In this document: one piece after another, positions 1 through 64,000 of the stretch
How the letters are laid out: each line of letters opens with the position of its first letter
Numbering within the stretch: position 1 is the stretch's first letter
Program-made: the position numbers and the translations under genes
Assembly (NCBI GenBank): GCA_964485795.1
Contig: CAZAJQ010000006.1
Location: 9,716 to 73,715 of the forward strand
DNA: 64,000 nucleotides
Direction of reading: 5' to 3'
Source: an uncultured Gammaproteobacteria bacterium
GTDB taxonomy: Bacteria; Patescibacteriota; Patescibacteriia; VMEV01; CAZAJQ01
The notes under the pieces: generated by a model
Databases searched by the model: none
Seen by the model: only the letters and a program-made list of their open reading frames with translations
Told to the model about the DNA's origin: nothing

Positions 1-620
1 GACTTGGTCGCCGAAATCATCGCTTTCTCTTTTGACGGTCGTTTCTTTGCGCAAAAAATGACATTTTCATTGCCAAGTCTTCTCACGATTTCGGATACGA
101 GTTCATGGGCACCCCGATCCGGCGCCACCAAAACCGCTTGGCTCATTTCCAAAGGAATCTGTAGAATGACGTGTGTAAGAATATCGGCGCCGCTGATCTC
201 GAAAAGCGCTTTTCTTCCAATATACGAACGAACTCGATCGCTGTGAAGATGGCAGGATATGATAATATCAGCTCCGGATTTTTTGAGCATATTGGCCATC
301 AATCGCGCTGTGATCGGCTCTCCTGGCTCAACGATGCGATCCTGCTTTTCATAGGCGAAATACGGAAGAAGAAGATATATTTTCTTCGCACCGTTTTCCC
401 GTAAGGCGTTGAGAAGCACGCAAAGCTTGAAAAAATGATCGCAAGGAGGGATCGTCTCCGAGAAGACCGCGACATCTTTACCTTTCACCCCTTCCAATAC
501 CTTGATCATGATTTCTCCGTCGGAAAACTGCATCTCCTCCATATTCGCGGAGGAAAAGTATCCCGACTTCAAAAGCGCTTTTTTATAATCTTCATTGTTT
601 GATAGCGAGAAGAGAAGCAT
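1..620 (-). CDS. prs: ribose-phosphate pyrophosphokinase (PRPP synthetase), partial; C-terminus lies beyond the window start
   Basis: Minus-strand translation from an ATG at 620 gives MLLFSLSNNEDYKKALLKSGYFSSANMEEMQFSDGEIMIKVLEGVKGKDVAVFSE...KIYLLLPYFAYEKQDRIVEPGEPITARLMANMLKKSGADIIISCHLHS. This matches the Prs N-terminal domain, including the RFSDGE-like and PYFGYARQDRK-like motifs. The frame is open to position 1. This ORF is absent from the supplied track because it is partial. Confidence 0.75.
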   Translation of the reverse strand, partial: MLLFSLSNNEDYKKALLKSGYFSSANMEEMQFSDGEIMIKVLEGVKGKDVAVFSETIPPCDHFFKLCVLLNALRENGAKKIYLLLPYFAYEKQDRIVEPGEPITARLMANMLKKSGADIIISCHLHSDRVRSYIGRKALFEISGADILTHVILQIPLEMSQAVLVAPDRGAHELVSEIVRRLGNENVIFCAKKRPSKEKAMISATK

Positions 621-668
621 AGGTTCATTTCTTTTGGAACTCAAAAAATATGATCGATCATAATCGCG

Positions 669-1337
669 TCATGATGACGGCCGTGCAAGGTGCGAATTAA
701 AACGATTTCGTGCGATTTCCAATAATTGTTTCACCTCATCATCTTCCACCTGCCGGAAATCCTTGTAAAAAGCGCCTACGGAACCAAACAGCCGAGGAGC
801 GTCAAGAAAAATGAGCTCGTCGCACAACGATTGCATTTCGGAAACCAGTTCGTGCGGCAAGACGGGAACGGCGACGACGATCTTTTTTGCACCGTGTCGC
901 TTCGCATACGCTATCGCGGCCTTCATGGTGTATCCCGTGGCAATGCCGTCGTCAACGAGTATGACCGCCGAATCCTTCAAGGGATACGATTTTCTTCCGG
1001 CTCTCAGGAGATGTTCTTTTGCCATGATTTTTGAGAGAATTTCTTTTTGTTTTTGGACGATATATTCTTTTGAAATGCCATACTCGGCAATCATGGATTC
1101 ATTCAGCATGGCGCAATCTTTCGAAGCGATGGCTCCGATCGCGAGCTCCTCATTTCCCGGGGCTGGTATTTTTTTACTGACGATGATATCCAAAGGAGCC
1201 GACAGATATTCCGATATTTCAAACGCCGGCACCACGCCTCCTCGGGGCAATCCGATGATAAGCGCATCCTTGCCTCGATAGAGAAGAAGTTTTTTGGCCA
1301 GCACATCCCCGGCTTCCTTTCGATCATGAAACATCAT
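669..1337 (-). CDS. phosphoribosyltransferase-domain protein (COG1926-like predicted PRTase)
   Basis: 222-aa ORF. It has a PRTase-fold PRPP-binding loop ILVDDGIATGYTMKAAI and an N-terminal LIIGLPRGGVVPAFEIS segment. It lies directly upstream of prs on the same strand. Confidence 0.65.
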   Translation of the reverse strand: MMFHDRKEAGDVLAKKLLLYRGKDALIIGLPRGGVVPAFEISEYLSAPLDIIVSKKIPAPGNEELAIGAIASKDCAMLNESMIAEYGISKEYIVQKQKEILSKIMAKEHLLRAGRKSYPLKDSAVILVDDGIATGYTMKAAIAYAKRHGAKKIVVAVPVLPHELVSEMQSLCDELIFLDAPRLFGSVGAFYKDFRQVEDDEVKQLLEIARNRFNSHLARPSS

Positions 1338-1486
1338 AAGTTTTCTTTAATTGCTTTCATTATATGACAAGAACTGCTGATGCGACAGATGGGCGATGCG
1401 AACTCTTGTAAAATTCCATCTCTCGCGTTTTCTATCAAATTTTATTTGCCTTTGACGGTGCTTTTTGTCAGACTTATGAAGTTCTA

Positions 1487-1514
1487 TTGCAATTTCATTC
1501 AATCGGTTCATAAT
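1487..1514 (+). promoter_or_regulatory. candidate sigma70-type promoter for tRNA-Arg (TTGCAA-16-CATAAT)
   Basis: TTGCAA at 1487-1492 and CATAAT at 1509-1514 with a 16-nt spacer. The tRNA 5' end at 1523 is 8 nt downstream of the -10 hexamer. Confidence 0.4.
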
Positions 1515-1522
1515 CGACTCAT

Positions 1523-1597
1523 GTCCCTATAGTTTAATGGATAAAACACAGGTTTCCGAAGCCTGCGATGGAGGTTCGATTCCCCCTGGGGACACCA
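1523..1597 (+). tRNA. tRNA-Arg (anticodon CCG), CCA encoded
   Basis: Cloverleaf read by eye. Acceptor stem GTCCCTA/TGGGGAC. D-arm GTTT-AATGGATA-AAAC. Anticodon stem CAGGT/GCCTG with loop TTCCGAA, giving anticodon CCG. T-arm GGAGG-TTCGATT-CCCCC with one A.C mismatch. Discriminator A followed by CCA. Confidence 0.8.
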
Positions 1598-1640
1598 ATC
1601 ATTTTCATACATTTCCTCCAAAATAATATTCATGTCAATA

Positions 1641-1676
1641 AAAAAAAACAGGAAAGATCGTATTCTTCCCTGTTTG
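1641..1676 (-). terminator. intrinsic terminator downstream of the 765-aa ORF
   Basis: On the minus strand: ACAGGGAAGA-ATACGA-TCTTTCCTGT hairpin followed by a run of nine T. It sits immediately 3' of the stop at 1683. Confidence 0.5.
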
Positions 1677-1682
1677 GTATGG

Positions 1683-3980
1683 TCAATAAATATCTTTTCT
1701 ATCTTCCACATAAAAATAGAAATGATCCCCCTCAAGTTTGAAAAGGATTCGAAGCGGATCGCAGCGTAACCTCCACAACCCGCGGGTTTTCCCGATAAGT
1801 CCATTTACTTTTCGCTGGAGTCGCATCCTGTCGCTGGGTGTGGCCAAGAGATATCCGGCGATTTTTTCCAATATCTTCTCACCAGAAATGGAAAATCCGA
1901 ATGGCTCAAAATACACTGCGAATGCTTCACAGGTTGGTTCAATGATTTCAAAAGCGCTGAAATCTTTACCTTTGCTGATCTCGAGCGTATACACTACCGG
2001 TGATACCTCTACAGCATCGATGACCGGCTTATCCTTCTCATCCCATTCACGCCCTTCGTATTTCCGCTTTCTCCTGCCGGTTTGAAAATCAGATTTTTTT
2101 TGTCCGTCCTTTCTTTCCAAGAGCATATCTCTCACAGTGAGGCAGACAAGCTCGAGAAACAGTGCACGAAAATTATCGCTCACTTTTTCTCGCCAGCTCA
2201 CTTCCACAAGTTTTCTTGCAAGCTGCTCTTCGAAATCGCTTCCATGAAATGTTTTTCCTCCGGATGAAAAAAAATTTTCTTCGCATTGGGCAATCTTCTT
2301 GCATTGTGAAAACATTTTCACTATTTTACTGCCCAAGGTAAAATACTTCTTCCCAAACGCATCGTTGATCTCTTTCCTATCGGCTTCAATCAGACTGAAA
2401 AAACGATCTTGCGATTTTTCAAAAGCTCTTTCCTTGTCCTTCATTGAAACATCAACGAGCATTTGTGAGGCTCGAAAAATCAAATATTCAAAAATCTCGG
2501 TGAGATCGTTTACGTTCGTATAACGACGCTCATGTCCAAAAAACTCGGAAATCATGGCGGACTCTTTTTCCGGATATTTGCTGATATAGTGGCGCAAATC
2601 CGCTAATGAGCTCAAGGCATTTTCTTTCTCCTTGATTGCCATAGTTCGCCGCTCTTTTTCGAGTTCATTTCGCCGGCTGACATCGTCTTTGCGTCCCAGG
2701 AGCGAACTGAATTTCCCCAGCTTTGGAGCGATTTCCAATGCTCTCTCATAGAGTTTTTTCCCGACAAGGAGCGCAAAAAGGCAATCCATCTCATGCTCGT
2801 GCCGCTTATTGGGCTGAATCATGACTATCTTCTCAACGGGAAGTTTTTGAAATTTTCCCGCCCATTCATAAAGGCTTTGTGATTCGTCCTTCAGTAATTG
2901 GGCGAAGCCCAGTGACGCAAATTCCTCTCGGAATTTGAGGTATTCGATAACTTCAGACACATCATGTCTTCTCCCTTCATACATGCTATCCAAAGCTTCA
3001 ACATATTTTTTTCTCCTTGCCTCCAGCTCTAGGTCGTGTCGTTTTATCACCGCTGATTCAAGCTCATCATATCGCTCCCAATAAAGGAAATAGATGACTT
3101 GATCGATGAGTTTTTCGTATGATTCCTTCTCTTGAGACCGCTCCGTTGCCTCATCATAATAGGTAACCGTTTTTTGCAGCGTCTCAAAATCGTCGTCATA
3201 CGCCGCCGTCATGATTTTCAGCAGCACCTTGAGCAGGTAGGACGGGCACATGACAGACAGATTCACCGCCTTGATCAAGGCATGCATGGTACCGTCGTCC
3301 AAAAAACTCAACAAATCCGGAATGTCTTTCACACCTTCGAAAAATCGACATTTCATCTTCCATTGAGCCACGATGCGCCGAAGCAAGCCCTCATTTTCCA
3401 TCAATTCACCGCAATATTCCAGAAAAGTATCCATGTCATTGTTATCGGTTTTCGATGCATTGACTCGAAAATCAAATAACTTGCAAATGCTGTTCCATTC
3501 CCCCAGCCAAAATGAAAAGCACATTGCGCATGTTCTTTTTTCAAGCATTATATTCTCTCTCCCACATGTGGAAATATAATCTGCCATGACCATCTGAAAT
3601 TCTTCCTTCATGCCATAACAAAAATAGGTGAATAATCCTTCTTGCTGATAGTGAATGGAGCTTGGATTACATTTTCGCGCAGCGGCGACCAGTGCCAGCC
3701 TCATCTCTTTTTTTTCACTTTCTTTCACTATGACCTGTTCATCCATAAGCAAAGAGAAAGCATTATCAAACATGAGCTCGGTCGGAGGTGGCGACAATTC
3801 TATCGCCTTCATATAGCATCTCAAAGCGCTCACATACTTTCTCTTCAGAAAATTGAGATCTCCGGCGAGATGCATGGGATTGATCGTCCCGTCAATTTTC
3901 AGTTTCACTTTTTTCATGATACGTTCCTTTTTAAACTGTAACGAAACATTCCAAAACAACAATTTTTTATTGTAACCCAT
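1683..3980 (-). CDS. large hypothetical protein (up to 765 aa; likely ATG at 3917 giving MKKVKLKID...) with a C-terminal RelE/ParE-fold toxin-like domain
   Basis: Uninterrupted 2.3-kb ORF. The N-terminal 650 aa are mostly helical and include a TPR-like start (YVSALRCYMKAIELSP). The last 100 aa, VYTLEISKGKDF...GLWRLRCDPLRILFKLEGDHFYFYVEDRKDIY, align with the RelE/ParE consensus (…LYRIRVGDYRIIYEIDDENKIIYILKIGHRKDVY), including the conserved Arg residues and terminal Tyr. Confidence 0.6.
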   Translation of the reverse strand: MGYNKKLLFWNVSLQFKKERIMKKVKLKIDGTINPMHLAGDLNFLKRKYVSALRCYMKAIELSPPPTELMFDNAFSLLMDEQVIVKESEKKEMRLALVAAARKCNPSSIHYQQEGLFTYFCYGMKEEFQMVMADYISTCGRENIMLEKRTCAMCFSFWLGEWNSICKLFDFRVNASKTDNNDMDTFLEYCGELMENEGLLRRIVAQWKMKCRFFEGVKDIPDLLSFLDDGTMHALIKAVNLSVMCPSYLLKVLLKIMTAAYDDDFETLQKTVTYYDEATERSQEKESYEKLIDQVIYFLYWERYDELESAVIKRHDLELEARRKKYVEALDSMYEGRRHDVSEVIEYLKFREEFASLGFAQLLKDESQSLYEWAGKFQKLPVEKIVMIQPNKRHEHEMDCLFALLVGKKLYERALEIAPKLGKFSSLLGRKDDVSRRNELEKERRTMAIKEKENALSSLADLRHYISKYPEKESAMISEFFGHERRYTNVNDLTEIFEYLIFRASQMLVDVSMKDKERAFEKSQDRFFSLIEADRKEINDAFGKKYFTLGSKIVKMFSQCKKIAQCEENFFSSGGKTFHGSDFEEQLARKLVEVSWREKVSDNFRALFLELVCLTVRDMLLERKDGQKKSDFQTGRRKRKYEGREWDEKDKPVIDAVEVSPVVYTLEISKGKDFSAFEIIEPTCEAFAVYFEPFGFSISGEKILEKIAGYLLATPSDRMRLQRKVNGLIGKTRGLWRLRCDPLRILFKLEGDHFYFYVEDRKDIY

Positions 3981-4089
3981 TCAATAATTATTGTCAAAAT
4001 ATCTTTTTATTATGGACTATCATTAGCGATAACAAAAAAATCTCCATAAAGAGATTTTTTTGCGAGTGATTTTAAAAAAGAATGGATTT

Positions 4090-4329
4090 TTATTTTTTCA
4101 TCATGTCCATCCCGGAACACATCATGCAATCCTTTTTATGCGTTACGAGAATATACAGAGCCGAAAGACCGACAGCCGCATAAATGACACGCGCAACCGT
4201 TGAGCTCATGCCTCCGAGAAGAGACGCTACGAGGTCGTATTGAAAAAATCCGACCAATCCCCAGTTAAGTCCTCCGATAAGAAGCAGGAGGAAAGCAAGC
4301 ATATGGAGTCCGCTTTTGTTTTGGGACAT
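4090..4329 (-). CDS. DUF378-family small membrane protein
   Basis: 79 aa with two predicted TM helices. The motif LLLLIGGLNWGLVGFFQYDLVASLLGG matches the DUF378 signature (INWGLVG…FDLVA…GG). Confidence 0.55.
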   Translation of the reverse strand: MSQNKSGLHMLAFLLLLIGGLNWGLVGFFQYDLVASLLGGMSSTVARVIYAAVGLSALYILVTHKKDCMMCSGMDMMKK

Positions 4330-4814
4330 AAATGAAATAAATTAAGAATAAAAAAGCTTAGAGATGATGAACTTTATTTATAATAGCATCATCGCTACGG
4401 ATATCATAATTTTTGTCAAGGATTTTAAAGAATCAGCATGGCATCCCCAAACGAGTAGAGATGGTATCTCTCCGCAATAGCAAATCGGTCATCAATATAT
4501 CGACGATTCGAAAATCACATGAGGAACGAAAAAGAATATCCTCCTTGAGCAGATCTATCGCGCAACGACGATTCTTCGAGGGAAAGAGTATCATCATTGA
4601 TATCGACCATCAATGCATTTGACGCAGCATCACCCCATTTGATACATTTTCTGATAAAGAAGGCTCACTTCTTCTTTTTTAATTGATCCAATATTTCGTC
4701 ATGCTACATTTTTTCTGAGATGACTGCAGAAAACAAAAAAAATCTGTAACCATTCCATGTCCATGCAAAATTTATTCTCAGTGAACCGTTTTTGAGCAAT
4801 AATTTTCTCTCTAT

Positions 4815-4885
4815 TCCGGGATCGTCTAATGGTAGGACGCCTGACTCTGAATCAGGTAATCGGGGTTCGAATCCCTGTCCCGGAG
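4815..4885 (+). tRNA. tRNA-Gln (anticodon CUG), CCA not encoded
   Basis: Acceptor stem TCCGGGA/TCCCGGA. D-arm GTCT-AATGGTA-GGAC. Anticodon stem CCTGA/TCAGG with loop CTCTGAA, giving anticodon CUG. T-arm CGGGG-TTCGAAT-CCCTG. Discriminator G. Confidence 0.8.
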
Positions 4886-5042
4886 TGAAGTAGAGCCCCT
4901 ACGGGGCACACTTCACTCCATGGAGGGTGTTCGTCTGAGTTACGCGAAGACGAGCTCTCCTCCATGCGAGCGAGGCGGAACTTTAATATCCATCAAACAA
5001 TATTCAATCATTCTCAAAAAATATTCCTTCATGACCTCCTTT

Positions 5043-6779
5043 TCAAACCACCACTTCACCCTCAAAAACATCGAGGATGTTTTGTAAGCCGCTGTCTTTT
5101 GGTTCTGCCGGTAAATCGTTGATTCCACTCACTTCTTTGTGTTTTTCCGATTCGATCGATAACGTGGGATCGAGAACGCATTCAAACCGAAATTTTTTTC
5201 CGGAAACGTCGGTAAATATATCCTCCATAATCCTCATATTCTGCATTTTCATGATCAATTCCTGATGCAGGGGAAATTTGACTCCCAAAGTCCCTTTTCC
5301 ATCATTCGCGTTTAAAAGCAACGTGTTTTTTAAGACTATCGCCAAAGACGGCTGTTTTTTTGCAATCTCCGATTTTGCCATATTCCAAAAACCTCGCGCT
5401 TCTAGAAGACTCATGCTTTCGCCGACATTGGAAACATCCCGTTTATCGGTTTCAATCGTCGCTTCGGGACGACTCTGAACGTGATTTCCGCGTTTGAGCG
5501 TATGCTTGACCATATCTTTTGACGCATTGTTTGCGAAAATCACGGCGTCAGAATGAGCCTTGCCTGTGGCGCTTTCATACACGCTCCCTTGAGGGCGTGG
5601 AGGTCTCTGCGAGTGCTCGGCCCATTCATCGGAGCGAACGATTTTTACTTCCGAAAATGCGGTCATATCATTAGCATTTGCCGCATTCCCTTCATAGCAT
5701 ATTTCAATAACCGCCAATTCCAAAGGTAATTGCACCATTTCCAAATTTTTGAGCTGCAATTTTTTTTCCAATAAAACATCCAACATACGTTTCAGCTGTC
5801 TCATGTCAGCGGCGGTAATCAGTTCTTTCAGACGCCCCTCATCCTCCTTTGAAACGATTTCATCAAAAGAGGTCAACGAACCGTCTACCTTTGCGAGAAG
5901 CATTTTTCGAACGATTTCCAGCGCATCACCGGTAAACGCCTCCAGAGAAACGCCCTCATAGACCATATCCTGCAGCATTTTCAAAGCCGCCGATGATTTT
6001 TTCCCGATGAGCAGATCCAAAAATGCGATCGCGAGCTTCATGTGCGTCTTTGGCAAAACCAGCTCGGCCAATTCCATGGTGATCTCTCCTTCGCCAAGTG
6101 ACATGACCTGGCTCAAACGACTGACAGCGTCGCGCAAAAAACCGCCGGACACCGAAGCGATATGCCTCAAGACATCGTCGCTCACCGCGACGTCTTCATT
6201 GGTGGCGATGAATTTCAAGCGCTCGTAGATTTCTTGGCTGTCGATTTTTTTAAAATCAAATCGCTGCGCCCGCGAGACGATCGTGTCCGGCAATTTATGT
6301 ATCTCCGTGGTGGCGAGAATGAAAACGACATGCGACGGCGGCTCTTCGAGCGTTTTCAGAAGCGCGTTAAACGATGACAAGGAGAGCATATGCACTTCAT
6401 CCAGGATGAATATCTTGTACTTGCCGGCCTGACCCGCGGTACGAGCATTGGCGATGATATTTTGACGGATATTCTCCACGCCCGTATGAGAGGCGGCGTC
6501 CACCTCGATCACATCCATGGATCGCTGTTCCATGATGGCCATACATGATTCGCAGGCATTGCATGGCTCGGATTGGCCTTCTTTGCGACAATCGCAATTG
6601 AGCGCCTTGCTCATGATGCGCGCCAAGGTCGTCTTGCCTATTCCCCTGGGACCGCAAAAAATATAGGCGTGCGCGATTTTTCCATTGGCAATCTCGTTTT
6701 GCAACGTAAGTTTGATGGGATTTTGCCCGGTCACTTCTGCAAAACTTTTGGGACGATACAAAAAATTGATGTTTTTCAT
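5043..6779 (-). CDS. dnaX: DNA polymerase III subunit gamma/tau
   Basis: 578 aa. Walker A GPRGIGKTT. Zinc-module cysteines CDCRKEGQSEPCNACESC. The clamp-loader box FILDEVHMLS and the sensor motif TIVSRAQRF are present. Confidence 0.9.
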   Translation of the reverse strand: MKNINFLYRPKSFAEVTGQNPIKLTLQNEIANGKIAHAYIFCGPRGIGKTTLARIMSKALNCDCRKEGQSEPCNACESCMAIMEQRSMDVIEVDAASHTGVENIRQNIIANARTAGQAGKYKIFILDEVHMLSLSSFNALLKTLEEPPSHVVFILATTEIHKLPDTIVSRAQRFDFKKIDSQEIYERLKFIATNEDVAVSDDVLRHIASVSGGFLRDAVSRLSQVMSLGEGEITMELAELVLPKTHMKLAIAFLDLLIGKKSSAALKMLQDMVYEGVSLEAFTGDALEIVRKMLLAKVDGSLTSFDEIVSKEDEGRLKELITAADMRQLKRMLDVLLEKKLQLKNLEMVQLPLELAVIEICYEGNAANANDMTAFSEVKIVRSDEWAEHSQRPPRPQGSVYESATGKAHSDAVIFANNASKDMVKHTLKRGNHVQSRPEATIETDKRDVSNVGESMSLLEARGFWNMAKSEIAKKQPSLAIVLKNTLLLNANDGKGTLGVKFPLHQELIMKMQNMRIMEDIFTDVSGKKFRFECVLDPTLSIESEKHKEVSGINDLPAEPKDSGLQNILDVFEGEVVV

Positions 6780-6846
6780 AATTCATGACAGATTCAGTGA
6801 ACGTATTGTACTATGCGGCCAGCGACTTTTCAATGAAACGCGACAA

Positions 6847-6879
6847 TAAAAAAATCCCCGGATCATGGGGATCTTTATT
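6847..6879 (-). terminator. intrinsic terminator (bidirectional-looking hairpin)
   Basis: Plus-strand AAAAAAATCCCC-GGATCAT-GGGGATCTTTATT. On the minus strand this reads as a GC stem followed by a run of seven T, just 3' of the gene ending at 6898. Confidence 0.45.
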
Positions 6880-6897
6880 CATCGGAATGAATATGTA

Positions 6898-7461
6898 TTA
6901 CAGACCAAGTTCAGCTTCGGCGTCAATGGGTTTGCTGATGATATTTTCCACGGCCGCCCATACGCATCCTCGTTCGCGAGGTACAAGGATCACCACTTCA
7001 TCACCGGGTTTTCCACGAAAATACGTGATGCTGGCCAAAAGCACCCGATACACGGACTTTCCCACGATCACATGATATTCACCGGTCTCTTCATCCCGTG
7101 CGAGCATTCCTCGCAGTCTATCACGGTCAATGGGTTTGATCTGCTTATAGATGAACGACCCGTCCATTCCGATGGACAGCTTGAGACGATCCCCCTCGAC
7201 GAGTTTTGATTTTGACGCATAATTCGCGGACATCGAGTATTCCTTGCCATCGTCTCCGATCATTTTCGTCCCGTCAAAAATACCCTCAATCACCGACGCA
7301 TCGCTTTTCCCGAGATCCTTGTCGTCGATCGTCAGGGACAGCTTGGATACATCCATATCCTCATGGCTCAGGTCGCTGGCAAGGAGCTTTCTCACCATCG
7401 CCACTTCGTTTTCGATATTTTCAACGATTTTTAGAGCGATTTTTATTTTTTCTTGGTTCAT
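6898..7461 (-). CDS. hypothetical protein
   Basis: 187-aa ORF in a clean intergenic context with a terminator downstream. No family recognised by eye. Confidence 0.45.
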   Translation of the reverse strand: MNQEKIKIALKIVENIENEVAMVRKLLASDLSHEDMDVSKLSLTIDDKDLGKSDASVIEGIFDGTKMIGDDGKEYSMSANYASKSKLVEGDRLKLSIGMDGSFIYKQIKPIDRDRLRGMLARDEETGEYHVIVGKSVYRVLLASITYFRGKPGDEVVILVPRERGCVWAAVENIISKPIDAEAELGL

Positions 7462-7585
7462 AGTCAGACGCTTGTGGATAAGTTATATTGACCGCAACGT
7501 TACCTCGATATGATGAGTTTGTCAAGCAAACCGGCGCTGCCGACTTCCTCCCTACCGATGATCAACGCGGCGTTCCTCGGACAGG

Positions 7586-8521
7586 TTGATTCCCCTCTCT
7601 TGTGCTTGCTATACTTCCCTGTTAGTCATGATTTTTTCGCCCACTATGGATCTCTCGGTCATTACCGTCACATGGAATTCCGCGCAACATGTCTTGGAGC
7701 ATTTCAATACGTTTTTTTGCGAACAAAATCCCGTCATGGATCTTAAGTTTGAATATCTCCTCGTGGACAATGCCTCATCCGACGGCACGGTTTCAAAAGT
7801 GAAACGTCATTTTCCTCAAGTGAACATTTTCGAAAACACCGCGAATCTCGGTTTTTCGGCGGCCAACAATCAAGGATTTTCGAAAGCCCGCGGACGATTC
7901 ATTCTCTTTCTGAATCCCGATACGGATATCAGTCTCCTTGAAGTGAAGCATATGATTCTCTGGATGGAGGCGCACCCGGATGTCGCTCTCATCGGGCCGA
8001 GATTTGACGATCGCGACGGTCGGCCGATTTTTGCCGCACTCCCGCGGAGATTCCCAAAAATCTTCGACCAGATCATCATTCTTTTGAAAATCCAACGCAT
8101 TTTCCCTCGACTCATCGATCATTATCTCATGACCGACATGGATCCCTATGCCGAGCAAAAAGTCGACTCTCTTCGCGGGGCATGTTTGCTCGTAAAAAAA
8201 TCCTTCCTCGACAGTCTCGGATATGCGTTTGATCAGCGTTACTTCATTTGGTTTGAAGACGTGGATCTGTGCATGGAAGCGAAAAAACGCAATCTCAAAG
8301 TCATGTATACCCCACAATTTGGGGCGTATGAACGCCTCAGTCAAAGTTTTTTGCAGCAAAATATGTTTTGGAAACATCAAAATTTCTCAAAAAGCATGCT
8401 TCTCTTTTTTCAAAAATGGCATCCTTGGTACGTTTGGATTTGGATAGCCGCTTTAAGACCCGTAAGCCTTGTCTGGGCATGGATGCTCTCTTCCTTGGTT
8501 CAATTAAAGAATCGAATATGA
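7586..8521 (+). CDS. glycosyltransferase family 2 (rhamnosyltransferase-like)
   Basis: GT2 N-terminal signature SVITVTWNSAQHV...YLLVDNASSDGT...NLGFSAANNQG and a DXD-like motif (FLNPDTD). The true start is probably the internal Met near 7631-7649. Confidence 0.8.
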   Translation: MIPLSCACYTSLLVMIFSPTMDLSVITVTWNSAQHVLEHFNTFFCEQNPVMDLKFEYLLVDNASSDGTVSKVKRHFPQVNIFENTANLGFSAANNQGFSKARGRFILFLNPDTDISLLEVKHMILWMEAHPDVALIGPRFDDRDGRPIFAALPRRFPKIFDQIIILLKIQRIFPRLIDHYLMTDMDPYAEQKVDSLRGACLLVKKSFLDSLGYAFDQRYFIWFEDVDLCMEAKKRNLKVMYTPQFGAYERLSQSFLQQNMFWKHQNFSKSMLLFFQKWHPWYVWIWIAALRPVSLVWAWMLSSLVQLKNRI

Positions 8522-9603
8522 AACTCGCGATTCATCTGCTCACCTGGAACGGAGCGTCGTATCTTCCCTACCTTTTTGATTCGCTCAAAAAACAAACCTT
8601 TCTTGACTGGGAACTTCACGTATCCGACAATGCTTCCACGGATACAACATGGGATTTCCTTCAAAACGAAGGGCATCGCATGTTTGAGCGGCTCCACCTC
8701 ACCCGTTATGATTCCAACCGGGGTTTTGCCGCCGGACACAATGATTTTTTCCGAAAAAACGATCATGACCTGCTTCTCATACTCAATCAGGATATGTATC
8801 TGACGCCTTCATGCCTGGAAAAACTCATGGACTCCATGAAAAGACATCCGGAAGTAGGCGCCGTTGCTCCGAGAATCATGCGCTGGAATTTTGAAGCGCT
8901 TCGCCCCATGTATGCGAAAAATGTTTTGCAAAACAACTCAGCCCTGTTGCAAAAAAGTTTCACGGATAGCATTGATTCGCTGGGGCTTTCGGTAAAAAAC
9001 AATCGCCGCGTAACCGACCTCTTTGCGGGCTGCGACTGGAATGCTGTAAAATCCGACTTTCACAAAGAATACGCCGAGATATTTGGCGTTTCCGGCGCCA
9101 TGGCGCTCTTTCGAAAAAAAGCGCTCCGATACGTCGCATTTTCTGACGGTCAAGTTTTTGATGAATCATATGATTCGTATAAAGAGGATGTTGATCTTGC
9201 CTACCGTTTGTCATCGGCGGGATTTCAAAGTCACGTACTTCTTCATGCCGTCGCCTATCATGATCGCACCATCGCGAGTCAAACTCACGAACCTCTTTTT
9301 TCACTGCTGCGACGGAAGCGATCTCAGCCGAGAAACATACGTCAAAAAAGCTATCAAAACCATATTATGACGCTTCTGAAAAATGAATATTGGCGCAATG
9401 CGCTGCTCGATTTTTTCCCCATCTTTTGGCATGAATCAAAAAAAGCGCTCTATTTTTTTTTCACCGATCCCGCATTACTGCTGAAATCATTGCAATTAAT
9501 CGCAACAAACTTTTTTATAATACTCAGAAATCGAAAAGAAATCTCTCATAAGAGAAACATATCATGGAAAAAAATACGCTTATGGTGGACGCACAAAACA
9601 TAA
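8518..9603 (+). CDS. glycosyltransferase family 2
   Basis: MKLAIHLLTWNGASYLPYLFDSL...HVSDNASTDTT...NRGFAAGHN. The ATG at 8518 overlaps the upstream stop (ATGA), which indicates translational coupling. Confidence 0.8.
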   Translation: MKLAIHLLTWNGASYLPYLFDSLKKQTFLDWELHVSDNASTDTTWDFLQNEGHRMFERLHLTRYDSNRGFAAGHNDFFRKNDHDLLLILNQDMYLTPSCLEKLMDSMKRHPEVGAVAPRIMRWNFEALRPMYAKNVLQNNSALLQKSFTDSIDSLGLSVKNNRRVTDLFAGCDWNAVKSDFHKEYAEIFGVSGAMALFRKKALRYVAFSDGQVFDESYDSYKEDVDLAYRLSSAGFQSHVLLHAVAYHDRTIASQTHEPLFSLLRRKRSQPRNIRQKSYQNHIMTLLKNEYWRNALLDFFPIFWHESKKALYFFFTDPALLLKSLQLIATNFFIILRNRKEISHKRNISWKKIRLWWTHKT

Positions 9604-11684
9604 CTTCGGAAACATCCGTGTTTCGAAAACCGTTCATGAACGATTTTCATTTTCCTTACTTTTTCACGGGAAATCATCTCCTGCCTTTTGATCTCAATAT
9701 CATCTATGTGAATTATCGCATGAAAGATGATATCTTGCTTTCGCTTCAATCGCTTCTCGGAGACATTTCCAAAAGTTCGTATTCCATCCATATTCAGGTT
9801 ATGGACAATTCCGACAATATCGACGGCATCGCTTTGGCTCTCAAAGAACAATTTCCGGCCGTACAATATACGAAAATGGAGAAAAACCTCGGCTTCGGGC
9901 ATGCGACGAATCTTGGAATCGCGCAGGCATATCAAAGCCGATATCATTGCGCCCTCAATCCAGATACCCTGATACCCGAAAACAGCGCTACGATAGACGG
10001 GCTCATACGATATATGGACACCCATACGCAGGTCGGCGTCGCCGCACCAAAAATTTTAAACATGGATGGATCCCTTCAATACTCTTGCTTCCGCTTCAAC
10101 CTTTCATCCATTCTCACCAAGCCTTTTAGGCAATTGACTTGGTACAAAAAATTTCGCGTCTTTTCCGATGCCGTCGACCATTATCTCATGGCTGATTTTG
10201 ATCATGGCGAAAACCGCCCCGTGGACTGGGTCATGGGTTCGGCCATGATCATTTCCGGACAAGCTATCAAAAAAATCGGTGGTTTTGACACACGCTACTT
10301 CATGTATTTTGAAGACTGCGATCTTTGCCATCGGATGTGGAATCACGGGTATGAAGTGCATTATGCCCATGATATCGCGATCAAACATCGTCATGGTCGA
10401 GAATCCGCGAAAGTACCCGGCATCATACGCGCGCTCTGCATCAACTCAATGGCGCGAGTCCATACCAAAAGCTGGTTTTCTTACTTGTGGAAATGGAGAA
10501 AACGCCACGTTTCGGCCGCAAAAGAAAGAATTTCTTCAAAGATTCCCAATGCCATAAGAGAAAATCCCACTTCAAAAAATCGATCCGATGAGCTTCACCC
10601 CAAGATAGCGATCATATATCTTTCCTACCGTTGCGAACCCTATCTTGACGATTTCATTTCATCCATCAAGCAGCTTAACTATCCGAAAAATCGAATGGAA
10701 CTCATTATCGTCGACAATCCGCATCCCGAGTTTGGCTCTTCCATGCGCGCTTTGGAGCAGCATGTATTGCCGCTTTCCGGTAACGCTCTGCCGCAAGTGA
10801 CGCTTCTGCCGCAAAAAGAGAACCTTGGCTTTGCGGCCGGAAACAGTGTCGGCATTTCTTTGGCGCTCAAACATGGATGCGACTTTGTCTTTTTGCACAA
10901 TGCCGACGGATTCTTGGCTTCGACTGCGTTGCTTCCCCTCGTCGAGGCATTTCGAAGCGACCCAAAAATCGGCGCCGTGCAATCATTGCTCCTGCTGCAC
11001 CCCGAAACCGAGAAAATCAACAGCGCGGGAAATTCATTCCACTATATGGGATTTGGCTATTGCAATGAGTACCTGACGCCACTCGCTGAAAAAAAATTCC
11101 CGCATATCATGGACATCGGGTATGCAAGCGGTGCGGCCGTCATGCTCCGCTCCGATCTCATCAGGTCGTTCGGACCGCTGGATGACGATTTTTTCATGTA
11201 CCACGAGGATATCGAATATTCACTGCGACTGCGCCTTACGGGATATCGCATCGTACTCGCTTCGCAATCCGTTTTTTATCACAAGTACCAGTTCGCGAGA
11301 AGTATGGAAAAATTTTTCTGGATGGAACGCAATCGATATGCGATTCTCCTCTTGTATTACAAGATCCCGACTCTGCTGCTTCTGCTTCCCATGCACATGA
11401 TTCTTGAAATCGGTTTATGGATTTTCGCGTTTCGAGGCAAATGGATGCGCTTGAAAATGCAGGTGTACGGTTTTTGGCTGAAACCCCGAAATATAATCTT
11501 TTGGCTTGAAAAAAGAAAAAAAATCCAAAAACTTCGATGCGTCCCGGACGGCCGCTTGCTTCAATCGGCAACCGACGAAATACGTTTTCAGGATTCGCGC
11601 GTCGATTCACCGCTGCTTCGGTATTTCGGCAATCCGTTCATGCGCTGGTATTATCGTGTATTAAAATTTTTGATACGCTGGTAA
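9564..11684 (+). CDS. tandem two-domain GT2 glycosyltransferase with a C-terminal membrane region
   Basis: Two GT2 cores. The first has IIYVNYRMKDD...DNSDNIDG...NLGFGHATN and a DXD-like region FMYFEDCDLCHRMW. The second has IAIIYLSYRCEPYL...IIVDNPHPEFG...NLGFAAGNS and FFMYHEDIEYSLRL. C-terminal TM helices are predicted (LLLLLPMHMILEIGLWIFAF). Confidence 0.8.
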   Translation: MEKNTLMVDAQNITSETSVFRKPFMNDFHFPYFFTGNHLLPFDLNIIYVNYRMKDDILLSLQSLLGDISKSSYSIHIQVMDNSDNIDGIALALKEQFPAVQYTKMEKNLGFGHATNLGIAQAYQSRYHCALNPDTLIPENSATIDGLIRYMDTHTQVGVAAPKILNMDGSLQYSCFRFNLSSILTKPFRQLTWYKKFRVFSDAVDHYLMADFDHGENRPVDWVMGSAMIISGQAIKKIGGFDTRYFMYFEDCDLCHRMWNHGYEVHYAHDIAIKHRHGRESAKVPGIIRALCINSMARVHTKSWFSYLWKWRKRHVSAAKERISSKIPNAIRENPTSKNRSDELHPKIAIIYLSYRCEPYLDDFISSIKQLNYPKNRMELIIVDNPHPEFGSSMRALEQHVLPLSGNALPQVTLLPQKENLGFAAGNSVGISLALKHGCDFVFLHNADGFLASTALLPLVEAFRSDPKIGAVQSLLLLHPETEKINSAGNSFHYMGFGYCNEYLTPLAEKKFPHIMDIGYASGAAVMLRSDLIRSFGPLDDDFFMYHEDIEYSLRLRLTGYRIVLASQSVFYHKYQFARSMEKFFWMERNRYAILLLYYKIPTLLLLLPMHMILEIGLWIFAFRGKWMRLKMQVYGFWLKPRNIIFWLEKRKKIQKLRCVPDGRLLQSATDEIRFQDSRVDSPLLRYFGNPFMRWYYRVLKFLIRW

Positions 11685-11815
11685 AACCGGATAAAAAAAA
11701 TCGTTGTTGCTCTCAAAAGAGAGCCTGATTGTTGAAAATACCTTGTTTTTGAATATCATCTTTGTCGTTGAATTGCCCGGATGAATGTGAATCGACGCGA
11801 GATGTAAATTTTTCT

Positions 11816-12898
11816 ATGAAAATCACAAAAGCCGTTCTCACGGGCGGCGGAAGAGCCACACGGCTGCACCCCATCACATTAACCATGAATAAACACCTCC
11901 TTCCGCTGGCAAACAAGCCCATGATTTTCCATGCCATCGAAAAGGTCGTGGAAATCGGAGTCACCGATATTTTCATCAATGTGAATCCGGGTGAAACCGA
12001 ACTGCAAAAACATGTCGGTGACGGAGGTCATTGGGGTGTCAATATCACATTTTTCGAGCAAACCGGAGGTCCTTTGGGCATCGCCCATGTCGTTTCCTTG
12101 GCCGAGCGTTTTATCGGACACGATCCCTTTGTTTTTTATCTTTCCGACAATATCATTTTGGACAGCATCAAGTCCGTGGCTCATGAATTCCTTTTAAAAA
12201 GTCATGATTGCATGCTTACGCTTGCTTGTGTGCCGGATCCCGAGCGTTTTGGAGTACCGGTTTTTGACGAACAAAAAAAACTTATCGATGTTTGGGAAAA
12301 GCCGCCGAAAGCCCCCAACCGTTTTGCGGTTACCGGCATTTATTTTTATGGACCCAAAATTTTTTTTGAAACCTTTCAAAAAATCAAAAAAAGCGATCGA
12401 GGAGAATACGAAATCTCTTCCATTCATTCGGAATTAATCAAAACCGGTAAAAATGTCGGATACAAAGAAGTTACCGGCTGGTGGAAGGATACCGGCAAAC
12501 CTTTGGAGCTTTTGGCCGCGAATCGATCGTTGCTCGATCTGGCGCCCAATAGTTTTTTTTCGCTGCCGACCGAGATTTCATCCGAACGATTTGCCGAAAA
12601 AATCAAAATAGGAGTCGGCACGAAGCTCGGTGAAGGCGTCAATATCATGGGTCCTACCGTGATCGGCGAAAATTGCTTTTTGGAACATTGCACCGTGGGG
12701 CCGCATGTGAGCCTGGGTACGGGATGCCAAATTATCGGATGCACATTGCGAAATTCGATCGTTTTGGATCATGCTCGAATTGATTGCGATGAGCACTTTC
12801 ACGACAGCATTATCGGGAAAAACGTTTTCATCAGCCGCAGAAAATCTCCCGCAAGTCACTGCGTGCTGGTCGGGGATAAAACGGTGTTTGAGGTTTGA
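11816..12898 (+). CDS. sugar-1-phosphate nucleotidylyltransferase (long RmlA/GlmU-like form with a C-terminal left-handed beta-helix)
   Basis: MKITKAVLTGGGRATRLHPIT...KHLLPLANKPMIFH is the G-x-G-x-R nucleotidyltransferase motif. The C-terminus shows hexapeptide repeats (IGENCFLEHCTVGPHVSLGTGCQIIGCTL). The start is set at ATG 11816 rather than the track start 11762. Confidence 0.8.
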   Translation: MKITKAVLTGGGRATRLHPITLTMNKHLLPLANKPMIFHAIEKVVEIGVTDIFINVNPGETELQKHVGDGGHWGVNITFFEQTGGPLGIAHVVSLAERFIGHDPFVFYLSDNIILDSIKSVAHEFLLKSHDCMLTLACVPDPERFGVPVFDEQKKLIDVWEKPPKAPNRFAVTGIYFYGPKIFFETFQKIKKSDRGEYEISSIHSELIKTGKNVGYKEVTGWWKDTGKPLELLAANRSLLDLAPNSFFSLPTEISSERFAEKIKIGVGTKLGEGVNIMGPTVIGENCFLEHCTVGPHVSLGTGCQIIGCTLRNSIVLDHARIDCDEHFHDSIIGKNVFISRRKSPASHCVLVGDKTVFEV

Positions 12899-12990
12899 AG
12901 AAAAATTTCAATCGACATTTTTCTTTCTCTCCCAAATCGCCAGTCAATCGAAACCTGCTGAAATGAGTGTATCTGTCGTTTTGAAAAGTC

Positions 12991-15597
12991 TTATAAACTT
13001 TTCTCGGACAAATCCTTGATGCCTTGCAAATCCGAGTTTCCCAGCTGGGTTCTTTCCAGAATCTCGTTGCTCACAAGTCTTTTATCTTTTCCGTACTTCA
13101 ATCGCGATAATTGTTTGATCGCGGAAATTATGTCGGACGGGTTGCCTCCTTCGAGGTTGTAGGTTTTCATTTTAAAAGCCTTGGACGACGTATTGTCGAT
13201 GAGAAGCTTCACATAGGCCGCATGCTTTTCGATGTTGACGAGATCATATTCGTTGAACACCGGCGCATATTCCTTTGCCAGCACTTCGGCATCGTCAACT
13301 CCGATTTTGAATGAAACCAAGGTTCCGGCATTGCCGAAAATCGCGTCGCGAATACTTGTGTCGCGATTGCCCTTGAGCAGCTGATTGACATACTGATGCG
13401 CTAAAATCAGGTTCAGCCCATACTTTCTCGCTTCTGAAAGGATGATGGCGATACTGTCCGTGATGAAATTCTGAAATTCGTCGATATAGAGATAAAAATC
13501 TTTTCTTGATTCTTTCGCCATATCGGCTCGCGTCATGGCAGCCATTTGAAGCTTGGCGACGATGATCAGACCCAGCAAATTACTGTTGACCTCCCCCACC
13601 TTGCCTTTCGCGAGGTTCACCAGCAGAATTTTTTGCTCATCCATGATCTCGCGGAAATCAAATCCGGATTTCGGCTGACCGATGATATTGCGCATCATCT
13701 CATTTTCCACGAATCTTCCCACTTTGGATATCAGATAGCCCAGCATCTCGGATTTATGAAAATCCGAGGTTTTCGCCATTTCCTTTTCCCAAAACGCGCG
13801 CACGACCGGATCTTTCACCTTGGCAAGCTTGAACTTTTGATACGACGGATCCGAAAACATTCGCGGTATGTCGGCGATGGTACCCGGATATTCCTTGTCT
13901 TCCATGAGCGTGAGCATCACGTTTCTCATATTATGCTCAAACATGGGACCGATCATCTCCGGCGGAAACAGCTTATAGAAAATCGCGATCATCTCCTGCA
14001 CCGCAAAATCCTTTTGATCGTCGGTCTTGTACTCGAGCATATTGAGTCCGACGGGTCGATCCACGTCCGAAGGATCAAAATACACCACGTCTTCATAGCG
14101 CTCTTTGGGTACAAAACGCAAAACGTCTTCCACGAGATCTCCATGCGGATCTATGACGCATACCCCCATACCTGCGGCAATGTCCTGTTTCGCGCAATTC
14201 GCGAGCAAATATGATTTTCCGACGCCTGATTTTCCGATGATATACATGTGCCTCCTGCGATCTTCGGATTTTAGAAAAATTCTGGTTTTCACCCCGCGAA
14301 ATTCGTTGTATCCCAAAAGCAGTCCTTCTTTGGGAATATTCGTCGGCGCGGAAGCGTTTTTCGCCAACAGCCAACGAATATTGGGAGTCTCGTTTTCAGG
14401 CAACGGAAAATGAAAAACACTGCTCATTTCCTCAGTATTGAGAATCACGGCCTTGCCTTCGTCAAAGTTTCTATAAATGAAATCGGTCACAATATCCTGC
14501 TTTCGCAATGAAGGATCATAACGTTTCAATGAATTTCCGTATTCGTATAGATTATGCTGATGAAACGTATTGACGATATTTTCAAGATAAATTTTCGCGG
14601 TTTCGGCGATTTGCGATGACACCACAATACGGATATTACATTCCAGCCCCGCTTTGCTCGATTTTTCCTCCAATCCTTTGATCATTTCTTCTTCCATGCT
14701 TGACAGTCGTCTATCTTGCTCCGCTTGCGCCGGAGTCACTTCTTTTTTGGCAGCGCCGAAAACGTTTTCATAAAACCCTTCCCCGATGTCTTTCACGAAG
14801 GCAATCATAAACCGTCCCTTCACTTCATTGACAGCCTCGTCCAGAGACTTGCCCTTGGCCATACGCGTGGCGATGCCGTGTCCGAAGCGATGCCATCCCT
14901 TTGCCGGTCGAGCGACGATCTGGATCGCGGCTCCGTCATGTTCCGCAAGCTTGCTCAAAACATTGGTCAGGGCATTGAGCGGATCGGTATCCATTTTCTT
15001 GTACGACTTGATGGGAAAATAAAAATCCCTAGTAAAGACGATATTCGTTCCCAAAATCGTCCCTTGAGGCGTAAAGATATTATAATCTTCGACTTCTTCG
15101 ATATTTGCCGTAGGAAATTGCGCGTGGATCTGATGTTCCAAAAACCGCTCGAGATACTGGGGCACGGCAATATAAAAAGAAATAAGTCCCTCATCGGCCA
15201 CGATTTCAAAGGAAATATGATCCTCCCGTCCGAATAAAAATGCCAAAAACCCGCTTTGCGGCTTCATACCACCGATGGTGGAAAAAAAGGTTTCCATGGC
15301 TCCGATTTTTTCTTGTGTTTCTTGCACGCTCTTTGTCTTGGTAAATTCTTCTTTGCTTTTGGCGGATGCTTCTTTGGGCAAGGTTACGAGAAGCACTTTT
15401 TTTTCAAACGTTTTTGGAACAATATGCGCCTTGCGGACGAAAAAACGAAGAATATAGAGCATGATCACGGCAACGGCGAAAATAAGGACAGCTCGGAGCG
15501 CATCCTCAAGAAAAGGAATTTCAAAAAAGGATGCGGCGTCAGATGAAAGGCCTTGTTGCGATTCGTCCAATGACAGGAGGGTTTGAAAAAAAGACAT
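12991..15597 (-). CDS. TrwB/TraG/VirD4-family (type IV coupling-protein-like) ATPase with one N-terminal TM helix and a 440-aa N-terminal extension
   Basis: Walker A IIGKSGVGKS. Motifs match TrwB at CVIDPHGDL (vvDPnGD), YLYIDEFQNF (LFIDELasL, Walker B) and ARKYGLNLILAHQYVNQL (GRKaGlrvvaglQs). An N-terminal TM helix AVLIFAVAVIMLYILRFFV is predicted. Confidence 0.6.
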   Translation of the reverse strand: MSFFQTLLSLDESQQGLSSDAASFFEIPFLEDALRAVLIFAVAVIMLYILRFFVRKAHIVPKTFEKKVLLVTLPKEASAKSKEEFTKTKSVQETQEKIGAMETFFSTIGGMKPQSGFLAFLFGREDHISFEIVADEGLISFYIAVPQYLERFLEHQIHAQFPTANIEEVEDYNIFTPQGTILGTNIVFTRDFYFPIKSYKKMDTDPLNALTNVLSKLAEHDGAAIQIVARPAKGWHRFGHGIATRMAKGKSLDEAVNEVKGRFMIAFVKDIGEGFYENVFGAAKKEVTPAQAEQDRRLSSMEEEMIKGLEEKSSKAGLECNIRIVVSSQIAETAKIYLENIVNTFHQHNLYEYGNSLKRYDPSLRKQDIVTDFIYRNFDEGKAVILNTEEMSSVFHFPLPENETPNIRWLLAKNASAPTNIPKEGLLLGYNEFRGVKTRIFLKSEDRRRHMYIIGKSGVGKSYLLANCAKQDIAAGMGVCVIDPHGDLVEDVLRFVPKERYEDVVYFDPSDVDRPVGLNMLEYKTDDQKDFAVQEMIAIFYKLFPPEMIGPMFEHNMRNVMLTLMEDKEYPGTIADIPRMFSDPSYQKFKLAKVKDPVVRAFWEKEMAKTSDFHKSEMLGYLISKVGRFVENEMMRNIIGQPKSGFDFREIMDEQKILLVNLAKGKVGEVNSNLLGLIIVAKLQMAAMTRADMAKESRKDFYLYIDEFQNFITDSIAIILSEARKYGLNLILAHQYVNQLLKGNRDTSIRDAIFGNAGTLVSFKIGVDDAEVLAKEYAPVFNEYDLVNIEKHAAYVKLLIDNTSSKAFKMKTYNLEGGNPSDIISAIKQLSRLKYGKDKRLVSNEILERTQLGNSDLQGIKDLSEKSL

Positions 15598-15630
15598 AGA
15601 TCAATATTGATGAGGAAAAATCAAAAAAAA

Positions 15631-16116
15631 TCACAAAGACTTTTGATCGATGCGCTTTTTCATGTGAAGAATTTTATCCGTCATGATTTTTGCTTCTTGT
15701 TCGAGGAAAAATCGATTGACGCCCGGGATCAAAATCAGCCAATTTCTGACCATGGCAAATACCGTTTTTGCGGAAATCTTTGCCTTATGAATCAGCCTAT
15801 CGAGTTTATTCGCCAAGTCCTCTCCGGCAGACTTGAAAAGGGCTCTTCTTTCCGAGGGCAATGCCTCAAATATCGGACCAAGCTCATCTTCAAGGATGGA
15901 TTCGATTTCAAGTACCTGCGCGCTTTTTTGGGGTGCCGTGAGCTTGGGCTTTGTTCTCAACCTCGGAAAGGAAATCTGCTGTTTGACGGCAAGGGCATCA
16001 TCCGATGAAATCCGCTCCACTCTCGGCGTCCTGACTTCCTCGGGCACGTATTCGCGCTCGAGTGCATCTTGAGACTTTTTTTCTGAAGAACTTTCAAGTT
16101 CTGCATTGGGAACCAT
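15631..16116 (-). CDS. hypothetical protein (charged N-terminus, C-terminal hydrophobic segment)
   Basis: 161-aa ORF directly downstream of the coupling-ATPase gene on the same strand. No family recognised. Confidence 0.4.
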   Translation of the reverse strand: MVPNAELESSSEKKSQDALEREYVPEEVRTPRVERISSDDALAVKQQISFPRLRTKPKLTAPQKSAQVLEIESILEDELGPIFEALPSERRALFKSAGEDLANKLDRLIHKAKISAKTVFAMVRNWLILIPGVNRFFLEQEAKIMTDKILHMKKRIDQKSL

Positions 16117-16294
16117 AAATATTTTTTTGTTTATTATATCAAAGAGCGCCGATATGCGGAATTTTTTTTAAGATTCATTACATTCTGGCTTTGAATTTCT
16201 CAAAAGAAGTTTTTCCACTCATTCTGAAAAACAAAAAAACAAAACATCCTTTCATGTCTTGCTTTCAATGCATTCTCATCCGATGCGTCAACTG

Positions 16295-16837
16295 TCAATA
16301 ATAATCAGAATCTCTCTTCCTCCCTCGGGAAATCGCCATGACAAAGATCGGCGCCACGATCCAGACGAAGCGAGCATTGTCTCCGATAAAACCCTTTTGA
16401 ATCATGGGTGATAAAGCATTGGTCATATGAGGCGGCAAAAATGAAAGGGTCACGCTCAGAAGCAATCCGACATGCAAAACGCTAAATGCGAGAACCTGCC
16501 ACCATGCTCCGGTATAATCTGATCCGCCCAATGTATTCGCGAGCGCGCTGCGTGACAAGAAAAAAAACAAGAGCATGAAAATGCCAACGAAAGATGTAAT
16601 CTTAATGTACGAATCCTGAAAACGCACGCCGATACCTTCAAAATCATTGATAAACGGCGCGTAATTCACAACGGCCAAAGCCATGTAAATACCGACCAAA
16701 ATGATGAGAATACGGTCGCGTCCCAGTGAAAGTCCGTAGATAAACGACGACACGACAAAAAAAAGGATGATAAAGAGATCCCAGCTTGGCGTCGTCCAGT
16801 CAAACCCTGATACAACGTCAATGATATTTTGAAGCAT
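16295..16837 (-). CDS. hypothetical polytopic membrane protein
   Basis: 180 aa with 5-6 predicted hydrophobic helices. Same strand as the ATPase gene. Confidence 0.45.
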   Translation of the reverse strand: MLQNIIDVVSGFDWTTPSWDLFIILFFVVSSFIYGLSLGRDRILIILVGIYMALAVVNYAPFINDFEGIGVRFQDSYIKITSFVGIFMLLFFFLSRSALANTLGGSDYTGAWWQVLAFSVLHVGLLLSVTLSFLPPHMTNALSPMIQKGFIGDNARFVWIVAPIFVMAISRGRKRDSDYY

Positions 16838-16992
16838 ACCCTGTATATTTTTGCTGTTTCGTTTTTTCTGTGCGCAATGTACCTCAATTCATCATGATTA
16901 TAACACACCTCCCCTACAGCGCGACAGCCAAGAAAGTTACTCTTCGTCGTGAAGAATCCGATGCATAGTTCAGTCCGGAAAACACTCGACGA

Positions 16993-17019
16993 TACAAAAA
17001 AAGCGCCCTATGAGCGCCA
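16993..17019 (-). terminator. intrinsic terminator at the end of the atp operon; the atpC stop codon lies in the loop
   Basis: Minus strand reads GGCGC-TCATAGG-GCGC followed by TTTTTTTG. The TAG stop of atpC is inside the loop. Confidence 0.45.
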
Positions 17020-17430
17020 TTTTTTTTGATATTTTTTTGCCACTCGTATTCGCACCAATTCTTTTTCGATTTTCGCGGTAAGCGATGAAAACGCTTCTCG
17101 ATCCGATTTTTTCTCCGCAATCATCTTTTCGGCTCTTCTCTTGGCCTCTTCGGCGCGCTCGATGATGATCTCTTCCACCCTTTCGGCCGTATCCGCCAAA
17201 ACCGCAACTTTTTTTCCCGTGACCACCAAAAACCCTCCGCTGATGGCCGTAGGAAACATTTGATCACCCTTGTAAATCACGAGCTCTCCGGCGGCAAGCA
17301 GCGAAGAGAGCGGAATATGATCCGGCAATACCGTAATTTGTCCGCTTTTGGTCGGGACAATCGCCTTGTCGATTTCCTCGCGGTGCAAAACCCGCTCGGG
17401 AGTGATCAATTCAAAAAAAAGTTTTTTCAT
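17008..17430 (-). CDS. atpC: F0F1 ATP synthase subunit epsilon
   Basis: MKKLFFELITPERVL...GQITVLPDHIPLSSLL...GGFLVV is the epsilon beta-sandwich signature. It is the last gene of the atp operon. Confidence 0.85.
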   Translation of the reverse strand: MKKLFFELITPERVLHREEIDKAIVPTKSGQITVLPDHIPLSSLLAAGELVIYKGDQMFPTAISGGFLVVTGKKVAVLADTAERVEEIIIERAEEAKRRAEKMIAEKKSDREAFSSLTAKIEKELVRIRVAKKYQKKWRS

Positions 17431-17512
17431 AATTCCGCTCGATGGGTATAACATTCCAATATTCCCAAAAACTCATGAATGTGTTGGTTTTAAACAAACA
17501 GAGACGAAATAT

Positions 17513-18874
<1,362 letters not shown>

Positions 18875-18897
18875 TCACATTTAAAAAATTTCAATCT

Positions 18898-19018
18898 GAG
18901 ACTGTAGAAAAAGGATGAAATACGAAGCTCTGGAGTGAGCAGATTGGGAAAGATATGTGTTATATCTTGAGCAATCTGCGTAGCGAAGAGCGAGTAGTTC
19001 GCATTTTGCTACAGTCTC
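18898..19018 (+). mobile_element. MITE-like non-autonomous element, family B, copy A (121 bp, 16-bp terminal inverted repeats, 5-bp direct repeat AATCT on both flanks)
   Basis: Ends GAGACTGTAGAAAAAGG...CATTTTGCTACAGTCTC. AATCT occurs at 18893-18897 and again at 19019-23. It is nearly identical (a few mismatches) to the reverse complement of 38643-38763. No ORF fits inside. Confidence 0.6.
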
Positions 19019-19050
19019 AATCTCTAAAATATTTCTCATCATGTAAATTT

Positions 19051-19974
19051 CTAATAGGCTGCTTCGAGCGCCAATTTCCCCGACGATATTTCCGCGATTT
19101 CTTGTGTGATGGCCGCTTGGCGAGCGGAGTTAAGATCCAGCGTCAAACCTTTCAACATATCCGAAGCGGCGTCCGTGGCGTTTTTCATGGTCAACATGCG
19201 AGCCGAATGTTCGCTCGCGTCAGACTCGAGCACGGCCTGATACACCTGCATTTCGATAAGCCGCGGAATAAGCGCGTCGAGCACCGACGAAGCCGATGGT
19301 TCAAAACGAAATTCGCGGTGATAGGTATCTCCCGTGAATATGGAACCCGCCGAACTTTTCGCAAGAATATCCCCAAACATCTCCTCAGCCGCCGCATCAA
19401 AAGGCAAAAGTTGTTTGACTCGTACCCTCTGCTTTCCGGCCGACACAAAATCCGTATAGATGAGAATGACCTTATCGTAGACCCTTTCTCGATATTTTGA
19501 AATCAGCATTTCGCTCATGGGCAAAACCTCCACCATGCTCGTCAAAACATCCGGCTTGGGAAAATCCGCCACAACCTTACGTTTTTCCCGCAAAAGCATA
19601 TCCCTCACTTTCTTCCCATATGTTATGCATTCGATCGTTTTGCGAACATATTCCTGCTCCATGAGAGAGATTGTTTTCTCGAAAATCTTGGTATTGAACG
19701 CTCCGCACAGTCCTCGATTTGAGCCGATGATGAGCATGGCAACGCTTTCGCTACGTTCATCTTTCCGCAATAAAACATGAGAACGAGGATCGGTTTTTTC
19801 CAAAAGATCGAGAAGAATCTGCCAGGCGAGGGATGCATACGGACGGGTCGAAAGAGCGTTTTGTACGGCGCGACGCATTTTGGACGCAGAAACAAGCTCC
19901 ATGGCTTTGGTGATTTTCTTGGTATTTTTCACCGATTTTATCCGAGTTCGAATTTCTTTCAATGCGCCTGGCAT
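19051..19974 (-). CDS. atpG: F0F1 ATP synthase subunit gamma
   Basis: MPGALKEIRTRIKSVKNTKKITKAMELVSASKMRRAVQN is the gamma-subunit N-terminus. The start is placed at the internal Met, not the longer track ORF. Confidence 0.9.
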   Translation of the reverse strand: MPGALKEIRTRIKSVKNTKKITKAMELVSASKMRRAVQNALSTRPYASLAWQILLDLLEKTDPRSHVLLRKDERSESVAMLIIGSNRGLCGAFNTKIFEKTISLMEQEYVRKTIECITYGKKVRDMLLREKRKVVADFPKPDVLTSMVEVLPMSEMLISKYRERVYDKVILIYTDFVSAGKQRVRVKQLLPFDAAAEEMFGDILAKSSAGSIFTGDTYHREFRFEPSASSVLDALIPRLIEMQVYQAVLESDASEHSARMLTMKNATDAASDMLKGLTLDLNSARQAAITQEIAEISSGKLALEAAY

Positions 19975-19999
19975 GGGAGTAAAAAAAATTACAAAAAAT

Positions 20000-21526
20000 T
20001 TATTGCGTCTCTTGCTGATGTTTTTCCAAAAAAATCTTCTTGGCATCATTGATCACTTCTTGCAATTTCTTTTCGGTGTCGGAGGTAATATGCTTTTCTT
20101 TCACGATCGATTCATACACCTCTTTCGCGTTATTCTCCATGTATTCCAAAAAGAAAAGCTCAAACGATTTCACGGATTCCTTGGGAATGTCGTCCATGTA
20201 CCCATTCACCACGGCGTAGAGCACCACCACTTGTTTTTCGACATCATAGAGATCGTACTGGTTTTGCTTCAAAATTTCGATGGTGCGACTGCCACGGTTC
20301 AGCGTTTTTTTCGTGGCCTCGTCAAGCTCGGAACCGAACTGCGCAAAAGCCGCCAATTCCTGATATTGGGCGAGACTCAGCTTCAGCTTGCCCGCAACCT
20401 GCTTCATGGCTTTGATCTGCGCCGCCGACCCCACGCGCGAAACGGATAATCCGACATTGACCGCGGGTCTCACTCCCTTATAGAAAAGATCGGTTTCAAG
20501 GTAAATTTGCCCGTCGGTGATGGAGATGACATTGGTCGGAATATACGCGGAAACGTCTCCGGCCAATGTTTCGATGATCGGAAGCGCGGTGATGGAGCCG
20601 CCCCCATAGTCTTCATGGATGCGAGCCGCGCGTTCCAAAAGACGTGAATGGAGGTAAAAAATGTCACCCGGATACGCCTCGCGTCCCGGTGGACGTTTCA
20701 GCAGCAATGAAAGCTGGCGATAGGCCACGGCATGTTTCGAGAGGTCATCATAGATGATCAACACGTCTTTTCCCTTATCCATGAAGTATTCGGCCATGGC
20801 CACACCCGCATAGGGCGCCAAAAACGAAAATGAAGCCGGCTCAGAAGCTCCGGCAATGATCACGATCGTATGATCCATGGCCGCATGCGTTTCAAGCTTT
20901 GATACGATTTTTGCAATTTTGGATTCTTTTTGACCTATCGCGACGTAGATGCAAATCACGTTTTTTCCCTTTTGATTGATGATGGTATCTATGGCAAGCG
21001 CGGTTTTTCCGGTTTGTCGGTCTCCGATGATCAATTCGCGCTGCCCGCGACCGATGGGAATCATGGCGTCAATCGACTTGATGCCGGTTTGCAAGGGAAC
21101 AGTCACCGACTTTCGTTTGATCACGCCCGGAGCGATCTTTTCGATCGGATAATACGTTTTGGTGGCGATTTTGGATCGACCGTCAATGGGTTGTCCCAAA
21201 GGATTCAGCACACGCCCCACCAAGGCGTCCGATACCGGCACTTCGAGAATTCGATCCGTCTTTTTCACCTCATCGCCTACCTTTATGAGACTGTAATCAC
21301 CCAAAATCATGGCTCCGATGCGCCCCATGTCAAGATTCAGCACCACGCCCATGACTCCATGACCAAAGTCCAACATTTCCGACATTTTTGCGCCCGAAAG
21401 TCCCGCAATCGCCGCAATGCCGTCTCCGATTTCAACGACCACTCCAAGCTCTTCAAATCGTTCGGAAAGATCCAACGTACCAAGTTCCTTTTTAATGCTG
21501 TCAATAAGTTCTATTTTTGAGTGCAT
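20000..21526 (-). CDS. atpA: F0F1 ATP synthase subunit alpha
   Basis: P-loop GDRQTGKTA and the conserved alpha-subunit core. Confidence 0.95.
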
Positions 21527-21531
21527 ATGAA

Positions 21532-21933
21532 TTATTCAGATTTCAAATGTTTCTTCATTTTATCCAGTTTCGTTTCTATCGTGGCATCGTACATCTTGTC
21601 CAAATATGAAAATTTTACGCCACCCATGCATTCCGGTCGGACGGTGTCGATGACTTCAAAATGTTCGTATCCGATCGCATGGCTTTTGACCTTTTTTGAA
21701 ATCAGTTTTTTCGCCCATGCCGAAAGTTTTCTTGCACTTTGAACATGAATTTCCAAAATATTTTTTTGATCCTTATAATAGTCTTCAAAATGTTTGACGA
21801 TTTCCTTCATGAGATGCTGATCATGATTTTTTTCCACGATATTCAGAAAATTGCCTAGCATTTCTGAAACGCTTTTCGTCTTCTCAAGAGATTCATACAG
21901 CGCCACCGCATAATCACGAGCCGAATATTTCAT
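21532..21933 (-). CDS. atpH: F0F1 ATP synthase subunit delta (OSCP)
   Basis: [16 protein letters not shown] matches the delta N-terminus (ARPYAKALFE-like). It sits between atpF and atpA. The start is taken at Met 21933 so that it does not run into the repeat element. Confidence 0.7.
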
Positions 21934-21947
21934 ACAATGATAATTTA

Positions 21948-22049
21948 CCCCCACACCAAATCAGCAGACAGATTCGTAAATTCATGTATATATTGTTGTG
22001 TGATAAATGATTTCATAAACAATCAAAAATCCTCTGATTTGGTGTGGGG
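21948..22049 (+). repeat. MITE-like / structured repeat, family A, copy 1 (102 bp, 16-bp terminal inverted repeats CCCCACACCAAATCAG)
   Basis: CCCCACACCAAATCAG at 21948-21963 and its reverse complement CTGATTTGGTGTGGGG at 22034-22049. It sits in the atpH-atpF intergenic space. Related copies are at 30638-30738 and 32559-32664. Confidence 0.55.
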
Positions 22050-22054
22050 ATGAA

Positions 22055-22543
22055 TTACTCTTTCAGTGCTTCATCGATGATTTTTTGATCGGTTTTTGAA
22101 TCCAATTTTTGAGCAAGAATCTTCTGCGTCGCGGAAATGACCAAATCTTTGATCTCGGATTTCACTTCAAAAAACATCTTTTCCTTTTCCTCAGCGATAA
22201 GTTGCTTGGCGCGCAGGATGACAGCCTCGGATTCTTTTTTGGTCGCCGCCAAAATTTCGACTTTGTGCTGCTCGGCTTGCTTTTTAGCGAGCATAAGAGT
22301 TTCATTGGCCTGTTTTTTTGCTTCGAGCAGAATACTTTTTCGATCCTTTTCCGAAGATGCGAGCATGGTTTCGATTTTTTGTGATTCATGGATGCTTTTT
22401 TCCACCATGCGCTGTCGTTCATCCAAAAGCTTCAAAAGCGGTTTATACAAGAAGCGATACAGCACCACAAGCAATACGACAAAATTGATGATTTGCGCCA
22501 GTATGAGTCGTATGTCAATTCCCAGTTTTGAGAGAAGTTCCAT
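22055..22543 (-). CDS. atpF: F0F1 ATP synthase subunit b
   Basis: N-terminal TM helix followed by a long charged coiled coil (AKKQAEQHKVEILAATKKESEAVILRAKQ). Confidence 0.8.
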   Translation of the reverse strand: MELLSKLGIDIRLILAQIINFVVLLVVLYRFLYKPLLKLLDERQRMVEKSIHESQKIETMLASSEKDRKSILLEAKKQANETLMLAKKQAEQHKVEILAATKKESEAVILRAKQLIAEEKEKMFFEVKSEIKDLVISATQKILAQKLDSKTDQKIIDEALKE

Positions 22544-22606
22544 AGATGAATATATTGCGAATCAGCATGAAATTCATGCCGTTTTACAAACTTCGAACGG
22601 CCAAGA

Positions 22607-22903
<297 letters not shown>

Positions 22904-22997
22904 TTAATGATAATGAATTTATTAATTATGCAAGAATTTTTTTCTGATCCCATTTTTTCAAAACGGGTGTCTGTTACGCTCCCCATGGCATCTCCCA

Positions 22998-23729
22998 TCA
23001 ATGCGATTCGGCACTGGCGATGGTCATAAACACCAATGTCAGCATCGAAAAAACGAGCGCTTGCACGAACCCAACAAAAATCTCCAGCATCAGAAAAGGC
23101 AGTGGAATAAACCAAGGCACCAAAAACAACACCACCGTCAAAAGCACTTCTCCGGCAAAAATATTCCCAAAAAGCCGGAATGAAAATGAAACCACGCGCG
23201 ATACTTCGGACAATATTTCAAGAATGCCCACAAAGAAAAATACCGGTCCGTTCGTCAGATTAATGAACTTGGAAAAATATCGAAAAAAACCAATCGCAAG
23301 GATTCCAAATATCTGTATGGACATCACGGCCGATATCGCCAACGCTATAGTGAAATTCAGATCCGCTGACATGGAGCGCAAAAATGGCGTCAGTGCCCCA
23401 TCTTCCTCCCGAATCCCGATCGTTCCCAAGCCCGGGATAACTTCGATCCAATTGGAAAGAATGACAAAGATGAAAATGGTCATCACCACGGGGAAAAATT
23501 TCCGAGCCAGCAGCTTGTCTTGCGTCACACTTTCGATGACATGCAGAGCGCCCTCCATCATCAGCTCCAAAAATCCCTGCAATTTCCCTGGAATCTTGCG
23601 AATATTTTGCGAAAAAAGATAGGCAAGCACCACCAAGGCGATCACCAAAAGCCAGCTTAACACGGTGGTATTGGTGATCATGAAGGATCCAATGGTAAAC
23701 AGTGTTTCCGCGGCCAATGATATATGCAT
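22998..23729 (-). CDS. atpB: F0F1 ATP synthase subunit a
   Basis: Polytopic protein. The conserved a-subunit stator-arginine region RLFGNIFAGE is present. Confidence 0.85.
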   Translation of the reverse strand: MHISLAAETLFTIGSFMITNTTVLSWLLVIALVVLAYLFSQNIRKIPGKLQGFLELMMEGALHVIESVTQDKLLARKFFPVVMTIFIFVILSNWIEVIPGLGTIGIREEDGALTPFLRSMSADLNFTIALAISAVMSIQIFGILAIGFFRYFSKFINLTNGPVFFFVGILEILSEVSRVVSFSFRLFGNIFAGEVLLTVVLFLVPWFIPLPFLMLEIFVGFVQALVFSMLTLVFMTIASAESH

Positions 23730-23734
23730 ACACC

Positions 23735-23974
23735 CTATTGTGATTTCTTTTCTTCATCGTTCAATGATTGCGCAAGTTTTGGCATTTGCAAAAGTATCAA
23801 AGTCATAGAAACCATCAAAGCGATCACCAATGATATGATAAACAAAAAAGGACTTGACCCCAAATATTGATCAATGAAGCGTGCCGGAATGACAATGATC
23901 ACCAACGGTACGATAATATAAAGCGCCAATCTGAGACAAATTTCAATGACTTTTCTTTTCACATCCATACCCAA
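23735..23974 (-). CDS. small two-TM membrane protein, AtpZ/AtpI-like, the first gene of the atp operon
   Basis: 79 aa with two hydrophobic helices. It lies immediately upstream of atpB and downstream of the operon promoter. Confidence 0.4.
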   Translation of the reverse strand: MGMDVKRKVIEICLRLALYIIVPLVIIVIPARFIDQYLGSSPFLFIISLVIALMVSMTLILLQMPKLAQSLNDEEKKSQ

Positions 23975-24108
23975 TGAATTTGAATTTTATCCGAACCAAT
24001 GGCCTCTTCATCTTCCAGAGAAAATGAGGTTTGAAAAATACTTCGTATATCATTCGCAAAAAGCATTATGCTCCATTTGCACCCTATGGCTGCATGGTAT
24101 GGGAGTGA

Positions 24109-24137
24109 ATTATACGGTCGAAAAGCGAGTCGGTCAA
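24109..24137 (-). promoter_or_regulatory. canonical sigma70-type promoter TTGACC-17-TATAAT for the atp operon
   Basis: The minus strand reads CCCTTGACCGACTCGCTTTTCGACCGTATAATT. The -35 element is the complement of 24132-24137 and the -10 element is the complement of 24109-24114, with a 17-nt spacer. It lies between the dnaJ stop and the atpZ start. Confidence 0.55.
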
Positions 24138-24159
24138 GGGTTTTTTGTTTATACACTCA

Positions 24160-25296
24160 TTAATTCAACCCTCCTGAGGTGTTATCGCGAAAATGATGCA
24201 GATCCTCGCCGGACATGTCAGAAATCTGTTTCCAGAGTTTTTTCTCTTCCGCCGTTGTTTTTTTTGGAATCGCAAGGCCGATCTCAACATGATGATCCCC
24301 CCTTCCGCGACCGTGCAATCGGGCGATACCCAGCCCTCGCAGTCGAAAAGTAGCGCCGCTTTGAGTGCCTGCGGGTATTTTGATCATCACATTGCCTTCG
24401 ATGGTTTTCACTTCCGCCTTTCCGCCCAAAACAGCCAAGGTCGGACTGATATGAAGCTTGGTATGCACATCCTGTTCTTTTCGAAAAAAATACGGATCCG
24501 TTTTGACGGAAATATGGATATACACGTCTCCCGGTATTCCCCCTTTTTTTGCCGCATCTCCTTCCGCTGACAATCTCAAGGTCTGACCGTTCTCAATGCC
24601 TGCAGGAATTTTCACTTTCAAAGTCACATTGCTTCGATTGATTCCTTTACCCCCGCAAAGCGTGCATTTTTTTGCATAGATTTTTCCCGTCCCCTCACAC
24701 GGTTCACAAGGAACCAAAGTCGCAAAATTCCCGAAAAAAGTTTGACGGGACGTGCGCCGTTGCCCGCTTCCATGACATTCTCCGCAGTCGGAAGGAGCCG
24801 TGCCGGCCTGCCCTCCCGATCCGTGACATTCCGTGCAGGTCACATCCTTTACAAAGCTGATCTCTTTTTGGGTACCCAGTGCCGATTCCAAAAACGTAAT
24901 CTGAATTTTCATCTCACGGTCTCGTCCCTTGTATGTTTTCTTGGATCGCGTCTGTGCACGGGTACCGCCGAAAAAATCGTCGAAAATATCACCGAAATTC
25001 CCAAAATCAAAATGCGCGCTATTGGACGTTTCGCCCCCTTGTCTCATGAAATCTTCCCATGAAAATCCGGCACCGCCGTTTCCCGATTGCCGGTATGCGG
25101 AATGTCCCAGCTGATCATACTGATTTCGCTTCTCTGGATCGGAAAGCACTTGATACGCTTCGTTGATCTCTTTGAATTTCGCGGCATTACCTCCGGGTTT
25201 ATCGGGATGATGCTTGGCCGCCAATTTTCGAAACGCCTTTTTGATATCTTCGGGCGAAGCGTTCTTTGAAATTCCGAGCAATGAATAATAGTCCAT
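24160..25296 (-). CDS. dnaJ: molecular chaperone DnaJ
   Basis: J-domain with HPD ([10 protein letters not shown]). A G/F-rich region. Four CxxCxGxG zinc-finger repeats ([32 protein letters not shown]). Confidence 0.95.
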
Positions 25297-25346
25297 GGTA
25301 CGTCAAAGAGGGAAAAACGTTTCCCCCCTTTGTTTATGATTGAAAC

Positions 25347-27227
25347 TTATTTTTTTTCAAATTCGGCGTCGGTCGCGGAATCCTTGTCCTTTTTCGAATC
25401 CTCTTCCGATGGAGGAGTTTGTGCAGACGGATTCTGATACAGGGATGCTCCCACCTTTTGCACGAGATCCGTCAGTTCATTGCTGGCTTTTTTGATGGCC
25501 TCGGCATCCTGACCGTCTTTCACGCCTTTGAGTTCTGCCATTTTTTCTTCGATTGATTTTTTGTCACTGTCTGAAATTTTTCCTTCCATGTCCTTGAGCA
25601 TTTTTTCCGTCGTATACATCATCGTTTCCGCGGTATTCTTGAGTTCAACCGCTTCGCGTTTTTTCTTGTCTTCTGCTTCGAATTTTTCGGCTTCCTTTCT
25701 CATGCGTTCGACCTCATCTTTGGAAAGTCCGGTGGACGCCTGAATCGTGATTTTCTGCTCCTTGTTTGTCCCCTTATCTTTGGCCGAAACATTGAGAATG
25801 CCGTTCGCATCGATGTCAAAAGTCACTTCGACCTGAGGAATTCCGCGAGGCGCCGGCGGAATTCCGGATAAAACGAATCGCCCCAAAGACTTGTTGTCGA
25901 GAGCCATCTGCCTTTCACCCTGCAATACATGGATCTCAACGCTGGTTTGGCTGTCGGCAGCCGTGGAAAACACCTGCGATTTTGACGTCGGTATCGTGGT
26001 ATTGCGTTCGATAAGTTTGGTCATCACGCCTCCGAGAGTTTCGATTCCCAGAGAGAGCGGAGTCACGTCGAGAAGAAGCACGTCGCGCACCTCACCCTTC
26101 ATCACGCCTCCCTGCACGGCCGCGCCAACGGCCACGACTTCATCGGGATTCACGGATATGTTTGGCTTTTTCCCAAAAAACTTTTCAACGGTTTTGAGCA
26201 CCAGCGGCATACGCGTTTGCCCTCCGACCATCACGACTTCGTCAATTTCCGACATTTTGAGGCCAGAATCATCGATGGCTTTTTTACAAGGTTCCAAAGT
26301 TCTTTGCACCAGATTATAGACCAATTCCTCGAGCTTGGCCCTCGTAAGCTTCATGACCAGATGCTTGGGGCCGCTCGCGTCCGAAGTGATGAACGGCTGA
26401 TTGATTTCGGTTTCTTGAGACGTGGAAAGCTCGATTTTCGCTTTTTCAGCGGATTCCTTGAGTCTTTGCAATGCGAGTTCATCCTTCGCAAGATCGATGC
26501 CATGATCTTTTTTATATTCCGAAAGCATCCAGTCGATGATCGTCTTGTCAAAATCATCTCCGCCCAAATGCGTGTCGCCGTTCGTTGCTTTGACCTCCAC
26601 CACATCATCCCCGATTTCAAGAACGGATACGTCAAACGTACCGCCGCCAAGATCATAGATGATGATTTTTTGTCCCTTTTTCTTATCAAAACCGTACGCC
26701 AAAGCCGCGGCCGTGGGTTCATTGATGATGCGCAGCACATCGAGACCCGCGATTTTCCCCGCGTCCTTGGTTGCCTGACGCTGTGAATCGTTGAAATATG
26801 CGGGAACCGTGATGATCGCCTCCGTGATTTTTTCTCCGATTTTTTCCTCTGCGTCGGTTTTGAGCTTTTGTAAAACCATGGCGGAAATTTCTTGCGGCGA
26901 ATATTCCTTGCCACCCAAGGCCACCATGACTCCTTCTCCTGATTTCACAATGCCGTAAGAAACCATTTTCATGTGTTGCTGCACTTCTTTATCCTCAAAA
27001 CGCCGCCCGATAAGACGCTTAATGGAAAAAAGCGTATTTTTCGGATTCGTCACGGCCTGACGCTTCGCAAGCAACCCCACCAGTCGCTCCCCGCTTTTTG
27101 CGATGGCGACGATGGACGGCGTCGTGCGATTGCCTTCTTTGTTCTCAATGATTTTCGGTTCTCCGCCCTCGATGATGGCCATGGCGGAATTCGTCGTACC
27201 CAAATCGATACCAAGTATTTTCCCCAT
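25347..27227 (-). CDS. dnaK: molecular chaperone DnaK (Hsp70)
   Basis: [18 protein letters not shown] and VGGQTRMP signatures, plus a C-terminal EEDSKKDKD tail. Confidence 0.97.
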
Positions 27228-27300
27228 AGAATGATAAGTGAAAACATTTTCTCAGTGCAGAAAATGTCATCACAGGTAAAGTTATATTGCAAAAAAACAC

Positions 27301-27879
27301 TCAAGCAAAAATGATCACTTTGGCAGGAGAAAGAACTTTTCCGTGCAATGTGTATCCGGCTTCCAGAACTTCAAGTATGGTGCCCGATTTCCCTTCAGCG
27401 GATTCTTTTTTTATCGCTTCATGCTTGACAGGGTCAAAATTTTCACCTTTTTTAACCTCTATCTGGAGAATGCCATTTCGCGACAAAACATCCGCGAAAA
27501 GTTTTTTGATATGGATAATCCCCACCACCCACGGCTCTTGCAATTGATCGAAAGGAATGTAAGCAGTCGCCTTTTCATAATGAATCAACACCGGAAGCAT
27601 ACTTCGCAAAAGCTCTTCATTGAAAAATTGCACGGTATCCTTTCTTTCCATTTCAATTTGCCTCTTAAAATTCGCAAAATCAGCCTGTACGCGTTGCCAG
27701 CCGGCCAAATACTCGTCTCGCTCGCGATGACATTTTTCCGCTTCAGATTCGGTGCTTTTCATTTCCGCTTGATCAGCCGTCAATCCTTGAAACTTTTTGC
27801 TTTCGGTCTCAGACGGCTCGGCGCTCTCCGGTATTGTATTGTCTTTGGTCTGGTCGTTTGATTCCTGCATAAGTATCAA
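27301..27879 (-). CDS. grpE: nucleotide exchange factor GrpE
   Basis: Coiled-coil N-terminus and the GrpE C-terminal beta-domain (YLAGWQRVQADFANFKRQ...). Confidence 0.85.
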   Translation of the reverse strand: MILMQESNDQTKDNTIPESAEPSETESKKFQGLTADQAEMKSTESEAEKCHRERDEYLAGWQRVQADFANFKRQIEMERKDTVQFFNEELLRSMLPVLIHYEKATAYIPFDQLQEPWVVGIIHIKKLFADVLSRNGILQIEVKKGENFDPVKHEAIKKESAEGKSGTILEVLEAGYTLHGKVLSPAKVIIFA

Positions 27880-27903
27880 AAATATTTACACTCACCCGTA
27901 ACA

Positions 27904-28488
27904 TTACGATGAACGATTTTTCATGGAAATATCGTACACGATGCTTTCGATTTTTCGCAGATTTCTTTTCGCATCGTCGTATTTGGTACGCAATTTTCCC
28001 GTCATGTCAAAGTGTATCAGCTCCCCCAGAATATCGGTCAATACCTTCTGAATATGCAGCACTTTGTCAAAACGTCCCGCCGTAGCTTCAAGAATCGCCC
28101 TTCTTACCATCTCCCCCGTCATATCGCAAATACCGCCGAGATAATCATCGGCATCGGCTGAAAGATTTTTCAGCTCCGCAATATCTTCTCCGTTGTCAAC
28201 GTCATAGAAAAAACGCGCTTCGATGTATTCTTCCACGGCGGCTCGATATGCCCCGCAATCCATCAATGTCAATGAATCGCTTCCATACTTTTTTTGAACA
28301 TCGGAAAGAGTTTTTTCGCTGCTGATCAAAAGTTTCTTCGCCGAAACACGATCATTGCGCTGCAAAGCGAAAATGCTCTTTTTGGCGTTTCGCAAGGCGT
28401 CGCCGCTTTTTTCGATGATAACCTGCCTCTCCAGCTGTTTTACGGAATGTTCGTCCTTGAGATTTTTGAAAAATCGACTATGTATCAT
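27904..28488 (-). CDS. translin-family protein (PF01997-like)
   Basis: DDYLGGICDMTGEMVRRAILEAT matches the translin core motif DYLlGvaDLTGELMRlAI. The downstream KLRTKYDDAKRNLRKIESIVYDI matches the translin C-terminal helix. It lies inside the hrcA-grpE-dnaK-dnaJ operon. Confidence 0.5.
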   Translation of the reverse strand: MIHSRFFKNLKDEHSVKQLERQVIIEKSGDALRNAKKSIFALQRNDRVSAKKLLISSEKTLSDVQKKYGSDSLTLMDCGAYRAAVEEYIEARFFYDVDNGEDIAELKNLSADADDYLGGICDMTGEMVRRAILEATAGRFDKVLHIQKVLTDILGELIHFDMTGKLRTKYDDAKRNLRKIESIVYDISMKNRSS

Positions 28489-29185
28489 ACGAAAAATGAG
28501 AAGAATAAAACCGTTGCCAATAATTGAGATACTCCATATTCCGAGAATACTCCATGCGCATGGAACCGAGAATACCGATCAACCCTTCTTTTTCGTCATC
28601 TCGATATTTCTTCAGCAAAGCCGCCCCATCGGCATAAAATGGATTTTCCGAACCGAGCAACAGGACCGTCTCTCGATCAATCGTATCAAAAATCCTCCCA
28701 ACATACGTCTCGATTTCATCAACCATGATTGACACCGAAGAGATAAAATCTCTATTGTTCGCTTCGGGCTGCAAAAAAAGATAAGAAATCCCCGTACAGT
28801 AAATATCGTTTTTATCAAAGGCGATCATGACCATCTGACGACTCATGGTCGAGAGACATTTCGCGGAGTTTTTCAAAACCGCACGTTTTTCATCACGTTC
28901 GAAAACTTCATTCAAGGTGTTTTTTTCATCATCAGGTATATCCGCTCCTGTCATGCAATGCTCCACATAATATCGATATCCGATTTCCGTGGGAATACGC
29001 CCGGCCGAAGTGTAGGGAGCCCTGATAAAACCCGAATGTGTGAGCTCCGCCATTTCATTGCGAACCGTAGCCGCACTGATATGCAGATGATCCGCTAAAA
29101 CTTGAGATGATACGGGTTCGGCCGTATGAATATACTGATCGATGAGCAACTGAAGAAGCTGCTGTTGTCGATGACTGACATACAT
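28478..29185 (-). CDS. hrcA: heat-inducible transcription repressor HrcA (short form)
   Basis: N-terminal winged-helix QQQLLQLLIDQYIHTAEPVSSQVLAD...ISAATVRNEMAELT matches the HrcA DNA-binding domain. It is the first gene of the chaperone operon. Confidence 0.8.
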   Translation of the reverse strand: MYVSHRQQQLLQLLIDQYIHTAEPVSSQVLADHLHISAATVRNEMAELTHSGFIRAPYTSAGRIPTEIGYRYYVEHCMTGADIPDDEKNTLNEVFERDEKRAVLKNSAKCLSTMSRQMVMIAFDKNDIYCTGISYLFLQPEANNRDFISSVSIMVDEIETYVGRIFDTIDRETVLLLGSENPFYADGAALLKKYRDDEKEGLIGILGSMRMEYSRNMEYLNYWQRFYSSHFSYDT

Positions 29186-29186
29186 A

Positions 29187-29213
29187 TTAGCACTCTCATG
29201 CCTTACCTGCTAA
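29187..29213 (-). promoter_or_regulatory. degenerate CIRCE-like inverted repeat (putative HrcA operator)
   Basis: TTAGCACTC-N9-ACCTGCTAA compared with the consensus TTAGCACTC-N9-GAGTGCTAA. The left arm is perfect and the right arm matches 6 of 9. It begins 2 nt upstream of the hrcA start codon. Confidence 0.4.
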
Positions 29214-29246
29214 GTATTCTAAAAATATTTTTTTTCTTTGTCAATA

Positions 29247-29268
29247 TCAAAAAACCGCTGAGAGCGGC
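29247..29268 (-). terminator. intrinsic terminator downstream of tRNA-Glu
   Basis: Minus strand reads GCCGCTCTCAGCGG followed by TTTTTTGATATTG. Confidence 0.5.
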
Positions 29269-29272
29269 CTTA

Positions 29273-29344
29273 TACCCCTACGGGGAATTGAACCCCGGTT
29301 TCCAGGTTGAGAACCTAGCGTCCTAACCACTAGACGATAAGGGC
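29273..29344 (-). tRNA. tRNA-Glu (anticodon CUC), CCA not encoded
   Basis: Minus strand reads GCCCTTATCGTCTAGTGGTTAGGACGCTAGGTTCTCAACCTGGAAACCGGGGTTCAATTCCCCGTAGGGGTA. The anticodon loop is TTCTCAA. The T-arm is CGGGG-TTCAATT-CCCCG. The acceptor stem has two G.U pairs. The architecture parallels E. coli tRNA-Glu. Confidence 0.72.
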
Positions 29345-29379
29345 ATGTAAAAAGGGATATTCCTCTCAGCATGGCACCT

Positions 29380-30624
29380 TTAGGGGTTCTCTTGGCGTAC
29401 CAAAAGTCCGGTGGCTTTGAGCGGCTCGGCCATAATCTCTTTGACAATGCGTTCCATTCTCATATTCGCCCCCCCCACAACCAGCACCAAATCACCCTTC
29501 TCCAGCCGATTTTGCAAGAATTTTGCCGCTTCGTCAACAAAGGCGAAGAAATATGCACGATCCTCGGGCATTCCCGCTTTCCTCGCTCCGCGCAAAACGT
29601 CGCGCGCTCGTTCGCCGATGCAAAGCAGATAACTCGTTTTTGAATCCACTATCATGGCGCCAATTTTGGCATGCAGGGATTCGGATTCAGCCCCAAGACC
29701 GGGAATATCTCCGATGACGACAAACTTTTCCCGAGGCAAATCGATATTCACTTCCGAGAACTGTTCGATGGCAAGCGCAACGCTGTCAAAACTCGCATCT
29801 TCGGAATCGTCAATGATCATGCTGTGCTTAATCCCCGCAAGGAGATGGAGATTCCCCGCCGGGATGACATAGCCATGAAGCGATTCCACGATCGTGAGAA
29901 GAGGAATCTTGTACATGATTCCCACGGCAGCCGCGATCAATGCCGCCATCACATGCGAGGTCCCAAACGCTCCCTCGATCGAAAGCGGGATTTTATTTCC
30001 GGCGTATTGGAGCTTACACATCATACCGACGATGGAGCTGAATTCATCATCGGGATTCATGGTTGTTTTGACATGAATATCCGATGCTCTCAGAATCGCT
30101 TTTTCATGCAAACCGATGCTTATGACAAACGCCTTGGTGAATTTTCGAAGCTGAAAACTGCCCTCGTCATCCGCACTCACTATCAAAGCCTCGTTCTTTC
30201 CCATTTTGGAAAGCAACGTCTGCACTTCGCTTTTTTGAGTTTCATAGGAAATGCGCGTTATGGCTACAACACGGGGGATTCCGAATTGCAGAAAAAATTC
30301 GGCGTCACCCATCATCGAACATTTCATATCGCAAACAATGGTTTTCGGATACTGCTCTTCGCGCGTCATGAGGAGTTTCAATGCGGTGAGTATGACGCTC
30401 ACATGCATTTTCTTTCCGATGTACGTTCGGTTGCAGAGAGAATACAAAAAAGCAATGCGATCATTGCCCGTCTTCGGGCAATGTTTGAATTTCGTGGCTT
30501 TTCCTATCACGGATTCAATGGCGTTAAAGGCCGTATCCGAACGATAATCCCCGACCACAAATATCATGGTCGAGTGATATTTCTGAGAAATTTTCTTTGC
30601 AAGAAAAACAAGTAATGAATACAT
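29380..30624 (-). CDS. Mur ligase family protein, MurF-like (UDP-MurNAc-pentapeptide synthetase homolog) with a degenerate P-loop
   Basis: C-terminal and central MurF hallmarks are present: IIDDSEDASFDS (IIDDSYNANPDS), AFGTSHVMAALIAAAVG and GDLVLVVGGANMRMERIV (GDvvLvKGSRgMkmE). The ATP-binding loop reads VVAITRISYETQKSE where MurF has VIGITGSNGKTTTKE, so the P-loop lysine is replaced by glutamate. Confidence 0.65.
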   Translation of the reverse strand: MYSLLVFLAKKISQKYHSTMIFVVGDYRSDTAFNAIESVIGKATKFKHCPKTGNDRIAFLYSLCNRTYIGKKMHVSVILTALKLLMTREEQYPKTIVCDMKCSMMGDAEFFLQFGIPRVVAITRISYETQKSEVQTLLSKMGKNEALIVSADDEGSFQLRKFTKAFVISIGLHEKAILRASDIHVKTTMNPDDEFSSIVGMMCKLQYAGNKIPLSIEGAFGTSHVMAALIAAAVGIMYKIPLLTIVESLHGYVIPAGNLHLLAGIKHSMIIDDSEDASFDSVALAIEQFSEVNIDLPREKFVVIGDIPGLGAESESLHAKIGAMIVDSKTSYLLCIGERARDVLRGARKAGMPEDRAYFFAFVDEAAKFLQNRLEKGDLVLVVGGANMRMERIVKEIMAEPLKATGLLVRQENP

Positions 30625-30637
30625 AAAAAGGGTTCAT

Positions 30638-30738
30638 CCCCACACCAAATCAGACGGACATTCGTAAGAATGAACAATATATAATTCTCACAAACAATAC
30701 TCATCAATCAAACCATATTGCACTGATTTGGTGTGGGG
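30638..30738 (+). repeat. MITE-like / structured repeat, family A, copy 2
   Basis: CCCCACACCAAATCAGAC...CACTGATTTGGTGTGGGG. It has the same orientation as copy 1, and the first 30 nt of the core are related (AGACGGACATTCGTAAGAATGAAC versus CAGACAGATTCGTAAATTCATG). It lies between the murF-like gene and ftsI. Confidence 0.55.
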
Positions 30739-30804
30739 ATAAATACATTATGGCAATAATAGTAAAGCGCGTCAAAAATATTGAGACAACAAAAAAACAC
30801 TCGC

Positions 30805-32550
30805 TCATGGCGAAATCTGAAAATACTGAAGCAAAAATAACGCGATTTCCCGAAAGAGGGGCGTTGCGGTAGATTCGGCAAATGCGCCGTTCTGCGGATT
30901 ATCCAGCTTGGTGATGATCACAAATGCCGGATCATCAACCGGAGCATATCCCACAAACGAGTGAATCGTACCTCCCCGATATTCCCCTCCCGACGCCACC
31001 TGAGCCGTGCCGGTTTTCCCTCCGATATCATAGCCGGCGATGGCCGCGTTTTTCCCGTACCCGTTGTTCACCGCAGCAACCAACATTCCCCCCATCAAGG
31101 TTGACGTTCTCGAAGAAATCACCTTGCGTATCACCTTGGGCTCGATTTTTTTCACGTTTCCGTCCGGATACCTCATTTCGTCCACAATATAAGGTTTCAT
31201 GAGAGTTCCACCATTGGCTATCGCTGAAAACGCGGTTACCATTTGCAGTGGAGTCACGGTGATTCCCTGCCCAAACGATGCCGTGGCTAGATAAACCGGG
31301 CTGTTTTTTTTGTCGAGACTTTTGAGATTTCCGGTTGCCTCATACAGAAGCTCGATTCCTGTGGATTCGCCAAAGCCGAAATTTTCCATGTACTTTTGAA
31401 AAGCGGTAAAACCCAGCTTTTGAGCAACAAAAATCGTTCCAGTATTCAATGACTTTTCCAATACTTGCGTCATGGTTTGAATACCATGGGACAGCTTATC
31501 TGAATTTTGAATATCATACACGTCAATGTGGACTTTTCCCTCGTCTTCATAGGTCGTATCCGGAGTGATGAGATCGGCATCCATGGCAGCGGCTAACGTC
31601 AACGGCTTAAAAATCGATCCCGGTTCATATTCGGAAAACGTCGAGGAATTGTTGTATATTCCCACGTCCGAAACATCCTGATACGAATTGGGATCGAAAT
31701 CCGGCATATTGCACATCGCCAGAATTCGTCCCGTTTTCGGCTCCATCACAATCACGGATCCGGATCGAGCCGCATATGTTTCAAGGGCTTTTTTCAGCTT
31801 TTCGCAAGCCACGAATTGAATGCTTTTATCAAGCGTCAAAACAATATCCACCCCGTCTTTCGCAGGTATAAATTTTTTTTCGGTGAGGGCGATCCATCTC
31901 CCTGCCACGTCTTTTTCCGCAAACAGCTCCCCGGGAGTTCCCGATAATTCAGAGTCAAAATAGCCTTCAATGCCGTAAAATCCTTTTCTCGCATCACCCT
32001 CAAATCCGACAAAGCCCAAAACATGGCTTGCAAGATTTCCATGAACCGAATATCTCCAGTTCTCTTTTTTAAAATATATGCCGTCCATATCCATCTCCTG
32101 AATTCTTCTCACCTGCTCTTCGGAGAGCTTTCTTGCGAGCGGCTCATAGGGATCGTCTTTTTTTGAGAGTATCGGCATAAGCTCCTCTTCTGTCTTGGAA
32201 ATGATTTCCGAAAGCCCCTTCGCGGCAAACGCCGGATCTTTGATGTATTTTGGCGCGGCATATACCATGTCCAAATCCTGATTGGTGACAAGCGGCGTCA
32301 ATTCTCCGCTTTGCGAACGCAAAAAAATTTCCCCTCGTTTGGGGAACAATGTTTTGTAAATCTCATGTTCATGGGAGGCGAGTACGGAGTAGAAACCAAA
32401 ATCCAAAATCTGAATTTTTACGAGTTTTAAAATCACCAAAACATAAAAAAAAATGATCGCCAAGAATAGCATCAACAGACGATCATGCGACCATCTTGAC
32501 CAGATTCCGGACTTCTTGTTTTCATTTGACGGTTGCTGCTTCCAGACCAC
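30805..32550 (-). CDS. ftsI: penicillin-binding protein 2 / FtsI-type D,D-transpeptidase
   Basis: N-terminal TM anchor, PBP dimerisation domain, and the transpeptidase motifs SIFKP (SxxK), SLN and KTGTA. Confidence 0.9.
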   Translation of the reverse strand: MVWKQQPSNENKKSGIWSRWSHDRLLMLFLAIIFFYVLVILKLVKIQILDFGFYSVLASHEHEIYKTLFPKRGEIFLRSQSGELTPLVTNQDLDMVYAAPKYIKDPAFAAKGLSEIISKTEEELMPILSKKDDPYEPLARKLSEEQVRRIQEMDMDGIYFKKENWRYSVHGNLASHVLGFVGFEGDARKGFYGIEGYFDSELSGTPGELFAEKDVAGRWIALTEKKFIPAKDGVDIVLTLDKSIQFVACEKLKKALETYAARSGSVIVMEPKTGRILAMCNMPDFDPNSYQDVSDVGIYNNSSTFSEYEPGSIFKPLTLAAAMDADLITPDTTYEDEGKVHIDVYDIQNSDKLSHGIQTMTQVLEKSLNTGTIFVAQKLGFTAFQKYMENFGFGESTGIELLYEATGNLKSLDKKNSPVYLATASFGQGITVTPLQMVTAFSAIANGGTLMKPYIVDEMRYPDGNVKKIEPKVIRKVISSRTSTLMGGMLVAAVNNGYGKNAAIAGYDIGGKTGTAQVASGGEYRGGTIHSFVGYAPVDDPAFVIITKLDNPQNGAFAESTATPLFREIALFLLQYFQISP

Positions 32551-32558
32551 ATCAATTA

Positions 32559-32664
32559 CCCCTCACACCAAATCAGACGATCATTGATTTGATTATCGAA
32601 TATTATTCTCGCCACTGAATATTGTAAATCTTGCAAATCTGGCTGTCTGATTTGGTGTGAGGGG
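32559..32664 (-). repeat. MITE-like / structured repeat, family A, copy 3 (inverted relative to copies 1 and 2; both terminal repeats carry the same TC insertion, CCCCTCACACCAAATCAGAC)
   Basis: CCCCTCACACCAAATCAGAC at 32559-32578 and GTCTGATTTGGTGTGAGGGG at 32645-32664. The reverse complement of the core begins CAGACAGCCAGATTTGCAAG, which resembles the start of the copy 1 core. Confidence 0.5.
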
Positions 32665-32667
32665 GGA

Positions 32668-33006
32668 TTATTTGCTTGCAAATTTCGTATCGCGCAGCTC
32701 AAGATACTGAACATTTTTTTGTGATTGAAAATTTTTTCCGACAATACTCTTTTGGATTCGAGATATTGATTGGAGTTTGGCCGCTACGATTTTTAAGCTG
32801 GATTTTTGTTCTTCAAGTCCCTTGACCTGTTGCTCGAGATCGCGGATGACATACCCCTTGGTGGCCGTATCATTGACTTGCAAGAGATACAGAAACGTAA
32901 AAACGATCGTAACGGCGACGGTAATGATGCGATATCGCTCCCCTATCCGGAGATACGACGGCTTGACCGTCTCTTGCAAACGACCAGACTTTGAAAAATC
33001 ATGCAT
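32668..33006 (-). CDS. FtsL-like cell-division protein (single TM plus coiled coil)
   Basis: 112 aa with a TM helix (IITVAVTIVFTFLYLL) followed by a heptad-rich segment. It sits between rsmH and ftsI, as ftsL does in dcw clusters. Confidence 0.5.
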   Translation of the reverse strand: MHDFSKSGRLQETVKPSYLRIGERYRIITVAVTIVFTFLYLLQVNDTATKGYVIRDLEQQVKGLEEQKSSLKIVAAKLQSISRIQKSIVGKNFQSQKNVQYLELRDTKFASK

Positions 33007-33038
33007 ACCTTTTTTTTATTTCTGTATTTTTTGAATGA

Positions 33039-34058
33039 TTATATTTTTTCGGAGATGCGAAGTTTTGCACTTCGAGATCGCGGATTTTTTTGAACTTCCG
33101 ACTCGGACGCGGTAATGACTTTTTTATTCACCCTTCGCATGATGGGGACATTTCCGCAAGTGCATCGCGGAAAATCCGGAGGACAAATGCAGCCTTTCTC
33201 GTACTTTTTGAGCATCTCTTTGACCATCCTGTCTTCCAAAGAGTGAAATGAAATGATCGCCGCCCTTCCTCCTCGTTTCAGAATTTTCGGGAAATCCGTG
33301 AGGAATCGTTTCAGATGATCCAATTCATGATTCACATGTATACGGAACGCCTGAAACGTTTTTGTCGCCGGATGAATATGCTTCGATTGGAATTTCTTCG
33401 GTATGGCTTTGAAAACGATTTCCACAAGATCCATGGTGTTTCCGATCGCTTTTCGGGAACGATGAGCGACAATTTCATGCGCTATTGTTTTGCTGAATCG
33501 TTCTTCGCCGAAAGTCCGGATGATTTTTTCCAGCTCTTCTTCGGAAGAAGTATTGAGTACATCGGCAGCGCTTTCCGAATCGCCTTTGCGGTTGTATCGC
33601 ATATCGAGCTTCCCCGCCTTCCGAAATGAGAATCCTCGAGTATGGTCGTCCACATGCAAAGACGAAAACCCCAAGTCAAGAACCATCCCGTCCACTTCGG
33701 AAAAACCACATTGCGATGCCACTTGCTCGATATCGGCGTAATCGGCATTGAAAAATACGATGCGTTCTCCGAATTGCTCGACAAACTTCTTTTGTGAAAA
33801 ATTCAAAACTTCGGAGTCAATTTCGATGGCAAGAACTTTTCCGCTCGGCTTGCTTCTTTCCAAAATGGCTGTCGTGTGCCCGCCAAATCCGAAGGTCGCG
33901 TCGATATAGAGTCCACCATCACGGGGGTGTAAAGCATCCAGCACTTCTGAAAGCAACACGGGATTATGCATACGACTTTGATCTCTTTCCAAATCATTAA
34001 CATTCCTCAGCTTTGTATTTTTTTTGTTTCTTCGGAAAAAGAAGATAGTCGTCCTCAC
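33039..34058 (-). CDS. rsmH: 16S rRNA (cytosine1402-N4)-methyltransferase RsmH (MraW)
   Basis: HNPVLLSEVLDAL...YIDATFGFGGHT...FHSLEDRMVK are RsmH motifs. The start is likely the internal Met at 33971. Confidence 0.9.
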   Translation of the reverse strand: MRTTIFFFRRNKKNTKLRNVNDLERDQSRMHNPVLLSEVLDALHPRDGGLYIDATFGFGGHTTAILERSKPSGKVLAIEIDSEVLNFSQKKFVEQFGERIVFFNADYADIEQVASQCGFSEVDGMVLDLGFSSLHVDDHTRGFSFRKAGKLDMRYNRKGDSESAADVLNTSSEEELEKIIRTFGEERFSKTIAHEIVAHRSRKAIGNTMDLVEIVFKAIPKKFQSKHIHPATKTFQAFRIHVNHELDHLKRFLTDFPKILKRGGRAAIISFHSLEDRMVKEMLKKYEKGCICPPDFPRCTCGNVPIMRRVNKKVITASESEVQKNPRSRSAKLRISEKI

Positions 34059-34486
34059 ACTCCCAACTCCCCCAATTGTTCGGCGATTTCATTGCTTTCT
34101 TTTTCGGTCTTCTGTTTGTATTCTTCCCAACGACGGAAATCCCAAAGTTCGAGCCTATTGTAAAGTCCGGCAATGATGATTTTTTTATCAAACATCCCAA
34201 AATGTCTCAGGTATTCCGGTATGATAATCCTTCCCTGCGCATCGAGCTCCACATCAAAAGCTCCTGCAAGCATCAAACGCGAAAACGCTCGCGTATTCCC
34301 TCGGTTCAATGGCAAGGCCATCAATTTTTGAGCGAGCTTTTCCCATTCTTCCTTGGTATAGAGAAAAAGGCATCCGTCCAGTCCCTTCGTCAACACGGCA
34401 CCCAAGGCAAGATCATCCCGAAATTTCACAGGAAGAGAAATTCTTCCCTTGGTGTCCAAGGAATGCTGATATTCACCGATAAACAT
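34055..34486 (-). CDS. mraZ: transcriptional regulator MraZ
   Basis: Duplicated MraZ/SpoVT-AbrB halves are present (MFIGEYQHSLDTKGRISLPVKFRDDL and a second DAQGRIIIP repeat). The track ORF begins with GTG at 34507 inside the MraZ boxes, so the ATG at 34486 is the likely start. Confidence 0.85.
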   Translation of the reverse strand: MFIGEYQHSLDTKGRISLPVKFRDDLALGAVLTKGLDGCLFLYTKEEWEKLAQKLMALPLNRGNTRAFSRLMLAGAFDVELDAQGRIIIPEYLRHFGMFDKKIIIAGLYNRLELWDFRRWEEYKQKTEKESNEIAEQLGELGV

Positions 34487-34502
34487 AGTTTGCGGCTTGA
34501 TC

Positions 34503-34527
34503 TCCACTCACTCCCACTTCCACCCAC
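34503..34527 (-). promoter_or_regulatory. MraZ-box-like operator: three GTGGG-type direct repeats at 10-bp periodicity
   Basis: Minus strand reads GTGGG-TGGAA-GTGGG-AGTGA-GTGGA. It lies between the candidate promoter and the mraZ start, as in the characterised mraZ autoregulatory sites. Confidence 0.5.
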
Positions 34528-34535
34528 TTAACTAC

Positions 34536-34564
34536 ATTTTATACCACCTCGTTCCAACCGTCAA
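34536..34564 (-). promoter_or_regulatory. candidate promoter for the mraZ-rsmH-ftsL-ftsI operon (TTGACG-17-TAAAAT)
   Basis: -35 TTGACG is the complement of 34559-34564. A -10 TATAAAAT-like box is the complement of 34536-34543. Confidence 0.4.
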
Positions 34565-34656
34565 ACGTACCATCAACAATAAAAAAAATCCCCTGGAAAC
34601 AGGAGATTTATCAAGGAAAATGCATCCATGTTCATCCTGCAATATCGGTAAAAATG

Positions 34657-35040
34657 TTACTTTTCCCCATACCATGCCTGAGCCGAGGAAAACTTTGATC
34701 CAAATCCAAGAAGGTCGGAAAATTTTCGGTGAGCAATAGCGTCCAAAAATACATTTTTCGGAACCGAAAAAGATTTTTTCTTTCTCACAAAAGCCATTAA
34801 GTTTGCCATCAAAACGCAAAAACGAATATTGCTGTAACTTTCTTTGCCTATCAATGCACCGTACGTTGCAAAGTCTTCAACCGATACGCCGCATTGCTTG
34901 CTGAAATCATCAAACGACGAAAAAAATTCTTCCATGCTGTTTTTCTCTCGTTTTATAAAGCTGCCGGAGCTGCTTATTCCGGCCGAATCAAATGCAAAAA
35001 AATCAACGGACTCCGAATGAATCTCAAAAAAAACATGCAT
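34657..35040 (-). CDS. hypothetical protein
   Basis: 127-aa ORF 4 nt downstream of the regulator gene on the same strand. No recognisable domain. Confidence 0.35.
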   Translation of the reverse strand: MHVFFEIHSESVDFFAFDSAGISSSGSFIKREKNSMEEFFSSFDDFSKQCGVSVEDFATYGALIGKESYSNIRFCVLMANLMAFVRKKKSFSVPKNVFLDAIAHRKFSDLLGFGSKFSSAQAWYGEK

Positions 35041-35043
35041 ACT

Positions 35044-35637
35044 CTATGCTTCATTTCGCTTATCAAGGAGCACCATCTGCCGGCTCGAAAGAAAATCATG
35101 AATAAAACGATCCGAAACTTCCTTTCGATATTGATATTCATCCGGATCCATGATGGTATAGCGAATTTCCACATCAAGCTTTTTTTCCATGTTAGCCACA
35201 ATTTGAGAAAATGCTTCTTTATCCACCTTGCCGATGCAGAGGATATCCGTAGACGCCGGGGTTTTCACAAATATCCCGGAAACCGCCAAATAGAGAATAT
35301 CTCCGACAGACTTGAGTTCGTCATAAAAATGCTTTTCATCCAAAAGTTTTGATTTTGAAATCAAATCCTTGAATTCATGAAACAAAAGAAACGAGGGATC
35401 CGCGCAATAGTATTTTTTTTCCTTGACTCCCGCTGAATCTTTTTGAACTTTTTTTTGATTTTCTACCACGCAAATCATCCCCAACGATTCCAATTTCTGT
35501 AGCTCTCGTCGAATGGCGTTGATTTGGGAATCGGTCAAACGCGTCAACTCACGAATGAAAAAAGGTGTGTCGGGATTTTCAAAAAAAATTTTCAAGAGCT
35601 CAAATCGCGTCTTGGATCCAAAGAGTTGTTCGAACAT
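35044..35637 (-). CDS. putative winged-helix transcriptional regulator with a possible degenerate nucleotidyltransferase-like C-terminal region
   Basis: The N-terminus ELLKIFFENPDTPFFIRELTRLTDSQINAIRRELQKLESLGMI resembles an ArsR/wHTH domain. The C-terminal segment LAVSGIFVKTPASTDILCIG loosely resembles the minimal nucleotidyltransferase motif GS-x9-DIDL. Confidence 0.45.
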   Translation of the reverse strand: MFEQLFGSKTRFELLKIFFENPDTPFFIRELTRLTDSQINAIRRELQKLESLGMICVVENQKKVQKDSAGVKEKKYYCADPSFLLFHEFKDLISKSKLLDEKHFYDELKSVGDILYLAVSGIFVKTPASTDILCIGKVDKEAFSQIVANMEKKLDVEIRYTIMDPDEYQYRKEVSDRFIHDFLSSRQMVLLDKRNEA

Positions 35638-35661
35638 AGGCCAAAAAAATTACCACCCGCA

Positions 35662-35689
35662 TTTACTCATTTATCAGATAGAGTATAAT
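35662..35689 (+). promoter_or_regulatory. candidate promoter TTTACT-16-TATAAT for the 758-aa gene
   Basis: -35 at 35662-35667 and -10 TATAAT at 35684-35689. It lies in the divergent intergenic region. Confidence 0.4.
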
Positions 35690-35751
35690 ATCTTTCAGGG
35701 GGGCTGTAAAGCTTATTTTTTCGCTTTTTCCTTCATTTTAGGGCTTTTTTT

Positions 35752-38028
35752 ATGCTTCATCTCTTCTCAAAAGAACTTCTCGTTCAAACTCGATCCAATG
35801 ATTTTTCCGATCAACAGATACGATGTTTTTCGTTTTCGCTGAAAGATGATCAGCTCCCTTTTTTGGGAACCATTCTGGCCGTGGGAATGACCAGAAAGGT
35901 CTCAAAATCCGATTTTGAACGCATCAAAAAATCCATCCTCAAGATGGAGCAATATTTCTTTCGGGAAGGTGATATTTCGCCTGATCCGGCATCAATATCC
36001 TTGCATTTTGAAAATGCTCTGCAAAGAGTGAATGACGACCTCTATGAAATCATTTCGGACGCTTCAAAAAACATCACTCCGGAGTCATTGGATCTTTTCA
36101 TCGGACTGGTGGTCAAACGGGATGATAACAAGGAATATGATATCCATATTTCAAATTTTGGCGCTCTCTCGGCCTATCTGGTCCATAAAACCCAACTTTC
36201 AGCCTATAAAGTCATTCCCATTCAGGATCTTTCACCTGACGTTTCTCCCAAAACAGCGTCAGCGAAAATTTTTTCAAACCTCATCAGCGGAACCATTCTT
36301 CCCGATGATGCGATTTTCATTCTCCATCCGGACATGCTGCAATACTTGAGTCTCGATCAAATCAAGGAATACCTTACGCTTCACCGCTGGGAAAAAGGAC
36401 TCAAAAGCATTTTCCACTCCTTGAACGCGCTCAATGGGAAAATCCCTTGGGTTTTCGCTTTTTTATGCCCTCCCATTCTGTCAAAAGAAACCCTTTCGCG
36501 AGGTACTTTGGGATCAAAATCCCAGCAATCCATGGATGCCCTGCAATATACCGAACATTCCACGGAAAGATTGCTCGCTCCCACGACCAGTCTCAATTTC
36601 AAAGTGGGATTACAGCGACTGGGTCTTTGGTTTTCGGAAGGCTGGCTTAAAAATTTTTTTGCGCGCGGATGGTTTGCGCAAATCCGAAACAATTCTCTCC
36701 GTTCCCTCAATAACGCAAGCAAGAAAAGCCAAACCATGTATCAGACACTCTATAAGGCTCAGGGCAATCAAGCGCCTACAAAGCCGCTTTTGTCGGATAT
36801 GAAAAGATCATCGCGATTTTTTCAAAAAGCTTCACTTGGTCAAAAAATCAAAAGCTCCTTGAATATACTTCCGCTCACCATTCTCGGAACAAGGAACACC
36901 ATAACGAGGCTTTCAAGCCTCTCAAAATACCTTCTCTTGGGAAGCACCATCCTTTTTGCTCTCTTTCTCACCAACGTTTTTTGGACGAAAAAAGAGCAAA
37001 CCGCCGAACTCACCCAATCCAAAACCCAGACTATTCTTGCAGAAGCCAAGGATCTATTGGACAAAGCAGAAGCGGCCAATATTTTCAAAAACAATGAAAG
37101 AACCCGTTCGCTGCTGAAACAGGCGCAAGAAAAATTCGCAAGCGTTGCTTCAAACAATCCAGAATCGTCTCCCATCGAGGAAGAAGCGCTCATCAAATCA
37201 AGGATCGAGCGTCTCGAAGAAAAATTAGCGAAGAAAACACCCCTCACGCTCACTCCGATATATCAGCTTGATGCGAACGATTCCAAGCGAATCGCCGTCG
37301 CGGAAAAAATCGAAACGTCACTTTCAATCGTCTTTAACGACGGGAGCATGGATATTTTGGAAACGGATACGAACACCAAAAAATCGGTGGCAACCGAAAT
37401 TTTTGCGTCTCCGGGAATATCAGCCGTGGATGATCAAAAAAACCTCATATTTGTCGATGGCGCATCGCATACGCTCAAAAAACTCGACGATGAATCCGAC
37501 GTGATATCCATTCCCAGCGATCGTATCGACTTTCAAATCATCGCTTTGGAAAATTACGAACGTAATCTTTACTTTTTTGACTCGGAGGAAAAAAAACTTT
37601 TCAAACAGCAGCGATTGGATAAAGGCTACACCCGGGAATCAGGCTGGATTTCGGATGAGAAGATCGTGACCGAAGACATCGCTGACATTGCGGTGGATGG
37701 CTTTGTCTACCTCCTTCATTCAAACGGCAATGTGGAAAGATTGCTGAAAGGAAAAATTTCGACTCCTCCGTTTTCGCTCGAAGCCGTCAATCCCCCGCTT
37801 CAATCCGGATACCGCATCGAAACAACGATTGATTCGGATACGATCGCCATCCTCGATCGTGCTTTCGGAAGAATCGTCATCTTCGACAAACAAGGAAAAC
37901 TCATGATTCAGCTCCTGTCCGAAAGTCTCAAAACGGCTTTGGATTTTTTCATGGATGATCAAAAAAATAAACTCTATATTTTTTCCGAAAAAGAAATTTT
38001 TACGGCCGATATGGTGCTTATTTCATAA
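35752..38028 (+). CDS. large membrane-anchored protein: cytoplasmic N-terminal domain, single TM helix, then an extracellular coiled coil and beta-propeller-like repeats
   Basis: 758 aa. A TM helix is predicted at about residue 395 (LLLGSTILFALFLTNVFW). The N-terminal segment LFIGLVVKRDDNKEYDIHISNFGALSAYLV and the later DDAIFILHPDM resemble PP2C/SpoIIE-fold strands, but the metal-binding Asp residues are not conserved (NFGALS in place of NVGDSR). The C-terminal 300 aa contain repeated hydrophobic-DG/DK blade-like units. Confidence 0.55.
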   Translation: MLHLFSKELLVQTRSNDFSDQQIRCFSFSLKDDQLPFLGTILAVGMTRKVSKSDFERIKKSILKMEQYFFREGDISPDPASISLHFENALQRVNDDLYEIISDASKNITPESLDLFIGLVVKRDDNKEYDIHISNFGALSAYLVHKTQLSAYKVIPIQDLSPDVSPKTASAKIFSNLISGTILPDDAIFILHPDMLQYLSLDQIKEYLTLHRWEKGLKSIFHSLNALNGKIPWVFAFLCPPILSKETLSRGTLGSKSQQSMDALQYTEHSTERLLAPTTSLNFKVGLQRLGLWFSEGWLKNFFARGWFAQIRNNSLRSLNNASKKSQTMYQTLYKAQGNQAPTKPLLSDMKRSSRFFQKASLGQKIKSSLNILPLTILGTRNTITRLSSLSKYLLLGSTILFALFLTNVFWTKKEQTAELTQSKTQTILAEAKDLLDKAEAANIFKNNERTRSLLKQAQEKFASVASNNPESSPIEEEALIKSRIERLEEKLAKKTPLTLTPIYQLDANDSKRIAVAEKIETSLSIVFNDGSMDILETDTNTKKSVATEIFASPGISAVDDQKNLIFVDGASHTLKKLDDESDVISIPSDRIDFQIIALENYERNLYFFDSEEKKLFKQQRLDKGYTRESGWISDEKIVTEDIADIAVDGFVYLLHSNGNVERLLKGKISTPPFSLEAVNPPLQSGYRIETTIDSDTIAILDRAFGRIVIFDKQGKLMIQLLSESLKTALDFFMDDQKNKLYIFSEKEIFTADMVLIS

Positions 38029-38169
38029 CCCTCAGGTGATCGCGCAACTTTTTGATGATTTCCAGCGTCGTATCCCAGCAGTTCACATCGATCTTACAGA
38101 AAAAACATACCGTTTTTGCGGTATGTTTTCCTGCAGAAAATTCTTAAAATCGGTGAAACCGATCAATGA

Positions 38170-38607
38170 TTATTTCAAAACTACCTTTCCTCCGGCCGCT
38201 TCGATCTTTTTCTTCATCTCTTCGGCTTCCTCCTTTTTAACGTTTTCTTTGAGCACTTTCGGAGCCTTATCCGTAAGATCTTTGGCGTCTTTGAGACCAA
38301 GACCCGTGATTTCACGAACAACCTTGATAACATTGATCTTGCTTGATCCGGCATCCGTAAGCTCGACCGTAAACTCGCTTTTTTCTTCGGCAGGAGCGGC
38401 TGCACCAGCGGCCGCCGGCATGGCACCCATCGCCATCATGGGAGCGGCAGCTGAAACTCCGAATTTTTTCTCAAGTACGGATACCAGCTCGGAAAGATCC
38501 AGAACGCTGAGCTGCTCAATTTGTGAAACGAGATTCTGAAATTTGGCCGGAACCTCGACTTTGGTTTCAGTCGCGGCGGATTCCATCGTGGGATTTTGAT
38601 CTGACAT
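38170..38607 (-). CDS. rplL: 50S ribosomal protein L7/L12
   Basis: N-terminal dimerisation helix, an Ala/Pro-rich hinge ([20 protein letters not shown]), and the C-terminal domain [53 protein letters not shown]. Confidence 0.9.
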
Positions 38608-38642
38608 AGGGGTATATTAGAAATTACCAATGAATAGGGGTT

Positions 38643-38763
38643 GAGACTGTAGAAAAATGCGAACTACTCGCTCTTCGCTACGCAGATTGCTCAAGATACA
38701 ACACATATCTTTCCCAATCTGCTCGCTCCAGAGCTTCGTATTTCATCATTTTTCTACAGTCTC
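38643..38763 (-). mobile_element. MITE-like non-autonomous element, family B, copy B (121 bp, inverted relative to copy A, flanked by the 5-bp direct repeat GGGTT)
   Basis: GAGACTGTAGAAAAATG...CATTTTTCTACAGTCTC. GGGTT occurs at 38638-38642 and 38764-38768. Its reverse complement is nearly identical to 18898-19018. It lies in the rplL-rplJ intergenic region. Confidence 0.6.
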
Positions 38764-38776
38764 GGGTTATAAAAAT

Positions 38777-39322
38777 TTATGCCGCTTTTTTGTCTTTCAC
38801 GGCTGATAAAACGTAGACCAATGACCTCAGATTACCAGCGAGGACATTGACCATGCCTGACAAGGGCGATGCAATGCTAGAAACGACTTTTGCCAAAAGA
38901 ACTTCTCTTGCCGGAATATTTGCCAAAGCTTGGGTTTGCACGGCATCAAGCATGCGCTGTCCGGAAGGGCTCGCGGTCAAAACCGACGCCACCATCTCAA
39001 AAGGCTCATGGGTTTTGCCAAACTCCTTGGCAAGTTTTGCTCCCGTCACCTCGTCGGCATAACTCATGATCACGGCCAATTCTTTGCGACTCACGACCGT
39101 CGGGTCAATATCGGACATTTGGGCGGCTTCAAAAGCCTTTCGAAGCAGGGTCTTTTTGGCAACCAGATATTCTGAATTTTCCAGCTTGACCTTGCGGCGC
39201 AATGTCTCCAGCTCAGAAACCGGAATGCCGCTGAATTGCACAAAAACAACGCTTTTTGCGGTTTGAAGCTTCCGAACAAGCTTCTGAATGATTTCGGACT
39301 TGTGTTGCTTGGAAATGGGCAT
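38777..39322 (-). CDS. rplJ: 50S ribosomal protein L10
   Basis: MPISKQHKSEIIQKLVRKLQTAKSVVFVQFSGIPVSELETLRRKV matches the L10 N-terminus. It lies upstream of rplL. Confidence 0.9.
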   Translation of the reverse strand: MPISKQHKSEIIQKLVRKLQTAKSVVFVQFSGIPVSELETLRRKVKLENSEYLVAKKTLLRKAFEAAQMSDIDPTVVSRKELAVIMSYADEVTGAKLAKEFGKTHEPFEMVASVLTASPSGQRMLDAVQTQALANIPAREVLLAKVVSSIASPLSGMVNVLAGNLRSLVYVLSAVKDKKAA

Positions 39323-39467
39323 AAAAAAAATCTGTGAATGCAAAACCACAGAATTCGTTTACCTCGATAGGATTTACGCTTCTGCAACCTATGGTCTGTG
39401 GTAATGGACACACATTAACAAGGAATCATGGGACTGTCAAATTGTGTTCACCATGCAGCGGAAAATT

Positions 39468-40169
39468 TCACTGGGAGCGATTTGAGAGAATACTTCCGAC
39501 AAACGTACCATGAAGCAAAAAATTCCGAACACGGGACCATTTTTTCCCGTTCATCATAAGCACCTCGATATCGAGGCGCTCCGCAAGCGCTGAGGCGATT
39601 GCATCAAAAGGAACATGAGCTCCGGGATTCCATGTTTTGGGCGTTATGTTTCGATAGGTTTTCCACAACAGCCTTTTTTGTTTTTTTGCATCCGTAAAAA
39701 TATTCGGATCTTTGTCGTATACATAGTCGATATTGGAAAGATTGAGAATTTTCCGCGCTCCATATGTCTTCGCCAAAGTCACGGCCACAAAATCCGTGGA
39801 CCATCCCGGACGAGATCCGCCCGCAAATACGACGCTATGCTCCGGCCATGTATCGAATTTTTCCGGATCGGTGATAATGTCCGACACGCTCAGATCTCCG
39901 AAAGAAAAAAGAAAAAAATGCGCGTTGATACGTGTCGCCAAAATACCGATAAAATCCTTTTCTTCGGGACGCGCATCACAAACTTTGGTCAATGATCGCT
40001 GGTACTCACGCGCCACTTTGCCGCCTCCGGTAACAATGAAAATATTGCGGTAGTGCTTCCTTATCTCCGCCAATAGACTTCGCATTTTTTTCAAAAAAAT
40101 AACATCCACATTTTCATCGCATATCACGGATCCTCCCAAAGAAATAATAAGGCTTTCTTGTTGATTCAT
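39468..40169 (-). CDS. pyrH: UMP kinase
   Basis: Amino-acid-kinase fold motifs IISLGGSV...FIVTGGGKVAREY...ATRINA. Confidence 0.85.
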   Translation of the reverse strand: MNQQESLIISLGGSVICDENVDVIFLKKMRSLLAEIRKHYRNIFIVTGGGKVAREYQRSLTKVCDARPEEKDFIGILATRINAHFFLFSFGDLSVSDIITDPEKFDTWPEHSVVFAGGSRPGWSTDFVAVTLAKTYGARKILNLSNIDYVYDKDPNIFTDAKKQKRLLWKTYRNITPKTWNPGAHVPFDAIASALAERLDIEVLMMNGKKWSRVRNFLLHGTFVGSILSNRSQ

Positions 40170-40201
40170 AGTATGGTTACATTCACGCTTTCTCAAAATA
40201 C

Positions 40202-41221
40202 CTATTGCCCAAGGGGAACATCTGTAAGATATTTTCTTTTGTTCATGAGATGTTGCTCATAGGACTCGGCAAAATAGATATTGCCGCTTGCATCCGTCAG
40301 ATAAAAAAAGTAATCGTTTTTTTCCGGGTTAAGCGCCGCTTTCAGGGAATCCAAACCCGGATTTCCAAGGGGACCGATGGGTAATCCGAAATATTTATAT
40401 GTATTGTAAGGGCTATCAATCTCAAGATCAGCGAGCGTGGATCGGACATTGTTCTTTTTCGTGATGTAATTGATGCTGGCGTCCACCTGCAAAAGCATAT
40501 GGTCTTTGAGCCGATTCGACAGAATTCCGGCTACTTTGGTTTTTGATCCGTAGGTTCGCACTTCTTTTTCTAATATGCTCGCCATAATCACCGTGTCATG
40601 CAAACTTTGATCGGTTTTGCTAATATCATCTTTGAGCTTTAAAACCTGTACGCCGAAATTCTCGAGCATCTTTCGTACCAGCTGCTCGGCAGATGCGTTT
40701 CGGAATACTTTATAGGTATCAGGGAAAAGATACCCTTCCAATGTCCGAATATTTTCATCACTCAAAAACATAAAATCGTCCCGAAACATTTCCGCGTTTT
40801 GCGCCACTTGTAAAAATTCTTGAGAAGAAGCTATGTCCTGCTGCTCCGCATAAGCGGCCATATCTTCATTCGTCCAGCCCTCCAAAAAAGTCAATTCCAC
40901 CTCATCGGGAGTTTCTTTTCCCTCTGAAAAGAGGAGGAGCAAATCGCTGGGCGCATAGGTCGTCGGAATCGCATACGAACCGCTTTTTACATTCGTATCG
41001 ATGTTTCGCAATTTGGCATAGAGTTTCAACAACCATTTTTGGGATATCAATCCTTGATCCTCGAGATTTTGGGCAATTTTATCAAGATTTTCACCTGATC
41101 GGATGACAAAAAAAGTGTCTTCGGGCGCGTGATGAATCGAAAAAATCTGAACATATCCATACCAGCCGAGTATGGATATGAAGACCATGATGCCAACAAA
41201 AAACAAGGTTGTTTTTTTCAT
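40202..41221 (-). CDS. mltG: endolytic murein transglycosylase MltG (YceG-like)
   Basis: N-terminal TM helix. YceG signature SPYNTYKYFGLPIGPLGNPG (YNTYxxxGLPPGPI). Confidence 0.85.
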   Translation of the reverse strand: MKKTTLFFVGIMVFISILGWYGYVQIFSIHHAPEDTFFVIRSGENLDKIAQNLEDQGLISQKWLLKLYAKLRNIDTNVKSGSYAIPTTYAPSDLLLLFSEGKETPDEVELTFLEGWTNEDMAAYAEQQDIASSQEFLQVAQNAEMFRDDFMFLSDENIRTLEGYLFPDTYKVFRNASAEQLVRKMLENFGVQVLKLKDDISKTDQSLHDTVIMASILEKEVRTYGSKTKVAGILSNRLKDHMLLQVDASINYITKKNNVRSTLADLEIDSPYNTYKYFGLPIGPLGNPGLDSLKAALNPEKNDYFFYLTDASGNIYFAESYEQHLMNKRKYLTDVPLGQ

Positions 41222-41250
41222 TGTATGATTTTCATTTTATAAAAATTTCA

Positions 41251-42324
41251 TCAGACAAACTCCGAATGACTCGTCCGAAGCATTTCCACGAGTTTTTTTA
41301 TGTCAGCGGCGTCTTCCTTTTTGCATACCAAGACGGCATCGGGAGTGGCGACGATGATGAGATCGCTGACACCGCATGTGGCGATCATGCTTTTCGAATG
41401 ATTCATGACATGAATATTACGACTCGCAAGGGACACCGCCAAGGCATCCGCAGACGCATCGCTCCTTCTGTCATCAAGTATATCCGCCACGTGATCCCAG
41501 CTTCCAATATCGGTCCATCCGAAATCTCCCTTCATGATCAACACTTCCGAAGGCCGCAATTTTTCGGTAATGCAATAGTCTATTGCTATTTTCTCAAGCC
41601 GTTCATAATGAAGCAAAGCGCTTTCTTCATCGTTATGATCCAAAGCCTCCTGCACTTTTTGCAACCCTTCATACATGCTCGGAGCATAAGCTTTGTAAGC
41701 CTGTAAAAATTTCTTGGGCGTCCAAATGTAATAATTGCCGTGCCACAGATATTCTCCGGATGCCACATAGTGCAGGGCTTTTTCCTTCGTCGGCTTTTCC
41801 ACATGACCCGCGAATTCGTAAACTTCCACGCCGTCCTTAACCCCGTAAGGCCTTCCAATACGGCTGTATCCATAGGCCGTGCTGGGATATGTCGGATGGA
41901 TACCGATATCCACGAGTTTTCCCGTTTCCGACACCAGTCGTTCCCCGATCTTCAACGTTTGCAAAAAACGATCGGCATCGCCGATATGATGATCGGACGG
42001 GATAAATACCAACGGTTCATCGCCGTGCCGCGCCAAAAGAACGCAAGCGACAAATCCGATGGCAGGAGCCGTGTCCCTCCGCGCTGGTTCGGCCACGATG
42101 CGCGTATGACATTCGCTCGGAATAATGCTTTTCAAAGAAGCAATGTCATTTTGGGCAACGGAAAAATAAATATCCCCCTGAGAAAAACCGCCAAGCAACC
42201 TTTCATACGTTTCCAATATCAAAGGTTTGTCCGAAATAATCGAACAAAACTGCTTTGGCATTGCGTTTCGAGACAATGGCCACAGCCTCGTCCCGCTGCC
42301 ACCCGCAAGTATCACTGCTTTCAT
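41251..42324 (-). CDS. manC: mannose-1-phosphate guanylyltransferase (GDP-mannose pyrophosphorylase)
   Basis: MKAVILAGGSGTRLWPLSRNAMPKQF nucleotidyltransferase motif, with a ManC-like central and C-terminal region. Confidence 0.85.
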   Translation of the reverse strand: MKAVILAGGSGTRLWPLSRNAMPKQFCSIISDKPLILETYERLLGGFSQGDIYFSVAQNDIASLKSIIPSECHTRIVAEPARRDTAPAIGFVACVLLARHGDEPLVFIPSDHHIGDADRFLQTLKIGERLVSETGKLVDIGIHPTYPSTAYGYSRIGRPYGVKDGVEVYEFAGHVEKPTKEKALHYVASGEYLWHGNYYIWTPKKFLQAYKAYAPSMYEGLQKVQEALDHNDEESALLHYERLEKIAIDYCITEKLRPSEVLIMKGDFGWTDIGSWDHVADILDDRRSDASADALAVSLASRNIHVMNHSKSMIATCGVSDLIIVATPDAVLVCKKEDAADIKKLVEMLRTSHSEFV

Positions 42325-42382
42325 AGATGAAATAATCCAAAACGCTCAGATGAATTCCCGCCTTGACGCAATTTCTATTTTT

Positions 42383-42871
42383 TTAGGCTTGAAAATTTTT
42401 CATCACCTGCACCAATTCCACGGCCGCATAGGCGCATTCATAGCCTTTGTTTCCATCATCGTCTCGCGATCGAACCTGCGCCTGTTCGAGAGTATTGGTG
42501 GTAATCACTCCGAAAATTATGGGAACCTGCGTATCAAGGCTTACCCGTAAAACTCCTTCGGTAACCGCCTTGGCGACAAAATCAAAGTGGGGAGTTTCCC
42601 CGCGGATGACAGCACCCAGAGCGATCACCACATCCGGGTGTTGACGCTGAATCACTCTGGAAGCGACCAAGGGAATTTCAAAAGATCCGGGCACATCCAC
42701 AAAAAGAATATTTTCTTCCTTCACTTGCGCCTCATGTAAAGCTCTTTTGCATCCCGCAAGCAAACCGTTCGTAATATTTTCGTTGAAACGAGCTCTCACA
42801 ACCGCGATACGCATGTCAAGCCCCAGAATCTTATCTTTTTGAAAGGTATTGGTCTTCATAAAAAAAATCAT
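42383..42871 (-). CDS. ribH: 6,7-dimethyl-8-ribityllumazine synthase
   Basis: RIAVVRARFNENITNGLLAGC...VIALGAVIRGETPHFDFVAKAVTEGV...PIIFGVITT are RibH signatures. Confidence 0.85.
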   Translation of the reverse strand: MIFFMKTNTFQKDKILGLDMRIAVVRARFNENITNGLLAGCKRALHEAQVKEENILFVDVPGSFEIPLVASRVIQRQHPDVVIALGAVIRGETPHFDFVAKAVTEGVLRVSLDTQVPIIFGVITTNTLEQAQVRSRDDDGNKGYECAYAAVELVQVMKNFQA

Positions 42872-42896
42872 CCAACTTTCTTAAAATGGAGTGTCA

Positions 42897-43481
42897 TTAT
42901 ATCAAATTCCCCAAATATCTGCAGAGCACATCCACCTCGATATTGACCAGATCTGTCTCTCGCAATAAAGAAAGATTGGTTTTTCGGAGCGTCAGCGGTA
43001 TCAGAGAAACCTGAAACTGATCTTGATCGGCTTTGCTGATCGTCAAGCTTACCCCATTGACGGCGACGGATCCTTTTTCGGGAAAATACTTGAAAAGTTC
43101 AAGCGGTGGGGCGATCGTGAGAGAATACTTGGATCCGTCTGATATGACCTTTTTCACTCCGGCGGTCGCATCCACATGACCAAGCACCCAATGCCCGTCC
43201 ACCGTATCTCCCATGCGCAAGGGAAATTCAATGTTCATTTGATCATATCCCAGCGGCTTTCCAAAACGTGTTTTGCTCAGTGTCTCGGGCATCAATTCAA
43301 AACGCAAAGACGAATGTCGCTCGTTTTTTGATATCACGGATAAACAGACGCCATCAATCGCGACGCTTTGCCCCTCATATATCCGAGTCGGGAGAACCTC
43401 GCAAAAAACGTCCAAAAAAACACGATCATTTTCTCGAACAAGCTTCCCCTTTCCCTGTTGTCGTATAATGCCGTTAAACAT
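42897..43481 (-). CDS. ribE: riboflavin synthase alpha subunit
   Basis: MFNGIIRQQGK...IDGVCLSVI and a second half NGVSLTISK. This is the duplicated lumazine-binding barrel. Confidence 0.85.
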   Translation of the reverse strand: MFNGIIRQQGKGKLVRENDRVFLDVFCEVLPTRIYEGQSVAIDGVCLSVISKNERHSSLRFELMPETLSKTRFGKPLGYDQMNIEFPLRMGDTVDGHWVLGHVDATAGVKKVISDGSKYSLTIAPPLELFKYFPEKGSVAVNGVSLTISKADQDQFQVSLIPLTLRKTNLSLLRETDLVNIEVDVLCRYLGNLI

Positions 43482-43502
43482 AATTTGATTTCGACGAAAA
43501 CC

Positions 43503-43883
43503 TCATGAAGCGAAAAAATTTCGAACATACTCGATATCTTCAAGGATTTTCTTTTTCAAATCTTCTTTCGAAGGGAACTTCATCATTTCCCTCACGTATT
43601 CGACCAAGATCACGTCCATCTCTTGTCCGTAAATATCTGCATCAAAATCAAAAATATGCACTTCAATCTTCGGAGCCTTATATTCATGAAACGTCTCGGC
43701 TATTCCGATGCTTGCGATGCCTTTCATCGACTCGCCATTCATATGCACCTTGGCGCCGTACACGCCAAATGGTGGGAAAAAAAAATGCGGAAAAGTGATC
43801 TCGAGATTGGCCGTGGCGCAACAAAACGACCTGGCAAATTTTTTACCGGTCACGACACGCCCTCGAAAAGTGAGTGGAAGCAT
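43503..43883 (-). CDS. stand-alone riboflavin kinase domain protein (RibF C-terminal-domain-like)
   Basis: RGRVVTGKKFARSFCCATANLEI matches the riboflavin kinase motif (GRxxGxxxGxPTANL). No FAD-synthetase N-terminal domain is present. The start is taken at the internal Met. Confidence 0.7.
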   Translation of the reverse strand: MLPLTFRGRVVTGKKFARSFCCATANLEITFPHFFFPPFGVYGAKVHMNGESMKGIASIGIAETFHEYKAPKIEVHIFDFDADIYGQEMDVILVEYVREMMKFPSKEDLKKKILEDIEYVRNFFAS

Positions 43884-43950
43884 CATAAAAAAAATTCTAG
43901 CAACTATACCAAGTATGCAATCCCAAATCAAGCATGGTTCTATTCGATGC

Positions 43951-44787
43951 TCATTTCAAACGCTCGAGCAGGTTTTTTCCTTCCCAATTTTTTGGACTTT
44001 CGATGCCGAGGCTTCCCAATATCGAAGGGCCGACATCAAAAACCGTCCCCATGCATTTCAGCGTGTTCAGATCTGCGGAATAAACATCCCCTCCCCGAAT
44101 CGCACTTCTCCCGACAAGCGATTTTCCTACCACCATAAAAGGGAAAATTCTCTTCTCTTCGTTTTCTTGATAGAAATCCGATGACAGAAAAATCATGCCC
44201 CGATAGGAAAGAATCATTTCAACGATTTTCTCAAGGACGGAAAAAAAGTGACGTCGGTATTCGATCGCGTCCAAAGAAGATTCCGATTCCGCTTGGGACA
44301 TATTTCCCAGATGCGCCATGATAAAATGCGATTTTTTTTCCTTCACTTTTCTTCGAATCTCAAAAAACACTTTTTCCAAAGAATCGCTCTCGCCATCATC
44401 GCTTCCGAGAATCCTCCATTCTTCACCGTCAAACGGCTGTCCGATTTTCCCGTTGAAATAATACCCCACCTGCGGGAAATGCCCGCAAAATCCGATTTTG
44501 GTTTGTTTTTTTCCTCGCCCGGAGATAAGAGAAGACACCGAATCACGAACATCGGCGTTTTTATAGAGAAAACTTTTCGTGAATTTGAGCCCCGTACCCA
44601 TGTTCAAAAAATTCACATTCAATGAATTTCCCTTCAGGGTTTCCAATCCGAAAATCGGATACTGGGAAATAACATTTGAAAAAAAGTCGGGCATACGCCC
44701 ATACGCACGGGGATATTCTCCGAAAGATCTCGAATGAAGTCCCGTGAGAAAAAGCAATACGCTGAAATTATGACTGGTCATGATCAT
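43951..44787 (-). CDS. alkaline-phosphatase-superfamily (metalloenzyme-core) like protein, uncertain
   Basis: 278 aa with only weak similarity to type I phosphodiesterase / iPGM-like cores (HLGNMS, GPSILGSLGIE). Confidence 0.35.
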   Translation of the reverse strand: MIMTSHNFSVLLFLTGLHSRSFGEYPRAYGRMPDFFSNVISQYPIFGLETLKGNSLNVNFLNMGTGLKFTKSFLYKNADVRDSVSSLISGRGKKQTKIGFCGHFPQVGYYFNGKIGQPFDGEEWRILGSDDGESDSLEKVFFEIRRKVKEKKSHFIMAHLGNMSQAESESSLDAIEYRRHFFSVLEKIVEMILSYRGMIFLSSDFYQENEEKRIFPFMVVGKSLVGRSAIRGGDVYSADLNTLKCMGTVFDVGPSILGSLGIESPKNWEGKNLLERLK

Positions 44788-45235
44788 GATTGATTAGCGT
44801 CGACACAAGCGTGCCGGAAATCCAAGCGGCAAACAGCCATGTTTGCGAGGCAAACACCGGATATCCGACGGCAAAAAAAATGACAAACGTTGATAAAAAA
44901 AAGAGAATCAGTTTGACATACTTATTTATGCATTCCAACCGTTTCATCCGTTGAGAAGCGGTTTTTAAAATCCGCTCAGAAGTCGGCTTCGCAACGACCG
45001 ATGCGTCACGTGCTATTTTCTTGACCGTCCAAGCATGCAATATTCCTAAAACAAAAACTCCTCCCAATAGTCCATTCAGTGAGATGTAGCTTGTAACCAT
45101 CTTATCAAAAAGCAGCTCGAGAAGAAAAAAAAGAGCATAGGAAAAAACCGACGCGTAAAAAAATATTTCAAGCGCTTGCGATCTAAAAGAGCTTGGAAAA
45201 TTTTTGTCCAATAATTCTAACAATGTCTTCCACAT
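44768..45235 (-). CDS. hypothetical membrane protein (4 TM)
   Basis: 155-aa hydrophobic ORF in an operon-like arrangement with its neighbours. Confidence 0.4.
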   Translation of the reverse strand: MWKTLLELLDKNFPSSFRSQALEIFFYASVFSYALFFLLELLFDKMVTSYISLNGLLGGVFVLGILHAWTVKKIARDASVVAKPTSERILKTASQRMKRLECINKYVKLILFFLSTFVIFFAVGYPVFASQTWLFAAWISGTLVSTLINHDHDQS

Positions 45236-46607
45236 ACATGGGAGAATAGTGAATCAAAAGGGAAATGTTTCTCATAAAAAATTGATCCTCGTTTTTTTTA
45301 TAGGGCACCGAAAAAATGAATTCGCCTTCATTGTCTTTTCGATAAAAATCTTCAGCCGGAAAATGTTTTTTTACCCGTTTCCACCCGTCCGGAAGCGGTT
45401 GCGGTTCGTCATATTTCGCGACGATAAAACGTATCTGAGATGTCGCGACGTCGGTAAACGGCGATATGTGGCGCGGTCGGAAAGGAATTTCATCCTGCAT
45501 GCGAAAAAACCACGAATAGTGCGAAAAAAAAGATGTATTTCCTTTTCTCATCATCACCTCATACGTCGGCGGAAATGATGCGTCGCGCTGAATTCGCACA
45601 GGGACTTTCACTTTATCAATCGCATACTCCTTTCCATTGACGAGAACCGTCTGCATACCCTGATAGGTGTCCGCCCATACGGAAAATTCATCGGCGTCGG
45701 TGAAGAAAGTAACGTTTTTTTCATCTCCAAATCGAATATTGTCCGCGTACAAAAATCCATCCTCGCGATCATGAGACAGGAAAACGCTATCCGACGCGTT
45801 CAATGAAACAGTGTAAACCGCGTCCGTATCGGTCGTCAAAGAAAACCTTTTCGTTTCATGAGACTTGAGTGTATCTTCATAAGTCCGCATTCGTCCGCGA
45901 TCATCCCGGATCTCCATGCGTATTTCTTGCGAAGATTCTGCCGCGTTGGAAAGAGTCAAACGTTTGATTTCGTTTCCCGATCGCATCGGAACGACAAAGG
46001 TATGTTTACCGATCAAAGTCACGGGATTTTCATAGGAAAATGCCTCTGAACTTTCGGAAACATGCATTCCATTTCCTTCTTCCAAAAATGGCGGAGAACG
46101 ATCAAAAAAATACACTCCCCATTGTTTAAAATCTGGAGGCTCCGAAAGAAAATCAGCGATCGAATCATGGTTTTTTTCGCCCTTTTTCTGAAAAAAAAGA
46201 AGATCATTTTCTTTTTTCACGCTCCAATCCGCATCTACGAGCAGACGATTGAGAAGCGGATGATCCAAGGAAGTCATGTCATACATTTGATCGGCGTATT
46301 TTTCGGCACCGACCTCGATCGTGGAATCTCCGCCGTAACGGTATTCGACCGTCATATCGACGGAGGTCGGCTTTCTTGGCAATACATACGACCAATACAC
46401 GGGTTCGTTCACGATTTGAACGACTCCGCCATCCTTGCGAAAAAATTGTTTCGGGAACAATTCTTGAGATTTCCATCTTTTCTCGGGCGTATAGAAAACG
46501 CTGTCATCGCCGTCAATCGCAAAAAAGTCATTGGCGATGATGAACGCCACAAAGACGGGAATCATAAAAGGAAGAACCATCACGGCCAAGCTTTTTTTCA
46601 TCTTCAT
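45183..46607 (-). CDS. hypothetical exported/membrane-anchored protein
   Basis: 474 aa. N-terminal signal/anchor MKMKKSLAVMVLPFMIPVFVAFIIA. The 4-nt overlap with the upstream GT-C gene suggests co-translation. Confidence 0.5.
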   Translation of the reverse strand: MKMKKSLAVMVLPFMIPVFVAFIIANDFFAIDGDDSVFYTPEKRWKSQELFPKQFFRKDGGVVQIVNEPVYWSYVLPRKPTSVDMTVEYRYGGDSTIEVGAEKYADQMYDMTSLDHPLLNRLLVDADWSVKKENDLLFFQKKGEKNHDSIADFLSEPPDFKQWGVYFFDRSPPFLEEGNGMHVSESSEAFSYENPVTLIGKHTFVVPMRSGNEIKRLTLSNAAESSQEIRMEIRDDRGRMRTYEDTLKSHETKRFSLTTDTDAVYTVSLNASDSVFLSHDREDGFLYADNIRFGDEKNVTFFTDADEFSVWADTYQGMQTVLVNGKEYAIDKVKVPVRIQRDASFPPTYEVMMRKGNTSFFSHYSWFFRMQDEIPFRPRHISPFTDVATSQIRFIVAKYDEPQPLPDGWKRVKKHFPAEDFYRKDNEGEFIFSVPYKKNEDQFFMRNISLLIHYSPMYVEDIVRIIGQKFSKLF

Positions 46608-48127
46608 AAAATGCGATACAAATAAAAATCATCCGAAAAAAACAGGAGTGTCATTGCATGATTCGCGTTTTTTTGCAAAAGATACTCGGAAGCACCTATC
46701 GGATTGCGATAAGTGGCCCAGACCACTCCTTGATCTTTGGGTACAGATTCGAGCAACTCCTTCAGCTCATCGGATTTCATCGGCTCAACGGCGGCGACTG
46801 AAAAGTCGGGGAAAAAAAGCTTGTCAAACTTTTCGACTAACACGATATCCCGCTTTTGAAGATACTTTTCGGCTTCCATGCGTATCCAGCCATAGTGTTT
46901 CAGTCGCTCTGAAACATGCAAAAAACTTTCGGTGTCCAAACGGATCGTGGTAACCAATGAAAGCGATATCAGCGCTATCAATATGCCATATCGCGTGAAT
47001 GCTCCAAAACGCCGTAAAAAAAACATGGCGCAGACGGTCATGCCAAAAAAAATCGGCAGCCAGTACCTCATGAAACTCGAAGCCAACGAAATATCCGGAG
47101 AAAGACTTTCTTGCAATTTCCAGCTTCCGTAATAGACGGCAAGATAGGTTGCGGCCAAAAAGCTTGCGAATAACAATGAAAATGGAATTTTTTTTGATCG
47201 ATAGATCAGAACCGCTCCAAGAGCCGCCGGAATGCTGTACCACCACAAAAAACCGACCATGTATTCTGCCCCGTATTTGAGCGTATCAAGAAAGCCGATA
47301 CCAAAAGGGAAAAAAATATTTCTTAGTGAAAATAAAGAGGCTGAATCACCGTCGCCACCATTTCCATATGACTCTCCCCAGAGAGTACCGGAAACCATGC
47401 CATTAATCGCGAAAAAAACAACGGCGATGAAGAATGCCGCAACGGAAAAAAAAACGATGCGATTTTTCCCACCGAGCGCTTTCGCCCGGACAAGCAGGAA
47501 GACAAAAAACGGAACGACCCACACGGCTTCCGATGGTCGAACGGAAAGGGCAAGTGCGAAAAAAAAACCCGATAATAAGTATGCGACGCTCAAAGTCTTT
47601 TCCGAATTCCACCTCAGGAAAAGTAAGCAGACTGCCATGAGAAAGAAAGCGAAAAAAGGAAGATTGGGGTACCCGCCGCGCGATGAATAGTACCAATACG
47701 CGGGATGAAACGCGAGCAACAATATCCCTGAAACCGCGCTATGTATTCCCAACCGCTGGAACAGCAACGTTCCAAACATCATCAGAGCGACCACTGATAC
47801 CATCGGCGTGAAATAGCGTACGGAATCGAGCCCGAAGATTTTTGCTCCGTATCCGTAGAGAACCGCGAGCCCGATAAATCCCTCCGGCGTCCATGAATTT
47901 CCGTCGTAATGGATGCTTCTGGGGCGAATAAGCCCCGAAAAGCGGTTTACGCGCTCATCCTCATATATCGGCAATCCATGTTCGTATACCTGCGTGATGA
48001 AAAAAGCGTTGGCCATTTCATCCGGAGAATTGAAGATACGCTGATGCTTTTCATACGAGAAAAAAGAGTAGAAAAAAAACAATCCCAGTCCGAAAAGAAA
48101 AAAAACGCTAATATAAAGCTTTTTCAT
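46604..48127 (-). CDS. GT-C fold membrane glycosyltransferase (ArnT/PMT/GT39-like)
   Basis: 507 aa with about 11 TM helices. The N-terminal segment YEKHQRIFNSPDEMANAFF...YEDERVNRF is typical of the ArnT/PMT first loop with its acidic motif. A C-terminal soluble domain is present. Confidence 0.6.
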   Translation of the reverse strand: MKKLYISVFFLFGLGLFFFYSFFSYEKHQRIFNSPDEMANAFFITQVYEHGLPIYEDERVNRFSGLIRPRSIHYDGNSWTPEGFIGLAVLYGYGAKIFGLDSVRYFTPMVSVVALMMFGTLLFQRLGIHSAVSGILLLAFHPAYWYYSSRGGYPNLPFFAFFLMAVCLLFLRWNSEKTLSVAYLLSGFFFALALSVRPSEAVWVVPFFVFLLVRAKALGGKNRIVFFSVAAFFIAVVFFAINGMVSGTLWGESYGNGGDGDSASLFSLRNIFFPFGIGFLDTLKYGAEYMVGFLWWYSIPAALGAVLIYRSKKIPFSLLFASFLAATYLAVYYGSWKLQESLSPDISLASSFMRYWLPIFFGMTVCAMFFLRRFGAFTRYGILIALISLSLVTTIRLDTESFLHVSERLKHYGWIRMEAEKYLQKRDIVLVEKFDKLFFPDFSVAAVEPMKSDELKELLESVPKDQGVVWATYRNPIGASEYLLQKNANHAMTLLFFSDDFYLYRIL

Positions 48128-48761
48128 ACATCATAAAACGTCTGACGATCACGGTGATAAAATAAAACGCGAGACAAGTACCGATGATATTCAAAAACAC
48201 CATCGTGGGGAGCACCAGATCTCTGCCATCATACACATACAGAAATACGCTGCCATACCCCAAAAACTTGATATAGCTGATCTCAGCTTGCGGCTTGATG
48301 ATCCAATCCGTTTTCCTTCCTTCTTGCTTGGCGATAATGGCTAGAACGTAGGTGATCGGAATGATGAAAAGATGATATGCGAACGGGAAATCCGGCTCAA
48401 ACAATGTATAGGCAGTGCCCAAAATAAGCGCGCCATACAGCACGTGATCGGCCAACATATCGAGGAACTTTCCGCGATCAGAAGATCTTTTCAAAAACCT
48501 CGAAAGGTCGCCGTCAAAAAGATCGGAAAGCAACCCGAGGATTACACAAAACATAGCGACTTTCGCAAGTCCCACGATCAGAAAATAGGCCATCGGCACG
48601 ATGACAATGATACGGAAAAACGTTACCATGTTATGAGTCAATCCGAGCCATGCAAGAAACGCGATCCATGGATAAAAAAGAATCTGACGATATCGACGTA
48701 TGTGCACGAGCCAAATATCCAGCGTTCGCTCATCTGCCGAAGGTCTCAAAATATGTTTCAT
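48108..48761 (-). CDS. CDP-alcohol phosphatidyltransferase family protein
   Basis: DLFDGDLSRFLKRSSDRGKFLDMLAD matches D-x2-DG-x2-AR-x8-G-x3-D-x3-D. The protein is polytopic. The true start may be the internal Met (NMVTFF). Confidence 0.75.
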   Translation of the reverse strand: MKHILRPSADERTLDIWLVHIRRYRQILFYPWIAFLAWLGLTHNMVTFFRIIVIVPMAYFLIVGLAKVAMFCVILGLLSDLFDGDLSRFLKRSSDRGKFLDMLADHVLYGALILGTAYTLFEPDFPFAYHLFIIPITYVLAIIAKQEGRKTDWIIKPQAEISYIKFLGYGSVFLYVYDGRDLVLPTMVFLNIIGTCLAFYFITVIVRRFMMYEKALY

Positions 48762-50843
48762 AGCATCAAATATTACGCCTATTATAGCATAATTTTTCTT
48801 TCCTTTGCCTTTCTTCTCTTGGCCAATACGAGAAACGAAAATCTATTTTTGGGAACCTTGCTGTTGGTCGCATTCCTGCTTTTCAACTCTTGGCAATGGG
48901 GACGGTATTTTTTTAACGTTTCCAGACGTGAAAATTTCATTTGGGGAGGTCTGTTTGTCACGGCTTTTTTAGCGATTGCTCAGAGCCCGCTGTATTATTT
49001 TTGGAAATTCGACATGAGGTTCGTCTTTGTCATACTCTTTGGCCTTTCCGCGGCAGCTGTTTTTTTTAATAAAAATAATACCATACTTCATGACCATCAA
49101 ACGCCGTTTCAAAAATTTTCATGCTTCCGATTTCAGCCCTATGCATTGATATTCTTTGTTTTTTTTCTCCTCCTGTGTCTCAATTTGTGGTTCGCAAAAA
49201 CCACCGAAAGTATCGCTTCACCGCTCTTGATCATATCTCCTTTCGCTTTTTTCACTTTTTTTATGGCGATTCTCGCCGCCGTCGTCCCCCTCGCAAAAAA
49301 AAAAGCCGATATTCTTCCGGTCATGGCCTTGACGTTTGTGACGCTTGGACTCGGAAATATTCTACTCCCTCTGGGCTATGGTTTTGATGGTTTTATTCAC
49401 CTCGCTTCCGAGCAACATATCTTTGAAAACGGTTTTATCGAACCTTTAACCCCCTATTACATCGGATATTACATGATCGTGGAAGCCTTTCACGGGATTT
49501 CAAAACTTCCGTTGTCATTTCTCAACGCTTGGATCGCTCTCCTCGTCGCAACGACACTGCCATTCATCGCATTTGCGACGATGCGACGACAGAAGGAGAT
49601 TTGCTTTCCCGCGTTCGCGAGCTTTGGACTTCTATTTTTTTTCAATTCCTCTTTCACCACTTCGACTCCATCAAGCCTTGCCCTCGCCTTTGCAACGGCG
49701 TTCATTCTTTTTGAAATCAACGAAAGGAAACGAATGCGCGAACGGATATTTTCTTTGATTCTCGGTCTTGCGATGATTTCCATTCATCCCCTTATCGGGA
49801 TCCCGATGCTCTTCTTCTGGTCTTTTCGCCATATTCCAAAGCTTCCGGATCGCTCTCCACTGCTCTCGTACTTTTTGAAATCGATCCTGTTCTCGGGAAT
49901 GACTCTTGCCATTCCCGTCATATTTTTTTTCCAAAATAAGCAATTTTCTTGGCCTGCGCTTCCTGAAATCGTCGAACTCTATCGTTCATTTTCCTTTCCT
50001 CGACTCTGGTATACCAATGACACGATCCTCAATATTTTGTATTTTTTCGGGCATTTGGTGCCGATGCTTACCGTTTTTGCCATCGTAATGGGTATTTCTC
50101 AAAAATTCTTACGGCGACGCGACGCGGATTTCCTTTGGGGCAGCGTCGCCGTTCATCTCGGAGCTTTCTTTACTTTGAGTGTGGACGGCAATGCCAACAT
50201 AATCGAAGCCGAACAATCGGATTTTGCGCAGCGACTGTTCTTGCTTTCCCTCCTGCTCTTGCTGCCGTTTTTTTTCATGGGATTTGACATCATCTTGCAA
50301 AAAACTCTTGCTCGCCGCTCTCTCCTGCGTCTCTGCACCGTTCTCGCGATTTCCATGCTTTTTTTTGCTAACGCGTATTTTCTCTACCCCCGCGACAATC
50401 GCTATGAAATCAGTCGTTTTCATTCGATTTCAGCTGCGGATTTCGAAGTAGCGGCGACCATCGAAACGATTCACCGATTTCCATCCTATATCGTGCTTGG
50501 CAACCAAACGTCCGCAAGCGCCGCTCTGCGGGAATATGGTTTCAAAAATCGTTTTTTGAAAGCGACCGACGGATCCGAAATCTATTTTTACCCCATTCCC
50601 ACCGGACAAAAACTCTATCAATGGTATCTTGCGATGGTTTACGATCGCCCGTCGTATGATACCGTCGAACAAGCGATGAAATACGCGCAAGTGCAAGAGG
50701 CGTACTTTATCATCCACGATTATTGGCACAATGCTCCGCAAATCATCGAAGAAGCCAAAGCAGAAGCTGCCGACTGGTATTCCACCTCGAACGGGAAAAT
50801 TCATATTTTCCGATATTTCCTTCGAAAGAATTCATCTCTTTAA
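48753..50843 (+). CDS. large polytopic membrane protein with a C-terminal soluble domain (possible second GT-C-like transferase or polymerase)
   Basis: About 695 aa from ATG 48753, with more than 14 hydrophobic helices. The track ORF starts at 48372, but that extension is antisense to the CDP-alcohol transferase gene and was trimmed. Confidence 0.55.
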   Translation: MFHSIKYYAYYSIIFLSFAFLLLANTRNENLFLGTLLLVAFLLFNSWQWGRYFFNVSRRENFIWGGLFVTAFLAIAQSPLYYFWKFDMRFVFVILFGLSAAAVFFNKNNTILHDHQTPFQKFSCFRFQPYALIFFVFFLLLCLNLWFAKTTESIASPLLIISPFAFFTFFMAILAAVVPLAKKKADILPVMALTFVTLGLGNILLPLGYGFDGFIHLASEQHIFENGFIEPLTPYYIGYYMIVEAFHGISKLPLSFLNAWIALLVATTLPFIAFATMRRQKEICFPAFASFGLLFFFNSSFTTSTPSSLALAFATAFILFEINERKRMRERIFSLILGLAMISIHPLIGIPMLFFWSFRHIPKLPDRSPLLSYFLKSILFSGMTLAIPVIFFFQNKQFSWPALPEIVELYRSFSFPRLWYTNDTILNILYFFGHLVPMLTVFAIVMGISQKFLRRRDADFLWGSVAVHLGAFFTLSVDGNANIIEAEQSDFAQRLFLLSLLLLLPFFFMGFDIILQKTLARRSLLRLCTVLAISMLFFANAYFLYPRDNRYEISRFHSISAADFEVAATIETIHRFPSYIVLGNQTSASAALREYGFKNRFLKATDGSEIYFYPIPTGQKLYQWYLAMVYDRPSYDTVEQAMKYAQVQEAYFIIHDYWHNAPQIIEEAKAEAADWYSTSNGKIHIFRYFLRKNSSL

Positions 50844-51061
50844 TACCATCAAGGCCAATTATTCCACCCGGTACCATCTAGAATGTGCATGCGAACAAAA
50901 AAAACGTATCATTCTTTTTTCCAGCTTCATGTACTGTCATGTTTTATTTGATATGATTCACCCATGAATATCATTCAATCATTACCAAATCGCGAAAATG
51001 ATGTCTTATGCCTATTTCGACGCCAAAGATGCATTTCTGATGCCATTGACGCAACCGTACT

Positions 51062-51910
51062 ATGTTCCAAAACGCCAATTTTTTCATCGCACTTGCCATT
51101 TTTTTTGGCACTGCGAGCAAACTTTTGCATAAAAAAGTGATGCGCGGCGCGGATACGTATGCATTCGCGCTCCTGACAAATGCCCTTTGCGCCGTGATAT
51201 TTTTTACGTTATCATATCCAACCATGTCTTTTCCTCGAGAGCCTGCGGCATGGGGTGTTTTACTTCTTGCAAGCGTACTGTGGACCACGATCTCCGTGAC
51301 GGTTCTGATTTCATACAAGAAAGCCGATGTCTCGATTCGAGATCCGCTGAGTCAGTCGAAGACGATCATCGCACTGATTTTGGGGCTGCTCATCTTGGGT
51401 GAAATCCCATCGATCATGAAAATCTTTGGAACAATACTGATTTTTCTCGGTATCACGTTGCTTGTATATCATCCGGAAAAAAGATTCGGTCATCTCACGG
51501 ATGCGGGAGTACGGTGGACATTCTTTACGGCGCTGCTGAGCGGGGTTGAGGCTATCGTTGATAAAGCCGCACTGACGTGGTTTCGTTTTGAAACGTATGC
51601 CTTCTTGGTATACGTTTTGCCAACCATCATTCTGTGCTTATTTCTCCGCGGTCGCACTCGGTCGGTGAGAAAATTCATAAAGGATTATTGGTTTTCCGGA
51701 ATCCTTGCCATCGTATTCTCATCCGCCGCGTATTATTTTACACTCAATGCATTTTCTCTCATCGAAGTTACCGTGGCATACCCGCTCTTGCAATTGACGA
51801 CTTTGCTGACGGTGCTTGGCGGAATTTTCATCTTGGGCGAGAGGCAACACATTCGTCAGAAGCTATTTGCAGCCATAATCATTATCATCGCATCGATGAT
51901 GGTGAAATGA
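51062..51910 (+). CDS. EamA/DMT-family transporter
   Basis: 282 aa with 10 TM helices in two five-helix halves, each resembling an EamA domain. Confidence 0.65.
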   Translation: MFQNANFFIALAIFFGTASKLLHKKVMRGADTYAFALLTNALCAVIFFTLSYPTMSFPREPAAWGVLLLASVLWTTISVTVLISYKKADVSIRDPLSQSKTIIALILGLLILGEIPSIMKIFGTILIFLGITLLVYHPEKRFGHLTDAGVRWTFFTALLSGVEAIVDKAALTWFRFETYAFLVYVLPTIILCLFLRGRTRSVRKFIKDYWFSGILAIVFSSAAYYFTLNAFSLIEVTVAYPLLQLTTLLTVLGGIFILGERQHIRQKLFAAIIIIIASMMVK

Positions 51911-51918
51911 CGTTTGTA

Positions 51919-53154
51919 TTACATATCTGCATCTTTCTTCGACAACGCTTTCAAAATCACATGAATATAGACGTCAGCATCCATCCCTTGAAATTTCGTT
52001 GCCTCACGCACCATCCGCTGATACTCGACCGCGTTCATGCGTAACGCTTCGTTAAAAACCGCATCAAACGACTTTTCGTCAGAAGGGTCAAACACAAACC
52101 CGTTCTTTCCATGTACGACGCGTTCTGCGCTTCCTCCCAGAGACACGGTGATGACCGGAGTGCCATTCAAAAGACTCAACGGAATCACACCCGGGTCATT
52201 TTCATAGCAACGTGATGGGAAGATGAGAAAATGCATGATCGAAAACATTTCGGACAATTCTTTTCCTTCTTTTGAGCCGTAATACAAAGCATTTCCCCTG
52301 TGCGCAATGACGTTTTTCAACTCTTTTTCGGCAGAACCATTCCCGACGATATGAAGCTCAAACAAATCCTGAGAAAACGATTCGAGCCGCCGCAAAAGCC
52401 AAAAAAGTCCCTTATGCCTTTCGATTTGCCCCACATACAGAAAATATTTCCTCTTGTATAATGATGAAACATCTGTTTTCAAAGCTATGAAATCTTTCTC
52501 GATCGGATTTGGCAGTAGCATTCTTTGCGATTTCTGAAAAAACCCGCGATTCTCATAAAAATCTTTCAAAAATCGAGATGGAAATATCGCGAAATCACAG
52601 GAAACGAACAAACGTCTGCAAAAGTTTTCATACATTCTCTGAAAAAAAGAACGATTCAAAAAACGTTTTTCTTCTCCGCATATCAAAACCCCGCTCGGAT
52701 AAACGTACTGAATATCATGCAAAATCTGTATCCAAAGAACTTCTTTGAAACGTTTCCGGTACTCTCGAATGGCGATGGGTATCAAATATCCCAAACCGCA
52801 AAGATTCTGCGTCATGATTAGCTGGGGTTTTTCTTTTATGCACAGCCAAAACAGATACAAAAACGTATGCATCTGAAACACATCGATGAATCTCCATAAC
52901 CATTTTCGAAAAAAACCGTATCGACCATGAAACCAATAGGAATGAAGATTCAAAGGAAAACACCGAATGATTTTCAATCCTTCCCAATATTGCGTTTCTC
53001 CTCCCGGTTGCGAAAATTTCAACCGAGGATTCATCGTAAGCACCGTCACTTCATGTCCCTGTTTTTTCAATGCCAAAGCAGTCGCTTTCGCGATTCGTTC
53101 GGCGCCTCCCCGTTCATAGGGATAAAAAAGATTTGAGACTATCAAAATTTTCAC
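51919..53154 (-). CDS. glycosyltransferase family 4 (GT-B)
   Basis: MKILIVSNLFYPYERGGAERIAKATALALKKQGHEV is the GT4 N-terminal domain. The C-terminal region carries the EX7E-like motif. Confidence 0.8.
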   Translation of the reverse strand: MKILIVSNLFYPYERGGAERIAKATALALKKQGHEVTVLTMNPRLKFSQPGGETQYWEGLKIIRCFPLNLHSYWFHGRYGFFRKWLWRFIDVFQMHTFLYLFWLCIKEKPQLIMTQNLCGLGYLIPIAIREYRKRFKEVLWIQILHDIQYVYPSGVLICGEEKRFLNRSFFQRMYENFCRRLFVSCDFAIFPSRFLKDFYENRGFFQKSQRMLLPNPIEKDFIALKTDVSSLYKRKYFLYVGQIERHKGLFWLLRRLESFSQDLFELHIVGNGSAEKELKNVIAHRGNALYYGSKEGKELSEMFSIMHFLIFPSRCYENDPGVIPLSLLNGTPVITVSLGGSAERVVHGKNGFVFDPSDEKSFDAVFNEALRMNAVEYQRMVREATKFQGMDADVYIHVILKALSKKDADM

Positions 53155-54248
53155 AGTTCAAAAAGATTTTTTTCCAGACGATCGATGATACGCGGCCAGC
53201 GGTAGTTCTCTTCGACGGCGGTGATTCCGCGTTTTGAATACTCGGACATGAGCGCGGATGACGATAGAACTTTGGTGATATTTTTCGCCAAATCCTGCGT
53301 GTCCCCACTTCTCGCCGTGCATCCGCCATTCTGCGCAATGACTGAAACCCCGGGCAGATCGCTAGCGATCACCGGTGTGCCGCATGCCATGGCTTCCAGA
53401 AGCACCAGACCAAACGCCTCTCCTTGCGTGGTGGACGGCAAGATAAAAAGATCCGCATGTTGATATTCAGATATCAACGCATGCTGACGCATGGTTCCCA
53501 GGAAAATGACATTTTTTTCCAATCGCTTCTGTCTCACCATGTTTTCATAATGGGGCCTCATGTCTCCATCTCCGCAAATACGGAGGGTCAGCTTCGGAAA
53601 CGAACGTACGAGAAATCCAACGGAACACAAAAGCACTTCCAATCCCTTGAACCGATGCGCACCATCCAGACCGGCTACAAAGAGCATCACGGGGTTATGT
53701 TTCACTCCTCGAACAAATGCGGGATCCGGAATGAAATCATCATTCACCCCAAAGGGAGATTCGCGGATTTTCTTGCGATTCAAAAAAACTTCTTTCCGAA
53801 ATAAACAATGTTCGCTGAAATCTTTCGTCGAAAAAAAAATCTTTTCCGACATCGAAAACAATGACGGTGTGACGAAAAAAAGCGGCGCGGATGCTATGTT
53901 TTGCGCGACGTTTTTTGCGATGAAATCCATGTGATAGTAGAGAAATAATTTTTTTTGAGGGAAAATTTTTCGGAGCAACCAAACAAATTCGGCGGCTCCG
54001 AAAAAAGGATAATGAAGCAAAATCCTGTCAAAACGCTGAAGCGAAAAAAAAATATCCGGCGCAAAAGTGGCATTTCCGCTCTGAAACCAGCCGATTTGTC
54101 TTGCATCAGCGGCCTTTCGCTTGTGACAAAACGTCGAGATGTGGTATCCCCTTGCTCTCAGGCGTGAAGAAAGCTCATGTGCAACAGTCCCCATGCCTCC
54201 GATATCCGGAGGATACGAGCATACCACTTGAGCGATTTGTCCTTTCAT
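53151..54248 (-). CDS. glycosyltransferase family 4 (GT-B)
   Basis: IAQVVCSYPPDIGGMGTVAHELSSRL, plus EAFGLVLLEAMACGTPVIASDLPG, which is the GT4 EX7E region. Confidence 0.85.
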   Translation of the reverse strand: MKGQIAQVVCSYPPDIGGMGTVAHELSSRLRARGYHISTFCHKRKAADARQIGWFQSGNATFAPDIFFSLQRFDRILLHYPFFGAAEFVWLLRKIFPQKKLFLYYHMDFIAKNVAQNIASAPLFFVTPSLFSMSEKIFFSTKDFSEHCLFRKEVFLNRKKIRESPFGVNDDFIPDPAFVRGVKHNPVMLFVAGLDGAHRFKGLEVLLCSVGFLVRSFPKLTLRICGDGDMRPHYENMVRQKRLEKNVIFLGTMRQHALISEYQHADLFILPSTTQGEAFGLVLLEAMACGTPVIASDLPGVSVIAQNGGCTARSGDTQDLAKNITKVLSSSALMSEYSKRGITAVEENYRWPRIIDRLEKNLFEL

Positions 54249-54622
54249 ACTTTTTTATCGATTTCTTGCTTCTCTCCATCGTTTTCTTGCGACCGCAGAA
54301 TAGCAAGCTCGCTGACCAAGCGAGACAATGATTGCTCAAGTCGAAACAATCGGATAAAAAGCTTAAACATCGTATAAAAAATCGAAAGTACGGCAATATA
54401 GAGGATAAGATCAACCCCGCGTCCGACTCCGACAAAGGCGGCAAAATACGAAGTGGTGTCCGGTATGACGATGGCCACGACCGAAAGGGCAAAAAAAAGA
54501 ATCGCGAATACATATTCACGACCGCTGATACGATTTTTTTTTCTCTGGGCATAAAGTTTCCCGAAGAAAAGAAAAACAAAAAAAAGCAAAAGCACTTGAA
54601 TGGGTCTCATATGTTGCGACAA
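54245..54622 (-). CDS. DUF2304-like small membrane protein (GT2-associated)
   Basis: 125 aa with 3-4 TM helices. Its start overlaps the stop of the DPM1-like GT2 gene by 4 nt, and its stop overlaps the downstream GT4. Confidence 0.45.
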   Translation of the reverse strand: MSQHMRPIQVLLLFFVFLFFGKLYAQRKKNRISGREYVFAILFFALSVVAIVIPDTTSYFAAFVGVGRGVDLILYIAVLSIFYTMFKLFIRLFRLEQSLSRLVSELAILRSQENDGEKQEIDKKV

Positions 54623-54683
54623 TGTTTTGCCGTGTTTTTAGAACGGCAGTTATGATGGTTTCGATGATCACGAATCGTTTTCT

Positions 54684-55361
54684 TCATGTGCGCCCTTTTG
54701 CGACTTTTGAAACCCAGAGGTCAAAAACGATACGAATCGCATGCCATGAACGTTGCCCTTTGCTCAATGAATAGGGCGTGTATTGGACTTTGACCGGCAC
54801 TTCTTTGTGACGCAAAGAGAATCTTGAAATGGCATGAAGGATTTCCGATCCATGCGCCATGCGATTTTGCGCAATTGCGATTTTTTGCGCGGCCTCTCGA
54901 TTCATCGCTCGAAAACCGTTTTGCGGATCGGTCAAGGAAAGATGGGAATAGTAATATGTAAAAATCCTGCCCGCCTGCAAAACCCATTTCCGCGAAACGG
55001 GAATGGCATTGTCGCTCAAAAAACGCGATCCCAGCGTAATATCCACCTCATCGATGCATACGGGATGCACCATTTCAGGAATATCTTTTCCGGACAATTG
55101 ACCGTCAGCGTCAAAATGCACGATGACGTCGGCTCCAGTCATGACGGCATATCTCGTGCCGGTTCGAAGCGCGGCTCCCTGTCCGACATTGCAAGCATGC
55201 GAAAGCAAGGTGACCGGAAAACTTTTCGCCACACAAGACGTCGCGTCCGTGGATCCATCGTCTACGACAATGATTTTTTTGCAATATCGCAAGACGTCGG
55301 ACAATACGGCCGAAAGCGTCGTCGCTTCATTGTACGCGGGAATAACAACCGAGATGTTCAT
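54684..55361 (-). CDS. GT2 polyprenol-phosphate sugar synthase (DPM1/GtrB-like)
   Basis: MNISVVIPAYNEATTLSAVL...KIIVVDDGSTDAT...DADGQLSGKDI are the classic Dpm1/GtrB motifs. Confidence 0.85.
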   Translation of the reverse strand: MNISVVIPAYNEATTLSAVLSDVLRYCKKIIVVDDGSTDATSCVAKSFPVTLLSHACNVGQGAALRTGTRYAVMTGADVIVHFDADGQLSGKDIPEMVHPVCIDEVDITLGSRFLSDNAIPVSRKWVLQAGRIFTYYYSHLSLTDPQNGFRAMNREAAQKIAIAQNRMAHGSEILHAISRFSLRHKEVPVKVQYTPYSLSKGQRSWHAIRIVFDLWVSKVAKGRT

Positions 55362-55557
55362 AGCATCGCTGGGTCATGGTTATGAAATGGAAAACCGATT
55401 GCATCGCTAAAATTCCTGCGCTTAAACACCCTTTCAACAAATAAAAAAATCCTTTTTCCCGCCACATTTCTGAATATCCTTCACGTTCGAAATCTTCATC
55501 AGGGTATCAAAAGAAACGTGTTTTGATAAGCGCGGAAAATCGGATTTTTGAAAAAAA

Positions 55558-56574
55558 TTATTTTTTTATCGAAAGCCTCACTTTCTCGGCCTGCGCATAG
55601 GCAATGGTTCGTTTCAAACCTTCTTCCAGCGTGACCACCGGAAGCCACCCCATCTCGTCTTTTGCGCGCGTTATGTCCGGCAAACCCGACGGTTCATAGA
55701 ACTTTACGGGATTTTCAAAACGTATCGATGATTTTGACTTCGTCAAGTCGATGATCAGCTTTGCGATGTCAACCATCGGTATATCCACATCACTGCCGAT
55801 ATTCACCGGTCCCGTTTCGGTATCCATATCCATAAGTCGAATGCACGCTTCAATGCAATCCGAAACATAACAAAACGAACTCGCATACGATTCATCGCCA
55901 AAAATCCTCAAATCGCCGCCGTCCAAAGCGTTCACGATGAAATCCGGAATCACCCGGCCGTCGGAAAGCTTCATGCGCGGACCATAGGCTCGAAAAATAC
56001 GGGCGATTTTCACTCTCAGACCTTTGGCTTCATGATACGTATGGATGATGGATTCGGCGTTTTTCTTGCCGAGATCGTAGCATGCTCGCGCATGAAAAGG
56101 ATCCAAGGCGCTTATCTCGCTTTCTCGAAAGTACGGATTGTCGGCTCTTCTCGTTCCATACACCACCGAGCTTGAAGCGTGAAAAAATTTCGCATCGTAA
56201 CGCAGGGCAATATCGAGCATATTGAGCACCCCCACGGAATTGGTTTTGGCGGTTTCGAGTCTGACTTTGTCAAAATCCTTGGGTGAAGTGGGACAGGCGA
56301 AATGATAGATTTCCTGAATCCCCTGAAATTTGACCCTGAAACGCTCCAATTCGGAAATTTTTTCGATTTCCAGCGGAGTATTGATATCCGCTTTCAAAAA
56401 AATGAAATCCGGATTTTTCAGAAGATGCTCGATATTGGCCACATTGCCGGAAATGAAATTGTCCACGCAAATCACGCGACCTTTGAGTAAAAGCGCGTCG
56501 CAGAGATGCGATCCCAAAAAACCGGCTCCTCCGGTGACGATGATGTTTTTTTTGTCAAAAATGACCTCCGCCAT
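55558..56574 (-). CDS. UDP-glucuronate decarboxylase (UDP-xylose synthase) / SDR epimerase-dehydratase
   Basis: NIIVTGGAGFLGSHLCDALL...YHFACPTSP...YxxxK region, in the UXS-like arrangement. Confidence 0.8.
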   Translation of the reverse strand: MAEVIFDKKNIIVTGGAGFLGSHLCDALLLKGRVICVDNFISGNVANIEHLLKNPDFIFLKADINTPLEIEKISELERFRVKFQGIQEIYHFACPTSPKDFDKVRLETAKTNSVGVLNMLDIALRYDAKFFHASSSVVYGTRRADNPYFRESEISALDPFHARACYDLGKKNAESIIHTYHEAKGLRVKIARIFRAYGPRMKLSDGRVIPDFIVNALDGGDLRIFGDESYASSFCYVSDCIEACIRLMDMDTETGPVNIGSDVDIPMVDIAKLIIDLTKSKSSIRFENPVKFYEPSGLPDITRAKDEMGWLPVVTLEEGLKRTIAYAQAEKVRLSIKK

Positions 56575-56575
56575 A

Positions 56576-58864
56576 TCAAGAATGGATAAAGCTCATGCGA
56601 GCCCCGACATTGATAAAATCCGAAATTGCTTCATACGTATTTTCATAAACGCCAAAACGATCATAAGCATATATGAACCCATTCATATCCATGATTCCGA
56701 AACTACCGAGGGAAATCTCTCCGAGCGGCGAAAAAATGAGACTGAGCGGCTTTTCATTGTGATCCGCGGAAAACTCGAGAAGTTTTTTACCGTTGAGCGT
56801 CATCACTTTGACATGTCTTGCCGCATCTTCGGACATGATCGCGATGGCATCCACGGTCACCAATTTCCCGGAAAGTTCCTTTTTTTCAAAACGAACCATT
56901 TGCGTTTGTACGCTCCCTTTTTTTCCATCGCTGTAGGCGAGAAAACTTGACATTGCGTTTCCTTTCCCGTCAAACACGGAAATCTTGGGACTTCCGGACA
57001 TGAGGGAAGCGACGATGCGAAGCTCACCTTCTTCGGATCCCGCCGATACGTTGACGCCAAAGCGATAGCTCTTCTCATAAGCCAAAAACTCAAGCTTCAG
57101 ATCGCCCTTGACGTCAAAAACTCGAATCAGGGGATCATGGGCTTTTCCCGGAGCGGTGATGATTTCCCCTACGCCGTCGCCGTCAATATCTCCAACGGCA
57201 ACCGACACGCCCCCGCGATAATCCTTTTCATAAGCGAAAAACTGTGAAATCACCTTGCCGTCTTGAGAAAAAACGCGAATATGCGGACCGCCTCCGTTCC
57301 CGGGTCCGACGATAATCTCATCCCCGACTTTTGCATTCACATCTCCGGTCGCCACATGCAATCCTCCTTCAAAGAGAAACGGATAGGCTTCAAAGGATGA
57401 CGTCGCTTCTCCAAGACGCGTATCATAGAGCACGACTTTTGACGCCGACTTCCCGTACGGGACCAAGGCAAGCATGGCTTCTTTTTGCGACGTCGGCGAT
57501 TGGTTCGTAGGCTGCTGAATCGGAGCGGTCAAAAAAGGAAAGGGAAATGCGTCAAACTTCAGATTTTGCGCAACACGTTTCACCGCCGGCACGGCGCCGA
57601 GAGCTTTTCTCACGTCCAGTCTCCCGCTGCCAAGGCCGTTTGGATACGAAACATTTTGCGTCAGATTGTCATATGAGTTTTTCAAAACCATGTCTTGCAT
57701 TTCATCAACGCTCAAACTCGGAGCCAAAGATTTGAGCAAAGCGAACGAAGCCGATACCAACGGCGCGGAAAACGATGTCCCCGACCAGCCGTCTCCGTAA
57801 AAATTGTTCAAACCGACACTGGGGTTAAAATACAAGGCGCTGTAAAAATTCGTTCCCGGTGCATTGATATCCACGCAATCATCGCCGTAATTGGAAAATT
57901 CGGCTCGATACCCATCTTCATCGACGGCCGCTACGCCGATGATATAATTCACCTCCTGCTTGCTGAGGCTGCATACCGGATATCCGGGCTGCGTATTGAG
58001 ATTTCTTCCGCCCGGAATATTCCCGGCCGCGGCCACGACGACAATGCCTTTTTCATGCGCCTTTCTCAGCAATTCATTAAAAAACTCACTTTCGCTGAAT
58101 CCGAAAAAACTCATGTTGATGACATCCGCTCCATTGTCTATGGCGTACTCAAACGCTTTCAGCACCGTGGCCGTATCACCGTATCCTTGAGCATCCAGCG
58201 CTCGAATACCCATGATACGGGTGCGAAACGCCAGTCCGGCAATGCCCTTTTGATTATGCGCCTGCGCGGCGATGATTCCGGCCACCGCCGTTCCATGACT
58301 GACGCCGATTTCCGAAAAATAACTTTCTTTTTTCACCTGCGGCGTGGGCGTCCCCTTTTCATCCACAAAATCATATCCGTAGACATCGTCGACAAAGCCG
58401 TTATTGTCATTGTCCATGCCATCGTCAGCGATTTCCCGAATATTTTTCCAAATGTTGTTTTTCAAATCCGGGTGGTCGATATACACGCCCGAATCAATGA
58501 CGGCCACCACCACATCGCGACTTCCCTGTGAAATATCCCAAGCTTCTTGGGCTCTTACCGTCTTGAGATACCATTGTTCGGACAGCGCCGGATCATTGGG
58601 CGTAAAAGCGATTTGGTAGGTTCCGTTCATTTCGATGCCGTCGATGGATTCCTCATTTTTCAAGTTTTCCAAAACCTGCTTTTGATCGCCTTCAATGGAA
58701 AGCTTGAGATATTGTTTATCTCCTTTCAAACGAAAAATATATTCGTGAATCGGCTTCGTCTCATCCGTCGAAACCTCAAAAGCCAAGGCGGGAAGCGAAA
58801 GGAAAGAAAGGATGAGCATGACACTCACCGATCGCGCAAACAAAAAGATTTGTTTTTTTTGCAT
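56576..58864 (-). CDS. secreted subtilisin-like serine protease (S8) with C-terminal FG-GAP/VCBS-like repeats
   Basis: Signal peptide. Catalytic triad context VVAVIDSGV (Asp), HGTAVAGIIAA (His), GTSFSAPLVSA (Ser). C-terminal repeats GDVNAKVGDEII and GDIDGDGVGEII. Confidence 0.85.
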   Translation of the reverse strand: MQKKQIFLFARSVSVMLILSFLSLPALAFEVSTDETKPIHEYIFRLKGDKQYLKLSIEGDQKQVLENLKNEESIDGIEMNGTYQIAFTPNDPALSEQWYLKTVRAQEAWDISQGSRDVVVAVIDSGVYIDHPDLKNNIWKNIREIADDGMDNDNNGFVDDVYGYDFVDEKGTPTPQVKKESYFSEIGVSHGTAVAGIIAAQAHNQKGIAGLAFRTRIMGIRALDAQGYGDTATVLKAFEYAIDNGADVINMSFFGFSESEFFNELLRKAHEKGIVVVAAAGNIPGGRNLNTQPGYPVCSLSKQEVNYIIGVAAVDEDGYRAEFSNYGDDCVDINAPGTNFYSALYFNPSVGLNNFYGDGWSGTSFSAPLVSASFALLKSLAPSLSVDEMQDMVLKNSYDNLTQNVSYPNGLGSGRLDVRKALGAVPAVKRVAQNLKFDAFPFPFLTAPIQQPTNQSPTSQKEAMLALVPYGKSASKVVLYDTRLGEATSSFEAYPFLFEGGLHVATGDVNAKVGDEIIVGPGNGGGPHIRVFSQDGKVISQFFAYEKDYRGGVSVAVGDIDGDGVGEIITAPGKAHDPLIRVFDVKGDLKLEFLAYEKSYRFGVNVSAGSEEGELRIVASLMSGSPKISVFDGKGNAMSSFLAYSDGKKGSVQTQMVRFEKKELSGKLVTVDAIAIMSEDAARHVKVMTLNGKKLLEFSADHNEKPLSLIFSPLGEISLGSFGIMDMNGFIYAYDRFGVYENTYEAISDFINVGARMSFIHS

Positions 58865-58954
58865 GAATTTTTTTAACGGTCATTATGAATATGACAATAT
58901 GACACACCGTAACTATAACGATTTTTTTTCCGAGACACAATAAATGGATTTGGA

Positions 58955-60199
58955 TTATTTCGCGATTCCCGGCTGCTTTTTCATGGCCGTGATGATGCGC
59001 TCAACGGCCATCACAAACGCGGCCTTTCGCATATCCAGTTTCTTTTTTTTCTGAAAAAGGTTCCAGAGCGCGTCCGTGGCATCCGTCATCTTTTTTTGCA
59101 ACGCTTCAAAAACTTTTTCCTTGGTCCAATGTTCTGCGTGTTTATTTTGATACCATTCAAAATAGCTCACGGTCACGCCGCCGGCATTGGCCAATACATC
59201 CGGAATAACCGGAATATTTCGAGAAAAAAGGATTTTGTCCGCTTCAGGAGTCGTGGGGCCATTGGCGAGCTCCAAGATGACTTTTGCCTTTATATCAGCG
59301 GCGTTTTTTCCCATAATTTGATTTTCCAATGCCGCAGGAATGAGGATATCCGTATCCAAAGTCAGCAATGAATCCATCGGAATCTGCCGCACATTCGCTA
59401 TGCCCGCAAGTGTTCCGGTCTTTTTTTTGTGCTCCATGACTTCTGGTATGGGAAGACCGGATTCATGGTATATGGCGTTGCGAGAATCATTGACGGCGAT
59501 CACTCTGAAACCCGATGCGTGGCATAGATCGGCCATAACGCTTCCGGCATTGCCAAATCCCTGTATCACCACGCGCAGCCCTGCCGATGACATTCCCAAT
59601 TTCACCAAAATATTTTGCAGTGCGTACATGCCTCCCTGCGCCGTGGCCGTATCCCGTCCTTGACTTCCTCCTTTTGAAACCGGTTTGCCGGTAATCACGG
59701 CCGGGTCATAGACTCCCTTCAGCCGACCGTATTCATCGGCGATCCACTCCATGATCTGCGCATTGGTATATACGTCGGGAGCGGGCACATCGATATCCGA
59801 TCCGATGTCATTCGCAAGAGCGCGTCCATAGGCTCGGGAAAGCCGCTCGGTTTCCATTGGCGACAAATGCTTGGGATCCACGGTAACGCCTCCTTTCCCT
59901 CCACCAAAGGGAATATCCACCACGCTGCATTTGATGGCCATCCACAACGCCAAGGCCTTTACCTCGTCAAGGTCGGTATCGGGATGAAAACGTATCCCTC
60001 CTTTATACGGCCCGCGGGCATTGTTGTACTGCACGCGGTATCCATGAAAAATTTTCAAGGTTCCATCGTCCATGCGAACCGGAAAATTCATGTCAATGAT
60101 TTTTTGCGGAGACGAAAGCAAGGCGAGTGTCTCGGCGTCTTCGCGAAAAAATTTTGAAACGTTTTTGAGCTGTTTCAAAGCGTTTTTGTAAGCATTCAT
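58955..60199 (-). CDS. gdh: Glu/Leu/Phe/Val-family glutamate dehydrogenase
   Basis: KGGIRFHPDTDLDEVKALALWMAIKCSVVDIPFGGGKGGV GDH signature and the Rossmann motif GFGNAGS. Confidence 0.9.
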   Translation of the reverse strand: MNAYKNALKQLKNVSKFFREDAETLALLSSPQKIIDMNFPVRMDDGTLKIFHGYRVQYNNARGPYKGGIRFHPDTDLDEVKALALWMAIKCSVVDIPFGGGKGGVTVDPKHLSPMETERLSRAYGRALANDIGSDIDVPAPDVYTNAQIMEWIADEYGRLKGVYDPAVITGKPVSKGGSQGRDTATAQGGMYALQNILVKLGMSSAGLRVVIQGFGNAGSVMADLCHASGFRVIAVNDSRNAIYHESGLPIPEVMEHKKKTGTLAGIANVRQIPMDSLLTLDTDILIPAALENQIMGKNAADIKAKVILELANGPTTPEADKILFSRNIPVIPDVLANAGGVTVSYFEWYQNKHAEHWTKEKVFEALQKKMTDATDALWNLFQKKKKLDMRKAAFVMAVERIITAMKKQPGIAK

Positions 60200-60314
60200 A
60201 AAAAAAAATTAGCATCGTTCAATGGCCGTAACCTTAAAAAACAAAAAAACATCCAGCGAGTTGACGAGAAGCGTATGGTCGTATGATATTTTAAAATACC
60301 TCAAAATCCAAGAT

Positions 60315-61643
60315 TCACTTTTTCCCATATCCCAAATCTTTCAAAGCTTTTCTCGCTTCCTCGCGGTCATCCCAGTGAACCTTTTTTTCCTTCACATACA
60401 TCGAAGTTTGATGCCCCATGCTGCAGAGAAGCACCACATCACCGGGTCGAGCGCGTTGAAACGCTTGCCTGATGGCGGCCGCGCGATCAATGACCACCTC
60501 ATACTCTTCCCCTTTTTTTCCGCCCGCTTCTTGCAGCCCCACTTCGATGTCGGACGCGATTTTCTCCGGATCTTCAAATCGAGGATCTTCGGTGGTGAGT
60601 ATCGAAAAATCCACCATTTCTCCCGCGACTTTTCCCATCAAAGGTCGACGGGATACGTCTCTTCCCCCGGTCGCTCCGTACACGGCAATAATGTTTCCCT
60701 TGGGACTCATCATTCGTGCCGTCCTGAATAATTCATGGAATCCCCAAGGCGTATGGGCATAATCCACGATGACGGAAAAAGGCTGCTCCATGTCTATGAT
60801 TTCCATGCGGCCGGGAATATGCGTGACGGACGCAATCCCATCGAAAATCATGGAAAAAGAGATATTCTGCGATGCGGCGCAAGCGATGGCCACCAAAGTA
60901 TTGGGAACTTGAAAGAGAGCGGGAATGGAAACCTTGACTTGCCCCTTGGAAGCATGGTGCTGCACGAGCGTATAGGTGAGCACTTGCCCTGAAAGCGCAA
61001 TATCCTTGGCGATGAAATCAGCCTCGGGATGAAGGCCATAGGAATAGCGAATATCGGCTTCAAATGAAGAAAAATATTCGTAATGGTCATCGTCTCGATT
61101 CACGATGCTGACTTTGGGAACGCCTTTTTTCCGAAAACTCGTTTTCAACATGCGAAACAATTTTCCTTTGGCGTCTCGATATTTTTCCATCGATCCGTGC
61201 AAATCGAGATGCTCATGGGTGAGATTTGTCATGGCCACCACGTCAAAATCAATTCCCCAAACGCGCCACTGAGAAATCGCCCACGAGGTCACTTCAATGA
61301 TCACTATTTTACAGCCTTCTTTGCGGCATTGAGAGAGAAATTCACGCAGGATCCACTTCCCAGGGGTGGAGTTGTCCGAGACGTTTTTCCATTCTTTCTC
61401 CCCGATTTTAAATTTCAAACCATTGACCAGTCCGACCTTGAATCCGGCTTTTTCAAAAATGGCGGCCGTAAAAACGGTGGAGCTCGTTTTCCCGTCCGTA
61501 CCCGTAATGCCGATCACGGTCATGTCACGCGAAGGAAAACCGTATCGAATCGTGCCGGCAAACGCCCATATCCAGTGATAGCATGAGAAAAAATATGGCG
61601 GAATGATGTTGCGCAAAGATGGATTCATATCAGACGATATCAT
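60315..61643 (-). CDS. murE: UDP-N-acetylmuramoyl-tripeptide synthetase (MurE-type Mur ligase) with a short N-terminal domain
   Basis: Intact P-loop IGITGTDGKTSST. MurE motifs VDYAHTP, GATGGRDVSRRPLMG and TTEDPRFEDPEKIASDI. The start overlaps the gpmI 3' end by 14 nt. Confidence 0.8.
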   Translation of the reverse strand: MISSDMNPSLRNIIPPYFFSCYHWIWAFAGTIRYGFPSRDMTVIGITGTDGKTSSTVFTAAIFEKAGFKVGLVNGLKFKIGEKEWKNVSDNSTPGKWILREFLSQCRKEGCKIVIIEVTSWAISQWRVWGIDFDVVAMTNLTHEHLDLHGSMEKYRDAKGKLFRMLKTSFRKKGVPKVSIVNRDDDHYEYFSSFEADIRYSYGLHPEADFIAKDIALSGQVLTYTLVQHHASKGQVKVSIPALFQVPNTLVAIACAASQNISFSMIFDGIASVTHIPGRMEIIDMEQPFSVIVDYAHTPWGFHELFRTARMMSPKGNIIAVYGATGGRDVSRRPLMGKVAGEMVDFSILTTEDPRFEDPEKIASDIEVGLQEAGGKKGEEYEVVIDRAAAIRQAFQRARPGDVVLLCSMGHQTSMYVKEKKVHWDDREEARKALKDLGYGKK

Positions 61644-63222
61644 GCAGAAAACTTCGTCCCGACATATACGATCCCGGTTTCACGTCCATGAGCTCAAGCA
61701 CGGTGGGCGCAATATCGGCGATAAGGCCTATGGGAGACATTTCCATGATGATGGCATCCACTTCTTCTTTTGATTTTTCACGTCGAAATTCTTCGCCGCA
61801 GAGAATGAAAGGCACGGGATTGGTCGTATGCTCCTTATGAGGCCTTCCGGATACCGGGTCGATCATCACTTCGGCATTGCCATGATCCGCGCATACCACG
61901 AGAATGCCATTCACATCATCAACAGCCTTTTTGATCTTTCCCAGCGCAATATCACAGGCTTCCACCGCTTTGATCGTGGCTTCCAGATTCCCCGTATGTC
62001 CCACCATGTCGGGGTTTGGAAAATTAATCAAGGTATAGACGTATTTTCTGGAAGAAATGGCTTTCACGACTTTATCGGTGATGGGAACCGAGCTCATCTC
62101 GGGCTGCATATCATACGTCGCAACGGCCGGAGAGGGAATGATCTTACGATCTTCTTTTTGAAAAGGATCTTCCGCGCCTCCATTGAAAAAAAAGGTCACA
62201 TGAGCGTATTTCTCGGTTTCTGAAATGCGAAATTGCGGACGATTCAGCTCCGCGACAATACGGCCAAAGGGATATTCGATCGTTTCTTCGGGAAAAGCAA
62301 GAGCCGATACCGGCAAACCGGCCTCATACTGCATCATGGTCACCGTATGAATGTCTTTGACCACCACTTCTCGGCTGAAATCGGAAAAATCGGGTACGAC
62401 AAACGCTTTGGCGATTTGCCTCATGCGATCCGGTCTGAAATTGAAAAAAATGATCACATCATGGTCTTTGACGGTATGCACCCCATCATGGTGCTCAACG
62501 ATGAGCGGCGGCATATTTTCATCATCAAACTTTTCTTCGTATTTTTGTTTCATGGTTTTGAGAGGGTCTTGTGTTTTCTCCCCTTTTCCCGAAGCGATGA
62601 GGTCATAGGCTTTTTGCGTGCGCTCCCATGTATTGTTGCGATCCATGCCATAATAACGACCGATGACACTGGCCAATTTCCCGGTTTTGGAAGATTTCAT
62701 GACCTCCATGAGGGTCGCGATAAAATTCACGCCGGCCTTGGGGTTCGTGTCGCGACCATCGGTGAAGGCATGGACAAAGACATTGTCTTTGGACTTGTTT
62801 TGCTGAAAAAAATGCAAAAGCGCGTCAAGATGTTCGATATGACTGTGCACTCCACCATTGCTCACCAAACCGATGATATGAATATTGGACTTGTGCTTTT
62901 GGCTATACGCCAATGCATCCAAAAATGCTTTATTGCGAAAAAATGTCTTGTCTTCTACAGCCATGGAAATGCGGGGAAGCTTTTGATACTGCACCAAACC
63001 CGATCCCAGATTGGTATGTCCGACTTCGGAATTGCCCACCTCACCCCATGGCAACCCCACGGCAATGCCCGAGGCATCCAGCGCCGTGAACGGATACTGC
63101 ATCATGAGTCCGTCAATGATGGGCTTTTTCGCGAGAGCCACGGCGTTTCCCTCCACAACCGGGTTTAACCCAAACCCGTCCAATATAACCTGTACTACGA
63201 TTCGATCTTTCATAAAATGCAA
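61630..63222 (-). CDS. gpmI: 2,3-bisphosphoglycerate-independent phosphoglycerate mutase
   Basis: N-terminal VILDGFGLN...ALDASG...VGLPWGEVGNSEVGHTNLGSG and C-terminal DHGNAE metal-site motifs. Confidence 0.9.
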   Translation of the reverse strand: MHFMKDRIVVQVILDGFGLNPVVEGNAVALAKKPIIDGLMMQYPFTALDASGIAVGLPWGEVGNSEVGHTNLGSGLVQYQKLPRISMAVEDKTFFRNKAFLDALAYSQKHKSNIHIIGLVSNGGVHSHIEHLDALLHFFQQNKSKDNVFVHAFTDGRDTNPKAGVNFIATLMEVMKSSKTGKLASVIGRYYGMDRNNTWERTQKAYDLIASGKGEKTQDPLKTMKQKYEEKFDDENMPPLIVEHHDGVHTVKDHDVIIFFNFRPDRMRQIAKAFVVPDFSDFSREVVVKDIHTVTMMQYEAGLPVSALAFPEETIEYPFGRIVAELNRPQFRISETEKYAHVTFFFNGGAEDPFQKEDRKIIPSPAVATYDMQPEMSSVPITDKVVKAISSRKYVYTLINFPNPDMVGHTGNLEATIKAVEACDIALGKIKKAVDDVNGILVVCADHGNAEVMIDPVSGRPHKEHTTNPVPFILCGEEFRREKSKEEVDAIIMEMSPIGLIADIAPTVLELMDVKPGSYMSGRSFLHDIV

Positions 63223-63237
63223 AAATAAGAAAAGAAT

Positions 63238-63867
63238 TCAAGCACGTTCGGCCTCTTTGACGGACACCTTTCCTTGACGCAATATTTCCCACGACGAGCC
63301 CCGACGCCTTACCACGGTGGAAGGAACCCGCCCCGATACTTTCCCGCCGTCAATGAGGATATCGGGTGCGTCTTTCTTTCCCCGGAAAAAATCCTCGATG
63401 ATTTGCGGGTCATTCATGGACGTTTGCCCCGAAATATTCACCGAAGTGCTTACGAGCGGCGCTGCGAGATCGGCTGCCAAACGCCTTACGAAAGGATCAT
63501 CGGGTATTCGTATGCCGACCGTATCGGAATTTCCGGAGAGTTGCATCGGAATACGCGCGGTTTTGGGTAAAACAAAAGTGACGGCACCCGGCCAATACTT
63601 CGCAAACATACCTTTATCAAGGTCATCTATTATAGCATACGTTTCCACTTCATTCACATCGCTTGCGATGATCGAAAGCGCCTTTTCCGCATCCCTTTTT
63701 TTGATGCGAAAAATCTTTTGTATGGCATCCATCCTTCGAATATCGGCGCCAAGTCCATAAACGGTATCCGTAGGGTAGACGATCACGCCTCCGTTTCGAA
63801 GCGCGGAGATCAATCCACGATATTGGGCTTCCGAAAGTCGATGATTTTTCAGACGAATGATATTCAT
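63238..63867 (-). CDS. tsaC: L-threonylcarbamoyladenylate synthase (YrdC/TsaC family)
   Basis: VIVYPTDTVYGLGADI is the YrdC signature. Confidence 0.85.
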   Translation of the reverse strand: MNIIRLKNHRLSEAQYRGLISALRNGGVIVYPTDTVYGLGADIRRMDAIQKIFRIKKRDAEKALSIIASDVNEVETYAIIDDLDKGMFAKYWPGAVTFVLPKTARIPMQLSGNSDTVGIRIPDDPFVRRLAADLAAPLVSTSVNISGQTSMNDPQIIEDFFRGKKDAPDILIDGGKVSGRVPSTVVRRRGSSWEILRQGKVSVKEAERA

Positions 63868-64000
63868 ATTTTCAATAATTCCGGCTGAGGATAATGATTC
63901 TTCACGATAAAAAAATATTTCACCACTTCAATCAACAACACCTGAAACACTCCGATCCCGATCGGTACCGCCCAATGGTACGACGGCAAGGGGACGGTAT
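63864..64000 (-). CDS. 3' end of an upstream minus-strand gene (hydrophobic C-terminus), partial
   Basis: Open frame ...WAVPIGIGVFQVLLIEVVKYFFIVKNHYPQPELLKI that ends in a TGA overlapping the tsaC ATG (ATGA). Confidence 0.3.
   Translation of the reverse strand, partial: TVPLPSYHWAVPIGIGVFQVLLIEVVKYFFIVKNHYPQPELLKI

Follow-up and report, generated by a model that had tools for sequence, protein, structure and literature searches.

A diverged RelE-like domain at the C terminus of a large TPR-like protein encoded without an antitoxin gene in a Patescibacteria-like bacterium

Introduction

RelE toxins are normally small, and their antitoxin is encoded separately: the RelBE toxins are stand-alone proteins of ~90 amino acids that share a two-gene operon with their antitoxin. 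Antitoxin-less multidomain RelE/ParE proteins and sensor-RelE fusions have also been documented (PMC11229360; PMC11980606), the precedents for joining a sensor to RelE being Cami1, a CARF-RelE protein, and fused toxin-antitoxin genes (PMC11229360, PMC11980606). Gerdes (2025) pointed out that many multidomain RelE/ParE proteins exist for which no antitoxin can be identified, and these were not analyzed in his survey of RelE/ParE fusions, which makes no mention of TPR. The fusions that have been catalogued join the toxin to a recognizable antitoxin domain, namely, ParD, YefM, HigA, YiaG, BrnA, or MqsA.

The window considered here, i.e., the whole stretch of 64,000 nucleotides that we analyzed, encodes a protein of 744 amino acids that ends in a putative RelE domain; its source is an uncultivated groundwater bacterium. 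In contrast to the RelBE toxins, this protein is a 744-aa fusion, predicted to be monocistronic, with no antitoxin gene. Its layout is analogous to that of Cami1 and of the CapRel-type fused toxin-antitoxin proteins, but the regulatory domain differs. Whereas Cami1, an ancillary effector of type III CRISPR systems, has a CARF sensor, our protein has a TPR-like solenoid of ~640 aa instead; CARF gave no match in the protein, and no CRISPR or cas genes were found among the annotated neighbors. Fused toxin-antitoxin proteins likewise carry a toxin and its presumed inhibitor in one polypeptide, but theirs is a known antitoxin domain and none is detectable here.

Results

The locus is bracketed by two tRNA genes, as the first-pass annotation had indicated. 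tRNA-Arg (anticodon CCG; ARAGORN; Rfam tRNA, 62.8 bits) lies on the left at 1523..1597, on the plus strand, opposite to that of the large gene, and tRNA-Gln (anticodon CTG; ARAGORN and Rfam) lies on the right at 4814..4886, also on the plus strand. Between them, the ORF list and Pfam leave only two plausible genes, both on the minus strand, in agreement with the earlier reading. One of them (4090..4329, minus strand) encodes a small DUF378 membrane protein of 79 aa (Pfam DUF378, E 1.4e-21) and has an A/T-rich hairpin (4033-4062) at its 3' side. This gene is without counterpart in every homologous locus searched with tblastn, and its product is a neighbor, outside the RelE-fusion module.

The other gene was called mechanically as an ORF of 765 codons (1683..3980, minus strand), and an ORF of this length does exist. 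However, the true start is probably the ATG at 3917, yielding a protein of 744 aa (CDS 1683..3917, minus strand, stop included), since the first ATG (3980) lies within the spacer of a promoter and has no ribosome-binding site, while a Shine-Dalgarno-like AAGGAA (3924..3929, minus strand) is located 7 nt 5' of ATG 3917. An independent gene call, in which the protein (P0001) has 744 aa, agrees with this start. The promoter, of the sigma-70 type, reads TTGACA-17-TACAAT (3969..3997, minus strand) and matches the consensus at 11 of 12 positions. The intrinsic terminator that had been noticed 3' of the ORF is strong, with a 12-bp stem, a 6-nt loop, and then a T-run (1646..1675, minus strand), and it begins 8 nt past the stop codon. 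Because it has its own near-consensus promoter, the large gene, closed by this terminator, is predicted to be a separate, monocistronic transcription unit. The window is continuous across position 4360, the starting point of NCBI contig JACQLO010000005.1: an independent Logan contig spans 733-4528 with 100% identity, which rules out a chimeric join at that position.

The idea that the interval constitutes a tRNA-flanked hotspot or islet found no support. No integrase ORF was found at the locus in the ORF list, a repeat check detected neither att sites nor tRNA-derived direct repeats, and no sign supporting the tRNA-Arg as an integration site was found. The composition is native, the GC content of the large gene being 0.431 versus 0.466 ± 0.025 in 28 genes of the window, and both its GC and its GC3 (0.479) falling inside about 1.4 SD of those genes. 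The flanks are housekeeping, with dnaX and glycosyltransferases on one side and phosphoribosyltransferases on the other. The tRNA-Gln-dnaX adjacency is kept in distant Patescibacteria, and the tRNA-Gln is therefore part of the core layout; among the four homologous loci, a tRNA adjoins the gene in only one. None of 80 loci anchored on dnaX in other genomes contains the fusion gene, and the nearest GTDB-representative genomes, compared for synteny at only 41-47% DnaX identity, have no such gene, DUF378, or phosphoribosyltransferase near dnaX. Relatives of the 744-aa protein were found neither in a phage collection nor in a plasmid collection or a viral-contig scan, and PADLOC-DB 2.0 returned no family at E ≤ 1 with the full protein or with the C-terminal domain.

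The last ~100 aa had been proposed to form a complete RelE/ParE-fold module, and profile-profile alignment, structure prediction, and the residues at the catalytic positions (Arg/Arg/Arg/Arg/Tyr) all lead us to the same assignment. The domain, of the RelE/ParE (BECR) fold, covers residues 642-744 (1686..1994, minus strand), i.e., the C-terminal 14% of the protein, and contains the motifs GLWRLRCDPLRILF (1740-1781) and DRKDIY-stop (1686-1703). Profile searches, on which the first-pass annotation had made its proposal depend, gave a divided answer. No curated model recognized the domain: Pfam ParE_toxin scored below threshold against the C terminus (12.8 bits, E 0.19, cut-off 23) and reached E 0.0091 with the best relative, NCBIfam had no match to the protein, and the other one-sequence and HMM searches of the C terminus (Pfam, NCBIfam, PADLOC, PHROGs, and PDB sequences) were sub-threshold at best. 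Weak matches to Pfam ParE_toxin, to the PHROG "RelE-like toxin," and to PfiT/RelE3 of the PDB are in register at the extreme C terminus. In contrast, hhalign placed the family C-terminal alignment with the RelE/ParE superfamily, the reference being 12 genuine PF05016 RelE proteins, with a probability of 80-85% and E values of 6e-6 to 1.3e-5 over 75 columns, in a match spanning RelE positions 5-84. The score was 35.2 versus 11.2 ± 2.5 (maximum, 23.5) for 200 column-shuffled templates.

The structure predicted for the domain with moderate confidence (pLDDT 65, pTM 0.53) shows an N-terminal strand, a helical hairpin, and a 3-4-stranded antiparallel sheet, as expected for the superfamily, and Foldseek with this model gave no significant match (best E 0.035). 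Both the model and the profile are limited because the family alignment comprises just five sequences. RelBE and archaeal RelE proteins (PF05016, e.g., Methanocaldococcus jannaschii RelE3) have the same fold and the same order of secondary-structure elements, and our domain lines up in register with their Y/W-R-x-R...R-I and R-K-x-x-Y motifs; the KDLK motif of helix 1 of archaeal RelE is not present in it. At the RelE catalytic positions, the domain has R716, R718, R723, R740, and Y744, which align with R55, R57, R62, R80, and Y84 of archaeal RelE, and which we take to be equivalent to K52, K54/R56, R61, R81/83, and Y87 of E. coli RelE. No family member departs from R723, R740, and Y744, and the two remaining positions hold a basic residue in 4/5 and 5/5 members.

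Two other readings of this domain bear on these data. A small alpha/beta domain could resemble RelE by convergence or by chance, and the scores of one-sequence and HMM-to-sequence searches, every one of them below threshold, are compatible with this, as are the Foldseek result and the small alignment. We find such a coincidence very unlikely; the RelE-type domain appears to be very diverged, yet, by the shuffled comparison, its resemblance to RelE is well above chance. ParE gyrase poisons have the fold and the Pfam family in common with our domain, and a ParE-like protein would poison gyrase and not cleave mRNA. We regard this as improbable, given that the basic residues and Tyr predicted at the catalytic positions are those of RelE-type and not ParE proteins and are conserved, and that the best structural matches of the domain are mRNases.

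The helical, TPR-like start of the protein, also described in the first pass, is supported by the family profile and by AF2, but the Pfam matches are all sub-threshold. TPR-like helical repeats are predicted at about residues 17-135 (3513..3869, minus strand; Pfam TPR_1/TPR_2), where TPR_1 matches the N terminus with an E value of 2.7e-4, short of the Pfam threshold; the TPR matches of the relatives are likewise sub-threshold, and a comparison of the family profile with designed TPR proteins gives an E value of 5e-4. Residues 30-150, with a pLDDT of 65-85, are the sole confidently modelled part of the full-length AF2 structure; the model as a whole (pLDDT 47) is too poor for use, and Foldseek matches it to alpha-solenoids (TPR/HAT scaffolds) with TM values of 0.1-0.17. 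A central all-helical region (about residues 396-604; 2106..2732, minus strand), conserved and aligned by phmmer across the family, has no match to a known domain and is a candidate intramolecular inhibitor or partner-binding region. It is followed by the Lys/Arg-rich linker GQKKSDFQTGRRKRKYEGREWDEKDK (residues 605-630; 2028..2105, minus strand), and a basic linker occurs at this position in all relatives (KGKKKKKKRKV in P0003). No recognizable antitoxin domain was found in the 640-aa body by Pfam in any member of the family, and a PDB profile search returned only TPR.

Among 1.84 billion representative proteins, all of which were scanned, only four relatives emerged, for five clusters in total. 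They come from Patescibacteria-like metagenome contigs and are 740-824 aa long when complete, and three of them were independently named "mRNA-degrading endonuclease RelE" by JGI's pipeline. A word-indexed homolog search with the full-length query found nothing beyond the protein itself; the same type of search with the C-terminal alignment returned nothing, known family members included. The layout of a TPR-like solenoid, a basic linker, and RelE is common to the four relatives, and the RelE-like C-terminal domain is the best-conserved part. The in-frame fusion of a toxin module to a helical N-terminal region (~640 aa), as first proposed, is therefore real, since all four relatives have the same architecture, which leaves the model of an internal start unsupported.

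In that model, a two-protein toxin-antitoxin system would arise from a single ORF: the internal GTG at 1994-1992 would produce a free toxin of ~103 aa, with the long form or the N-terminal part acting as an antitoxin in trans. The GTG is in frame and exactly at the domain boundary, and a weak GAGG lies 11 nt upstream, but this spacing is longer than usual, the relatives do not conserve a start codon there (EEWQFF, GEWKFF, AGWKFF, and ESWTFF), and all of them keep an uninterrupted reading frame and basic linker. We thus see hardly any likelihood in this scheme and find no support for the separate 102-aa toxin that had been suggested as an alternative, its GAGG being weak and its start not being conserved in the four relatives.

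The statement that no antitoxin gene accompanies the large ORF was borne out and extended: no antitoxin-like gene lies 5' or 3' of it in the window, none was found at the four homologous loci (L088, L089, L092, and L093), and none is conserved there. The unit is monocistronic and lacks the adjoining antitoxin of a two-gene type II operon. The five loci are ordinary chromosomal neighborhoods (dnaX; uvrA; lexA; recR, dnaB, rmuC, and L21). A search for stand-alone RelE with the family profile among ~8,100 ORFs from all of the loci retrieved yielded no useful match.

The lifestyle of Patescibacteria is one of attachment to host cells, and export of the protein into the host cell or into a competitor is conceivable, with RelE as a C-terminal warhead. 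A BECR-fold warhead at the C terminus of a large protein is a typical arrangement in polymorphic toxins, and a VirD4/TraG-like coupling ATPase is encoded at 12991-15597, 9 kb off. However, neither a signal peptide nor a transmembrane segment nor any known trafficking domain was found in the 744-aa protein, and no conserved immunity gene exists 3' of the fusion: in the window, the stop codon is followed by the terminator and the tRNA, and at the homologous loci the 3' genes are mutually unrelated or absent. The N-terminal trafficking domain and the downstream immunity gene of polymorphic toxins are thus both missing, and within the family it is in the C-terminal domain that conservation, not variability, is greatest. 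We consequently attach very little weight to delivery as an explanation.

Discussion

Because the protein has a RelE fold, a conserved fusion, and no antitoxin, a self-contained sensor/inhibitor joined to a RelE effector is a reasonable model; we also observe the expected residues at the catalytic positions and a promoter and terminator belonging to the gene itself. Our preferred proposal, which we hold with about even confidence, is that the protein may be a soluble, cytoplasmic, self-inhibited single-chain mRNA interferase of the RelE type, serving as a growth-arrest or abortive-infection module. The C-terminal domain would enter the A site of the ribosome and cut mRNA as a ribosome-dependent endonuclease, and the helical body would stand in for the antitoxin by keeping the RelE domain inactive in the same chain. 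A trigger would then free the RelE domain and lead to translation arrest, candidate triggers being a foreign or stress-related protein on the TPR surface or cleavage of the basic linker. Counting against this proposal, the gene is not in a defense island, is not compositionally foreign, and shows no marks of mobile elements.

Alternatively, these reduced-genome bacteria may have co-opted the RelE fold to bind ribosomes or RNA within a large scaffold protein that acts in regulation or quality control and takes no part in growth arrest or defense. The ordinary chromosomal neighborhoods of all five loci, the native composition, the lack of an antitoxin and of any match to a defense model, and the resemblance of the body, in a low-confidence model, to TPR/HAT scaffolds are in line with such a role. 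Yet all five catalytic-position residues are kept, which is unexpected for a purely structural remnant, and the family amounts to five clusters in the whole protein scan and is absent from the dnaX-anchored loci. Such rarity, together with a gene order that is not conserved, would be more typical of an accessory than of a housekeeping gene, and we judge co-option to be unlikely.

In the protein described here, the RelE fold terminates a large TPR-like scaffold that comes without an antitoxin, and this arrangement has been kept throughout a tiny family. Judged from sequence, this giant antitoxin-less RelE fusion appears to give a known toxin family a new and rare architecture, probably a self-inhibited one, and every feature of it follows the logic already known for toxin-effector fusions. 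It also illustrates that very diverged RelE domains go undetected at curated thresholds when they are part of large proteins, and such multidomain proteins are the kind that Gerdes (2025) left out.

More tentatively, and with clear doubt, the family may represent an undescribed single-protein immune or growth-arrest system confined to Patescibacteria-like bacteria, in which the TPR solenoid would directly sense a phage or host-cell protein and free the RelE-type RNase with no need for an antitoxin; a more speculative variant has the protein delivered into the bacterial host of Patescibacteria-like epibionts. To our knowledge, the defense repertoire of Patescibacteria is poorly understood. If the domain is active, the family would join CARF-RelE as a further example in which a warhead that arrests translation is mounted on a sensor domain, and it would count among the candidate effectors of stress or immunity in Patescibacteria, of which very few are known.

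RESULTS

A monocistronic gene with a revised start

Between tRNA-Arg(CCG) (1523-1597) and tRNA-Gln(CTG) (4814-4886), both placed on the plus strand by ARAGORN and Rfam, the minus strand carries an ORF of 765 codons (ORF call, 1683-3980) and a gene for a 79-aa DUF378 protein (4090-4329; Pfam E 1.4e-21), a layout that the first-pass annotation had described correctly except for the start of the large gene. The first ATG (3980) lies within the spacer of a near-consensus minus-strand promoter (TTGACA-17-TACAAT, 3997-3969; 11/12 matches) and lacks a ribosome-binding site. The following ATG (3917) is preceded by AAGGAA at a distance of 7 nt and yields 744 aa, which is also the product of an independent gene call (P0001) and the form used here for residue numbering. 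As had been claimed, an intrinsic terminator (12-bp stem, then a T-run; 1675-1646, minus strand) follows, 8 nt past the stop, and with its own promoter and this terminator the large gene therefore constitutes a monocistronic unit. The earlier alternative of a separate toxin initiated at an internal GTG (1994) is very improbable, since nothing more than a GAGG, at 11 nt, precedes that codon and the relatives show no conserved start in its place.

The window DnaX (5043-6779) is identical on NCBI contig JACQLO010000005.1 (assembly GCA_016204025.1), which begins exactly at window position 4360, the window reaching 4.4 kb further. A Logan contig from an independent assembly is 100% identical over 733-4528 and runs across 4360, so that the interval is contiguous and the join real. 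According to cluster records, the 765-aa ORF is on another, 75-kb NCBI contig, and the public assembly splits the locus between DUF378 and tRNA-Gln. The 484-nt A/T-rich stretch between the DUF378 start and tRNA-Gln (4330-4813), unusually long for a compact genome, contains no convincing ORF and matched no Rfam family, even when E values up to 1 were admitted. Among species representatives, the best DnaX matches come from Buchananbacteria, Uhrbacteria, and "Patescibacteria group" genomes and share only 41-47% identity; the organism is therefore a deeply branching Candidate Phyla Radiation bacterium without a close sequenced relative.

A diverged RelE/ParE domain at the C-terminus

No curated model of the C-terminus reached its threshold: Pfam ParE_toxin scored 12.8 bits (E 0.19) where 23 are required, and no NCBIfam or PADLOC model matched the window protein. 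With individual family members, the PHROG "RelE-like toxin" and Pfam ParE_toxin profiles gave E values of 0.01-0.07, always at the extreme C-terminus and aligned to the profile end. The family profile, built on a five-sequence alignment, matched an alignment of 12 genuine PF05016 archaeal RelE proteins in hhalign over 75 columns (RelE positions 5-84) with a probability of 80.5-85% and E values of 1.3e-5 to 6e-6. The score was 35.2, compared with 11.2 +/- 2.5 (maximum 23.5) for 200 column-shuffled RelE alignments and 11.4 for a reversed RelE template; a chance or convergent resemblance to RelE has a slim probability. In an AF2 model (pLDDT 65, pTM 0.53), the domain displays a strand, a helical hairpin and an antiparallel sheet in the same order as RelE, and Foldseek gives a consistent ranking but no significant hit (best E 0.035). 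By fold, profile-profile homology and catalytic positions, the C-terminal domain thus belongs to the RelE/ParE superfamily, as a very diverged member that falls short of the curated sequence threshold; its fold assignment is sound.

In the hhalign register, WRLRCDPLRI pairs with YRIRVGNYRI of archaeal RelE and the terminal DRKDIY-stop with HRKSIY, so the arginines and terminal tyrosine earlier proposed as catalytic do occupy RelE positions: R716, R718, R723, R740, and Y744 correspond to archaeal R55, R57, R62, R80, and Y84. The E. coli RelE residues at the same positions are K52, K54/R56, R61, R81/R83, and Y87, whose catalytic role was established by RelE-ribosome structural work. In a PDB search with the family profile, the ParE-family toxin PfiT ranked first (E 0.34) and M. 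jannaschii RelE3 third (E 1.3), both weak matches; with the RelE positions occupied as described, gyrase poisoning in the manner of ParE seems quite unlikely.

The helical body

The body of the 744-aa protein is predicted to be all-helical. Its TPR-like start (AF2 pLDDT 65-85 for residues 30-150) remains below the Pfam TPR thresholds in the window protein and its relatives, and a search with the family profile hit designed TPR proteins at E 5e-4. Residues ~396-604 are conserved throughout the family and matched nothing known. Just before the RelE domain, all members have a linker rich in Lys and Arg (residues 605-630 of the window protein). The full-length AF2 model (pLDDT 47) is too poor to reveal inter-domain contacts; its Foldseek matches to long TPR/HAT solenoids (TM 0.1-0.17) support the label "alpha-solenoid" only.

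A rare family at unrelated chromosomal loci

When the full set of 1.84 billion representative proteins was scanned with phmmer, it yielded four true relatives (P0003, P0004, P0005, and P0007; E 2e-10 to 4e-5), of which two are truncated and have complete forms of 824 aa (P0022) and 740 aa (P0023). Conservation is best in the last ~100 residues, and JGI independently annotates three relatives as "mRNA-degrading endonuclease RelE." No relative was found among the viral contigs, phage genomes and plasmids searched.

The four homologous loci are chromosomal and have no gene order in common: the homolog lies downstream of uvrA and adjoins an IS3-family element (L092), lies near lexA (L088), lies between tRNA-Leu(TAG) and rmuC, L21, recR, and dnaB (L093), or is on a short contig (L089). 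No neighbor is shared by two loci or is antitoxin-like and, in agreement with the first-pass annotation, there is no antitoxin gene at the window locus either. No family member has a mobile-element mark nearby apart from the IS3-family transposase pair (HTH_Tnp_1 + rve), which lies some 400 nt downstream from the homolog in two metagenome contigs (L092 7219-8323, L091 1387-2491). At all four loci with informative flanks, the family member has a DNA replication or repair gene only a few genes away (dnaX in the window; uvrA, immediately upstream, in L092; lexA in L088; rmuC, recR, and dnaB in L093), a proximity that may reflect chance in small gene-dense genomes (rough p ~0.04, with a flexible definition). 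The dnaB gene of L093 (52.7 kb, carrying P0022) encodes a helicase (9491-12154, minus strand) with an intein that carries a LAGLIDADG homing-endonuclease domain.

The proposal of a tRNA-flanked hotspot is not supported. We found no integrase and no tRNA-derived direct repeats within 1300-5100, and the GC (0.431) and GC3 (0.479) of the large gene differ by no more than about 1.4 SD from those of 28 other genes in the window. The flanks are housekeeping, with dnaX, three glycosyltransferases and a nucleotidyltransferase in one and two phosphoribosyltransferases, a YkuD-domain protein and a histidine kinase in the other. Since the adjacency of dnaX and tRNA-Gln(CTG) recurs in distant Patescibacteria, this tRNA belongs to the core layout. 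In several such loci (L001, L003, L004, L007, L008, and L010; DnaX 36-46% identical), it follows dnaX within roughly 1 kb, in either orientation, a local arrangement that looks conserved in the lineage. The 80 dnaX-anchored loci of other genomes lack relatives of the large gene, DUF378 or the phosphoribosyltransferase, and these genomes are too distant to prove the interval variable.

Elsewhere in the window, an 868-aa VirD4/TraG-like coupling ATPase (12991-15597, minus strand; TrwB_AAD_bind, DUF87/HerA, TraG-D_C, and DUF8128), 9 kb from the large gene and followed by two small ORFs without a family match (15631-16116 and 16295-16837), may be a component of machinery for type IV secretion or DNA uptake. 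A 187-aa ORF (6898-7461, minus strand) that lies between dnaX and the clustered glycosyltransferase genes has no Pfam match; the NCBI and Logan assemblies both call it as a gene. A third tRNA gene lies at 29273-29344 (minus strand; Rfam, 62.3 bits).

DISCUSSION

The interpretation of the large gene as a RelE fusion is supported in its structural part by the fold, the profile-profile match and the layout kept in the relatives; its mechanistic part is plausible. Free RelE without an inhibitor is expected to harm the producing cell. Because the fusion and the basic linker are conserved and the catalytic positions retained, the RelE domain would be functional and controlled within the same chain, and our preferred model, to which we give an even chance, is that of a single-chain, self-inhibited RelE-type mRNA interferase. 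The helical body would then stand in for the missing antitoxin, and a ligand on the TPR surface or a cut at the linker would release the RelE domain and arrest translation. A co-opted, nontoxic role in ribosome or RNA binding is unlikely, given the retained catalytic positions. That these epibiotic bacteria deliver the protein as an effector is very unlikely; the protein has no transmembrane segment.

A recent survey lists 195 mono-genes in which toxin and antitoxin are fused, along with several multidomain RelE/ParE proteins, omits many multidomain proteins whose antitoxin was unidentifiable or whose members were too few, and makes no mention of TPR (Gerdes, 2025, PMC11980606). The 744-aa protein differs from CARF-RelE in having neither a CARF domain nor a CRISPR context, from the mono-genes in lacking a recognizable antitoxin domain, from toxin-antitoxin operons in lacking an antitoxin gene, and from known defense systems in matching no PADLOC model; it resembles these systems in outline and is a member of none of them. 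Phage defense, stress-induced dormancy or another function are candidate roles. The superfamily itself is already known, and what is new here is a very rare RelE/ParE superfamily domain architecture in Patescibacteria.

What the first reader, a model, noticed from the sequence alone, without database searches (positions are those of the whole stretch)
18898..19018. 121-bp MITE-like element with target-site duplication inserted between atpD and atpG (family B, copy A)
The sequence 18898-19018 is a 121-bp imperfect palindrome. It has 16-nt terminal inverted repeats (GAGACTGTAGAAAAAGG ... CATTTTGCTACAGTCTC) and internal sub-hairpins (GCGAA...TTCGC, AGATTG...CAATCT). The pentamer AATCT is present immediately on both sides (18893-18897 and 19019-19023), as expected for a transposition target-site duplication. 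A second copy in inverted orientation, with only a few mismatches, sits at 38643-38763 with a different flanking pentamer. Two near-identical copies at unrelated loci, each with its own 5-bp direct repeat and no coding capacity, point to a non-autonomous transposon mobilised in trans. It is inserted inside the polycistronic atp operon and will be co-transcribed as a long stem-loop, so it could affect mRNA processing or stability. The cognate transposase is not in this window.
Basis: seen in the sequence. Interest (0 to 1): 0.72.

Follow-up and report, generated by a model that had tools for sequence, protein, structure and literature searches.

The report
Mobile hairpin element inside two operons
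The 121-bp palindrome between atpG and atpD is a small non-coding transposon (MITE) whose ends match those of an IS5-type insertion sequence found in related ultra-small (CPR) bacteria. It is a new family of a familiar kind of element, not a new kind of biology.

Summary
A 121-bp imperfect palindrome sits at 18898-19018 and an inverted copy at 38643-38763. The two are 117/121 identical, and each is flanked by its own 5-bp direct repeat (AATCT, GGGTT). Copy A lies between atpG and atpD; copy B lies between rplJ and rplL.

The interpretation as a MITE is supported and extended. The same 16-17-nt terminus (GAGACTGTAGAAAAAT[G]) bounds 120-240-bp hairpin elements with unrelated cores in many Patescibacteria/CPR genomes and metagenomes. 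About 35 of these have exact 5- or 6-bp target duplications of the form A...T.

The same terminus also bounds a 1271-bp insertion sequence. It encodes a 346-aa DDE transposase (DUF772 + DDE_Tnp_1; above the cut-off of the NCBIfam IS5 model) and makes 5-bp duplications. That IS is not in the window, nor in about 20 kb of extra sequence from this organism.

The relatives examined lack the element at both sites. No Rfam family matches it, and neither a promoter nor a convincing terminator is created.

An effect on mRNA, such as RNase III cleavage of the co-transcribed hairpin, is plausible but untested.

Verdict: real, correctly read, new member of a known kind, modest interest.

The parts
18898..19018 (.). 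MITE copy A, a 121-bp imperfect palindrome in the atpG-atpD spacer
   Evidence: It is 117/121 identical to copy B. The hairpin is -41 kcal/mol on the transcribed (minus) strand, z = -8.3.
18898..18914 (+). Left terminal inverted repeat of copy A, GAGACTGTAGAAAAAGG
   Evidence: Position 16 departs from the family consensus.
19002..19018 (-). Right terminal inverted repeat of copy A (read on the minus strand: GAGACTGTAGCAAAATG)
   Evidence: Position 11 departs from the consensus.
18893..18897 (.). Target-site duplication AATCT, left copy
19019..19023 (.). Target-site duplication AATCT, right copy
38643..38763 (.). MITE copy B, 121 bp, inverted relative to copy A, in the rplJ-rplL spacer
   Evidence: It has perfect 17-nt terminal inverted repeats. 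The hairpin is -61.8 kcal/mol on the transcribed (minus) strand, z = -10.4.
38643..38659 (+). Terminal inverted repeat of copy B, GAGACTGTAGAAAAATG
   Evidence: The first 17 nt are identical to the left end of the 1271-bp IS.
38747..38763 (-). Terminal inverted repeat of copy B (the other end). Identity to the left end of the IS extends inward to 38745 (19 nt, GAGACTGTAGAAAAATGAT).
38638..38642 (.). Target-site duplication GGGTT, left copy
38764..38768 (.). Target-site duplication GGGTT, right copy
17513..18868 (-). atpD (ATP synthase beta subunit), the gene downstream of copy A. Its start codon is 24 nt from the duplication.
19051..19974 (-). atpG (ATP synthase gamma subunit; 307-aa call), the gene upstream of copy A. 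Its stop codon is 27 nt from the duplication.
38170..38607 (-). rplL (ribosomal protein L7/L12), the gene downstream of copy B
38777..39322 (-). rplJ (ribosomal protein L10), the gene upstream of copy B

Best explanation
The element is a non-autonomous DNA transposon (MITE) of a family spread through Patescibacteria/CPR bacteria. It is defined by a 16-17-nt terminal inverted repeat, GAGACTGTAGAAAAAT(G).

Mechanism: a DDE transposase of an IS5-family insertion sequence with the same ends binds the two termini, excises or copies the element, and inserts it at a staggered cut of 5 (sometimes 6) bp. The preferred site is T|A(N3-4)T|A. Repair of the staggered cut produces the flanking direct repeat.

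The two copies in this window are recent: they differ at 4 of 121 positions. They landed in short spacers inside the atp and rplJL operons, in opposite orientations, without touching coding sequence. They are almost certainly transcribed as part of those mRNAs and fold there into a long hairpin.

Shown here: the anatomy, the family, the duplications, the matching autonomous IS with its 5-bp duplications, and absence from orthologous sites in relatives.

Inferred: that this particular transposase clade mobilised these two copies; that the copies are co-transcribed; any effect on mRNA.
For: 1. Anatomy: terminal inverted repeats, 5-bp direct repeats, two copies 96.7% identical over the full length.

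2. Family:
- A scan of species-representative genomes for the two 10-nt tips at MITE spacing gave 38 loci.
- Among these loci, 35-36 elements of 118-241 bp have exact 5- or 6-bp duplications. Nearly all duplications start with A and end with T, preceded by T and followed by A.
- Conservation ends at position 16-17 and the cores differ between subfamilies, yet every element folds as a long hairpin.
- Named hosts are Saccharibacteria, Uhrbacteria, Kerfeldbacteria, Vogelbacteria, Parcubacteria and 'Patescibacteria group'.

3. Autonomous partner:
- 1271-bp elements at L052 2301-3571 and L133 3935-5205, and a copy 77% identical at L111 61-1329. Ends are GAGACTGTAGAAAAATGATCG and AAGACTGTAGAAAAATAGAC.
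- They encode a 346-aa protein with DUF772 (6.6e-19) and DDE_Tnp_1 (5.8e-17). NCBIfam IS5_4 scores 151 bits against a cut-off of 140.
- There are 217 homologues at E<1e-20. All those carrying a source name are labelled transposase or IS5 family transposase, from Patescibacteria, Uhrbacteria, Sungbacteria or Berkelbacteria.

4. Duplications made by the IS:
- Ten contigs carrying the identical IS show the same set of 5-mers next to the left and right ends (AAGAT, AAAAC, AAATT, AATTT).
- One contig (L175) has AAATT on both sides.
- Joining the two AAAAC flanks restores an uninterrupted hsdM reading frame...GPNMF|YNVT.

5. Copy B's ends match the left end of the IS for 17 and 19 nt.

6. Orthologous spacers in relatives lack the element: atpG-atpD in L041, L042 and L043; rplJ-rplL in L187 (30 bp) and L186 (72 bp).

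7. No Rfam family matches. The two copies lie in opposite orientation relative to transcription.
Against: - No transposase of this clade was found in the window or in about 20 kb of extra sequence from the same organism. The rest of the genome could not be searched.
- Only two copies of this 121-bp subfamily were seen anywhere.
- No empty-site allele was found in the same species. The nearest relatives are only 83% (AtpD) and 51% (L10) identical, so absence from them is weak evidence of recent insertion.
- The element core shares nothing with the IS beyond the termini, so it is not a simple deletion derivative of the IS copies seen.
- A 5-bp duplication is not what I recall for the named IS5 subgroups (2-4, 8 or 9 bp). 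This rests on memory and was not checked against ISfinder.
- Copy A has a mutation in each terminal repeat and may no longer be mobile.
Confidence: 0.9

Rival explanations
1. The element is a MITE by origin but has been retained as a functional intercistronic RNA element. The co-transcribed hairpin would be cut by RNase III, or would block exonucleases. This would uncouple the stability of the upstream and downstream cistrons and help set unequal subunit ratios.
For: - Both copies lie 24-30 nt upstream of the start codon of a gene whose product is needed in 3-4-fold excess over the upstream gene's product (beta over gamma; L7/L12 over L10). The stoichiometries are established knowledge; the positions come.
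- The hairpins on the transcribed strands are strong. Copy B has a 17-bp perfect duplex at its base.
- The atpG-atpD spacers of two of three relatives carry unrelated but significant hairpins (z = -3.4 and -5.9).
- A related CPR-like locus encodes RNase III-like and RNase Y proteins.
- Correia elements in Neisseria are cut by RNase III within their inverted repeats (PMC10969869; PMC2649163).
Against: - There are only two copies, in opposite orientations.
- Relatives manage with rplJ-rplL spacers of 30 and 72 bp and no such element.
- Across the family, insertions fall in tandem, convergent and divergent spacers (14, 4 and 2). That is roughly what random intergenic insertion would give in genomes where most neighbouring genes are co-oriented.
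- No RNA data were available.
Confidence: 0.1
2. It is a conserved cis-regulatory or structural RNA of these operons (attenuator, terminator or protein-binding leader), not a mobile element.
For: - It folds very stably.
- A 5-bp stem followed by a T-rich tail inside the element was flagged as terminator-like.
Against: - No Rfam match, even at E up to 10.
- It is absent from the orthologous spacers of relatives.
- The same sequence sits in two unrelated operons in opposite orientations, each with its own direct repeat.
- The flagged mini-terminator lies antisense to the atp operon in copy A. It is weak (3 G-C pairs) and would be buried in the long hairpin. The number of terminator-like hits is close to that in shuffles (2 against 0.5 in the copy A region, 1 against 0.6 in the copy B region).
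Confidence: 0.03
3. It is a REP/BIME-like palindromic element spread by a Y1 (RAYT, IS200/IS605-type) transposase or by recombination, not by a DDE transposase.
For: It is a palindromic, intergenic, multi-copy element. CPR intergenic regions hold several other palindrome families.
Against: - REP elements have no terminal inverted repeats bounded by target duplications (established knowledge).
- Here, 35-36 family members have exact 5/6-bp duplications.
- A DDE-type IS shares the termini.
Confidence: 0.02
4. It is a true MITE, but it is mobilised by a different transposase from the IS5-clade element identified here.
For: - The partner IS was found only in other samples.
- A 67%-identical transposase present in the same sample (SRR12113383) has a diverged terminus, GAGTCTGGTGAAAAATGAT.
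- The element core is unrelated to the IS.
Against: - Identity to the IS end is exact for 17 and 19 nt.
- Duplication length and the A-first target are the same for the IS and the MITEs.
- IS and MITE are found abutting each other (L111).
Confidence: 0.07

Closest known systems
Correia repeat-enclosed elements (CREE/NEMIS) of Neisseria
   Same: Both are 100-160-bp non-coding elements with terminal inverted repeats and target duplications. Both lie in intergenic regions and inside operons, and are co-transcribed as hairpins. In Neisseria these hairpins are cut by RNase III (review PMC10969869; PMC2649163).
   Different: - The terminal sequence is unrelated.
- The duplication here is 5-6 bp (A...T), whereas Correia elements duplicate TA (from memory).
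- No promoter is created here.
- The host is a different phylum.
- An autonomous partner was identified here.
Chunjie MITE of Geobacter uraniireducens (Chen et al. 2008, PMC2516098, cited in PMC10969869)
   Same: A recently active MITE with conserved inverted repeats and direct repeats and variable length. [quoted passage not shown]
   Different: The sequence family and host are different. I did not read the primary paper, so its partner IS and duplication length are not compared.
IS5-family insertion sequences (nearest named: ISAba23-like; NCBIfam NF033581)
   Same: The partner transposase has DUF772 plus a DDE_Tnp_1 domain and scores above the NF033581 cut-off. The motifs IIDSTAV, VTADKAY and KVERIFAEGK are, by eye, where the D, D and E of IS5-type enzymes lie (inference). 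The IS is 1271 bp with one ORF.
   Different: - It is only 30% identical to the nearest annotated plasmid IS.
- Its duplication is 5 bp; the named IS5 subgroups are recalled as 2-4, 8 or 9 bp (memory).
- It scores higher in raw bits on the IS1182 model but below that model's cut-off.
- All source-named homologues listed come from CPR taxa.
Tourist/PIF-Harbinger MITEs of eukaryotes
   Same: The relationship is the same: short hairpin MITEs with unrelated cores that share only their termini with an IS5-related DDE transposon (established knowledge).
   Different: Those are eukaryotic, make a 3-bp TWA duplication, and need a second Myb-like protein. There is no sequence relationship.

Membership tests
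Prokaryotic MITE | Short (under about 300 bp) and non-coding | tested here: met
   The element is 121 bp. The only ORF that starts inside it (18955-19500, + strand) runs antisense through atpG and is spurious.
Prokaryotic MITE | Terminal inverted repeats | tested here: met
   Copy B has perfect 17-nt repeats; copy A matches at 15 of 17 positions.
Prokaryotic MITE | Target-site duplication of constant length flanking independent copies | tested here: met
   AATCT and GGGTT in the window. Elsewhere, 23 exact 5-bp and 12 exact 6-bp duplications.
Prokaryotic MITE | Multiple dispersed copies in one genome | tested here: inconclusive
   Two copies were found in about 84 kb of this organism. The rest of the genome could not be searched. 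Other genomes hold six or more copies of sister subfamilies.
Prokaryotic MITE | Termini shared with an autonomous IS that could supply transposase in trans | tested here: met
   A 1271-bp IS has the same 16-19-nt ends and makes 5-bp duplications. It was found in other CPR samples, not in this genome.
Prokaryotic MITE | Presence/absence polymorphism (empty sites) | tested here: inconclusive
   The element is absent at both sites in distant relatives. No empty allele was seen in the same population; Logan contigs from two runs show the filled site.
IS5 family (for the partner IS) | DDE_Tnp_1 catalytic domain with an N-terminal DUF772, and a score above the NCBIfam IS5 cut-off | tested here: met
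   PF05598 at 6.6e-19 and PF01609 at 5.8e-17. NF033581 scores 151.2 against a cut-off of 140.
IS5 family (for the partner IS) | Duplication length of a named subgroup (IS5 4 bp, IS427 2-4, IS1031 3, ISL2 2-3, ISH1 8, IS903 9; recalled from ISfinder) | tested here: not met
   The IS makes 5-bp duplications. The subgroup therefore stays unassigned. The subgroup list is from memory.
IS1182 family (for the partner IS) | Score above the NCBIfam NF033551 cut-off, and a transposase of about 450-550 aa | tested here: not met
   208.3 bits against a cut-off of 270, matched in three stretches only; the protein is 346 aa.
Correia/CREE | The Correia inverted-repeat sequence, a TA duplication and an IHF site | tested here: not met
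   The terminus and the 5-bp duplication are different. The Correia features are recalled from PMC10969869 and from memory. An IHF site was not tested.
REP/BIME | A short G+C-rich palindrome without inverted-repeat-bounded duplications, associated with a RAYT gene | tested here: not met
   Duplications are present, the element is 43% G+C, and the partner is a DDE transposase.
Any Rfam RNA family | Covariance-model score at or above the gathering threshold | tested here: not met
   Only three tRNAs were found in the window. The best hits on the element have E values of 1.7-9.6, far below the gathering scores.

The most novel reading that the evidence does not exclude
CPR bacteria, which have tiny genomes and few regulators, may repeatedly recruit MITE hairpins as intercistronic RNA-processing or stability modules.

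- In this genome one element family sits just upstream of atpD and rplL. These are the two cistrons whose products are needed in 3-4-fold excess over their upstream neighbours.
- A second palindromic family occupies the atpF-atpH spacer.
- Relatives carry unrelated hairpins at the same atpG-atpD position.

If so, the hairpins are selected features that set subunit stoichiometry, not neutral passengers.
Probability: 0.08. Interest if true: 0.6.

Novelty: new member of a known kind. Interest (0 to 1): 0.3.

Why it matters
MITEs are well known in bacteria. I found no paper in the searchable library that describes them in Patescibacteria/CPR.

This family and its IS5-type partner are widespread across CPR classes. 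Five points follow:
- Active DNA transposition occurs in these reduced genomes.
- The family explains why CPR assemblies break at such repeats.
- The elements generate spurious ORFs and mis-joined contigs across IS copies.
- They offer natural markers for strain tracking.
- The matched transposase and terminus pair could be tried as a genetic tool for a group that has almost none.

The insertions into the atp and rplJL operons also show that long hairpins are tolerated inside essential, highly expressed transcripts.

Tried and rejected
- **Rfam:** gathering-threshold scan of the whole window and a permissive scan of the element gave nothing.
- **Viral contigs:** the paired-tip pattern gave one chance hit. 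The 16-mer gave 40 single hits at chance level and one spurious 1642-bp 'pair' that encloses phage genes.
- **Literature search by sequence string:** it returned only primer hits.
- **More copies or a transposase in this organism:** I extended beyond the window by exact-protein look-ups. No further copy and no transposase turned up in L044, L045 or L047.
- **Empty-site allele in the same population:** only filled junctions were found.
- **The same 121-bp subfamily in 170 fetched loci:** none. Only 31-44-nt terminal similarity in L081, L107, L139 and L157.
- **L169, L103 and L068 'long pairs':** rejected as an IS. They are a chance second terminus or two separate MITEs.
- **Global-alignment identity as a family test:** rejected, because a chance hit scored as high as true members.
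- **Promoter or terminator creation:** no promoter-like site, and only a weak internal stem with a T-rich tail.
- **Taxon of the MAGs titled 'Gammaproteobacteria':** not settled. One of them encodes RNase Y, which makes the label doubtful. A tblastn against the held CPR sequence gave no hits.

Full report
**Observation**

The sequence at 18898-19018 is a 121-bp imperfect palindrome with the ends GAGACTGTAGAAAAAGG and CATTTTGCTACAGTCTC. It is flanked on both sides by AATCT.

A second copy lies at 38643-38763 in inverted orientation, flanked on both sides by GGGTT. When the two are aligned, they differ at 4 of 121 positions, and similarity stops at the element ends.

The 15-nt terminus occurs four times in the window (up to 2 mismatches allowed) against 0.15 expected. 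All four strand versions fold into one long hairpin, with z between -7.6 and -10.4.

Logan assemblies of runs SRR12113383 and SRR12113384 independently contain the atpG-element junction. One of them also contains the element-rplL junction. All three contigs end inside the element, as expected at a repeat.

**Setting**

The window matches NCBI contig JACQLO010000005.1 of MAG GCA_016204025.1, a 'Parcubacteria group bacterium'.

- Copy A lies between atpG (stop at 19051) and atpD (start at 18868).
- Copy B lies between rplJ (stop at 38777) and rplL (start at 38607).
- All four genes are on the minus strand.
- The two copies are in opposite orientation relative to transcription.
- Removing the element plus one copy of the duplication leaves spacers of 56 and 43 bp.

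**Family**

I scanned one genome per species for the two 10-nt tips at MITE spacing. This gave 38 loci.

- About half are chance pairs or belong to other families.
- The rest have the extended terminus GAGACTGTAGAA(A/G)AAT and lie in Saccharibacteria, Uhrbacteria, Kerfeldbacteria, Vogelbacteria, Parcubacteria and 'Patescibacteria group' MAGs.
- Several are in MAGs titled Gammaproteobacteria. One of these encodes RNase Y, so that label is doubtful.

Across all loci, 61 distinct terminus pairs with readable flanks were found. Of these, 23 have an exact 5-bp duplication and 12 an exact 6-bp duplication. The duplications start with A (22 of 23) and end with T (23 of 23). They tend to be preceded by T and followed by A, which suggests a palindromic target T|A...T|A.

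Positions 13-17 of the terminus were not part of the search filter. They are conserved up to position 16-17, and conservation is lost beyond that. The cores differ between subfamilies, but all 36 elements with exact duplications fold as long hairpins.

No other locus holds the 121-bp subfamily of this window.

Insertions lie in short spacers: 14 between co-oriented genes, 4 between convergent genes and 2 between divergent genes.

**Autonomous partner**

Pairing termini at longer distances revealed 1271-bp elements in L052 and L133, and a copy 77% identical in L111.

- Their ends are GAGACTGTAGAAAAATGATCG and AAGACTGTAGAAAAATAGAC.
- They encode one 346-aa protein with DUF772 and DDE_Tnp_1 domains.
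- That protein scores above the cut-off of NCBIfam IS5_4 and below the cut-off of the IS1182 model.
- Homologues number 217 at E<1e-20. All those carrying a source name are labelled transposase or IS5 family transposase, from CPR taxa.
- The nearest annotated plasmid IS, ISAba23-like, is 30% identical.

Ten contigs carry the identical IS. They join different flanks, which is expected when a 1.27-kb repeat is assembled from short reads. The 5-mers next to the two ends form the same set: AAGAT, AAAAC, AAATT, AATTT. One contig has AAATT on both sides. Joining the two AAAAC flanks restores an hsdM reading frame.

The IS therefore makes 5-bp duplications that begin with A, as the MITEs do. Copy B's two ends are identical to the left end of the IS for 17 and 19 nt, and nothing else in the element resembles the IS.

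**What is missing**

The window holds no transposase of this clade. Neither do about 20 kb of extra sequence from the same organism.

A 67%-identical transposase occurs in the same sample. It has a diverged terminus and belongs to a Uhrbacteria MAG.

**Relatives**

The nearest AtpD sequences are only 79-83% identical.

- The atpG-atpD spacers of three relatives are 86, 185 and 132 bp. None holds this element.
- Two of those spacers hold unrelated, significant hairpins.
- The rplJ-rplL spacers of two relatives are 30 and 72 bp, without the element. The 30-bp case has the same gene order as the window.

This argues against a conserved RNA element and for insertion in this lineage. The relatives are too distant to date the event.

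**Function**

No sigma-70-like promoter is created. The only terminator-like feature is a 5-bp stem with a T-rich tail inside the element. It is antisense to the atp operon in copy A and sense to rplJL in copy B, and it would be buried within the long hairpin.

The elements are therefore most likely passengers that are read through. In Neisseria, Correia-element hairpins in mRNA are cut by RNase III, and this changes expression (PMC10969869; PMC2649163). The same could happen here, but nothing in the sequence shows it.

Both copies sit just upstream of the cistron that is needed in excess (beta over gamma, L7/L12 over L10). That is worth noting, but it rests on two cases.

**Verdict**

The element is a MITE of a previously undescribed (as far as the library shows) CPR-wide family. 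Its likely driver is a CPR clade of IS5-family insertion sequences. This is a new member of a known kind, of modest interest.

Noticed in passing
window 21941-22057, 30633-30743, 32554-32669: A second palindromic repeat family, about 115 bp long. Its 21-25-nt arms are (C)CCCACACCAAATCAG / CTGATTTGGTGTGGGG, separated by 66-69 nt. The arms are conserved and the cores are only weakly similar. All three copies lie in spacers between minus-strand genes; the first is inside the atp operon, between the b and delta subunit genes. It could be another MITE or a repeated regulatory palindrome.
   Followed up: partly
L041 1715-1800; L042 2816-3000; L043 2869-3000: The atpG-atpD spacers of the three nearest relatives are long (86-185 bp). 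Each contains a different palindromic or simple-repeat sequence. Two fold significantly (z = -3.4 and -5.9), with mismatches at regular intervals. This spacer is either an insertion hot spot or a place where hairpins are favoured.
   Followed up: partly
L111 1329/1335; L036 1155/1161; L054 5186/5193: Two elements of the family abut end to end with only 5-6 bp between their termini. In L111 the pair is a full IS and a MITE. This suggests insertion next to an existing end, or a terminus-terminus junction intermediate.
   Followed up: no
L171/L180 and L173/L179 (Rifle-type groundwater contigs): The 1271-bp IS interrupts a type I restriction-modification methylase gene (hsdM). Different assemblies join different flanks across the IS, so contigs spanning this repeat are partly chimeric.
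   Followed up: yes
L018 7246-7379; L024 4399-4531; L021 3842-3973: Elements in Planctomycetota and an unclassified MAG share the 10-nt tip but have the terminus GAGACTGTAGCAAG. L018 and L024 have exact 8-bp duplications; in L021 the flanks match at 7 of 8 positions. This is a separate MITE family, perhaps driven by a related transposase.
   Followed up: no
L013, L017, L039 (contig CBDHHR010000759.1, Metamycoplasmataceae MAG): Kilobases of a 71-213-bp satellite in direct and inverted blocks, all containing GAGACTGTAGAGTGA. It is unrelated to the MITE family.
   Followed up: no
L009 5061-6614 (CAYHPG010000038.1): A MAG titled 'uncultured Gammaproteobacteria' that carries three or four family members. 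It encodes RNase Y (TIGR03319, 621 bits), which is unusual for that class. The taxonomic label of this MAG, and of four similar MAGs, is probably wrong.
   Followed up: partly
window 1-4359: Window coordinates equal NCBI contig coordinates plus 4359, so the first 4.3 kb of the window lie outside JACQLO010000005.1. A protein encoded there (669-1337) is found only in Logan contigs of SRR12113383-85.
   Followed up: partly
L006, L007, L026, L031, L033-L036 (element cores): Many sister subfamilies carry the hairpin GTCATTGCGAG...CGAAGCAATCT / AGATTGCTTCG...CTCGCAATGAC in their core. From memory, this motif gives rise to spurious 'RLLRFARND'-type ORFs in many environmental genomes. The window's element shares only the word GCGTAGCGAAG with it.
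   Followed up: no
L038 1295-1327: A 33-bp unit made only of two family termini, back to back (GAGACTGTAGAAAAACTATTTTTCTACAGTCTC). It sits at the left end of a 118-bp element that is flanked by the AATTT duplication.
   Followed up: no

What the first reader, a model, noticed from the sequence alone, without database searches (positions are those of the whole stretch)
38643..38763. Second copy of the family-B MITE between rplL and rplJ, inverted, with a different 5-bp duplication (GGGTT)
The reverse complement of 38643-38763 is nearly identical to 18898-19018, with a handful of substitutions. The flanks carry GGGTT on both sides (38638-38642 and 38764-38768). A different duplicated pentamer at each locus is the expected signature of independent insertion events rather than segmental duplication. 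Both copies lie in short intergenic spacers of highly expressed essential operons (atp, and the rplJ-rplL ribosomal pair). This suggests either insertion-site preference for transcribed AT-rich spacers or selection against insertions elsewhere in a compact genome.
Basis: seen in the sequence. Interest (0 to 1): 0.65.

Follow-up and report, generated by a model that had tools for sequence, protein, structure and literature searches.

The report
Hairpin MITE inserted between rplJ and rplL
The 121-base element between two ribosomal-protein genes is a real miniature transposon, the non-coding passenger of an IS5-type insertion sequence common in groundwater Patescibacteria: an ordinary kind of element in a little-studied group.

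Summary

- **The element.** Window 38643-38763 is a 121-nt element with perfect 17-nt terminal inverted repeats (GAGACTGTAGAAAAATG). It is flanked by GGGTT on both sides.
- **The second copy.** It is 96.7% identical, in inverted orientation, to 18898-19018, which is flanked by AATCT and lies between atpG and atpD.
- **The family.** Public scans found about 60 distinct elements of 105-134 nt with the same termini. Most records carry Patescibacteria-type names or are unlabelled groundwater contigs. 40 of 59 have flush 5- or 6-bp direct repeats (3.4% expected by chance), and about 84% lie between genes. The target consensus is T|A-N3/4-T|A.
- **The autonomous partner.** I found 1261-1271-bp insertion sequences with the same termini and 5-bp duplications. 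They encode a 335-346-aa DDE transposase (DUF772 + DDE_Tnp_1, above NCBIfam's IS5_4 cutoff). One transposase sequence occurs in at least 10 genomic contexts.
- **What the element is not.** It encodes nothing, matches no Rfam family, and resembles the IS only over the terminal 17-19 nt.
- **Function.** The two window copies face opposite ways relative to transcription, which argues against a strand-specific RNA role.
- **Not shown.** The copy number in the source genome, an empty-site allele, and any effect on rplJ-rplL expression.

It is a new member of a known kind, of modest interest.

The parts
38643..38763 (.). MITE copy B (121 nt, non-coding, near-perfect hairpin)
   Evidence: It folds at -61.8 kcal/mol (z -10.4) on the transcribed (-) strand and -48.9 kcal/mol on the + strand. 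The 49-aa ORF at 38657-38806 has no Pfam hit. There is no Rfam match.
38643..38659 (+). Terminal inverted repeat, rplL-proximal end (GAGACTGTAGAAAAATG)
   Evidence: Of the two ends, this one matches the transposase-proximal end of the partner IS over 17 nt, compared with 19 nt for the other end.
38747..38763 (-). Terminal inverted repeat, rplJ-proximal end; read on the - strand it is GAGACTGTAGAAAAATGAT..., matching the IS end over 19 nt
38638..38642 (.). Target-site duplication GGGTT (left copy)
   Evidence: The repeat cannot be extended to 6 bp (GGGGTT vs GGGTTA).
38764..38768 (.). Target-site duplication GGGTT (right copy); 8 nt lie between it and the rplJ stop codon
38170..38607 (-). rplL (L7/L12). 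The ATG at 38607 lies 35 nt from the element; NCBI calls the start at 38586.
38777..39322 (-). rplJ (L10); its stop codon at 38777-38779 lies 13 nt from the element
18898..19018 (.). MITE copy A, in opposite orientation, with 4 substitutions relative to B and one mismatch in its right TIR
18893..18897 (.). Target-site duplication AATCT of copy A (left)
19019..19023 (.). Target-site duplication AATCT of copy A (right)
17513..18868 (-). atpD (F1 beta), 29 nt from copy A
19051..20049 (-). atpG (F1 gamma), 32 nt from copy A

Best explanation
The element is a non-autonomous miniature inverted-repeat transposable element (MITE). It has 17-nt inverted ends and a 121-nt hairpin body, and it encodes nothing.

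Its ends are the ends of a 1.26-1.27-kb IS5-family insertion sequence that is common in groundwater Patescibacteria. That IS encodes a 335-346-aa DDE transposase. The transposase, supplied in trans, binds the two ends, moves the element, and joins it to target DNA cut with a 5-nt (sometimes 6-nt) stagger. Repair of the stagger produces the duplicated GGGTT here and AATCT at the atp copy. The preferred target is an AT-rich palindrome, T|A-N3/4-T|A. That preference, together with loss of gene-disrupting insertions, places copies in short spacers.

Copy B expanded the rplJ-rplL spacer from about 43 to 169 nt. It is presumably co-transcribed as a self-contained, very stable RNA hairpin that leaves the neighbouring translation start free, and so is tolerated.

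Shown: the anatomy, the family-wide duplications, the partner IS with identical ends and 5-bp duplications, and the intergenic bias.

Inferred: mobilisation in trans, co-transcription, and neutrality.
For: - Two copies at 96.7% identity share exact boundaries at the inverted repeats and have different flush pentamers.
- About 60 distinct elements share the termini: 24 have 5-bp and 16 have 6-bp flush repeats out of 59, against a 3.4% chance rate.
- A 121-nt metagenomic subfamily shares the extended ends GAGACTGTAGAAAAATGATGA...CGCATTTTTCTACAGTCTC but has a different interior.
- Full-length IS copies:
  - L056 61-1329 carries a 346-aa ORF with DUF772 + DDE_Tnp_1. It scores 145 bits on NCBIfam IS5_4 against a cutoff of 140.
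  - The P0134 IS is 1271 bp and occurs in at least 10 contexts. Its left and right flank 5-mers pair up as AAGAT, AAAAC, AATTT and AAATT.
  - The P0194 IS is 1261 bp with the perfect 15-nt TIR, and shows ATGTT|IS|ATGTT on a single contig.
- Homologues of the transposase are named as coming from Patescibacteria, Uhrbacteria and Sungbacteria MAGs.
- The IS and MITEs co-occur in assembly ERZ1292645.
- 61 of 73 elements are intergenic.
- There is no Rfam match. Promoter-like and terminator-like sites are not above shuffle expectation.
- The two window copies are in opposite orientation relative to their operons.
Against: - No transposase homologue occurs in the window or in about 15 kb of extra flank, and the rest of the source MAG could not be read. 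A partner in this genome, and the genome-wide copy number, are therefore unknown; only 2 copies were seen in about 79 kb.
- No empty-site allele or close relative was available, since the nearest RplJ is 51% identical.
- GGGTT is off-consensus: it is the only one of the 24 five-bp duplications that starts with G rather than A.
- MITE-IS similarity is limited to the terminal 17-19 nt, so the body is not a deletion derivative of the IS copies examined.
- Twelve of the 58 family copies tallied lack any flush repeat.
Confidence: 0.9

Rival explanations
1. A functional RNA element, either domesticated or evolved in place. The hairpin would act in the rplJ-rplL and atpG-atpD transcripts as an RNase III processing site, a stabiliser or an attenuator that sets the relative expression of the flanking genes. 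This reading does not exclude a MITE origin.
For: - The hairpin is very stable (-61.8 kcal/mol, z -10).
- Both copies sit inside essential, presumably co-transcribed operons.
- In copy B a small hairpin followed by a U-run (GCGAGUAGUUCGC AUUUUUC) is in the sense orientation for rplJL.
- Family interiors fold well even without the TIRs: z<-3 in 44 of 60.
- Correia elements are cleaved by RNase III at their TIRs (PMC10969869, PMC2649163).
Against: - The two copies are in opposite orientation relative to transcription, so the sense-strand motif of copy B is antisense at atp.
- Terminator-like hits are not above shuffle expectation (3 found vs 1.5±1.2).
- The 4 substitutions between the copies are not compensatory.
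- There is no Rfam match.
- Elements elsewhere flank unrelated genes.
Confidence: 0.1
2. A repeat spread by recombination or segmental duplication rather than by transposition.
For: Only two copies were seen in the accessible sequence of the source genome.
Against: - Homology stops exactly at the inverted repeats and the flanks are unrelated.
- Each copy has its own flush pentamer.
- The same ends bound a transposase-encoding IS with 5-bp duplications.
Confidence: 0.02
3. A REP/REPIN-type palindromic element moved by a RAYT (HUH, single-strand) transposase.
For: The element is a long imperfect palindrome, is intergenic, and folds on either strand.
Against: - By established knowledge, REPINs make no target duplications and pair with RAYT genes.
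- Here 40 of 59 copies have 5- or 6-bp duplications.
- The matching autonomous element encodes a DDE_Tnp_1 transposase.
Confidence: 0.02

Closest known systems
IS5 family insertion sequences (IS5 group, e.g. IS5 and ISAba23), as the autonomous partner
   Same: - One ORF with a DUF772 N-terminal domain and a DDE_Tnp_1 catalytic domain.
- Above the NCBIfam IS5_4 cutoff.
- Best named tblastn relatives are ISAba23-like IS5 elements.
- Size of about 1.2-1.3 kb, short TIRs starting GAG, and a TA-containing palindromic target.
   Different: - Only about 30% identity to ISAba23.
- Duplications are 5-6 bp. From my own knowledge of ISfinder's subgroup table, not checked here, IS5 makes 4 bp, IS1031 3 bp, IS427 2-4 bp and IS903 9 bp.
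- The raw score is higher on the IS1182 model, but it is below that model's cutoff.
Correia elements (CREE/NEMIS) of Neisseria
   Same: Both are hairpin MITEs of about 100-150 bp with TIRs, lie between genes and are co-transcribed with neighbours. Correia RNA is cleaved by RNase III at the TIRs (PMC10969869, PMC2649163), which gives a plausible model for what copy B could do in rplJL mRNA.
   Different: - No sequence similarity.
- Correia elements duplicate TA (own knowledge), create promoters and carry an IHF site (PMC2649163). No promoter-like site was found here.
- No autonomous partner is known for Correia (own knowledge), whereas one was found here.
Chunjie MITE of Geobacter uraniireducens
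   Same: [quoted passage not shown] 2008).
   Different: It is 178-235 bp and comes from an unrelated host.
TIMEs (Tn3-derived inverted-repeat miniature elements)
   Same: Both are non-coding with a 5-bp duplication and a preference for AT-rich targets (own knowledge).
   Different: Tn3-family ends are about 38 bp and start GGGG (own knowledge). Here the ends are 15-17 nt starting GAGAC, and the matching transposase is IS5-type.

Membership tests
MITE (prokaryotic miniature inverted-repeat transposable element) | Short (about 50-500 bp) with no coding capacity | tested here: met
   The element is 121 nt. Its only ORF, 49 aa, runs out of the element and has no Pfam hit.
MITE (prokaryotic miniature inverted-repeat transposable element) | Terminal inverted repeats | tested here: met
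   Copy B has perfect 17-nt TIRs; copy A matches 14 of 15 on one side.
MITE (prokaryotic miniature inverted-repeat transposable element) | Target-site duplications that differ between copies | tested here: met
   GGGTT and AATCT in the window. 40 of 59 family members have flush 5- or 6-bp repeats, against 3.4% by chance.
MITE (prokaryotic miniature inverted-repeat transposable element) | Multiple dispersed copies in a genome | tested here: inconclusive
   There are 2 copies in about 79 kb of the source genome, and the other contigs of GCA_016204025.1 could not be read. Other MAGs carry more: the Saccharibacteria-labelled MAG CAYHZE01 has at least 8 copies and one 7.8-kb contig has 3.
MITE (prokaryotic miniature inverted-repeat transposable element) | An autonomous element with matching ends | tested here: met
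   1261-1271-bp IS copies carry the same 15-19-nt ends and 5-bp duplications. None was found in the source window.
MITE (prokaryotic miniature inverted-repeat transposable element) | Empty-site evidence (same locus without the element) | not testable with these tools
   The nearest RplJ relative is 51% identical. Logan contigs from two samples both contain the junction.
IS5 family (for the partner IS) | DDE_Tnp_1 transposase with a DUF772 N-terminal domain, passing a curated IS5 model | tested here: met
   Pfam DUF772 at 3.7e-19 and DDE_Tnp_1 at 3.8e-18. NCBIfam IS5_4 scores 145.3 bits against a cutoff of 140.
IS5 family (for the partner IS) | Duplication length typical of a described subgroup (2-4, 8 or 9 bp; own knowledge of ISfinder) | tested here: not met
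   The IS copies make 5-bp duplications and the MITEs 5- or 6-bp. This matches no described subgroup length as I recall them, and the recollection is not verified.
IS1182 family (for the partner IS) | Passes the curated IS1182 transposase model | tested here: not met
   202.6 bits against a cutoff of 270, matched in 3 stretches.
REP/REPIN elements | No target duplication; associated RAYT (HUH) transposase | tested here: not met
   Duplications are present and the partner is a DDE enzyme.
Intrinsic terminator or known structured RNA | GC-rich stem followed directly by a U-run, or a match to an Rfam model | tested here: not met
   The full hairpin is followed by AACCCCU on the transcribed strand. 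Only a 5-pair internal mini-stem is called, not above shuffles. Rfam returned nothing at E up to 10 except a chance snoRNA hit.

The most novel reading that the evidence does not exclude
The element belongs to a previously undescribed IS5-subgroup-plus-MITE system that spans Patescibacteria. Its features would be 5-6-bp duplications, a T|A-N3/4-T|A target, and hairpin bodies kept palindromic under selection. On this reading, copies inside essential operons, such as the one between rplJ and rplL, have been co-opted as RNA processing or stability elements that uncouple expression of the flanking genes in these reduced genomes.
Probability: 0.12. Interest if true: 0.55.

Novelty: new member of a known kind. 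Interest (0 to 1): 0.33.

Why it matters
Patescibacteria (CPR) have very small genomes and are usually thought to be poor in mobile DNA. I found no description of MITEs or of this IS in the searchable literature.

- **Active mobile DNA in reduced genomes.** An IS5-type element and its hairpin MITEs are widespread in groundwater members of the group and can sit inside the rplJ-rplL and atp operons. Transposition therefore still shapes these genomes.
- **Assembly breaks.** The family gives a concrete cause of contig breaks in CPR MAGs. Logan contigs stop inside the element, and the IS collapses to contigs of about 1.3 kb.
- **Practical uses.** It offers strain markers and a defined transposase and end pair that could be tested as a genetic tool for organisms that currently have none.
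- **Limits.** The biology itself, a MITE with target-site duplications and an autonomous partner, is textbook.

Tried and rejected
1. **Own subfamily in metagenomes.** An exact 22-mer from the interior of our subfamily gave 0 hits in JGI metagenomes. The subfamily was seen only in the source population.
2. **Empty site through close relatives.** The best RplJ relative is 51% identical, so no alignable orthologous spacer exists. Exact-protein look-ups of RplJ and RplL gave only the source MAG and Logan contigs that all contain the junction.
3. **Autonomous partner in the first 42 genome loci.** None was found. An apparent 1.8-kb TIR pair in L019 encloses sucC and was rejected. Solo TIRs in L008 and L034 are degenerate MITEs.
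4. **Transposase in the source.** tblastn of three family transposases against the window plus L099 and L102 gave no hits.
5. **Extra copies.** None were found in about 15 kb outside the window, and blastn-short found no degenerate remnants in the window.
6. **Rfam.** The gathering-threshold and E-value scans matched nothing for this element.
7. **Promoters and terminators.** Nothing was above shuffle expectation.
8. **Literature.** Searches on the TIR decamer returned only unrelated primer matches. No paper links MITEs or IS elements to CPR.
9. **Solved structures.** No PDB relative of the transposase was found by sequence.
10. **MITE as deletion derivative.** Rejected, because similarity to the IS ends at 17-19 nt.

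Full report
**1. Observation**

The sequence is as described.

- Window 38643-38763 is 121 nt. Its reverse complement aligns without gaps to 18898-19018, with 4 substitutions (blastn 96.7%, E=1e-56).
- Both ends of copy B are GAGACTGTAGAAAAATG, perfectly inverted. Copy A has one mismatch in its right repeat.
- The 15-mer at up to 2 mismatches occurs only at these four ends. The expectation was 0.15, and none of 100 shuffles reached 4.
- GGGTT flanks copy B at 38638-38642 and 38764-38768. AATCT flanks copy A at 18893-18897 and 19019-19023. Similarity stops at the repeats.
- Pfam confirms the neighbouring genes:

| Gene | Coordinates | Position relative to the element |
|---|---|---|
| rplJ | 38777-39322(-) | stop codon 13 nt from copy B |
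| rplL | 38170-38607(-) | ATG 35 nt from copy B |
| atpG | 19051-20049(-) | 32 nt from copy A |
| atpD | 17513-18868(-) | 29 nt from copy A |

- Removing the element plus one pentamer shrinks the rplJ-rplL spacer from 169 to 43 nt, and the atpG-atpD spacer from 182 to 56 nt.

**2. Source**

- RplJ is 100% identical to a protein of NCBI MAG GCA_016204025.1, a 'Parcubacteria group bacterium', on contig JACQLO010000005.1 of 99 kb. The next relative is 51% identical.
- The window matches that contig at an offset of +4359.
- Independent Logan assemblies of SRR12113383 and SRR12113384 contain both junctions. Their contigs stop 39-41 nt inside the element, at the position where copies A and B differ, which is expected for a repeat. 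The element is therefore not an assembly artefact.
- No empty allele was seen.

**3. Anatomy**

- The element folds as one near-perfect hairpin on either strand. On the strand transcribed with rplJ-rplL it reaches -61.8 kcal/mol (z -10.4); on the other strand, -48.9 kcal/mol.
- It matches no Rfam family.
- It has no promoter-like site. Its only terminator-like feature is a 5-pair internal mini-stem that is not above shuffle expectation.
- The full hairpin is followed by AACCCCU, not a U-run.
- The two copies face opposite ways relative to their operons. The four substitutions between them are not compensatory. Both points argue against a strand-specific RNA function.

**4. The family**

- A scan of species-representative genomes for GAGACTGTAG-N85-115-CTACAGTCTC returned 42 loci. 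A metagenome scan with the 15-mer returned 54.
- After removing redundancy and unrelated hits, about 60 distinct elements of 105-134 nt share the 15-17-nt ends.
- The labelled records are mostly Patescibacteria-type: Saccharibacteria, Uhrbacteria, Kerfeldbacteria, Vogelbacteria, Parcubacteria and 'Patescibacteria group'. Some third-party (TPA) MAGs are labelled Gammaproteobacteria, a label I did not verify. The remaining contigs are unlabelled groundwater sequences.
- A 121-nt metagenomic subfamily shares our extended ends (GAGACTGTAGAAAAATGATGA ... CGCATTTTTCTACAGTCTC) but has a different interior. Overall identity to our element is 70-74%.
- Our exact subfamily was not found elsewhere.

**5. 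Target duplications and target site**

- Among 59 non-redundant copies, 24 have flush 5-bp and 16 have flush 6-bp direct repeats. Unrelated left and right flanks from the same set match at only 3.4%.
- The repeats vary in sequence, so they are target DNA and not part of the element.
- The reconstructed target is T|A-N-W-W-T|A for 5 bp and T|A-W-N-N-W-T|A for 6 bp.
- Copy B's GGGTT is the one 5-bp case that starts with G.
- 61 of 73 elements overlap no ORF of 100 aa or more, and many sit within a few to tens of nt of a gene end.

**6. The autonomous partner**

- Solo ends in L056 led to a 1269-bp element at 61-1329 with the same termini. It carries one 346-aa ORF with DUF772 + DDE_Tnp_1. NCBIfam IS5_4 scores 145 bits against a cutoff of 140, while IS1182 scores 203 bits against a cutoff of 270. 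A 119-nt MITE lies 5 nt from it.
- The transposase has more than 200 close homologues at 64-89% identity. Nearly all are on contigs of about 1.2-1.5 kb, as expected for a collapsed repeat. NCBI names place several in Patescibacteria, Uhrbacteria and Sungbacteria MAGs.
- One exact sequence, P0134, lies in at least 10 different gene contexts. Its IS is 1271 bp. Across those partly chimeric contigs, the left and right flank 5-mers pair up as AAGAT, AAAAC, AATTT and AAATT.
- The P0194 IS is 1261 bp with the perfect 15-nt TIR of our MITE. It shows ATGTT|IS|ATGTT on a single contig, and one copy sits 39 nt upstream of rpsM.
- This IS and several MITEs occur in the same Hainich assembly, ERZ1292645.
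- A 69%-identical relative with variant ends, GAGTCTGGTGAAAAATGAT, is present in an Uhrbacteria MAG from SRR12113383, the sample that holds our organism.
- MITE-IS similarity is limited to the terminal 17-19 nt. The closest named IS in plasmid records is ISAba23-like, of the IS5 family, at 30% identity.

**7. Mechanism**

- Shown: TIRs, variable duplications, a partner IS with identical ends and 5-bp duplications, multi-context copies of that IS, and the intergenic bias.
- Inferred from the established behaviour of DDE transposases and MITEs:
  - the IS5-type enzyme acts in trans on the 17-nt ends;
  - target cleavage has a 5-nt (sometimes 6-nt) stagger;
  - the AT-rich palindromic target, plus selection against gene disruption, accounts for placement in spacers;
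  - the element is co-transcribed in the rplJL and atp mRNAs;
  - a self-contained hairpin is tolerated because it leaves the adjacent start region unpaired.
- A regulatory role like that of Correia elements, which RNase III cleaves (PMC10969869, PMC2649163), remains possible. The orientation data disfavour it.

**8. Limits**

- No transposase homologue occurs in the window or in about 15 kb of extra flank.
- The rest of the MAG was unreadable with these tools.
- Only two copies are documented in the source genome.
- No empty site is available.

**9. Verdict**

The element is a new member of a known kind: a MITE with an IS5-family partner. I found no prior description in the searchable literature.

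Noticed in passing
window 39903-39910: The window differs from NCBI contig JACQLO010000005.1, and from two Logan assemblies, only here. The window reads GAAAGAAAAAAG where they read GAATGCCATGCG. That is 6 substitutions in 8 nt inside the AA_kinase (pyrH-like) gene 39468-40196(-), changing RMA to LFS. The cluster is odd and unexplained.
   Followed up: partly
window 1-4359: The window maps to the NCBI contig at an offset of +4359. The protein encoded at 669-1337 is found only on Logan contigs, not in that record. The window therefore seems to come from another, longer assembly of the same population. Logan contig L099 ends in Nextera adapter sequence.
   Followed up: partly
Three elements of about 110-116 nt occur in the window (I2, I14, I25, D4, D5).
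   Followed up: no
L019, L021, L025, L040 (8-bp repeats); L012, L028, L038, L043, L054 (AAC): Other hairpin elements share only the outer decamer GAGACTGTAG but have different duplications. Elements in Planctomycetota, Alcaligenaceae and an unclassified-bacterium MAG have 8-bp repeats. Elements in Spirochaetia, Pseudoalteromonas and a Gammaproteobacteria MAG are always flanked by the 3-bp repeat AAC. They may be MITEs of other IS groups with similar ends.
   Followed up: no
L014, L018, L042 (contig CBDHHR010000759.1): A Metamycoplasmataceae-labelled contig is filled with tandem repeats of 71-nt period that contain the decamer. The repeats switch orientation along the contig, which produced spurious pattern hits.
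   Followed up: no
L041 1295-1412, L072 24-142, L096 1576-1694, L061 3221-3338: A 118-119-nt subfamily begins with a 33-nt unit made of two TIRs back to back (GAGACTGTAGAAAAACTnTTTTTCTACAGTCTC). This is followed by a GC hairpin and a third TIR, and the whole element is flanked by a 5-bp repeat.
   Followed up: no
L045 2475-2557, L047 927-1067, L091 2294-2455, L078 111-226: Interiors of some 120-130-nt subfamilies give sub-threshold Rfam hits of 31-40 bits to MIR1512, Aggregatibacter sRNA 41 and Wolbachia sRNA 46. Separately, the motif AGCGTAGCGAAG recurs in 12-13 of the 60 family interiors, including ours. This suggests a widely shared palindromic module, and possibly that those Rfam families are themselves repeat hairpins.
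   Followed up: partly
L056 61-1453; L120 367-1627; L126 1-1178: Three observations on the full-length IS. In L056 a MITE lies 5 nt from it. In L120 a copy sits 39 nt upstream of rpsM. In a Sungbacteria MAG from the same groundwater study, the transposase is split into 266-aa and 79-aa ORFs and lies next to a HicAB pair.
   Followed up: partly
window 38608-38642 and 18869-18897: No Shine-Dalgarno-like sequence precedes the rplL or atpD start codons. The upstream sequences read ...TAATATACCCCT-ATG and ...AAATGTGAACAAGT-ATG. The start of rplL is ambiguous between 38607 and NCBI's 38586.
   Followed up: no
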